From Phoronis australis (taxonomy: Eukaryota; Animalia; Phoronida), in NCBI GenBank assembly GCA_002633005.1, contig NMRA01000234.1, positions 62,001 to 126,000 on the forward strand: a stretch of DNA of 64,000 nucleotides. The letters are read 5' to 3'. The notes beneath the pieces are model-generated. The model was not told where the DNA came from. It searched no databases and worked only from the letters and a program-made list of their open reading frames with translations. How positions within the stretch are numbered: position 1 is the first letter of the stretch; every line of letters starts with the position of its first letter. Shown here piece after piece: positions 1 to 64,000 of the stretch. Made by a program: the position numbers and the translations under genes.

Positions 1-809
1 TACCCATGCCTTTACAAAGAGTACTTAATGGTCATCTGTGCTTCAGATTCACATATGACATCACAGGTTCAAATAGGCAGGCTTTTAATATTCTTGACTT
101 GTAAACAGAAAAAGAAACTTTCAACAATAAAAATGCGAGTCTGTTTTAATGATTTTCCCAAAGATCATTCTTAGTGAACCAAGTGGTTTTTCATTTTTCA
201 TCTGAATATAAATATTGCCATATATGATAAGCTTGCAAAACTTGTTACATATATTTCGATGGAGGAGTGAAATTTGAATACTCATTTTTGTATACTTAAA
301 ATCTGCTTAAATCAGATCCATTCAAACTAAAAGATTTTATCCCAGCTAGAGTTTGCTGTACATTATAAACAGGATTGATGAAATTAACTTTCTGCAGAAC
401 ATTGTCCAAGTTTTGCAAAAATACAACTTACGAAGGTCTAACTTATACATGCGAGTTTCAGCGCTCAAGAGCCAAATAGACATTAAACTTTTATTTGTTC
501 GTGACATTTTAATTTTAGGCATTTTATGTGCCCTTCACACGCATGCAATATTTGTTCCTGTTGAGGGGAGCATCGCTGACTTGCTTTGCACCTCCTATAG
601 GCTATTTAAAGTTGGAAATTTTTAGCATAATGATCATCCGTCGTATCTTTGCTGTGTCCTATGCACACAGTGGGTGCACATTCAACTCTCTGTGTTGCTC
701 TGGTTCAGCAAAATAAGAACATTGTTAGTGTCCCGTTCATATTTGGAGACTGAAGTTCAGGTTTGTGTGTAAGTAATACATGATAATTTTATGTCGACTC
801 CATGTGCAG

Positions 810-3800
810 CACAAGTGGAGAGAATATGTGGCGAGTCGCCCAACTATAGAGGAAGAACCTGCCAGCATTGATACAAAGTCACTCAAGCCATTGAAGTATC
901 TGTCTTCAAAGTTCGAGGTAGGATGCTCCTTTTCATTACTAAATTCATTGACATTATTTCAGATATGAGAAGAACAAGCTAAAGTTTTGGACAATTAACA
1001 ATTTTTTGCTCCAAAAGTAATATTAACGATGCAATGGAACACACAATAGCTTTATTTTGAATGAATCAATGTTTTTCTATGCTACTAAGAATATGCTTGT
1101 GTTTGGAAAAACTCGTTGAAGCATCTCAGATTGTCAGAGCAGTACAGCTACTTAGTGTACTTTGTTGTATTGGGAGAGATCTACATGTAAAATATGTGGA
1201 TACAGGTGTAATCATTGGTGGGAATAAACCCTTCTTGCTAACATGTGGGGTGTTGCTAGCCAATGCCTAAGCACGCTTAAGCCAGACTGTGACTACCCCA
1301 TCCTATCAATAATTCGCACTTCTGAAGAAAACCTATTTTCTAATTTCTCTTATAATGCATCAATTTTAAAAATTTAAAGACCACTGGTATTTACTTTTCA
1401 ATTTTAAATAGTCATGTTGGCAGTTTGCCTTACTTATCGTTAAACAGGCGTGTTGGTTTACGACCGCATTTACTCTCATCCAATACGCATTTAGCCAAGC
1501 TTACTTCAATCTGTGACAGCTCGTTCAAGCTTTTGATGTTAAGGGGAATAATCGCTGGATACTCTAGGGTGAATATTGCATGTGCTTTTTCGTCTACTTG
1601 CATGTAAATCCTGTTAGAGTAAGAGTTACCTAATGTAATTGAATTTGACAAGAACATTTAATTTACTTTTGAGTGTAGACCTATAGCCACATTTACACAA
1701 GAGACAGCTGACACATAACAGCTAACTCGGAACAGCTAATTGGGTGCAAGTGACAGCCAGGTTTTGACACCAGCTTGATAGACAGTTTCAGCTACACGTC
1801 TAAACACAACTTCGGCTGGGTGGAAAGGGATCATCTTTCAATGCGCTTCCATTTGTTCAGTGGTGCGCTGGCATTCCACGTGATTTGGAAATTCGCTATC
1901 TTTTATGCGAGCATGCGCAGACAGTCTTCTTGTAAATGACTCGTGCTGATCCAGTATGCGATCTAATGTCGTGTAAATGTGACTCAAGTGGAGCAAGTTG
2001 TGCTGTGACAACTGACAAGGTGACAACTCTTTCTTGTGAATTATGTGAAACATTCAAGTTTTTTTTCTTTTTTAGAGCATGGACTATGACATATGTGAAA
2101 ATGCACTGTATGTTAAGGATCAACAGGAAATGAAGTCTTGGGTGAGCCCTAAACTTCATTGGCTTTGAACGTTAAGTTGGACAATTTGTTTCTGTTTTAC
2201 ACAAATCTGTAACATGGTAACTATAATATGGTTCGTTCGGTTGAATCATGTAAAGTTGATATAATGTATGATTTTAAACAGAGAAATTGAATATGTTTTA
2301 GGTAAATCAATGCTGCGTAGCGTAGATTAAAGGAAGCATACGCCTGCATAGCATTAGATTAAAGGAAGCATACGCCTGCATAGCATAGATTAAAGGAAGC
2401 ATTGGATGTTGTTGCCAAACTTCAGTGAAACACTGCATACCATTGCAGGTAGTTGAAAACTATGTAGAATTTTTTAAGAAAATAGTCGCTTACACTGTCT
2501 TATAAATCAAACAATGATTTCTTTCATTATTTTGAAATGGATAGACTTATCACTTGCCAGCAGATTTGCTGTTATTTTTGTGTTAAACTTTCTAGTGTTG
2601 TCATTGTACATTTCTATAGGGGGTCATGTCACTTCCAACCCTTCATCTGAGACATAAAACTCATGTACTTTTCTCCATTTCAGAGAGTTCAAATGCAGTT
2701 CGTAGCACGCTGGGTCATCGCTTTCCTCATTGGTCTTGGTACCGCTTTAGTGGCTGTATTTATAGAAGTGTCTATAGACTATATTTCTGAGTACAAGTTC
2801 ATGGGAGTAACCATGTGTATCCTTTGTTCTGTGGCAAACATTTGATCTTCCTTGTGTTGTGAATAATTGTGACATGTTTTGCGAGTCTTTGATTTCTGAT
2901 GAGTGCTTCCTTGTTGTATTTGATGTGACGTTAGTGGCCATTTTGACTTTTTCAAATGTTTTTGGTGTTTGCCTCTCTATCTGCCAAACCACTCAAAAAT
3001 TGTTTTGAGAACTTGCACATTATGCGTGTGGAATAGAGCAGGGCTGGTTTAAATTTTTGCTCGACTCCGACTACTTTCGGGGCCCCTAATATTTTTTTCT
3101 ATCGACGGCCATATCTCTTAAACGGGTTGCAGGATCATTGTTAAATTGGCAAGTGTATTTAAATAACATCGACTTTTGGACAGATCTGACTCTCACTGTG
3201 CCTCCTAGTGACAATTTGTTTTTTTTTCCAGTTTCTTTGGAGTTCACTTTGACAGATTTTCAAGAAATTTGCAAATACTAGGTACTTTCTGTTAAGAAGT
3301 CAATGAGGCCTTCCCATTTGTAGATAGATTTGATGTGTTCTCCTTCATTGTTTGGCCATTTTTAGTATTTTAACCTTTATTGTCATCTGCTGCCTTTATC
3401 TGCCAAACCGCTCAAAGGATCATTCGTGGACAAGTTCATCATCTAATGTCCATTCAGGACTCTAATAAGCAGACAATTTGTCACTGTGCAGTTGTGGGGT
3501 GGTCACATTTAAGTGTATTGCTCTTTTATTACAAAAATCGGATAATGTTCATTACTGTAATGAGGATAAACAGCTAAGCTTTACTTTAATTAGTAAAGGG
3601 TGCACAATTTGAAAGTTAACGTTTTCGAAATGACAAAGAAATTGTAGTTTTAGCAATTAAATCTGTCCCAAATGGAGGAATTTTCACCATAAACCTCCAA
3701 ACTTATACTAGAAAACTCCTTTTTATTCAAAACTCAGATTTTATTAGTCAAGAAGATATTTGTCATCATTTGACTAAAGGCTATGGACTTTAATTCCATC

Positions 3801-6800
3801 ATCAGTAATTGACCGCTGTTTTAACAAACAGTGCCTGGCTTTACCGATGTTGTTCTGGGTTGGAGTCAATGCAGTTCTGGTCTGTGTTGGGGCTGCGCTA
3901 GTCACTTACATGGAGGTGAGTCAAGTATTGGTCACATGATCTAAAATATTGTTCTACTACCAAACAGTAGATCTAACTGGACCACCTACATAGTTACCTG
4001 ACCAGTGTAATCTATTGGGTGTAGCAGTTATCCGTTACTTGGACAACATTCAGTAGACCCGAGAATCTAGCAAAATTGAAAAGGAAGACCCGTCATACAC
4101 TGCAAATAATTTTTACATCTACATAACACAGCTCAGCTCTAGCAGCCATCTGTAGTTGTCCAGTGTGTTCTGGTCTGTATGGGAGAATGACTGAGTATAT
4201 TAATTGTTTTGAGGTCTTGTCTGAGACATCTAACTCCATTACGTAAAGCTGGGATGAGTTCCTTTTTGTAACTAAAGGTGCCTAGTATTTTGCAACATTG
4301 TCAGAAGAGATGCCAGGCTAGTTTTCGCATGCAGGTTTCTTAATTACATGCCAGAAATGATTTGTGGGGGGTTAAAGAAAAGGTTAGTGAAGGCGAATTT
4401 GCAAAAATTGTCTGTGCTCACTTCGTGCATTATGAAATTGTTCTGTATTTCAGCCCAATGCTGCTGGAAGCAGTATTCCTCAGGTGAAGTGTTACCTGAA
4501 CGGTGTAAAGATCCCTGGCCTATTGACTGTTCGGGCGCTGATAGCTAAAGCTTTTGGAATTATACTGTCTGTTACTGGGGGACTGGCTTGTGGCAAGGTA
4601 CACGCTAATTACTTTCAATGGGATGCTGACCATTATACCAATCACACTATAGCTAACTGTAGTAACTGTGTTAGGAATACCTGGATATATGTGTCAAATC
4701 CCGTAGTTAATTACATGTAATGTATTATGAGGGTCACAGTTTCAGTAGTTTTAGGTATGGTGAGCATGGGAAACAGTGTTGGTGAAACTTCATTCAAATA
4801 TTGTGATAACATTCAAGTTTTTCTTTTTGATTCTATTACATTAAGGATAGCAATAAAATGTTTTGAAAAATTTATTTTGTACACGTGACATAGAGGTTTT
4901 TAGGACTGATATTTTCAGTGCCCAGTTTTGTTTGTTGTGGTTAATGTGTCTGTCTGAGAGAGAAAATAACTACCTTAATTCAAAAATGGAATTTCGAAGT
5001 TAAAATTGCCGTTAGTCATAGTTTCCTGGCTTGCACTATAGACCTGCTTTCTAGACAGTAATTTTGGATTGTTGATTTGAAGACCAGTTCAACTCTTAAT
5101 ATTATTATCTGTATTTCTTGTTTATGGTTTTTGGTTTTTAAATTTGTAGGTTGCTATCATGACCTGACAGTGTTATGACAAAGCTGAGGCCTTAGAATCA
5201 TTATTGCAGTGTCAGTCAAAATGCAATTTTGCTGTGCAGTGTTATCGGTTAGACAGTTAGTATAACTTGGCTTCATTGGATGTATAATGGGCATACTTTC
5301 AGATGATAACTTTTGCAATTTTTTGTCAGATTTATTCTAACTCTGTTTAGGAAGGTCCAATGATTCATTCAGGAGCCATTGTTGCTGCAGGAATTTCCCA
5401 GGGACGGTCCAAATTACTTAACACAGATTTCAAGGTAATTGTATGTTGAAAGCTGTTACGTAATGTGAACATAAGATTTTGAACATCTTGTCTTGCTTAA
5501 AAACCATTTTGAATGATTTCTGTTTTCTGTGCGATGCTTTTTAAAGGTGTTTTCATACTTTTCTTGACAGTTATGTTGCAAAGTTTAATTGTATGAGAAA
5601 GTCTGGCAAAAGTGGGAACATGACAAATGACAGATTTTTGTCTTGCAGTTTGCATGCTAATGTGGACTGATGAACAACTAGGCCAATTTCTGTTCATCAT
5701 TTCTTCGAAAGGTGGATTTTGGCAAAATTGAGTTACATTAGATCTGTAAATGTCAAGTGTTTTTGCCATTCTTTAGTTTACTGGTATCTAAAAGTAAAAA
5801 TTACACAATCAATAACGCAACACATTAAACAAAATTTATTGTGTCCTGAGAGACCTTGGACATGGTATTTGAAAGGTAGGCAAAATGTAACTACATGTCT
5901 ATGTGATCTTTACACCCACTCTAAACCAATCTTCTGAAACATTTGAATGACCAAGATTTTTCTAGTGTTATACAGACATTTTAGTTAGAACGATGATGCT
6001 AAATTAGTTAACCTAAAATATGTATTTTATGCTTTTTGATTCTGTGACAGCTTGCTGCACTTGTTCTTTTGTACAGTAGGCCTATGGCATTTATGAAATA
6101 AATTGATTGATTGATTGAACATTGTTTATCAACAAGAACTTGGTTCATCATGCAGTAAGAACTTGGTTCATATTCTGTACCATCCTTAATACTGTCAACT
6201 TTTTAAAATCTGTTATCATCTCTTCGCCTGTTTCTCGAAGATCTGATGCTTGTATGTATTCTAGGAAAATATGAGTAGTGAATAGCATTTAATTGCTGTT
6301 GTTTTCTTGTTAGATATTTGAGAACCTGCGTTCTGACCACGAGAGACGCGACTTTGTATCTGCTGGAGCTGCAGCAGGTGTGTCTGCAGCATTTGGTGCC
6401 CCTGTAGGTATGTCATTTGTTCCTCCTGTATGCATGTCATTTACTGCCCCTGTAGGTATGTCATTTGTTGCCCCTGTAGGAATGTCATTTGCTGCCCCTG
6501 TAGGTATGTCATTTGTTCCCCCTGTATATATGTCATTTGCTGCCCCTATAGGTATGTCATTTGCTGCCCCTGTAGGTATGTCATTTGTTGCCCCTGTAGG
6601 TATGCCATTTGTTCCCCCTGTATGTATGTTATTTGCTGCTCCTGTAGGTGTGTCATTTGCTGCTCCTGTAGGAACGTCATTTGCTGCCCCTGTAGGCATG
6701 TCATTTTGCTGCCCCTGTAGGCACATTTTCCAAAGAGTAGATTATTGTGATAGCCCAAGAAAGGACATGCCTCCACCCTTTACACAATCATTTAATGTTA

Positions 6801-9800
6801 TTTATTATAATTTCTGTTGGTGAATGTCTATTTAAGTCAATAGATGAAATAATAGTACACATACGATATAACAAAGTTAATGTTTTTATTTGATGCTGAA
6901 TATTATACGTTGTAGTCTGTGTTCCTTCTAGGTGGTGTTTTATTCAGTCTAGAAGAAGGTGCAAGTTTCTGGAACCAAAACCTCACCTGGCGCATGGTAA
7001 GAGCATTCAGCATTTAAATTGTCTTGTTTGTTTAAGTTTATGTGGGACTCTAGAAAAATGTTCAGTTTTTGTCAACACCACATCTCGAACAGAAATGACC
7101 GAATGAATTCACAGGAAACAGTTATTATGCTTTTTGTGAATAACATGTTCTCCAATGGGCTGTTATGAATTGATTTTAAAACGTCCCACTTCTGCATGAT
7201 GGGCTATCAAAAATAGGACTTATGTGATTGTTATATAAAACAAAAATGACACAATAATTTACAAAACTGCAACACCTTTTTGAGCTGGACATTTGTATCA
7301 TATGAAATTTGGTCATCTAATTGATCCTATTGTTTTTGTTTGAAATGTACATTTTGTTTTTTGTTAAAGTAAAAAACTTACAAAAGAAAATATTTCTCAA
7401 GCAGGCTTATAGATTTGCTGAGTATGAGCAGTGAATTAAAAGCACAATGTTTATTGCAACGGGTCTGTAGAAGTCCTTTCTGTTACATTATTTTGAAATC
7501 TTCAATGTCCAACTGTTGGTTGTCCTTTGGGTCCGAAGATGACGTAGGTTGTGTGTCTCATCGTCTATGTACACGACGATGACTCTGCAGTCCCAGTCTT
7601 GATGCGCAGAGTCGAGAACAGGTGGGGCATTGGAACTCCGTTGTGGTAACAGTGGTGGGTGCTGCTGAGTGGCATTTCTCTCGAGCAGCTTCGAGTCTCC
7701 TACAGCGGTCATCCTCAAAACTGGCAGTTGCTTTTCGAATCGTGGCTCGCCACTTTAGTCTATCCCCTGCAACAGCTTTCAGCTCCTTGGGTTTGATGTT
7801 GCACCACTTCAGGTTGGCTTTGACGGTGTCTTTGTAGCGAAGGCGAGGGCGTCCTTGTTTCCTTCTCCCAGTCTTCAGCTCACCATACAAAAGCTGGCGA
7901 GGCATTCTGTAGTCCTCCATCCTGATGACGTGCTAACCCATCGCAGTTGGGCTTTGAGTAGCATCGCTTCAATGCTGGTTGACTGGGCACGTTCTAGGAC
8001 CTCAAGGTTGGTGATTCGGTCCTGCCATCGGATTCCTAGGATGGAGCGAAGAGAACGCATGTGGAAGCTCTCAAGCTTCTTGATGTGCCTGCGGTAGGGG
8101 GTCCATGACTCGCAGCCATAGAGCAGAGAGGTCAGGACCACTGAAGAATACACCTTCAGTTTAGTAGACAGGCGGATGTTGTGTTTGTTGAGCACCCGTG
8201 TTCTCAGTCTTCCAAGTGCCTTGCTTATCCTGGAAGCAATCTCTTTGTCTAAGCTGCCATCTTTTGAGATGACGCTCCCCAGGTATTTGAAGTGCTCCAC
8301 ATTGAGGAGTTGCTAGTTGTTGATGGTAATGACTGGCTCCGGGGGATTGGTGTTGGTTGCAGGTTGAAGAAGCACTTCTGTCTTGCCGAGGCTTATGGTC
8401 AAGCCGAATGCTTTGGAAGCATTCGAGAAGCTGTCCAGCATGAGTTGTAGGTCATTCTCTTTGTGGGAAAGGAGCGCACAATCATCCGCAAAAAGGGCGT
8501 CCTGGATTAGTTTTTCCAGGCACTTTGTCTTTGCACTAAGGCGCCTTAGATCGAAGAGGGAGCCGTCGAGGCGATATTTGATGTACACACCCTCCTCTAA
8601 TCCCTGCATAGCTTGGGTCAACATGCACGTGAAGAAGAGGCATCTTCACCTGTTGCTTCGCCACTCCCCCATCGCTGCAGGACTTGAAAGGTGATCGGAA
8701 ATGATGAATCACACAACAAACCTGTGCGTGATGGTTTTTTAAAGTGGTAAAGCCGTTGCACTGGGACAATCCCACTCTCTCAGCTGAGTAAACATTGATC
8801 CAGTGGCACAGAAAACTGTTACGGCTGGAGGTTACCCCTGCTGCAGTGGATGACCATGACTTCTTTGGTGCCTCGTCATGCTCTGAGCACTCCACGGCGC
8901 TTGCTGAAACCGCCGTCTTGGCTATTGGACCACTTGGGGTCTCATCCACTCAGTCTGCCGGAGCCAGTCTTCACATGCTAGGGTAGGCAGTCCCTAACTC
9001 ACCGAGGGTTTGAGACCCGTCGGCTACCCTCAACCTGGTTTAGCCCGCCTGTCGAAGCGGTGTCCCGGGGTGTGGCCGCTGCGCATGCTACAGCTACTTG
9101 GAGCCACAGGTGAGAGCTGAGGACAGGTGGGGACCAAAGGTGGATGAACTACCCCCGAAGGAGTACGACAAGCCCCCCCACCAGAGGTACTACCCCTCCG
9201 TGGATCCTCCATACACCCCCAATGTCCAACTATTGTATTATTATTATGCAGTACAACAGAACTATATGTGATCTTGGTTTTAAGCAATGGTTCTTGTAGC
9301 TCTCATAGTTCTTAGAAAGCTGTGTCAATACAAACTAAGTGTTGTTTCCATAATGGAAAGTGGTCTTTGCCTTTCTGGTATGACATCTTTCATGCTGTGA
9401 CAATAACCTATATGCCAAGCTTTGAATTCTTTTAAACTAAATTCTCTCAGATTTTGAAACAAATGCAATGTCTGGAATCAATACAAAAGTACAACTGATT
9501 ACATTTCCCTGAATGATTTTTATTTCAGGTAGAAGTTGTTTGATCCACAACAGTAACTATAATTAGTTTGGACCTTCGCTTGTCTTTGTAGGTGTTTGCC
9601 TCTTTCACAGCCTCATTTGGTGTCAATATCATCATCAGTGCTATTCACAACACTCCTTCAGAGTTATCTCACCCTGGTCTCATCAGCTTTGGCCTTTTCA
9701 AGGTAAGTTTGCAATGACGTTGTCTGTATCTGGACATGTTGTTCCCTCCAAATCTCCTGTTAAATCACATCTGCAAAAACGAAAATGGTCATTCTTGCAT

Positions 9801-12800
9801 GGTTTCACAAAAGAGAAATTCTTTCATTTTTTGTGTTTAAATTTGTTGTAACGTCATGCTTTTGACAAAAATAAAATGTTGATGATAGGGTAACACCACA
9901 ACTATAAATAGATCAATGGTGCGCTCACATGCTCCATTGTCATACTTCTTGCAATTTTACTTCTCAAATAATACTATCTGCATTACTTAACATTCCAGGC
10001 TCAGCTATTCAGCTATCCTTAAAGGCTAATAAAACAATTATCTCTCAGCCAAGACCATAAAGCAGTGTATGGTTACTCAGTCCAACTAGGACAGTTGCAC
10101 AGCTTAGACCAAGCTTCACAAAAAACTGCTTTCACAGACCTTATATTTGTCATAATGCTGTGTCAGAGACTGTGGTTGTCCCTAGCCAGAAGACACACAG
10201 TGTAAGCTGTACTTGTCAATAGGCCGAAGTAGCGTGGATTGGTCGGGCATTCACTTGAACCAAGGACCTTTAACACGGAATTTAAAAAAATCTTGGGGTG
10301 GGTGTTTGTGCAGGACTTGGGTGATTGTAGGGAAATTTTGACTGAAAACAGAGAGAAATATGTTATCAGCACATGTTGTCATAAATTTTACTGATATTAT
10401 TGGTAACACTATCAATTTTTCTTCACTTCACTGAAATAAGCATGAGGACGCCTCTTTGATGATGAGCTGACATCTTAATGCTCTCTATATGGCCCATATC
10501 TATATGGTCCATCTCTATGTGGCCAATCTCTATATGGCCCATCTCTATGTGTCCCATCTCTATATGGGTCATCTCTATGTGGCCCATCTCTATGTGGCCC
10601 ATCTCTATGTGGCCCATCTCTATATGGTCCATCTCTATGTGGCCCATCTCTATGTGGCCCATCTCTATGTGTCCCATCTCTTTATGGCCCATCTCTATGT
10701 GGCCCATCTCTATGTGGCCCATCTCTATGTGGCCCATCTCTATATGGGTCATCTCTATATGGCCCATCTCTATGTGGCCCATCTCTATGTGGCCTATCTC
10801 TATATGGCCCTTAATGGCCTATCTCTCTTTTTTTCTCTTTCTTACAATGCACATTGAGAGCGTATTAAGCACTGGACTTGAATGGAATTGAGAGCAATGA
10901 TATAATCTTCAAAGAAAATAATGAAAAGCAAACTCTGTTTTGCAGAAGGAGACTACTAGATATGAAGCTATAGAGTTACCCATCTTCATTGCCATGGCGA
11001 TAGTAGGAGGCATCTTGGGGGCATTGTTTGTTCATCTCAACTACCATCTGACTCTCTTCAGGAAGAAGTAAGGCACAGCTGTAGATAGTGATTTATGACA
11101 TCACGGTGGATACAAATTAGAATTTCGATTAATATTCATGAGGACTCTTACAACTCTAGCTGTGACTCAGTGGCTTCTTGCATGGCATGGCTGTGTTGTA
11201 AACACTGCAAATGTGCATAAATGCAATTTTTTATCCTCGCCCATTTTAAAATGCTTTGCATTGTTTTACAAAGATGTGTGAGGTGTGACTATTTGTGACC
11301 TAGGTATGTCACCCGCAACTGGCAGAAGCTGGTAGAAGCCTCTTGTGTGGCAGCTGTCAGTGCTGTGGTCATGTTTATCTTCCTCTATATCTCTGTGGAA
11401 TGCCAGCCAATGACAGAGAAGGACGCACACGCACATAACTTGGCTCAGGTGGGGTTTATGTATAGTGCTAAGTTGCAATACAAATACAACAAAGGCTTAA
11501 GAGTCAATGAAATTCCGAGCCATGCCTTGTGCTCTTGCAGCCTAATGGTTGTAGCCAAAGTTTCATTTGTGTATAGGTCCATCATATGTATACAGATAAA
11601 AATGACATGAAGTGCTTATAGTAGCAGAAATGGAGAATCCTACACTCATCTCTGGTTTATAACATCGACACGAACTTCTAGTTGCTGTCTAATTTTCATT
11701 TTCATTGCAAAGTAACAACTGGATAGTGTAACCAGTCATCTGATGTTCAGTTGAGGTGACCCACTCCACAGTTTGTATTATGCTGCTATAAATATGAGAT
11801 TTATGTTGCAGATGTGGTGCCCAGATGGTCAGTACTCCTCCTTCTCAAAGTTAGCTTTAGTCACACCAGAGGCCGCTCTGAAGAACATGTTTCATATGCA
11901 TGCTGGTTTGTAATAATTATGAAATGTATCAATACAAGTGTTAACTCAAAGATTGTAGTTTTTAATTGTCTTAAAATCTCTTTGTATTTGTCTATACGTG
12001 ATTTTAACTAAATATGTTTTTTTACAAAAAGTAAGTCACAGGAGTAACCAGTGGGGTTCCACAGGTGCGAATGCACCTTCCCATGGATTCCTGAGGTCCA
12101 CTGCACTCAATGCACTGGCCACTTTAGATCTCCCTAAGTTGGAATAACTTTGTTTCTAATTGAGTTTGAAGAATCAGTTGACGACCTGAGGAAAATTGGT
12201 CAGTTAGTCACAATTTCGCACTGGTCCGTTGTAATAGCTGGGCGCGCATGTATTTGTACAGTTCTTCAAATGTATTATTGTAATCATGAGGTGTTTGTAG
12301 TCACATGACAGTGGAGGGCACGTTTTTTTTATCTTCCACTCCTGGCAATAAGTGCCTTCATAGCTATGCTGTTGTCTTCTTCTAGTTTGAGTTAGGGGAA
12401 ATTAACTTATTACCTGATGAGTGGATTGTAGCTTAATTGCACATGATACTTTAATATTAATTCTTTTCTTGATTTTGCAGGTACTTATAGTCAAGGCTTC
12501 CTGGCAGTGTTTGTCATCATATACTTCCTGTTGGCTTGTTGGACGTACGGACTAAGTGTATCCAGTGGAATATTTATACCTTCACTTCTGATTGGTGCCA
12601 CTTGGGGGCGCCTCATTGGAACTGGTGTCAGCCACTTGTACCCAGAACAGGTGTGGCCATGGTTGCCATCGGGATTTCTTATGAAGTAAAATTGACATAA
12701 AAATTAAGCACAAGTCACAATGAAATAATCAGTGTGTATTTCTAAGTCATGCCATTTTCATCTGTTATACCTGGGAGTAATTATAGTTTTCTTGACATGC

Positions 12801-15800
12801 ATTTTCTATAAAGTTAGGTTTTTCTTTTTGCATCATTAAAATCTTATGTTTCAGATAAATGCTTCAGCAAATTGGCATGTGATGACTTTGTATGTAATAT
12901 AACTAATTATTACAAGAAAAAAGCAGCTTCCTGTAGGCTCCGTCTTATGAATAAAGCAGCTATACATTATATTTGGGACATGTTCTGCATCTCACACAAA
13001 CATAATAGGCATGGTTGACTGTTACAGCTAGTTCGGTTTAGCATAACACTTGCTTATAACATAACAGAACGAATACTACCCCAAGAACCAATTATGAGGA
13101 TAGACATGGTTGGCTTAATATGTAGCAAGCAAAACAGTCAGCTTAGACATGGCCTCATCATGTCAGTTTATACCATTTAATAACCACAATACAATGTACA
13201 ATTAATTAACATAGCCAGCGACAAAATTTATAGGTTATGGTCACAATGCTTCAGAGGGTAACGGTATAGTGTTTTTACCATTGCTTTGTAGTTGAAATAA
13301 AAGCTTTTTTGTCCAGATGGAGATACATGTCTATAATTCATATGTTCAAAGTATTGTAATGTGGTTTCCTGTCCACTCCAGACGAGCAGCCTAGGAAAGT
13401 ATGCATTGATCGGTGCCGCAGCCCATCTCGGTGGAACGGTCCGAATGACCATTAGTCTGACGGTAATCCTGGTCGAGTGTACGGGTGACATCACTTTTGG
13501 ACTTCCTCTACTCATGGTCTTGTTGATTGCCAAGTGGGTGGCAGATTTTTTTAATTCGGTAAGATTTTCCATCAGACTTTATTGGGATTAGCCAACACTA
13601 GAAATTCTAATTCGAAAATGTCGCACGTACAGATAGCCATGATTTGAGTTGGTAACGGAACTACCATTTGGTAGAAAATTTTGAGATAGATTTTATTCTA
13701 GCAAAATGCCTAAATGTGATTTGTTTTAACCACTTTAACTGGGCAATATATATTCTCACTGATGTAAGTCATTTGTAAAATTTAATTTCACAATGTCTCT
13801 AATGTCATTTATTCTAGGGTATATATGACCTGCATATTATGTTGATGGGCATCCCTCTCTTACCATGTGACCCTCCACCCGTCTGCTCCAACATTCCCAT
13901 CAAGTACGTATGCACTAACAGTAGCTGGAGGATTCTGTAAGGTTTTCATAGTATTTTACCCCCTACGTGCCGATGGCCAAGATGAAATTAGAAAATATTT
14001 ACCAAATGACTAGTAAATAACAGTTTTTGTACTTTCTATTTTAAATAGCACTAGGCAGTATCTATCATGTCTCCCATAAAAATATCCTAGCTCTGTTTCC
14101 AGAGAAAAAAATGCAGGATATTTGTTTAAGGTAGTTATATTATATAATCGCTCATGCCATATTATTTATTTTATGTTGGCCGCAAAACTTATTGTCTTTA
14201 ATGGGAGTGCTGTGGAACTGTGTTGGCCATTCTCTCAATTCTTCCTGGGAGTCCTATGAGTTTTTCACAGATTTCTATATAATAAGTTTGCGACATTTGT
14301 TTTAGCTTTTCTCATCTGATGATGATTGGTATCTGTAAAATTGAAGATTCAAGAGTAAATGTATATTATGTGTTTGTGTGTTTATGTTCTCTTTGTTTTT
14401 GCAAAAATATTGGGCAACTGTTGCATTGTGTACCTATAGAAGAGTGTGTCATTCCAAGTGTATGAGAGGTCTGTGAGGAGCCTAGAATCAGTAGCGTAGT
14501 GTTCTGAGGCACTGTCTTGTGTATACCATGAGGAAAGTATAGAAACTTTATTTTTAACATTATTTCATCAGATGCTTTACATGACCTTCAAGAATAATTT
14601 TGAGGACACTTTTGGACCATATTCAAAAGCACTGCATAATCTTTAATTGAGGTCCGTGTACTATAGTGTTTCCTTGGTTTCCAGAGAAGTAATGCTCAGT
14701 CCGGTCATTTGCTTCAAGCCCATCGAGACAGTAGGCAACATAGTGCAAGTTCTTAGGTCGTCTTCACACAATGGCTTCCCAGTTGTTGATTCACACAAGA
14801 CAGACAAGACAGGGGTGGGTAGCTCATATGTTTTTTACATTCCACCTTTTAAAGGTTAAACAAGTGCTATTTTTGATCTGCTACCTTGCTAAAAATATAT
14901 ATTCCTGGTTATCTTGGAGAGACATTTTTGTGTTAATGTGTTTGCCTTGGGGTTCATTTATTCCATTGAACAATAAAACGTGATGTGAATGGTCCAGCAA
15001 TAGGCCAATGTCTTGGTTCTGTATTCACGTCCATTGAGCAAACATGACTTTCACAGACTGTGTTTAGTCAATAGCCAATAGGACATTGTGTTTGCTCAGT
15101 GGAAGTGAATCCAGAAACCAGAGGTGGGCCTTTTGTTGGGTAGTTGAGACCATTTTCTAGTGTTCTGTGGATAAATAATGCACACCAGTATAACAATAAT
15201 TAGCATAGAAATATATCTGTAAGAGAACTGTGGTTTTGTATGTCAAAAATGGTTGCATGCCCTTTAGGTTAGACTCGCTTTAACTGGGCACACACCTGCA
15301 GTGATGAGGTAAATAGATGATTTAGCAAAGCCTTAAGTACTTAGATGCAGGGTTGTAGGAAGTGTGGTGTCAGGGGGGGGGGTACATGTCTCAGTATTTT
15401 TCAGTGGCAGGTGCAAGATTTTTAAGGTGATTAGGGGGAAGAGTGCTTGGGGGCAAAGTGATGTCGGGGAATAGTTTATGTTGAAGTTGAATTTGTGTGT
15501 CCCCGGCCATAACTTTTACCGTCACATACAGACTTGAGAATTTATATTTTGAGTATGTTTGTCTTTGTAGCACTTGAATCTTGCCTTTTAAATAGTGCTG
15601 AAATATACAAGGGGGGGGGGGTTGGAGTGTGTCCAAGTAAAATACTACTTTTCAAAGTTGTATAATTATATCAGGGGACCAGAGTTTGATAAAGTGGTGG
15701 TTGTATATATATTTTGTGCATTATCACTTGCTGTATGGCATAAAGGGGTAAGGCAAACACACTGTTTTGATGTGAAGTTTGGTTTAATTGCAAATTCACT

Positions 15801-18800
15801 CTAGTTGGTGTCACTCGTGCACTACTTCTCAATTTTTGTGTTTTTGTGGTGTCTGACTTCAGCCATGTCCTGTTAACTGAAAGATCAAACAATGGGTGCA
15901 TTCCACTCAACTAAGTTTCAATTCAATCTACTAGGATTATCCAAGAATATTCATTGAGGGCAAAGCAACAGATGTCCATAATGAATCGCCACACAATGGC
16001 TGGGGGGTATATTGGGCTGTGAACATCACATCCCGGCAGTCTGAGGCATAAATAATCAATTAGAATTCGAGGAGTTTAATAAACTTGAAAATTTATCTAG
16101 GATAACAACAAAATCTTCACTAACCGGTGAATAATTGAATGTTCAGTTGGTTTCAATCGTTATATTTTAGTTCAATGTTTTCCATGGACGTAAGACGTTT
16201 GGGACATGCCGAGGACTCATTCTAAGGTCCCATCTTCTGCTGCTGTTGAAACACCGAGTAAGTTCTGTCATCATCTGCACTTGTCATCTTTTACATTTCA
16301 TTCTTGTTTGGTTCCAAAATGATGTGTTAGTCATCTGGACTGCCTTCTCTTGGCCTAAGACACTCGCAAGACATGCTCGTGTCATCATATGCTTTGGTTG
16401 TAATGCATTGGGATATCTCTCAAAAACTTGCATGATCTTGTGCTTCTTACAAGATACTTAGTCAACAGAATGCACTGGACAGCTCAGGCCTTTTTGCCAG
16501 AAGTGTGGCGGTAGGTGCACCGAAAGTTGCCAAATTTTTCGTATTCATTTGATCTGGCAACCTGTAGAAGTGTTTGGGCTTTACAGTTTGGAAGCAAATC
16601 GCGATGGTATCTTTAACTCCACCATCACACATATTGAACTCTTACTGTTAAAGTCTATTAAGACACAATATGGAGAAAAAGTTATTGGCATATGTTCTCA
16701 TTTATTAAAAATGAGTAGCACTTCATTGGCTCAAAATCATTTTTAAAGTTCTTTACGGTAACTGCTCTCATAAAATATTTTGAAGAGTTGACTGCATTTG
16801 TAATTATGATAGAATTAGCCCTTAAGGATGTAAACTAGTAATTTTGGCAACCAGTTGTGTCCATAAGAGATGAGATTTTACCCTACTTCACCAACACTTA
16901 CAGCATGGCCCTAAAGGTATCTAGAGACTGACTGTCATGTTGTAATGGAATTTAATTATTGTTACGAAACAGCATTATGTTGTCATGTCATCACTGCACT
17001 ATGTTGTCATGTCTTCATTGCACTATGTTGTCATGTTTTCATTGCACTATGCTGTCATGTTTTCATTGCACTATGTTGTCATGTCTTCACTCCACTGTGT
17101 TCGTGTCTTCATTGCACTGTGTTGTCATGTCTTCACTCCACTGTGTTCATGTCTTCATTGCACTATGTTGTCATGTCTTCACTCCACTGTGTTCATGTCT
17201 TCATTGCACTGTGTTGTCATGTCTTCACTCCACTGTGTTGTCATGTCCTCACTGCACTACGTGTTGTCACGTCTTCACTGCGCTTCATTGCACTGTGTTG
17301 TCTCGTCTTCAATGCACTGTGTTGTCATGTCTTCACTGCACTATGTTGCCATGTCTTCACTGTACTGTGTTGTCATGTCGTGAACACATCCACTACCACA
17401 AGAAACTTTAGGGACACCACATTTATCCACCTTTACTCTTATCAGGCTTCTGTTGTAAGTCAGCACGCGGATAAGCCACCTGGCTGAATGGATGACCAGG
17501 CCATAAAATGATAATTAACCAAGACCAGTTAAATAATGCTGCATGGAATAGTTAATACCATCATGGCAATTTTGAAAGAGTGCCTCTGGGCATCTTCTGC
17601 TAGTCTTTCGCTGAAAGTGTTTAAAAAAACTTGGTTTACCGACCTCTGATTTTCTGGATTATGCAAATTTAATATTAAAAATCAAATATGCAATGTTTTC
17701 ATTTCCGCCATCATTATGCTATGGAAACAAGAAAAAATTGGCAACAATCCATACAAGCAACAAAGAATATGTTGTAGCATCACCTAGTCTTGGTGGAAAG
17801 GTCAGGTATACTCGGCGCTTACAAAAATTCATTTCACGGGGAGGGGACGCTTATTGTAGCCTAAGGCAGTTGAAACCCGGTTTCTGAAACGAGTAAAATT
17901 GGAAGCTAGGATTTATCAAATTTACGCTCTGTGACCTATCTTTATCTTAAGCCTATGACAGTCTTTCATGTCCTGAACACATCCACTAAAACAAGAAACT
18001 GTAGGAACACTGCATTTATCCACCTTCACTCTTATCAGGCTTCTATTGTGAGTCAGCATGCGTGAATAATTGGCTGATAAGCCACCTCTGGAACTACTTT
18101 TGGCTGAATGGATGACCAGGCCATAAAATGATAATTAGCCAAGACCAGTTACTATAATGCAACAAAGAATATTAATGTCTTGCATCACCTAGCCTTGGTG
18201 GAAAGCTGTATACTGTATTGGCTCAAACAAACGCTTAGAAAAATTCATTTCACGGGGAGGGGACGCTTATTGTAGCCGAGTGAGCCTACGGCAGTTGAAA
18301 CCCGGTTTCCAAAACGGGTAAAATCGGAAGCTAGGATTCATGAAATTTACGCTCTGTGACGTAGTTGTAGCCTATGACAGCCTTTCTACAAAATTGTGGT
18401 GCATTGCTATCAACTTCCGTTGTTAAATTACAATAATTTTTCAAAAAATTGTGCTCATCACAGGGCGAAAACTTGCCGACTGATGCGTCGCTGAATTGCG
18501 ATCGTCAATAGGAAAACTTGAACTCTTGAATAAAAATATAGTTTCGACTCAACAAATTACCTGAAATCTTCCTTATGTTTTACAATTTTTAAAGTTCATG
18601 TGGAGTCCAGATTAATTGCGATTAAGTCCAAATCTGCACTACATCGTACCCACAACACGAGAAAAATCTCTGGATGAACACACATGTTGTTGTCACGTGA
18701 CGTTTGTTTTGAAGTTCGTCTGCGTATGAGAGTGAGAGCGCCTGCGGGTCATTGACGACAGACTTTTGTTAGAAAAGGCGGAGGATAATGCAAGAAAATG

Positions 18801-21800
18801 GCATTTATTAGATTGTTTTTCACTTAAACGTCTGTAACGTGCAAGGTGAGTGCCGGTTAACTCACAGATTTTGTGTGCATAGGCCGACGGTCGTTAGCTC
18901 TACCGTGGAGTAAAACATTAATAGTCCTAGGTTCGATCTACATGTTGGGGACGAGGTAGTGACGACGTGAACTAGCCGGGCTGTGTGAAATTTCTGGGTC
19001 TAACGGAGACACTGACGCAATGGTACCTATAGTCAGCCAGCTCGCTGTATCAAGACTATCGTCAAAATCCAAATTCGTTTTATCGTGTCCCTGTCAATAA
19101 TAACGACATGCTAAAGTTTCTTAATGTTCGTACTTCAGGAACATAACAATCCCGTGTTTTGTATACTTACGCGCACGCCGCAGAACACATCTCGGAAATT
19201 TCCGATTTGACCACAATGAAATTGAACAACGTCATTTTACATCTGGTAAGAGCTATAATAATAAACGTATTTTTAATATTGCAATGCATGTGTTCCAAAA
19301 TCTAAATAACTGGTCCTATATTTTTGTATTGGTGCGCGCCGAATGAAAGTAATCTTGAGTGTTGCTGTGTTGATAAATCTCTTATTCTGGGCTGATTTGA
19401 AAAATTCAAAGTTGTACCAACATTTTTTCCTCTCTTCAAATATTACACTCAAAACTACCAAAAACACTCTTCATAAAAAGTACGGTCATCTAGGCCAGAT
19501 TGTTATCTGCTGATTGTATTCGCATGAGCGAAGCCAATTATCCTCGCTCGTGACTCGATGAATAGAGTAGCTAGGCGGGATCCCTTTGATCGTGAGCCGA
19601 GTGCATCACAGCCAATGTGGATAAATATGGTCTAGTTCAATTGGCCAAACCCCACAGTTTTCCCTGATCAGTGGGGTTGTGACGTCATCTTGTTTAGTGG
19701 GAATGTTCACAGCATGTTATGTCTTCACTGTACTATGTTGCCATATGTCTTCACTGCACTACGTCGCCATGTCTTCACTATACTGTGTTGTTATGTCTTC
19801 ACTGCACTGTGTTGTCACGTCTTCTTTGCACTGTGTTGTCACGTCTTCACTGCACTGTGTTGTCATGTCTTCACTGCTCTGTGTTGTCTTGTCTTCACTA
19901 CACTTGAAATCCATAATAAAACTCTTTGTTTTCTACATTCTGAAGACAGTCATGTAACTTATTTGCATTTTTAGTGAAGTGCATTTAATGTGTAATGTTT
20001 GCTGATGTAAAGTAAAGTATAGATTGTTATTGCTTGTTGAGATGAGGTTTTTTAAATTTAGAATTATGCAAGGGCACGCAGCTCGACCCTGTAATGTATT
20101 GAATGGTGCATGCTAAAATGTTTTGAATGTGTCACCATTGTAGGTTTACAAAGATGGCAATAAACTGAGCATGAAGCACTTCCGTAACATGTATAAACTA
20201 TCACAGGTTGAGGTAAGTTTTGATTCAAGTTAATTTATTTAATATTCATTTTTAAGCGCCCATGTATATGTATTATGCGATTCCCTATTGCTATCATCTC
20301 TCTCTCTCTGTGTCTGACATCAGGTACTATTTTTACATTTACAAGTTGTCAGTGAATACAACTGCACTTTGTTAAGCATAGATCATGTTGAAATAGCATA
20401 ATTATTGTAGTTTAGTTCCTGCTGTACATTAGCATATAGTTAGGAGCATGCATCACTAAAATGATTTTATGGACTGAACAGTGGTAAAAATGCAAAGCAT
20501 GTAAATCTTCGAAATGGGCAATAAAAAGCAGGAATTCATATAAATAGAAAGAAATAAACTGCCATAAGCAATGAGGGTTGAAAACTAATCTTCAAAAATA
20601 CCCAGAGCTTTAATTTATAATTGAAAGGGAAAGCGACCATTTTTGATGTAACCTTTTATTACTAAAGTTACAGATGCCTGATTATCTTGCAGGTATATTT
20701 ATCCTTTTTAATTGCTGTACTCCTGCTGTGTATATACTTTCCATGCAACAACTCAAACACCGACATGTATCAAAAAGCCCACATTGCTTCTGAATTAACT
20801 TTCATTAACCAAACAGGAACTACATGCAATGAAAGTCAAGGCTCTGTTTGATACCTCGATTTTGGAAACTATCTACCCGTGTCGGCAAAGTTATCTCTGA
20901 CCTCAAATCTGTTAAAACAGGTGTTCCCCAGGGGTCAATACTGGGCCCCTTGCTATTTTGCATCTTTGTCAATGATCTCCCCACAGCAATTTTTCTCTAT
21001 GCTGATGACACTACAATACTGTCCGCAGGCAGAACCTCTTCTGCAATCCAGGCCAATCTCAACTGTGATTTAGCAATCATTTTAGATTGGCTTGTATCCA
21101 ATAAATTATCCTTAAATGTGTCAAAAATTAAAACTCTTCTATTTGGCACGTCCCAAAGACTTAGAAACCAAACCCTGTCATTAAGTATGGATGGAAGACC
21201 AATTGATAACGTCAATTCCTTTAAATATCTGGGACTAATATATGATCAAAATCTTGAAATTGGCTCCCCACGTTGATTATATCTCGAAAAAGGTGTCTAA
21301 GAAAATTGGCGTATTGAAACGCATCAGTAAATTTGTTAACAGAGCAACACTGAAAACCCTTTTTAATGCTATCAGTCAACCTCGCCTAGATTATTGCCTC
21401 CCGGTGTGGGGTGTTGCATCAGACAAGGATATGAAAACCATCCAGGTTATCCAAAATAGGGCTGCCCGGATGATTCTGGGAGCTGGTGTTAGAGATATTA
21501 ACATCGAAAACCTTCACAAAGAGACTGGAATATTGAAAATTCACACAAGACATCAATTCCTATCTGCTTGTTGTATGTACATAATAATGTTTTAAAGGTC
21601 TTGTCCCAACATACTTATGTACTAAGTTTAAGATGACTACTAATCGCTACAATGCTAGGTCCTCATCATCATCAAATTTTAATCTTCCTAAACGCAGAAA
21701 CGAAACTGGGAAAAAATCATTTTCCTACAACAGACCCTTTTTATGGAACTCTCTCCCTGCAGATGCCAAATCTACATCATCTTTTATAACCTTTAAAAGA

Positions 21801-24751
21801 ATAAAAAGAAATAGATTTAACTTCATGTAGTGTGTAAGAATTGCATGTTTATACATAAGTGCATATTTCTATGTGGTCTTACTTTTATTAATTATTTATT
21901 GTCTGTTTTTAATTATTTATATTGTAGTTAATTATCTTGTCTTAATTTCTTTATCTTCTATTTATCATATTTCATTTTTTTATTTTGCTTCATCAGTCTT
22001 TCCATGTTAATTTCTTATTCTTTGCTTATTATTTAAATTTGTCTTTCATTTTGTAATTCTGTTTTTGTCTTACTATCTGTTTTGTTTTTACTGAGGGCCC
22101 CCATGGAAAGCAGTGTGAACTGATGGGGTTACCCTCATTGTAAATATTACATTAATAAATAAATAGATCTCTTGGCCCCATTCTTTCATCAAAACATTAT
22201 AAAATCACATGAAATTTCCTTCGTCAGATCCAAAAATTCCCCTTCAATTCTCTCAAGAGAAACATAAGAAATGTGTTGTGTAACCATTTGTTTATGTCAA
22301 AGCCTCATCAGATTCTGAAAAAGATTATTTTTATGTTTAGATACATTTTTAGCAGTGGATTGGGACAGTGTTAAATATTCATTGTGTTTTAAAGTACATC
22401 AAAATCCTGTAGCTGTATCTGATTTTTTGATGACAGCAACCAAGCCCAAATAAATATATGCAAGGTCTGTTTATTGCTTCAACATACTTTTCAGGATATT
22501 ATAACAAAGGCAAGTCGAATGATTGTTTTGTGATTTTTGCTTCTTTGCCTGTTTGCTTGTGACTCAAGTCTATGAGGTGGTGCATAGGAGATGACAAGAT
22601 TTTCTGCAGTTACAGTCTATCACCCCCAAACTATCTGACAATGAATGAACTTCATTAAAACACAACTAAACTTTTTGTTTGAAAGCTTGATACCGAGTCG
22701 CTCGTAGCTATACAGAAAAACACCGAGGGACATAAGAACTATATTTCGAGACTGCATGTCTCATCAGCAGGCAATAAGTGGAATGAACATATACATAGCA
22801 AAATAAACAGCTTTCAAACAAAAAGTTTAGTCGTGTTTTCAATGAAGTTTGTGTTACAAAGGGCCGCTACCAAACTGTACTGATAATAAATGAATGAATC
22901 CACATTAGTTTACACTGCCTATTGAACTTGTCCATTGTATTTGGAGATCCCTAATTTTATGAAGTGGAAACATAATCAGCATTCTGCAAGTGAAAGTCTT
23001 AATTTTGTAATGCCATTTAAAGTTGCCAGTTTGGATTTCAGTTAGTTCACTGACTTTAAAAAATCTAAGAACTAGCTGAAAAACATTGTGAAAATTATTT
23101 TTTAAAAATTTTAGATTTATTTTTTTTGTAAACTAGGCCAGAGTTGTTTGTTATTGTTTGTAACCAGATGAGATCATGCCTCACCAACTCTTAGCAGATC
23201 AACCCTAGGTGAATGAGGGATTGGAACCTAAGGTTTTTGATGTAGTGACGTGAAGTTCTGGGGTAAAAATACTCCGATACCTATAGAAATGTATACAGAA
23301 GGTGTAACTGAGGAATTTTACCAATGGCTTGATTTATGAATGCTGTTGAAATATTAATGATATTTATGTTCTTATTCAATTGAATGACAAATCAGGTTTT
23401 CCGTAATGTATCCATCACTTGTTGGGCAAATAATTCTGTGTTTTAGAATCGCTGTGTTGACTGTGTGTTGTGTGTTTGCTTTATTGCTGATTGGTGTAGG
23501 AGTTAGCCTAACTGTTGGACTTTCTAATACTGCTAAGTGCTGAACACTGCACCATCAAAACAAGCATTCCTACTGATTCCTTGCTTATTTGAAAGAGCTC
23601 TGTCTGACTGCATGTTGTCAAAAATGATTAGTGACACTTTAAATGTACGCATTATTGTTTCACAACATTATGTATTTATTGCAGGAGGTGGACATAGATA
23701 TGTTTGAAAATGAACGCCAATGTAGGGTTGACCTTCGACCTTATATGAACCCATCCCCCCACACTGTATTTCATGTAAGCATTAATATTAAAACAACTGT
23801 GTCATTTATGAATATCAGCACTGAATAACAATTATAAAGCAATACTTATTGTATAATATCATTTAATTCAATTTTAATAAACTGAAAAAAATAAATTTTA
23901 TTGAGTAACTAGACATAAGATCTATAAATGTTACTATTTTGCGTTTTCAATTTTAAAGTTTCTCCTGCTTGTCTTTGATAGTTTTGATATTTGCTGGTGT
24001 TTCTTTCAGAATGTCTCTTTGCCAAGGACATTCAACATCTTCCGTGGTCTTGGTCTTCGCCATCTTATTGTGGTCACGGATGACAACAGGGTAATAATGC
24101 ATGTCCACACAGTCCCAACAGCACAATATATTTAGTCTTTATTAGTTAGGTATCCTACTGAATGTATTAACTTTATCTAATCAAAGCTACAAAATATTTG
24201 TGTGTTTACTGGATGAGATGATGAAAAATGGAAGGTGGATGAATTTTTAGTGTCTGCCCAATGGGGTCTGTGCTACATTTGACTATATCCAGTGGAAATC
24301 TTAAAGCATTCTACTATACATACTTGGCAGGGTGTTTTTTAGAAACTTGAACCCAGGCGTGATCAAGTGGAGAGGGTTAGAGGGTGATAGAGATTTGAAA
24401 CCAGGCTTGAACATGTGACAAGGCATGTTAGGAAGGTGAAACCATGTGGCAATACAGATACGTAACTTTAAAAGAATTGGTGTCTCTGCTCTGTATTTAA
24501 ATATTTTGAGTGCATAACAACACATGGTTGACTCCTTGTCTAATGCTTGATGACTATAGCTATTGAAGAAGATGAGCTAGTCTCCAATACTTGTGATTAG
24601 CTAAGAATATTGCAACACTGGTGAGAATGTTACACTTTTGGTTCCACTGTAGGTGATGGGGATGGTTACAAGGAAAGACCTAGCCAAGTTCAGGACACTT
24701 CAAAAGAGGGGCCTACTCAAGATTCTCAAGTTACACATCCAAGATAAATAA
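810..24751 (+). CDS. CLCN7: CLC-7-type lysosomal Cl-/H+ exchanger (21 coding exons in window; N-terminus probably upstream of 810)
   Basis: Phase-consistent exons: 810-917, 2076-2141, 2684-2816, 3806-3915, 4454-4597, 5351-5434, 6314-6407, 6932-6996, 9592-9702, 10946-11067, 11304-11448, 11812-11905, 12481-12650, 13382-13558, 13818-13903, 14685-14814, 16171-16257, 20144-20212, 23685-23774, 24010-24090, 24653-24751 (TAA). Motifs: [18 protein letters not shown] (gating Glu), [36 protein letters not shown] (proton Glu), [19 protein letters not shown], and CBS domains ([28 protein letters not shown]). Could be a divergent CLC-7 paralogue. Confidence 0.9.
2322..2402. repeat. Short tandem repeat, about 32-bp unit (AGATTAAAGGAAGCATACGCCTGCATAGCATT), about 2.5 copies
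   Basis: Direct repeats visible in the sequence. Confidence 0.8.
2817..3805 (+). other. U12-type (minor spliceosome) GT-AG intron in CLCN7
   Basis: Donor GTATCCTTTG at 2817; branch-like ACTTTAAT at 3787-3794, about 12 nt before the AG at 3804-3805; no real polypyrimidine tract; the phase-1 join keeps the frame (VTM-L-IDRC). Confidence 0.85.
6390..6720 (+). repeat. 24-bp minisatellite (GTATGTCATTTGCTGCCCCTGTAG) x13, derived from a CLCN7 exon/intron junction
   Basis: 13 units from 6408 to 6720. Each unit is the first intron bases GTATGT plus the last exon bases CATTTG.TGCCCCTGTAG. Confidence 0.95.
7515..9219 (-). mobile_element. RTE-clade non-LTR retrotransposon, internally deleted and frameshifted (5' UTR joined to the C-terminal half of RT)
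   Basis: Minus-strand ORF pieces 8313-8624, 7875-8300 and 7558-7920 carry [49 protein letters not shown] and a C-terminal CxxC...HxxxH finger. 3' end is ...GGACAACCAAC. A 12-bp target-site duplication CAATGTCCAACT lies at 7503-7514 and 9220-9231. Confidence 0.93.
9029..9219 (-). ncRNA. Putative HDV-like self-cleaving ribozyme at the 5' end of the RTE element
   Basis: Hand fold: P1 GGGGUGU(9219-9213)/ACACCCC(9073-9067); P2 CUC-ACCUG-U(9114-9106)/A-C-CAGGU-U-GAG(9039-9029); P3 GGC(9105-9103)/GCC(9076-9074); L3 starts UCC and pairs with GG(9066-9065) as P1.1; P4 CCGCUU-CGAC-AGGCGG; J4/2 GCUAA with candidate catalytic C at 9043. Confidence 0.7.
10483..10810. repeat. 15-bp minisatellite (GGCCCATCTCTATGT), about 22 copies
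   Basis: Tandem units are visible and explain the repetitive GHIEM/WPISM ORFs. Confidence 0.95.
14993..15140. mobile_element. Imperfect fold-back element, MITE-like, about 150 bp
   Basis: TGGTTCTGTATTCACGTCCATTGAGCAAACA is an imperfect inverted repeat of TGTTTGCTCAGTGGAAGTGAATCCAGAAACCA, and the pairing extends outward imperfectly. Confidence 0.55.
16975..17380. repeat. 24/21-bp minisatellite (TGTTGTCATGTCTTCACTGCACTG), left part
   Basis: Tandem units; source of the ALCCHVF-type spurious ORFs. Confidence 0.93.
17381..19709. mobile_element. Degenerate non-autonomous TIR element inserted in the minisatellite, with a duplicated left end
   Basis: Left end TGAACACATCCACTA..ACAAG at 17381 and again at 17974; right end reverse-complements to TGAACATTCCCACTAAACAAG (ends 19709). 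Subterminal CCACATTTATCCAC matches GTGGATAAATATGG (~19617) in inverted orientation. 17381-17965 and 17974-18385 are diverged direct copies. No transposase ORF. Confidence 0.55.
19715..19900. repeat. 24-bp minisatellite, right part (same unit as 16975-17380)
   Basis: The same TGTTGTCATGTCTTCACTGCACTG unit resumes after the insertion. Confidence 0.9.
20870..22165 (+). mobile_element. 5'-truncated, frameshifted CR1/L2-group LINE remnant (RT C-half, AT-rich 3' UTR, (TAAA)n tail)
   Basis: [56 protein letters not shown] in ORFs 20848-21276, 21242-21595 and 21633-21830; ends ...ATTAATAAATAAATA near 22165. Confidence 0.88.
22648..22849. mobile_element. Small element bounded by ~40-bp inverted repeats, with a decayed minimal hammerhead-like motif on the - strand (22739-22771); possible Penelope-like terminal remnant
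   Basis: 22648-22687 AACTTCATTAAAACACAACTAAACTTTTTGTTTGAAAGCT is a near-perfect inverted repeat of 22809-22849. Internal minus-strand motif: C-CTGCTGA-T-GAGAC-ATGCA-GTCTC-GAA-ATAT-A-G. Confidence 0.6.
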
Positions 24752-25712
24752 ATGTTAACAATAAACTCGGTCTCACCAACTTTGTGATGCACGGTAAAAC
24801 CTCACCACTTTAGGACATACTATGGCTGACAATAATGTTTTATCGTTTTTAATTTTTACGAGACTTATACAGTCAACATGTCACTTACAGGGCGCTAATT
24901 AACCTACAGCACTAGTGAGCAACATAGGGTATCTGACAAATCCATAATTTTATTCTGATAGCAAATTAGTTTTTCTTTCTGATGATGTCAACAACTAAAA
25001 AACAGATAATTTTGTATTTTTATTGACTCTTGTCTACGATATCAGTTCCTGAACACTGAAGCCAGTTCCCGATTACACTACAAAAGCAACTGAAGATGCC
25101 TGTTCTTAGACTTACACGTAACTCATTCCCCTCTAATGCCAACAGGTGGCACGAACATATATTTGCATTCAGCTGGAGGCAAAGCAAGCTATATATAAAT
25201 ATGCTATGTGAACTATGCACCTCCAAGTTGAATGGTATCTTGAGGAGACCCACAACCTAACCATCTATATTTGACTAAATTTAGGATGTTAAGATAGGCA
25301 AAGTTGACTATTCTCCTAACTGAAGATGTCTGATCTTGCCTATGTGTCATTACTCGTCACTCCTGTTTATTAAATTCTTGTGGGCATGTTTCCTCCTTGT
25401 CGCAGGCCAAATAAGTATCCTGGGGGAAGTGTCTAACCACCAGTGAACCTTTGTCAAATTAGTTAGTTTTAAGGTTAAAGTTATGTAGGACCTTGTTGAC
25501 AGCTTAGGTCTGTCTATTTTGTCACTTGATCACTATCAAGTTCACCAGGTTTTGATTAAAAATTTACTTAAATTCTTCCACTATTTAGTAAAATGAAGCG
25601 ACTCATAGTGGCATATTGTTTTTGTCCAAAATTAGTGAGATTTTTCTGTATTGTTTGTTTAGTTAATTTATATTGAATAGGCAGATCTGTGATAAGTGTC
25701 AGTATTTATTGT

Positions 25713-26418
25713 CAGGGCTGCCAACTGTTAGGGTATTTTCCCATACTTTATGTACTTTCAGGACATGAAATGTTTCTACGTATGGAAATTAAAATGGAAC
25801 AGATTTTGAGCAATTACTTCCCCTTCAAAATTAGTTGAAAGCAAAACAATGTTTCTAAAGTTATTGGCATGTGTGACAGTGGTTGTGTGCCTATGCTACG
25901 TGGCTTCCATATGCCTTTAGCAATTGATTTTGCAAGATCCGTCCAATGAAGATGTGTTATCCTAAGCACCAATGCATGGTGCTTCACAATATAATTCACA
26001 TATTGAGCTTCCACTTTCGTGATTGGTCAGTTGAAATTATTCTCAGAATGACCAACCAATTTAAAACATGTTTACGTAGCTTAGAAAATTAACATTGTGG
26101 AATTTTCTAGATGGAGGAATAGGATTGTATTTAGAAAACAGGAATGCGTCAATTTGACCAGTGCACTCGTGTCTTGGCAACATCATTGTGGACCAGTAAT
26201 CAGTGAGATATCAATTCGGGATTGTGGCTAGGTGCTGTGAAGAGAAATCAGAGTCGTTGATGTTGCTCGCAATACAGTCATTTGACAAGCTGAGCTTTTA
26301 ATGCCACTTTTTAATTACACAAAGTTTGGATTTAAATTAAAGCTTTCAGAGAAATATGTAAATTGCTTGCTAAACATGGAATGTTACACATTACATTTCA
26401 ATAGGGTTGGCAGCCTTG
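25713..26418. mobile_element. Non-autonomous DNA transposon with hAT-like TIRs
   Basis: CAGGGCTGCCAAC at 25713 versus GTTGGCAGCCTTG ending 26418 (12/13 inverted match); no 8-bp TSD recognisable. Confidence 0.5.
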
Positions 26419-26841
26419 TATACAAAATAATTTAAAGGAAATACATGTGTGAATTATTTTTGCTTACATCTTTTAGCTCACTCCGCATCTGCCAAGTTAA
26501 AACATTCACCAGCAAGGCTAAACATTTAATGCACAAACTCTACACTAAATTAGCTCGTAGACATTTTCTTCATGTCTTTCTCCATAATGTAGTATACTGC
26601 CAATTTAGGCATGCAAACTCACTTTTGAGGTAGAGATAGTACAATCAGGTCCATAGAATGGGTAATAAGGAAAAAAGAGGATGAGTTTGGCAATTTTTTC
26701 CCTGTGGCTCAATATCTGTCATGTTCTGGGTTTATCAACTGGAATGTTTGTAACGACAAACCACTTGTAGCCGTGACGTACACAGTAAGCCTATATCAAC
26801 GCACAGCATTGCTCAAATTTGTCTTTGGGAAAGACAGACCT

Positions 26842-26971
26842 GGCGTGCATTCAGTAACGTTAGAACCTTTTTAAAATCTAGCCAAAGTCGGGTGTTCTCA
26901 TTTAAGATACACGGCACGTTATTTCGCAGTCTTGGTTTTAAGCGAGGTCCTAGCGTTACTGAATGGGAGGC
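26842..26971. mobile_element. MITE, about 130 bp
   Basis: CATTCAGTAACGTTAGAACCT (from 26848) is an inverted repeat of AGGTCCTAGCGTTACTGAATG (ending 26965). Confidence 0.6.
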
Positions 26972-27554
26972 TGACCTAGTGCACGAGAAAACAAAGAGCA
27001 GTCTTGGGGGAAAAATCTCAAATCACTGGAGAACAATATGTAGTAAGAGGATGATTGCTTCAAGGTGCAGCTGTTGAAATGAGTTGGCCAGGACCAATGC
27101 TATTTTTGGCTCGAATGGAGAACGATTGTGCAACATGCATGGTCAGTTGGTAAACATGATCTGACATTCAAAGCACATTCTGTGAATGCAAACAGAAAAA
27201 CAACCAAAGTCAGACTATTTAGTAATCTTTAATTGCATGAAGATCACATTTGATGTTACAACTTGGAATAATTATTTTGTTGAAATGTCACCAATTTTAA
27301 ATGTAAACGGCCGACTGTCTCTCACACACAACATTGCAAAACGTCCTGTTACACACTAGTATGGTGTGGTGTGCTCCGCTTCCTCCCAAAGTTAAAGACA
27401 AGTATTTATAATTATAACACATTGACAAACGCAAACTGGTAGGTAGTTTAATTACTACAGGTATACCCGCTTGTATGTACAATCACTAGCCAATAGGAAT
27501 TGATATCTTACAGCATGACAATGAGTGGACCAATCAAAGCTAGTGTTACATCAC

Positions 27555-40723
<13,169 letters not shown>

Positions 40724-41111
40724 CCTAACAAAAACAATAGCGTGTCAAAGAAATCAAATTAACATAGCTACAGTAGTACTGGCAATTAAAGTCCCCCCGG
40801 GTTACAGTTTTTACCCACATCGGTGTCATTCTGTATATTCATCTAGGACCACCAAATCTCTTTACCCCCAGATGTGTATTAGTTTATAGTTATACAACTT
40901 TGGACCAAGGCTACCTAGTTGGCCTACCACAACGCCTCATCACATGCGATCTAGGAAAAGACGAAAGTTCGAAAGCCCAGCTTTCGAGAGAACGAAGTGC
41001 AATATGTGTTCATGAAACAACCTAAATGAAAAATTCAGTATTACCGAACGTGGCAGTTGGTTTGATATGATACGTAAATAAATTCAAGCTAAATTTACCC
41101 TAAGAACTCAC

Positions 41112-41345
41112 CCGACACTAAAACTTCTGAAATGGACCAGGCAAATACTGTTTCCCGCCAACAGCCGGACTTTAAATCACGTGTCAAAAACCGCGGGAAA
41201 TAATTGTGTTTCCGGTTTTGCGACATTCCCGATGATTTACGACAAGATGAAGCATTGGCCGAAATCGGAAATCGAGAACATGTGGCTTAGTTTTGGTTTT
41301 TGCGCAAACTTGTGAATTAAAGATAGACCAGTATAAGGGTGCAAG
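41112..41345. promoter_or_regulatory. Putative bidirectional promoter for MCM4 (-) and MCAT (+), with two E2F sites, an E-box and an ETS-like site
   Basis: TTTCCCGCC 41151-41159, GCGGGAAA 41193-41200, CACGTG 41178-41183, TTTCCGG ~41209-41215; locally CpG-rich. Flanked by a minus-strand donor GG|GTGAGT at 41112/41111 (MCM4 5'-UTR exon) and a plus-strand donor AAG|GTAAT at 41345/41346 (candidate MCAT 5'-UTR exon). Confidence 0.65.
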
Positions 41346-41419
41346 GTAATATACTGTAATTGAAAGACAGACAACACCAAAAACAAATAGAGGAGGGTCA
41401 GGTTTGTCTGTGTTTTTAA

Positions 41420-42009
41420 CCCTTATCCTGCTGAGTCTCTATTCAGACTACTTTCCCTGTGTGCTGAGCTAAGTAGGTCACCACTACTGCTTTACACTAA
41501 GCTGTTGTGGAGGTCACCTAGACAAATGACCTAACAATTTTAAATTGGAAATTTGAAGGGGAAATATTAAATTAACAGAAAAGAAGTCAATACAAAAGTT
41601 GTGCAGAATTTAATGGAAAATTTCACCATATATAAGTCTTAATCATAGCCTTGGTGAAAGTAAACTGATCCACTGTCATCCTCTCCCGTATGGCTCCAGC
41701 CATATAATGAAACTATGTGTCTACACTTACATAAACCTGCCAATATCTCCCAAACTAGTAATCACAGCCATATGGTTTAAATTGGAGAACAGTAGAGGAA
41801 GTTGTGAAGTATGGAATGCTCATGGTCACATATCTAAACAACATTCCAGGGCTCTTACAATTTCTGAATGAAAATCACAAGTGTCCTGGGGTGAGTGCAC
41901 TCTCCTAGCGCAGCCCAGCTGTAACTTATTATAGTCGATTGAGTACACCCAACGCATTTTAATAGGATAATTGGCATGTGGGCTGACCTCGCCTAGCGCA
42001 GGATAAGGG
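41420..42009. mobile_element. piggyBac-type non-autonomous element (590 bp)
   Basis: Perfect 12-bp TIRs CCCTTATCCTGC / GCAGGATAAGGG flanked by TTAA at 41416-41419 and 42010-42013; no ORF. Confidence 0.88.
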
Positions 42010-43104
42010 TTAAGCACAGAGGATCTAAGTTCATTGTCAAATGAACACCGGGACGCTTAACAGAGCAATACTCTTTTATTTAGGAAGTTAATAGAAGCAT
42101 TGCTGTTTTGTGATGCTTTATCATGGGTTTAATGCTTAGTTCGCTGTGAGTGCAACAATTGATAGCGATCACAGATCTACGCAGCTGCTAAGTTTGTACC
42201 GTTCCTCCAGGGGTGGTTTACCTCAACCTGTTGACACGAATGTTATGTTGTTTTTTTAATCGCGGTACCAAATTCAGTGGCGTTTCTGACTGGTGACTTG
42301 TCAAGAGTGTAAAAGACATATTGAAACATGTTGCTTGTATCGTACCACATGACTTCCAGAATTCCAGACATGATTAATTTTGCCATCTTTCTAGTGGTCT
42401 TGAATTTAGGACGGCGAGTTTGTCTGTTGTGACTGGTGCAATATGGGCGATATAACTTTGAGCTGTGCGACTTTATTTTCTGGCTCAGTCGTCCAGCTGT
42501 CTAGTAGGGCTTTGAAGCCTAGCAGGTGTATTTCTGCAAGAGGATGGCTGAGGAGGCTTCCAGCTCCATACAAATGATGTAATGATATCTAGACCTCTAG
42601 ATGATGGCTGTGTCAGACGGATGGCGTCATGACATCTGGTCCTCCTAAGGATGGCTGAGAAGTACTCCAGTGCCAGATGGTCCAGCTTGGTGGTTGATCA
42701 TCTCTTTCCTGACTCCGTGCATTCGGTGGTATCTGGCTGGTGCACTTTCTTTGCGTCTTCTGTGTGAATCGGCTTCAGTTATTAGGAGTCAGTGCAACTG
42801 TATACCTGCATATTCGATTATCATGTGGAGAAACTTCACTGTTAAGAGAGAAAATCTGACTGGATTTTTTAACAGTTTCTCATCAGTTTCAGTGCTCCAA
42901 AAGAATGTCCATCCTAAAATAACTAATCTCTGCTATAAACCATATTGTGACGTTAAAAACCAAGTTTCACCACAGCCATATCTGCTTTTCCAAATATGTC
43001 GTCGCTTTCATACCCTTTTCTTGAGTTGAATAGTTATAATATATCACTAGATTCCCCAGACAGCCATACTGCTTTGGTAACTGAAATTGACCTCCTGGGA
43101 TACG

Positions 43105-43394
43105 CTAATAATGGGTGTGGTCTGAAGCTAATTGTGTGGTCTGAAGCTAATAATGGGTGTGGTCTGAAGCTAATAATGGGTGTGGTCTGAAGGTAATAAT
43201 GGGTGTGTTCTAAAGCTAATGATGGGTGCGTTCTAAAGCTAATAATGGGTGCAGTCTGAAACTAATAATGGGTGTGGCCTGAAGCTAATAATGGGTGCAG
43301 TCTGAAACTAATAATGGGTTTGGCTTGAAGCTAATAATGGGTGCAGTCTGAAGCTAATAATGGGTGTGGTCTGAAGCTAATAATGGGTGTGGTC
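43105..43394. repeat. 23-bp minisatellite (GAAGCTAATAATGGGTGTGGTCT), cut by an N at 43395
   Basis: About 12 tandem units; true array length is unknown because of the join. Confidence 0.92.
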
Positions 43395-44469
43395 NTTGCT
43401 CAACCAATTATCAAGTTTCAACTTTTCTGATGAAAAGTCTTTAAAATGATACCTTATTTGTTTTTTTTCCTGGAGTAATTGTTATTTTATGAAAATTCGA
43501 AATCGCAAAATTGTACGTAGTGACTTCTCTTTGTCGGCTGTGTTGACTTTAAGGTCAATATCTTTGCACAGGAACGTCTAATCGAAATGTTTTTTTGGCA
43601 AATTATTCATCATAAAAAGTTCTTTAAAATGACGTATTACATGTCTATTTACGTTTCTTAGTTTTGAAATAATATTTTGAACTCGCAGATTCGATTTGAC
43701 AGAATTTTTACCAAAAATTTTGACACGAAAATGACATTTTCTCCGTAACCATAAGTCCAATTTAAAAAAATTTACTATCGTTATTTTAGTTTCGAAAAGA
43801 GCTTTCTAATGATGTATATTACATGCACATTTTCTAAAATTTTTGAAAAATGCAGTTCTCCCTATCGTTACAGCCGTTTAAGTGGAAAATAATTCAATAA
43901 ACGTCATTTTTGTGCGTAATCCTCCGGCTTTTCCAACAAAGAAAAGTTATGCCGTCGTTTTGTAAACAGTACGCTCGTGACTCGTGCAGGCGCCATTTCG
44001 TAAATTTTTGCAACATCTCTCAGGAGATGATGGTAGCTTGGCAGCAGCAAAATTTCTTCAGAAATTCGTTTTTTCGGTTTCAAAATTCTAAAAACTTGCA
44101 ATGAAGTGAAACCAGTTTCGATAATTTGTTGTGACTAGTATGCAACCTCGTGAAAGGCCAGCAGCTGATTGAAGAATTGGTGAAAAAAGAAACTGGCCTA
44201 TAGTTGACACAATATTTCATGGCGCCAAAAGCCAACGCAGAAGGTCGCTCCACAACTTTAGCAGCAGAATAACGGTAGAACGCCAATTTTTCCAAAACCA
44301 GAAAGTATTTTTTTTTACTCAAATTAGTGTGTAGTTTTTAATGACACTAATTTTGTGTCAGATTTTATCTTACCACTTTTTTACCCATGTCAGGGCAAAG
44401 CTGTATATTTAATAGACAGCTTTGTACCAAGGCTAATAGACATTCAACCTTATTGCTTTTTTCAACCTT

Positions 44470-44610
44470 ATTTAATAATAAAAGCAATGTTATGTATAAG
44501 GTTGAATGTGACAACTGTATGGAGTTCTATATTGGACTCACCCAGAGACACCTCTGTGACAGGCTGAAAGAACATAACACCTCCGACAAAATTTATAGGC
44601 ATTGTGTTAG
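44470..44610 (+). mobile_element. Penelope-like element remnant (GIY-YIG endonuclease fragment)
   Basis: KSNVMYKVECDNCMEFYIGLTQRHLCDRLKEH matches the PLE GIY-YIG pattern (VY..C..C...YIG.T.R.L..R..EH); no intact RT. Confidence 0.75.
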
Positions 44611-45394
44611 CAACAATTACCACGTTACAGCGTTTTCCCGTTGCTCCCAACATTTCTAATATAGCCCAACAACAAGTTGGGAAGATGACCCCTGTGGCCA
44701 ATATCTTGCACGACTGATTTACTCCATTCTGGCATTTATGGTTGGAGGGCCAGTTCTCTTTTGTTTGATAATTGCATTAATCTCCAATGAAATCGTATTT
44801 AGCCTGACTGAGCTGTGCTGTTTAAAATAAAAGTGTAGTTATAACATATTTGAACTTAAACCAATAGAATTTCTGAAATCCTTGTCAAATGGTGGTCATG
44901 TTTAGGTTTTGAATCACCAAAATCTCCCGAACAACAATCGAAGGTACGACAATCTATTCGTTCCGAACATACCAATTTGCTCTGGGTTTGGCTGTGTTCA
45001 CCCGTGGTCTGTAATAAGCCTGGTAAATAATTGGGTTACCTGTTGTCATACCAGACAAAAGACCGCCCTTGACAGTTAACAAAGAAGCTAGATATTATCA
45101 CATGCTCACAACCCTCTACATCTGGTAAAGTCACTGAATGGGGAAACGTCGTCATGAAGCCAGTTCAGTTAGCATTATTTGTAAAGAACCTGTAAAGGAA
45201 TTACTGTTCATCAAGGAGTCATTGGCCATTCAGGAACAGCATGCTACTGATTCTCTCAATAACGTGCAGAGCTCAGTGACCCTACAACTATGGTGATGAC
45301 CTACTTACTATTCCCTATATCTCTTGCTACTCTCATTTCACTACATGGATGTGACTTGAATGGCAATCGACACTTGTTGTCCTACTGCACATAT

Positions 45395-45428
45395 CCTGAT
45401 GATGTCTTATGAATAGACGAAGCATTGA
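45395..45428 (+). ncRNA. Decayed minimal (Penelope-type) hammerhead ribozyme motif
   Basis: C-CTGATGA-T-GTCT-TATGAAT-AGAC-GAA-GCAT-T-G. First core segment and stem II are intact; GAAA and stem III are mutated. Same strand as, and downstream of, the GIY-YIG remnant. Confidence 0.5.
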
Positions 45429-46140
45429 GTTAACTTTTTTATTTGTGCGGCAATTGTCCGATTTTTAATCGTACTTTAGTCAAAAAATGGTGTAATTATC
45501 AATGTCTACTAGCTAGCCAGCTAGCTGTATGAAGACTATTTTTAAAATACATTTAGGTACCACTGTGTTTGGACTCCGTTACACCTCAAAATTTCACATA
45601 TCCCGGGTAGGTCTGCTCGTCACTTGGTCGTGAAACTTATATCAACATGTAGAGCTAATGACCTGTGAAATGCAAGAAAAATCTGGAAGTCAACTGACAT
45701 TCATCTTGCCCACTGAAGCCGCTTAAGTGAAAAGCAATCTAATAAACGTCATTTCCTTGCATAATTCTCCACCCTTTGTAACAAAGCAAAGTATGTCATT
45801 TTGAAAACAGCTTACTCATGATACGCACATGGGCCATTACCCATCTCTCGGGAGATAATGATAGCTTCATAGCAGCAAAATTTGTTTTGTAATTTGGTTT
45901 GCTGGTATTAAAATACTAAAATCTTGTAACCAGACTCGATAATTTGTTGTGACATGTCCGCAACTTTATGGAAAAGAACCTTTGAAATGTTACAGCAAGA
46001 TCTTTGGTAACCGAATTAGTAACTAATACCACTGTAGACGTTTGTTAAATTTTACTTCTATCAGACTGGATCTAGACACTTCAAGATTTCTATATGCTAT
46101 GCTAACGTTTCTTTTTTAGATTTCGGCCTATGCAGATACC

Positions 46141-49100
46141 ATGAATTGTTCCCTTGGACAGTTATTGAAAAGACCTGCTAGAAACTCTACTATTCATTTG
46201 CTGAGGCGTCTTTGTTCCACAAGCTCATCAGATGCGTCTGATTCACTTCCAGTGAAGACTGATGTTAATACTAGTCAACGTACTCAAAAGAGCTGCTATG
46301 TTCCTATGAACAGCCAACCATTAGTTGAACATTTACAGAATGCGCAGTCAACAGAGCTGCAGCCCTCTCCTGAGTTTCCATCTGATCTTGACACTTACCA
46401 CAGACAATCTCAGGAGCGGCATGCATTCAGACCCAAGGTAGACCCACAACAAACTTCCATTCTGCTCTTCCCAGGTCAGGGCAGTCAGTTTGTGGGTATG
46501 GGTGGCAAGCTGTTGCCATATCCTAATGTTAAGGAGATGTATGAGCTAGCTAGTGAAGTGTTGGGTTATGACCTACTGGACTTATGCCTGAATGGACCCA
46601 AGTCCAGACTTGATAAAACAGTTTACTGTCAGCCTGCAGTCATGGTCACGTCACTGGCTGCGGTGGAGCGACTGAAGAACGAGAACCCCGTGGTAAGTAC
46701 AGTACTTTGCGTACCTCGGTCATGTGATGCCTTCATTGCTTATGTGATGCCTTCATTGGTCACAGTCACCTCTGTATACCACGGTCATGTAACGGCTTCA
46801 TTGGTTACACTCTGCTCTTTTTACCACGTCATGTAACACCTTCATTGCTCACACTCAGCTCTGTATACCACGTCATGTGATGTCTTCATTGCTCACACTC
46901 TGCTTTGTATACTGCAGTCATGTGATGCCTTCATTGCTCGTGTGACGCCTTCATTGCTCATGTGACGCCTTCATTGCTCATATGACACCTCCATTGGTTA
47001 CCGACAACTCTATATACCACAGTCTTGTGATGCTATCATTGCTCACAGTCAACTCTGCATACCAAAGTCATGTGACGCCTTCATTGCTCATGTGATGCCT
47101 TCATTGCTCACAGCCAGCTCTGTAAATCACAGTCTTGTGATACCTTCATTGCTCACACTCTGCTCTGTATTCCACAGTCACGTGATGCCTTCATTGCCTC
47201 ACACACACCCCGGTATTTCTTATTCAACATTACGGTTGACCAAAACATTCATTTTAAAGTCCTTGTTGCAAACTGCCCGTGTGGTTCCAGTATCCGAAAA
47301 TACTTACTACATAAATTCTTATTTTCGACACCCTTTCTTTATATTCTTTTCGCCTTTCTTGCCAAAAGCGATTTTGTAGCAGTATTTGACCCTTCTCTCT
47401 GAGCGTATGATTACCGGTTGTCATCGGTTATTTCCGTACCCACATTTCCAGCTCATCAGTTCAGGAACTTGTCCTGAACGCCGACATTTTTTCCTTGTAA
47501 CTGAATGTGCTATGGCTTGCTCGAAAAGTCTTCATTATTTTGTTTTATTAGTAATATATCGTGTTTCGTTTGCATATGTAGTGTATTTATAGTTTGTAGT
47601 TAGTGGTCGATGATTTTTTTGGAATGTTACGCGTACTTAGTATGTTAAAATAGCATTGGTGTTTAGTTCCTTACGTAGGCGGGTCGAACCTAGGAACCAA
47701 TATGGGTCGAANNNNNNNNNNNNNNNNNNNNNNNNNNNNNNNNNNNNNNNNNNNNNNNNNNNNNNNNNNNNNNNNNNNNNNNNNNNNNNNNNNNNNNNNN
47801 NNNNNNNNNNNNNNNNNNNNNNNNNNNNNNNNNNNNNNNNNNNNNNNNNNNNNNNNNNNNNNNNNNNNNNNNNNNNNNNNNNNNNNNNNNNNNNNNNNNN
47901 NNNNNNNNNNNNNNNNNNNNNNNNNNNNNNNNNNNNNNNNNNNNNNNNNNNNNNNNNNNNNNNNNNNNNNNNNNNNNNNNNNNNNNNNNNNNNNNNNNNN
48001 NNNNNNNNNNNNNNNNNNNNNNNNNNNNNNNNNNNNNNNNNNNNNNNNNNNNNNNNNNNNNNNNNNNNNNNNNNNNNNNNNNNNNNNNNNNNNNNNNNNN
48101 NNNNNNNNNNNNNNNNNNNNNNNNNNNNNNNNNNNNNNNNNNNNNNNNNNNNNNNNNNNNNNNNNNNNNNNNNNNNNNNNNNNNCTTCGGGTGCGAATCG
48201 TGAGTGGCGCGTTCATTTAAACTGTTTTCGAGTACGGATCGTGTATTAGTTATGGGGTAGGTACTTCTTGGATCCTTATAACATCTTCTAACCATGTAAT
48301 AAGGGTTAACAACGCGTGAGACAAGGACTTTAATATACATTTCCCTGGTTTTATGACTTCTTTTTAACCACCATTTTGTGAATTGATTGAATTTCCCTGT
48401 TTTTCTCTCCAGATGATAGAGAGGTGTGTTGGTGCTGCTGGATTCAGTGTCGGTGAATATTCGGCGCTTGTGTTTGCCGGAGCATTGTCACTGGAAAATG
48501 GTAGGTTGTGTTTTCATGACATTAAGGTTATGCAGGACCTTAGAAAATGTCCAGATTTGGTTGTCATGGAACATCATATCTCACAAATGACTGATCGGAT
48601 TCGTGTGAAACTGTCAGGTGTACTTTATGCACTGTTTTCCAAAACACTGTAGGAGCTTTATTTAAATGTTCCACTTTTGCATGATAGGCTGTCGAAGAAC
48701 AGGACTTTTATGATCTTTACGAAAAAACTTATTAAACCTGATCTCAACATTTTCTTTGCCATGATCTCGAGCAATGACCAGCTGTCATTTCTTTCCAATC
48801 CCTGCACTCACTTCTAATCTGGAAATGTAACAATTTGTGATGGAGCAGTTTTGTAACAGCTCAGTAACAACTTTAAGTAGTCTTTAATGTTTGGGTAAGT
48901 TTATGTGGTACCTTATCAACAAGTTACTGAATTTTGCCTTATGTCTACAAAACTGTAAAATTTAACCACGTCAAAGTATATATTTCCTGAAAGTAGAAGA
49001 CCCATGGAATTTTGACTTCGTATCAATGAACCACTAATTTTGTCATGTAATTGCATCTTTTTCTTGAAATTAGAAAAAAAATGTACACTCATATCGAAAC

Positions 49101-51500
49101 AAATGCTTTCAATAAAGTGACCAAATTTCTTTTGATATACGTGTTTGAGAAACGCAGTCCGGCATTTTCAATATTCTTTTCCTTGTTTTGTTTTGCGAAT
49201 TTTGTGTTTTTTTATGTAAGTCCTGGAAACATCAATTTTTGACAGCCTTTCATGTCAAAGTGGAACACTTGAAGATCATTTCCAAACAGAGTTTTGGAGA
49301 ATAATCCATAAAGTATATTATGCGAAAGTTTCATTTCAGTCTCACCAGCCGTCTTCGACATCGTGTCCTAAAATTAGATATTTGTCTGGGTTCTCACGCA
49401 GTATTTCTAGCTGTGTGACATAAAGGTGTTTAGGTCGCACACATTTAGTATTGAAGTTTAAGCATAATACTGCTCATAAAACTGTTCTCGTCTCGAACTA
49501 TCAACTTGTGTCGCATGTGTCAACTCGTAAACTTTTACATTTTCCGAAACTTGTACTTGAGCCATAATATCTATGATAAATGCAACAGTATACCCGGGCG
49601 CCTTTTGTGTATTTTACCTTTGATGGTGGTGTTGTTGTTGTTGTTGTTGTTGTGCTGCACCGTCCTGATGTCAGCTGTCCTAAAAATAATCCAATCAGGC
49701 CCTCACCTTTATAGGAGAAAGGTGCCTGTACTTTCTAATTGGATGATTCAAGTGATGCACCAAAACTGAGGGCTTGAGGGCCCTTTCATTCAACATCAAC
49801 ATGGTGCCAGTTCAATTAGGAATCAATTCATTTTTTTACTTAAATCTTTATAACACTTAAAAACAACTGTTGCACAATTAGTGACCGGTATGACACGACT
49901 AGTATGACACGACTGGTATGACATGACTGGTATGACACGACTGGTATGACACGACTGGTGTGACACGACTGATACATGACAATTAGGCCTATGATACGGG
50001 AAACAATCTGTACATTTTGAGACCTGACATAAACACATTTTACTGTAATGTGGGTCTTCTTACAGCTTTGCATCTTGTAAAAGTGCGTGGCGAAGCAATG
50101 CAGGCTGCCTCAGAGGCGACCCCTAGCGGCATGGTGTCAGTCTTCACAGGTCATCAAAGTCAGCTAGGTCTAGCCTGTCAAATGGCCAAACAGTACTGTC
50201 AGAAGAAACTGGGCATCACTGAGCCTGTGTGTGAAGTGGCCAACTACCTGTATCCAGAGTGCACGGTCATCGCAGGGAATGATGAGGTAATTATCTTGTC
50301 CGCTCGGATTGGTATCTCAAGAAATGTAAGCACTCTTCCAAAAATGACTTATTAATGTTTAAGTTTTGTTTGGCCGTCTTCGTGCACCAAATCTTAGGAC
50401 TGAGCTGAGAGCAGCAGACATGCACACAAATGACGAATTCTTTTCATGTTTGTCAAATTATCAAATATCTGTCCAAATCCAAAAGCTTTTTTGCTTTGAC
50501 AAATAAATTACCGTATTCGTTTGGATAAAAGGGACATTATCGTTTTTGTGGGCCAGGTCGGGATTATTGTTGGATGGGATTGATTTTTTTAAGTTGTTAG
50601 CTTTGATCAGAGCTCTTATCCAATAATATCTGTTTTTGTGATTTTTTTTTGTACAAACTGCTAATTATCACTGATGTCTGATATCAAGGAAGGTGAATAT
50701 ACCAGACAAATACGCTTAAAACACTCTGCCAATCATTGAGACTTGAGAGGTTTTAGCTCCATCAGCAGCGGGATTTTCTGCGACCGTGAAGCGTACGGAT
50801 TCGAATCCTCAGAAAATCACTTTTCTTGCTAATAATGTAACTGTAATACCCTGGCCATTGAAACTGAAATCTCATAAATCATTGAATGGTGTTGAGCAAA
50901 CCGTGGGCTGGGCATTTAGCTGATGAGTGGGGTATTTATTTGAAGTAGTAATGTGGTTGACAGCAATGTGTGTTGAAAAACTGAAGCCGGAGTGGTCAGC
51001 CTGTGAGAATTTTTTTCGTTACTTAAAAATATAGGCAGACCTTTGGAAAAGGGGAGTTTGGACATCACTCCTAACTTTGTATTGTTTACTGCTTTCCCTT
51101 GTAGGCTCTTCATTTTCTGGAACAGAATGCCAAGGAGTTTGGGTTAAGACGGATGAAGCGTCTTGCAGTTAGTGGTGCTTTTCATACAAAACTGATGATT
51201 CCAGCCAGAGACTTGCTCACTAAGGCTATTAAGCAGACTGAAGTCAGTGCACCGTTAATTCCCGTCTACTCCAACATGTCGAGCCACTGGTACAGAAACA
51301 CCAGTGGGATCATTAAGATGTTACCTCAACAGGTGTGCAAACCTGTCAAATGGGAACAGATCATGCATGTGGTGTACTCGAGAAAACGGGGAGAGAATTT
51401 CCCAGTGACATACGAGGTCGGACCAGGGAGACAGTTAGGCACAATATTGCAGAAGGTTAACCAAAAGGCTTACAAGAGTTATCACAATGTGGAAGTGTGA
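46141..51500 (+). CDS. MCAT: Malonyl-CoA:acyl carrier protein transacylase, mitochondrial (complete, 4 coding exons, about 418 aa)
   Basis: Exons 46141-46692, 48413-48500, 50066-50286, 51105-51500. Motifs LFPGQGSQFVGMG, TVYCQPAV, GFSVGE (catalytic Ser), RGEAMQ, VANYL, LAVSGAFHT, PVKWEQ, EVGPG; Arg/Leu/Ser-rich N-terminal presequence. Confidence 0.96.
46715..47200. repeat. Compound minisatellite built on CATGTGATGCCTTCATTGCT (20-bp and ~41-bp units)
   Basis: Tandem, variable units start just after the donor of the first MCAT coding exon. Confidence 0.85.
47712..48184. other. Assembly gap (N run)
   Basis: Run of N inside a MCAT intron; no coding exon appears to be missing because phases and motifs are continuous across it. 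Confidence 0.99.
49885..49980. repeat. 14-bp minisatellite (CTGGTATGACACGA), about 7 copies
   Basis: Tandem units are visible. Confidence 0.9.
50748..50811 (+). mobile_element. Possible degenerate tRNA-derived SINE head
   Basis: A-box-like TTAGCTCCATCAG and B-box-like GGATTCGAATCC at tRNA-like spacing; no cloverleaf. Confidence 0.3.
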
Positions 51501-54500
51501 CGTATAGTGCTGTAGGAGGGAATCAGCAGTGTTCACTACGATGATCTGTGAAACACTGTTGTAAGTATTGAGGGTTACACAGTGCAGATAAACATCAATC
51601 TGCAAGCTTACAGGAATACTACTGCAGAACATATTCATCCCCGTGTAATGTGCACTCGTTCGACTAAGTATGCGAGCACTTAAAGTTAGAAGTGTGGGCT
51701 ATTTTGTGGCCCTTGTCATGTGTATAAACTGGTCTGTCCATGTCTTTCCTGTTAGTAATCATATGGTTATCTTCACTAATTTTGTTAATTGTGACTTAGG
51801 TCAATGCCATGTTTGAGAGAGATTCACAATAGTGTAGATCCCTTTATTTAAGACCTAAAGCCATGTTCTGGAGTAAAAAATGACTTGACGTACATATAAC
51901 CCAATAGTACCATGTTCTTGTCCTTTATTTGATTTGAAATTGGCAAAAAATCCTTGAAATTCCTGGCCAATGGCCCTACTGCTTCAGTGGCTGAAACTGA
52001 ACAGTAGTGATGACCATGACGAGCCACCATATCAAGTCTGGTCTGAAGAAATGTTGTTCTCAGGTCCTGAAATAATTTCTAACTTAGGAACAAGGGGATA
52101 CCGATTTTATGGTGAGAGGCCTAAATGAACTTGTTTTGGCAGAGGGCACTAGTTCACTGCACTTAAAAAAGCTTAGGATTTTTCAGTTGCATGTACAACT
52201 CTTTAAAATGCAAGTCTTCATTAAAAGCACACGCAACCCGATTTAACTTTGGTTTTTTACAGTTTTAATCATTCTGTGTCTATACATCACCTCTTGCTTT
52301 GTCCATTACACCAGGCTGAGAGGTGCGATGGATTTGCCTCTCTGAAACATGAAAAATCATTAAATTTAAGTGAGTGAAGCCAAATATACAATTGCGCAAT
52401 TAGAACTCTGTAATTACCCACGCCAAGTAAAGACGAACCTTTTTACAACAATTTGAAACTTAATAGCCTCGATATGAGCCTTTTAAAAACTGCGTATTGA
52501 GAAGAATGAGTCTGAGTGTGCAAATGAACAGTTAGAATTTACACAAACAACAGAGACTGGAAACGGTTGAGTATTGTTGTTTATTTTGCAATATTCACTC
52601 TAACTAATATTTCCATATATGACTAGAACCAAAGGATGAAAACATTCTTTAACATAGTGTGGTCTAAATATGATTTTGCTTGTAATTAAATAAACCTAAA
52701 ATTGGTCAAAGCCCATTCACAGAAGTTCTCGGAAATAGTATTAGTATCTAAGCACCTTACATTTGGCGACTTTATCCACTTCTCGATTTAGGTGAAACCA
52801 CATGAACAGAAATTAAAAACTAACAGATCCCAAAACACCATAAATACATCACCAGTTCATTTGAACTGTTCATGCCATTTACCAAAACATCAAATACATC
52901 ATCAGTTCAGTTGAACTGTACGTGTCACTAAGTACCTGTATTGCCCTCTTATACACTATAAATTTAAAACCATGGAACATGCATAAATAACCCAGGTAAC
53001 CTTGTCTCAAATACCCACTGCAAACAAGTTCAAGCGCTATCATAGTCACTCAGCTAACAGTATCAAATATAATAGCTGTTTCTATAACAGGATTTGAACA
53101 AAACTAGATTAACCATGATTCTGCTAATTCAACAACTATAACATACAAATAAATACATTAACCAACAGAATGATAAATTTATCCATATAATAACAGGTCT
53201 TTATCAGTCCATGCACTTCAATTTACATATTTTAAATATGTCGTCAATCGACATGCATATACAATGCTAAACAATAATTAGTAATTACGCAAGTCTTCAT
53301 GAACTAACATCAACAGGTATATCAATTAATGGCACTTGGTCAATCATTGCTTAATAATTAGTGATTATTTGGGTTGACTTAAGCCTGGTTTAGGTAATGT
53401 CGCTGTCTCGGGTTGTCGCAGACGTAGCTGGGAACCAAATCTCAGCTGTGGCACGTGGTTGCATCTTTACACAACATCTCGAGTTACTACTCTAGCACAC
53501 AGTTGACTTGTTTATTATAAATGTGCAAAGGTCTATGATTCAAACAACATACAGACCAGGCTTTGGGTTATGCAGACATGCAACGCTAGCCTCAGTTGTG
53601 TTCCTTTAGGCTAGTTTCATTTGAGTTTGAAATCACGCGAGACAACACCGTGAGTTGCATGTGAACTACATTTTCGCACTTGCTTCTATCTTGGCCTCTG
53701 ATGGAAGTGGATATCTCACATGTTACAAGTAAATTCTACTCCACGTCATCTTGCAACTACCGAGTGGACTAAAACGTTTCAAAGTTTAATCAAGAGAAGA
53801 GTCAGAGAAACTCTGCATTAGGTGAACAAAACACAAATACCACACATGAACCGAGATATGAAAAAATGGAGTTTTCCCCTGCAGTGTGAGCCAAATTTGC
53901 AGATTTCAAAGAAGATAATCTATCCTTGGATGTCCATCAATGATCATGTCCGGGTCATGGTGTTGTATGTGTGTTTAGAAATGCTAGCTCACAATAACAA
54001 AAAACGAAAAAGGATTCCGCCCATACATGAACCAAAACAAGGGTTTTCATAACAAATGCTCCGTGTGCCTCAGAAGTCATATTACTTACAAAACTGAATA
54101 CATTTCGATATACAACATCTTGTCTGACTCATCTTCCTCGTGCACATAACATACCACCGTCTGCGTAAATTCAAAAAGTAATTTAAAAACCCAGAGGACA
54201 TTACATGGAGAACACCATGAACATGGGCAGTCGAAATGTGAGAGTGGCCCCCTCCTAAAACGGAGACGGCTTTGCCAAGAAAATGCACAACCGGTTCTGG
54301 TATGTGCCCGATTAATCTTGAAACCAGCACCTTACTGTTAAAAACAACCATAAACCGGAGTTCCGTCAGAGAAACTCATTTTGATCAAGATCACTTGCCA
54401 CTATAAAAGTGGTCTTAACGTGTTCCTTATTCCGATAAAAAGTGATTTTTGAACTTGCAAAGAGCTCACAGTTAGCTATTCCTTGCGACCTGAGGACTAT

Positions 54501-55621
54501 TTCAAAAAAGATTTAAAATCTAAGTCAGAAATTTGATATTATGCTCCACACAACCATTACTGAAATCTCACTTGTGCAAAAGTACAAAGTCTCTGAGAAC
54601 ATACACACAACTGCTAGTTTCTGAGAAAAGTTTTAATAAATTATTTCTAGACTGAGATGTGCTCATAATTACATATCTAATCTTTCTTGTTAAGCGGGAC
54701 AGGAAGATGAAATTTCTGTTTTAAGACTTAAATCACATGTTGAAACATCCCCAGAAATAAGAAATACAAAATTAACGAGCCAAGTTGTATACTCTTGCCT
54801 CGAGCAATAGCAACCTGTTCTTTTCAAGCCTAGAAATCACGCATATTTTGACTTGGAACAATTCAAGATGAATTTCGTAACAGCAAGTGGTCTAAATCAA
54901 AAATTTGTGATGGAAGGCGGGCTTATAGTCATTTTAGAGAAAAAAGGAGGATCTTGACCCATTTCAGCTGACATCATGCAACATCGGGAAATGAATAACA
55001 GTCCCAACCTACTTCAGCTGGGTAAAGGTTTAATACTATTCTTTTTGAAAATATAGAAAACTAAAACAAATATTGGATATCAGTATACTTTTCACAAAAC
55101 TACAGGCCATTTTTGGCCTTAGCCGCTTCTCTGGTGCTAACAACACAAGGAGAGAATTTACATTAAAATGGCTATAAACGCATTTTCCATCAAAAAAGTA
55201 ATTTATGATTTATACCACTTACTACTATAAAACTGATCCTACTTAATGAGATGTAGCTGCTTTAGGCAATACGTGTCCCAACATTCATCATCTTCAGGCA
55301 ACACCATGTTCCCCTCATATTTCCTACATCAATTCAGAACCTCTTAAGATGCTGAAGTTTTATCTTCATTTTCGTGAAACCTTGCACAGAACGGTTGTTG
55401 TCAGTGAATCTCAGTTTTAGCATTCACAAAGGCAGCTACATGTACAGTTCAGTGGTACGTAAGATGCAGCTGATACAAATATTGTAGACAAATATAGCAT
55501 AGATAAGCAACTTGACTCATATTACCAATTTCAAATCCCGGAAGTAATAACACTTAAAACTAAAATCTTCAATGCATATGCAAGCCTAACTTAGAAGGTA
55601 ACTGTGCAACTTGTCAATGCT

Positions 55622-58600
55622 TTATGCTAGAAGACCAAGTCTTGACACCTTAGCTGAGAGAAAGGTGTGAAGTATGAAGACAACTGGTTTGGGGCAGGCA
55701 TGCAAATCCAACTCCTGAAAAGAAGAAAATCAAGTTTACTAATTATTTAAAAGAATTGACAACAGGAGGAGCCACATCTAAGTTGAGCATTGAAAGATCT
55801 TCAAATTATCATAAATTTTTAAAATAATCTTAACATAAACTTACACTCGTTATACACAACTTTCAGCATAAAATGGAACATTATTTTCACAGAGAAAGAG
55901 TAGATTGAATCAATACAACCTGACGAAACATGGAATTGAAAAAAAAATGTACGAACAATTTGTAAATTAAAATTTAGATAAGCCATACATCACTCATTTG
56001 TTTACGCATTTTTGCTGAACTAACCTTTGCTGCAAAAGACAAAAACGTGGATAAACAAGCGAAATGCTATTTCAAAAAGGAGCTTATCATAGCCGAAAAC
56101 AAAATGGCTGCATGTTCCTGGATTCCTCCTTCTCACGTTACCTGTTCCCCATCAGCACCAAAGTCCAGCCACAGTAACCGGTGTCCATCATCGGCGGACA
56201 TACGCAGCTTCTCAAATGGAAACTGCCAGAGTACTTTAGGTGGCCCATCACCATCTGCCACTTTCTCAGCGAGTGTAAACCCGTTCTCATAGTTCAGTGT
56301 TAGTTTCACATCTGTACTATGCCATGTTGCAGCTGTGAACACGAAATAGTGAAAGGAGGACTATTTTCTTCACAAGACACTACGACAAAGTTATTCAAAA
56401 GAAAGTCAAGAAAGTTTTTTCACAAAAAATGTTGACTTTCCTCAAGCTAAGTGCAAAACCATGAAGGAAACTGTATGAAAAATAATAGTAATCCTGTCAA
56501 ACCAGGATGAAAATTTTTGCTCTGGAATCACCAATTTTCATGAATTACGTAAGAGATAGAATTCGTTTCATAAGCAAAGATTTCTTGACACAAGTGCATG
56601 ACTTAAGTCTTAGGTCTATGGAGTACAGTTCAAGCTCTAGTAAATATTGGCGCCAATCAACTGTGAGCCAATCATGGTAACATTTCACAGCAACAAATTT
56701 ACAGCTGTAACATTCTGACCCACTGTGAACATGTGATGGCAATCTATTTCTACCATTAGTCATCAGGCTTAGATGTTTAGCCAGCTCTATGACAATCACC
56801 ATTCAGATGGTTCTCAACACACAAAGCACAAGTTAGAGTAAATGATCTTTTTATAGAGGAAAGTACTCTGCTCTGAAGTCATCTTTTTTGAGATTAAGTT
56901 TTGCTATGCAATAAAATAATCTCAGAGTGACACAAAATAAACAGTAATTTTAGACAACAGATTTTGATAAAGAAATTTCTTATTTAACAGCAAAAAGAAA
57001 ACAAAAATCAGTTTCTAACGCACGATTGGTGCACAATGCACCATAATTCATGATTCCTATTTTAAATATACGAGTTCAAGGAATACAGCTTGTGTTCACG
57101 GAATACAGCTTGTGTTCATAAAAAGTGAAAGATGTTACATGAGTATGCTCATGAGGGCATAAGATAAAAGAGAGGTACTAATCTACTAACCTGTGTGCAC
57201 CTCTTTGACGGAGCTGGCCGCATTGTGAGCACCATTCACAAGGACATGTGACCATGTAGAGAGATCACGTTGAGTTTCTACACGGAACACATGAGCCTCA
57301 ACACCCTGGCGAGAACCAGTGCGTGTACCGAAGGTCAGGACCTCCACCATCTCGCTACTGGCCTTGTTTTGGTTTGTCTCTACTTTTGTGAAAGAAAATC
57401 TGAAATGTTTTTATGTATATGGTTTCACATTACATAGATAGACTGGGTAGTCTACTTTTTGAAAGACAAAATTCTGACAAAATGGATATTCACAAAGACA
57501 AAAGCACCTATTTGAGTTTTGGTGTGGTTGGTAAACTGAGCATGGGTGCTTAAAAGTGAAAATTTGGAACTTTTGAGGGTGAATAGTAAGCTAAGTATAG
57601 GCGATAACCTGGACAGGTGAGGTGCAACACCAAATCATTTTATAGCTACTATAAACCAGCCCTTTTTAAAGAAACTGTAATTTGACCATTCACAGTTATA
57701 AAGCAAGTCTCGACTCCTTGCGATAACAAAATATTTTTGTGCTTGGGAAGAGCGAACAGTTCTTTATTAAGGACTTGCCTGGTGCATAAAAGGGCCTCAC
57801 CGAGTCAGGTCTCAAGTAACAACGAACAGTTCATCCCAAGTTCTGAGATCCAATTCTAATTTGAGAAAGGAGCAGAGACCAGTTTTATTCATAGACAGAA
57901 AGGGCTTCATAGCAGCTATAAAACAAGTGTCTTCCAATAGACAAAAATGAAAATCACAACTGATGCATTATGTTAAACCTGTAAATGCCTGTCCTTACTA
58001 GGCTTTTAGTAGTGATTGTGTGAAACCCCGAAGTCAAACAAACAGTCACATACCTTGTAGCAAGTAGTGGGTGGGACTGAAAGGGCGTGGTCCACTCCTC
58101 CTTTGTAGATGGCACACATTCAAACAGTAATATGTCTTTGCCTGTTACAACGGTGAACACAGGTTTCCAGGTGGGATTACCTTCTTCATTGTGCACCTGT
58201 AAGACAACATACCAACCATGACTGATGACAAAGTGTACGAGTGACAGCGTATGAAAAAGACAGCGAAGAATGAAATTTACCTCAAAGTTGTGATATAAGC
58301 ATGAAAATTATGAGACTAAAATGTGATAGAACAGTACCCCCATGGATGTTCACAACACAAGGATATCCGCAACACAATGATATCTGCAAAACAAGCCTTT
58401 TGTCTTGGCACCATATCAGCAAGGAGTGACTGCATGATATAAATAATGTCTCAAAACAAAAAAACAGACTTAGACTGTAAGTTTTGCAGGATACTCGGCA
58501 CAGTGTTGGCTTTAATCAAATGTTTAGTACCGAGTCACCAAACATAAAAGGCTATCTAACAGTAACTTCACCAACTGTTTGGGAAAGGGAACACCTTAGC

Positions 58601-61600
58601 CTGCAATTGTCTTAGACTGTACTTTTAACCACATACATGTCATTACTATGCCATCCGAACTCCTAGTAATAGTTTTGTCACTACTCTTACGTAGCCAAGG
58701 AATCAGTTGCAACTTTGGACGGAATGAATTGAGACCAGACCTAAGCTGCATGAAACGCTGGACAGAAGCCCTCTGCAGTGTTACGTTCTCCACCTAGGGA
58801 TCGATTCACTGACAAAGCTCTTCACTGCAATAGGGCTGACTATGGTGTTAGAATACAACAGAATAAGTATATTTCTATATTGAAAATTAACATGCTAATG
58901 AAAAAATGCATTGCTGATATGCTTCCATTGAAACTTTTAGCCGACAATTTACACTCTTTAATTTTTCGTCGCACGAAATACTATATGCAAATAACAAAGC
59001 TACACAGCAATCGAAGCACTTCTTTGTAACATACTGTTGCTCATGGTCTTACGAAGCACTACATAGCACTTAGTCTCCATCTAAAATTTTCCTCTCAGTT
59101 TTATCACAATAAGTGAGCACGATTCTATCTGGTGTTTTTTGACATTGAAAATCCAAATACGCAAGAAAATTGAGATGCAATCGAAACATGAAGATCGGTT
59201 TAAGGAAATAAACTCTACGCAGAACCTGCTGTACAGAGCACAGTCATTCTACATTTTAAGTCTGCCTCAGTTACTCAGCCCGTTTCACGACCTCTTGTAC
59301 TTCATCAATAGATTCGTAAAATTCTTGCTGCCTTTTCTTTGGTACCCATTGATGAACAGATGGTTTAAGTAACTCCTTGAGCCACGGTGAAGAATTAATT
59401 AGTTTGCGAGTTGTGATGCTGGACAAAAGAGCACAGGAACACTTAACAACGGACTAGATATCGGAACTGACCTCGATTTAAAAACCGCTATCGTCTGGAG
59501 TTCCAACCAAATGGGAGGTTTATGTAATGTATGTACACATTCAATGCGGCCACCAATCATGTACTTAGTCATCACAGAGATTGTTCCCATACAATGGCCT
59601 CAGTGTTCATGTAACAGTAAAACATTAGAGGAAGAGGAGACACGGAAAAGTTGAGCAGCTTGACAACCTTCTGTCGTAGTCTCATAAAAGAATGACATTA
59701 ACGAATGGGAAGACTTAAAACACACAGTTCTCTAGAGAATATGTCATTAATCAAGTCTAGTATACAGATGCCATTTATTGTATGATCATCTAACTTGAAA
59801 CTATCCAATTACAGATAAACTAAATAAGGCAATCCCATGAGTGAGGTGATATCTATAACACTAAACAGAGTGAGCTTATCCAACATGTAAACTCAATCAG
59901 TTGAAGTGCTCTCATCACACCATTACCAGAGACAGTCCTCAAGATTACTGCCAGGAAGTCCAAAGTATAGTACAAAGTAACACAAGACTACAGTCACACA
60001 GTCCATGGTAGAGGACACAGTAACACAAGACTACTGTCTGATAGTTCATGGTACAGTACAAGACAACACAAAGACTACAGTCTGACTGTCCATGGTAGAA
60101 GACAGAGTAACACAAGACTACTGTCAAACAGTCTGTGGTAGATGATAGGGTAACACCAGACTACAGTCAGACAGTCCATGGTAGTAGAAGACAGAGTAAC
60201 ACGAGACGACTATCGGACAGTCCGTGGTAGAGGGCACGGTAACACAAGACTAATACCAGACAATCCATGTTAGACGACAGGGCAACACAAGACTACAGTC
60301 AAACAGTCCATGGTAGATGACCGTATAACACAAGACCACTGCCAGACAGTCCATGGTAGAAGACAGGGTAGCACAAGACTAGTCAGACAGTCCACGATAG
60401 AGGACAGGGTAACACAATACTACTGTCAGACAGTCCATGGTAGAGGATAGAGTAACACAAGACTACTGTCAGATTGTCCATGGTAGTGGACAGGGAAACA
60501 CAAGACAACAGTCAGACAGTCCATGGTGGAGGACACAGTGCCACAAGACAACTGTCAACTGTCTATGGTAGAGGACACTATAACACTAGGCTACTGTCAG
60601 ACAGTCCATGGTAGACTACAGGATAACACATGACAATTGTCAATAGTCCATGGCAGAGAACAGGCCAACACAAGGCTACTGTCAGGCAGTCCATGGTAGA
60701 CTACATGATAACACATGACAATTGTCAACAGTCCGTGGCAGAGAACAGACCAACACAAGGCTACTGTCAGGCAGTTCATGGTAGACTACAGGATAACACA
60801 TGACAATTGTCAACAGTCCGTGGCAGAGAACAGACCAACACAAGGCTACTGTCAGGCAGTTCATGGTAGACTACAGGATAACACATGACAATTGTCAATA
60901 GTCCATGGCAGAGAACAGACCAACACAAGACTACAGTTAGACAGTCCATGGTAGACTACAGGATAACACATGACAATTGCCAACAGTCCATGGCAGAGAA
61001 CAGGCCAACACAAGGCTACTGTCAGGCAGTTCATGGTAGACTACAGGATAACACATGACAATTGTCAATAGTCCATGGCAGAGAACAGACCAACACAAGA
61101 CTACAGTTAGACAGTCCATGGTAGACTACAGGATAACACATGACAATTGCCAACAGTCCATGGCAGAGAACAGGCCAACACAAGGCTACTGTCAGGCAGT
61201 TCATGATAGACTACAGGATAACACATGACAGACCAACACAAGGCTACAGTTAGACAGTCCATGGTAGACTACAGGATAACATATGACAATTGTCAACAGT
61301 CCATGGCAGAGAACAGGCCAACACAAGGCTACTGTCAGGCAGTCCATGATAGACTACAGGATAACACATGACAATTGTCAACAGTCAATGGCAGAGAACA
61401 GGCCAACACAAGGCTACTGTCAGGCAGTCCATGATAGACTACAGGATAACACATGACAATTGTCAACAGTCAATGGCAGAGAACAGGCCAACACAAGGCT
61501 ACTGTCAGGCAGTTCATGATAGACTACAGGATAACACATGACAGACCAACACAAGGCTACAGTTAGACAGTCCATGGTAGACTACAGGATAACATATGAC

Positions 61601-62551
61601 AATTGTCAACAGTCCATGGCAGAGAACAGGCCAACACAAGGCTACAGTCAGACAGTTCATGGTAGACTACAGGATAACACATGACAATTCTCAACAGTCC
61701 ATGGCAGAGAACAGGCCAACACAAGGCTATAATCAGGCAGTCCATGATAGACAACAGGATAACATATGACAATTGCCAACAGTCCATGGCAGAGAACAGG
61801 CCAACACAAGGCTACTTTGAGGCAGTCCCTGCAACTCCCATGCTACTTTTGTATCCGTAACAATAAGGTTATGCAAAAAGAGGCTCCCTGTATTTAAGGG
61901 TCATATTCTGGGTGCTTTCCATGAAGCTCATTTCTTGCCAGTTTAGCAAGATCACACAAGATCTTCTTAGTGTTTCACAAGAAAGTTTACAACCCTACTA
62001 CTGTAAATTAACACTGCGAAAACGCTGGGACATTTATGACAAAATGTTGAAATATGGTAAAAATACATATTTCCATAATGCAAGCTGATTTTTTCAATGC
62101 AATTAACTCCCCAAATAGGGCCTGAATTTGTGACAAATATTGTCTGCATTTACCTGTTCTGCCAACCATCCCATGTGATTTATTTCTTGTCCACCAGGGG
62201 ATGCCACTAGTAGACTGTTGGCTTCACTTATTGCATACGATAACAAAAGGTTGACATTTGAGTGTACTGAGTTGAACCAGGCAGTGGCTTGCGACTCGTC
62301 AGCACATCTTAAAATGCAGGAGTTCTTAGCATCAGGAGAGTGCAGTTCAAAAGTCCTTTTCTCTGGATCAGGCATTGTCAGGTTACGACACAGATAGCAC
62401 ATGCGAAGCGGAAGTGACCTCTGTTCAGTCCAGTTTCTGTTTTCGTCCGTTCCTGAATGGCCATTTTGATGAATCTTCTGTTGGCCCCATCCCAGCTCAC
62501 TCAGATTGGACGCCTTTCTGAAATAGGGCGTCACTTCGCGTAGATATTTCA
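55622..62551 (-). CDS. SNTB1: Syntrophin, beta/alpha type (3' part: PH1b, PH2 and SU domain; PDZ exons lie beyond the window)
   Basis: Exons 62551-62154 ([11 protein letters not shown]...ELHSPD...GWLAEQ), 58196-58054 (HPLLATR), 57399-57191 ([18 protein letters not shown]; acceptor uncertain), 56332-56142 ([13 protein letters not shown]), 55714-55622 ([30 protein letters not shown]). The symbol denotes the subfamily; strict orthology to beta-1 is not shown. Confidence 0.9.
59955..61830. repeat. Satellite array of about 1.9 kb: diverged ~42-bp monomers (59955-60600) grading into an 85-bp dimeric repeat (60600-61830)
   Basis: Monomer CAGTCCATGGTAGAGGACAGAGTAACACAAGACTACTGTCAGA; dimer CAGTCCATGGTAGACTACAGGATAACACATGACAATTGTCAA + CAGTCCATGGCAGAGAACAGGCCAACACAAGGCTACTGTCAGG. 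Confidence 0.95.
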
Positions 62552-64000
62552 CTGCAAACAAAAATAACAACATTTACAAAACATTCAGATAAAAATAATA
62601 ACCAGAATTGTCAATTTTCCATTTTGCAAAGAATGCTTGTTACATTTCAATATTAGGATGTTACTCAATGATGCAAATTTTAAGAAGTTACTCAAAGACA
62701 GCTGTGTATATGAATGCTACAAAATATGGACGGTCAACAATTTTCGGCTTGGCACCCAATATGAGAGACAAAGAAAATTTCATTATGTTATATTTTTAAA
62801 AAAAATAACTTGTCATGAAATTTTACACTTTTTCTACCAAAGCAGGTTCAGGTTGACAAAGCAGTAACCAAATATTTGATAAATTTTATAACATTCTCAG
62901 AGATGTAGTAAACATCTGAAAAATAGAGCAAATGCAATCTTAGCTATAATTCAGGAATTTAAGCCTTAAAAGTTTCATATTTTTTGTCCATACGTCAGAT
63001 AAAACAAAATTTCACACTTTCAAACTTTCACATTTTCGAAATTTTACAATTTCAAAATTTCACCATAATGTGTTCTTATCACCCTTTAGTATAACAAATT
63101 GAAGGATCTCTGTCTGATTCAACATATACATTGGTTACTTAGACACCAGGTGGAGTACTCGCAATCTACACTTCATGTACACCAAGGTCATTGCATAAAT
63201 GGGATACTCGCCCAAACCTCAGCATTATGAATTTATTAATGAATGATTACTAAAAATGATTGAAAGTATGGAGATACAAATTATGAACCTACTCCATGAC
63301 TAATTCAAACAGTTATCATTATATTAAATCACAAAATTTGCCTCATCCTATACACATACCAATAACATTTAAGCAGCATTCCATGTTATCAAGCACCCCT
63401 CTTGTTTTTCAAGCTCTACACTCACAAATCATATCTACTCCATTAGCAGACGGAATAATGATTAACAAACCGACAGAGATTGGAGGTCCTTTTTTTATCT
63501 CATCCTAATGAAGAGCTCGTTATGGCTGATATCACCATCAATGGGATCTGTTATAGCCATGCGCCTCCTGCCAGAAAATGGACACCATACAAGGTTTCCA
63601 AATCTAGCTAACACACAGCATTATTGTCTGGCCACAGTTCAGCAACTCTTTGACTCCAATTCGCAAGTCTCCCATGGCAGTGATATACAAGATGTCCCAA
63701 ATGTCCCAGACACAAAGTAATGCCAATCATTGCAGAGACTTAGTTTCACTTAAAAACCATGTGATTTTTTACATGGTTCTCAGAATCCCAATAAAAACCA
63801 GAACTTGCAGGCAGTAAGTTTGAATGACGCTTAATTCAATGCGTCTTGAATATTTTTAAGAAGAAAGTTGTGATGAGCACTGCTTTCCACCTATAACATT
63901 AGTGTAGTAACCAAAATCAACAGTGTCTTTTTGGCCGTAGCGGTATTTTTTCTCTATATATCTGTTAATGTTTAAAGTCTCTTTGCACAAGCTTTTTGTC

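Follow-up and report, generated by a model that had tools for sequence, protein, structure and literature searches.

A predicted HDV-like ribozyme with a hairpin in L3 at the first base of an RTE-type retrotransposon

Introduction

The 64-kb window of Phoronis australis DNA analysed here contains a retrotransposon copy whose 5′ end had been proposed, in a reading made from the sequence only, to fold as an HDV-like ribozyme with an atypical L3. HDV-like ribozymes have been described at the head of RTE, R2, R4, R1, LOA and Ingi/L1Tc retrotransposons, and at the 5′ ends of RTE and other LINEs they free the element RNA from the host transcript (PMC6765202, PMC5786205). An HDV-like ribozyme heading an RTE element is already known, and the question raised by this locus is whether the fold is real and what its long L3 consists of. 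The U-G pair to which the catalytic metal binds is part of L3, whose length search descriptors fix at 7-8 nt.

Results

The element is inserted, on the minus strand, within an intron of a plus-strand CLCN7-like gene. An upstream exon of this gene matches human ClC-7 (E 8e-10), and of the two exons flanking the element one ends near 6998 and the next starts near 9592. The parts of the copy are as follows.

7519 to 9219, minus strand: internally deleted RTE-type LINE of 1,701 bp, within the CLCN7-like intron
9220 to 9235, minus strand: 5′ copy of the target-site duplication (TSD); G9220 is nucleotide -1
7503 to 7518, minus strand: 3′ copy of the TSD, with a 12-bp perfect core
7561 to 8638, minus strand: frameshifted remnant of the C-terminal RT region with a zinc-finger-like end

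The two 16-bp TSD copies (9235-9220 and 7518-7503) are identical at 15 of 16 positions, with one mismatch. Because the TSD ends at 9220, the element starts at G9219, the first base of P1, and the predicted cut site coincides, as had been claimed, with the element boundary at 9219/9220. A short CAA-type 3′ end stands beside the TSD, as is expected of the RTE clade. The first 580 nt of the element are 5′ UTR, which near 8640 gives way to the final third of the RT ORF; comparison with the relative L016, to which the RT remnant is 56-67% identical, puts the missing part of the parent element at about 2.3 kb. Like the bipartite or internally deleted RTE elements (PMC5786205), the copy preserves both termini of an autonomous RTE, the extreme 5′ end included; unlike them, it retains about 360 codons of the ORF end. 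The copy cannot encode its own protein, and no second copy of the element was found within the 64-kb window. With the host gene on the plus strand and the fold on the minus strand, the fold is antisense to CLCN7, as the sequence-only reading had it; we regard the copy as an antisense intronic passenger with an internal deletion, which would not cut the CLCN7 pre-mRNA.

The fold occupies the first 193 bases of the element, with two further features beyond its 3′ end.

9213 to 9219, minus strand: P1 5′ strand, with predicted cleavage directly 5′ of G9219
9117 to 9212, minus strand: J1/2, 96 nt, a long interrupted hairpin with compensatory changes
9106 to 9116, minus strand: P2 5′ strand
9103 to 9105, minus strand: P3 5′ strand
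9096 to 9102, minus strand: L3, canonical 7-nt part
9077 to 9095, minus strand: L3 insertion of 19 nt, made of A, a 5-bp stem (9094-9090 / 9082-9078) with a 7-nt loop, and G
9083 to 9088, minus strand: hexamer in the loop of the L3 hairpin, predicted to form the 5′ strand of a third pseudoknot
9074 to 9076, minus strand: P3 3′ strand
9067 to 9073, minus strand: P1 3′ strand
9065 to 9066, minus strand: GG, P1.1 3′ strand
9045 to 9060, minus strand: P4 hairpin, 6 bp (9060-9055 / 9050-9045)
9040 to 9044, minus strand: J4/2, with C9043 as the equivalent of C75
9027 to 9039, minus strand: P2 3′ strand, with two bulged bases
9002 to 9023, minus strand: conserved hairpin just 3′ of the ribozyme core
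8973 to 8978, minus strand: hexamer further downstream, predicted to form the 3′ strand of that pseudoknot

P1, P2, P3, P1.1 and P4 follow one another in the nested double-pseudoknot order. P1 is a perfect 7-bp helix on the minus strand (9219-9213 / 9073-9067, all Watson-Crick), and P3 (9105-9103 / 9076-9074), the GG at 9066-9065, P4 and J4/2 with C9043 all lie at the positions that had been proposed. L3 is indeed long, at 26 nt (9102-9077). P2 is bulged, as described, and can be drawn out to 11 bp (9116-9106 / 9039-9027, two bulges), which leaves 96 nt for a J1/2 that had been given as 98 nt and moves the end of the fold from 9029 to 9027. Folding by nested minimum free energy is not a test of this structure, because P1 and P2 cannot appear together in it.

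The match to HDV extends to the dimensions of the helices. The genomic and antigenomic HDV ribozymes likewise have a P1 of 7 bp, a P3 of 3 bp and a P1.1 of 2 bp (PMC3386971, PMC13635239, PMC1874588), a U and a G at L3 positions 1 and 6, and a C in J4/2. P1 in this class is 6-7 bp long with a G1-pyrimidine pair, and here it has 7 bp in six of the seven sequences that we aligned, five of the seven pairs remaining in L021; the partner of G1 is U in genomic HDV and C here. Within the canonical part of L3, U9102 is the equivalent of U20, C9101-C9100 form P1.1 and G9097 would be the equivalent of G25, with which U9102, a base fixed by our search pattern, is expected to pair. C9043 stands in a J4/2 of the CNRA form, its conservation in relatives having been fixed by the same pattern. 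L3 and J1/2 are both long, unlike the L3 of 7-8 nt and short J1/2 described for HDV, which has no third knot.

A relaxed HDV descriptor allowing an L3 of 7-35 nt, written with the sequence already in view, gave a single match over both strands of the window, at the element start; with L3 held to 9 nt or less the same descriptor found no match in the 64-kb window. By chance it matched four times in 619 dinucleotide shuffles of the window and twice in 16,664 shuffles of the element. It had also been proposed that standard descriptors would miss the fold, and they do. The published RNArobo descriptor, which asks for an L3 of TYYHCGY and a J1/2 of at most 51 nt (PMC4870747 supplement), fails here on three counts, the L3 of 26 nt, the A instead of C at L3 position 5 and the J1/2 of 96 nt, and we therefore file the ribozyme as a variant and not as a member of that descriptor. 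Rfam gave no ribozyme family among its six matches in the window at E up to 10, and none for six relatives at E up to 1.

As the sequence was already known when the descriptor was composed, relatives of the element are the stronger tests. A metagenome scan, with a pattern that fixed P3, P1.1, J4/2 and the base of the P2 helix and left P1, L3, P4 and J1/2 free, yielded 28 loci, seven of them relatives and 21 chance matches. Since the pattern fixed them, the invariance of P3, P1.1, the catalytic C and the base of the P2 helix among these loci is no evidence. Scans of viral contigs gave 2, 13 and 17 loci, all chance matches, with none in one further scan, and a prokaryote scan gave 38 loci, again chance matches only. 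The full relaxed descriptor was passed by five of 81 loci (L006, L009, L016, L023 and L026), all of them relatives of the element. L006 and L016 have intact ORFs of 1,109 and 1,096 aa, in each case the single AP endonuclease and RT ORF of about 1,100 aa without an ORF1 that marks the RTE clade, and homologues carry PF03372/PF14529 and PF00078; the ORF of L023 is frameshifted, L009 and L026 are copies of a short non-coding derivative that are 93% alike overall, and L012 and L021 are one insertion seen twice. The RTE label is our assumption from the single endonuclease-RT ORF of the intact relatives and general knowledge.

The first base of the element is shared. As the proposed check of 5′ ends would predict, all five long-L3 relatives begin at the P1 G, after flanks that are unrelated, L009 and L026 included; no TSD was found for these five. 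Contigs from organisms C and E include three pieces that stop at 9219, and there is a loose end at 9218. One of these pieces is inverted, from 9174 to 9219, as would be expected if the RNA template ended there, and probably arose by twin priming. A contig of run X14 shows a 5′ inversion (window 9134/9219), the inverted piece ending exactly at the first base of the element. Truncation at the 5′ end is normal for LINEs, and organism A has 5′-truncated copies too (loose ends at 9070, 9135, 9188 and 9199).

A comparison of L3 across the relatives divides it into two parts. The first seven bases, UCCAAGU in the window, vary among relatives at positions 4, 5 and 7, with position 6 always G. This G, which the search pattern left free, was present in 7/7 cases (family loci plus the window, L012 counted with L021) and in 4 of 27 distinct chance loci. 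In all six long-L3 copies the seven bases are followed by an insertion consisting of A, a 5-bp stem, a loop of 7-10 nt and G, giving an L3 of 26-29 nt; the stem pairs in 29 of 30 cells, and its changes are one-sided only. L021, with a protein identity of only 29%, combines the same core with an L3 of the seven bases alone and lacks the downstream hexamer; because its core carries these bases by themselves the hairpin can be placed as an insertion 3′ of the G25 equivalent. An organism C contig (loose end 9081) has the fully canonical UCCUCGU ahead of the hairpin. The earlier description of L3 as atypical with an inserted hairpin was right, with the refinement that the copies have a 7-nt canonical loop with a hairpin at its 3′ end and not a remodelled loop. 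In antigenomic HDV the base after the G25 equivalent is bulged out and poorly conserved (PMC3386971), and by analogy the hairpin would project from that position. Short-L3 relatives also occur in organisms B and C, and L021:791-975 (and L012), the distant element with a 7-nt L3 (29% aa), has J1/2 motifs as well as P4 and J4/2 in common with the long-L3 family.

The covariation that the earlier reading had proposed to look for was seen in the relatives, as compensatory changes in P1, P2, P4 and J1/2. In the unfitted MAFFT alignment of seven sequences (A2, 46-93% identical), 92.7% of 427 cells pair and 18 of the 62 pairs change on both sides, four in P1, one in P2, two in P4, one at an inner L3 pair and ten in J1/2, whose helices were predicted from the same alignment. 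The observed pairing was reached by none of 500 shuffles, a comparison in which related sequences can beat shuffles, and structures slid along the alignment pair at 41-54%. In P3 a G-C to A-U swap was seen in a single short-L3 contig of organism B (loose end 9074).

The earlier reading had recognised the L3 hairpin but missed a conserved partner of its loop downstream. A complement of the loop hexamer (9088-9083) stands 105 nt downstream of it, at 8978-8973. When the first 600 nt of each of the six long-L3 copies (262 nt for L026) were searched for the loop complement of lowest energy, the homologous hexamer came out every time, tied in the window copy with one site far downstream. A U-A pair of this pairing is C-G in L009 and L026, and two further pairs are wobble in some copies and Watson-Crick in others. 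A comparison of six-column windows in five copies covered 16,230 pairs, with L023 left out because MAFFT misaligned its longer loop; ten were fully paired and three of these had a compensatory change, two of them in P1 and one being the loop-hexamer pairing. With L023 kept as MAFFT aligned it, the loop-hexamer pairing leaves the fully paired list; L023's own loop matches its own hexamer exactly. A contig of organism B, with 11 of its 16 differences displayed, seems to lengthen this match to 8 bp, G-C replacing G-U. What supports the third pairing is one compensatory event common to two close copies, together with this single contig, displayed in part. Of 500 shuffles of alignment A3, 246 reached the observed number of doubly changed pairs and one reached the covariation score. 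The window copy, L006 and L016 have a palindromic loop hexamer; the L009 loop, which is not palindromic, is the exact reverse complement of its downstream hexamer. Taken from comparison of sequences, the loop-hexamer pairing is likely to be a third pseudoknot. A homodimer through the loop palindrome is not favoured, L009 lacking the palindrome, and pairing between the 5′ and 3′ parts at the deletion joint is unsupported, the matches in the window copy being no longer than 7-8 nt (E no better than 0.6).

Three RNA-seq runs of one study carrying the same species label gave 53, 43 and 22 reads, and no site where many molecules begin was found in them. Almost all of them run in the same direction as the few reads from CLCN7 exons, which is antisense to the element, and they derive largely from other element copies; for both reasons they are uninformative on cleavage. 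Some reads come from a copy with a different internal deletion, its 5′ UTR at 8702 being joined to the RT near 8519. This copy (loose ends 8702 and 8640) is transcribed antisense to the element in all three runs.

Discussion

The reading that we prefer, and consider probable, is that the first 193 bases of the element are an HDV-like ribozyme that would free the RTE RNA before G9219, and that the L3 hairpin likely forms a third pseudoknot. The ribozyme would cut 5′ of G9219 and so release the element RNA from the upstream host transcript. In HDV catalysis a C protonates the leaving group and a Mg2+ ion sits near a U-G pair (PMC13635239); carried over to this fold, that chemistry would make C9043 the general acid that protonates the leaving group, and a Mg2+ near the U9102-G9097 reverse wobble would activate the 2′-OH. 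There is a local competitor to this structure, in which P3 is extended to 7 bp with bases from P2 and P1, at -14.7 kcal/mol against -7.2 for P3 alone, and which is therefore 7.5 kcal/mol more stable locally. Bracing of the native core against competing states is the most likely role of the third pairing, and an inhibitory or protein-binding role is possible. The third pairing would disfavour the 7-bp extension of P3 and thereby favour cutting once about 250 nt have been made, which is the weakest part of the proposal. As for the window copy, all of its helices are retained and it has a G at -1. In genomic HDV a G at -1 is the slowest base, more than 25-fold slower than U (PMC1874588), which by analogy would be unfavourable for the window copy.

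Three alternatives were weighed against this reading. A chance match in a G+C-rich 5′ UTR could be suspected, since the descriptor was drawn up with knowledge of the sequence, from which the pattern that found the relatives was also taken. We find this hardly credible: the descriptor matched only four times in 619 shuffles, the fold coincides with the TSD boundary, and compensatory changes are found in parts that the pattern left free; the covariation has already largely refuted it. It is unlikely, though a more serious concern, that the fold is real and does not cut, or cuts too slowly, due to the L3 insertion, an internal promoter setting the 5′ end. The knotted RNA could then serve in end protection, recruitment of the RT protein or as an aid to translation. 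Nested folding favours the extended P3, closed by a standard U9102-G9077 wobble, and all six long-L3 copies retain G9077; half of six copies have a G at -1, which can also arise by cap copying, although in the window copy this G is part of the TSD. The first 77 nt of L1Tc are both promoter and ribozyme (PMC3383444). Against this, the equivalent of G25 is kept in 7/7 cases while its neighbours vary, the organism C contig with UCCUCGU before the hairpin is fully canonical, and P1 covaries and fixes the boundary to the base.

It is also conceivable that the ribozyme cuts and that the L3 hairpin is a tolerated or separate module, the match of loop and hexamer serving another step than bracing, and this we also regard as unlikely. 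Such a step could be an inhibitory switch, protein binding or the pairing of two RNAs through the near-palindromic loop. The hexamer is a palindrome in three of the copies (window, L006, L016), CPEB3 ribozymes dimerise in crystals via an L3 palindrome (bioRxiv 10.1101/2022.09.22.508989), downstream sequence inhibits some trypanosomatid ribozymes (PMC4035085), and the short-L3 relative keeps the core without either partner. The exact complement of loop and hexamer in L009, however, fits intramolecular pairing and not a homodimer or a repeated protein site. For the preferred reading of a cleaving ribozyme braced by its third pairing there is a wider form, to which we give even chances, namely that a widespread RTE lineage carries a triple-pseudoknot HDV-like ribozyme in which the hairpin would act as a brace or switch and make self-cleavage depend on synthesis of the remaining 5′ UTR or on the binding of the protein that the element itself encodes.

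The fold resembles the HDV-like ribozymes of other retrotransposons in its position at the first base, in its nested double-pseudoknot order and in its predicted release from a co-transcript; it differs from those described in the available texts in its L3 of 26-29 nt with a hairpin and in its predicted third pairing downstream. The closest likeness in J1/2 is drz-Agam-2-1 of the mosquito, which has a long structured J1/2 and an extended P2 (12 bp there, 11 bp here) and in which J1/2 and the long P2 speed cleavage by pinching P1 and P2 (PMC4908430). The available text on drz-Agam-2-1 mentions no L3 insertion such as the one here, and there was no Rfam match to it. The additions to the known kind would be the L3 hairpin and the predicted third pairing, which may already be drawn in earlier figures. 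In the literature searched we found no L3 hairpin or third pseudoknot for the class, with the proviso that Ruminski 2011 and Webb and Luptak 2011 may show a hairpin, and that the figures or supplements of Webb 2009 and Weinberg 2015 may show such variants; the sequence motifs of the variant are absent from the text of the Kojima supplement.

A conserved natural hairpin in L3 would show that the loop tolerates a domain, would mean that descriptor and Rfam searches overlook a common family of animal ribozymes, and would give a new engineering site for switches beside the active centre. A third pseudoknot would add a type of peripheral contact that is unexpected for the class. The RTE element RTE-1_MD has been used in one gene-writing platform (PMC13708176), and the variant could have some relevance to RTE-based gene-writing templates.

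Several minor features of the copies deserve mention. In L009:2719-2734, L016:3882-3897 and L026:1795-1810 the P1 5′ strand is doubled at a distance of 9 nt, which makes two cleavage sites possible; homology begins at the first. L009:2719-3330 is an element of about 610 nt that lacks an ORF and joins the 5′ UTR, ribozyme included, to the 3′ end; L026 is a second insertion of this element. The first 330 nt of the window copy (9219-8890) are closest to L006 (83%), nt 330-520 of the element match L016 and L023 better, and the RT remnant (8640-7560) is nearer to L016 than to L006 (67% vs 50% aa), a mixed affinity that might reflect a swap of the ribozyme module between subfamilies. The CLCN7-like gene itself contains a 15-bp tandem array at 10423-10890 with several frames open, and a 24-bp tandem array at 6342-6754, the unit of which spans an exon end with its GT donor. 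The latter array creates many in-frame copies of the 5′ splice site, and a variable exon length is possible.
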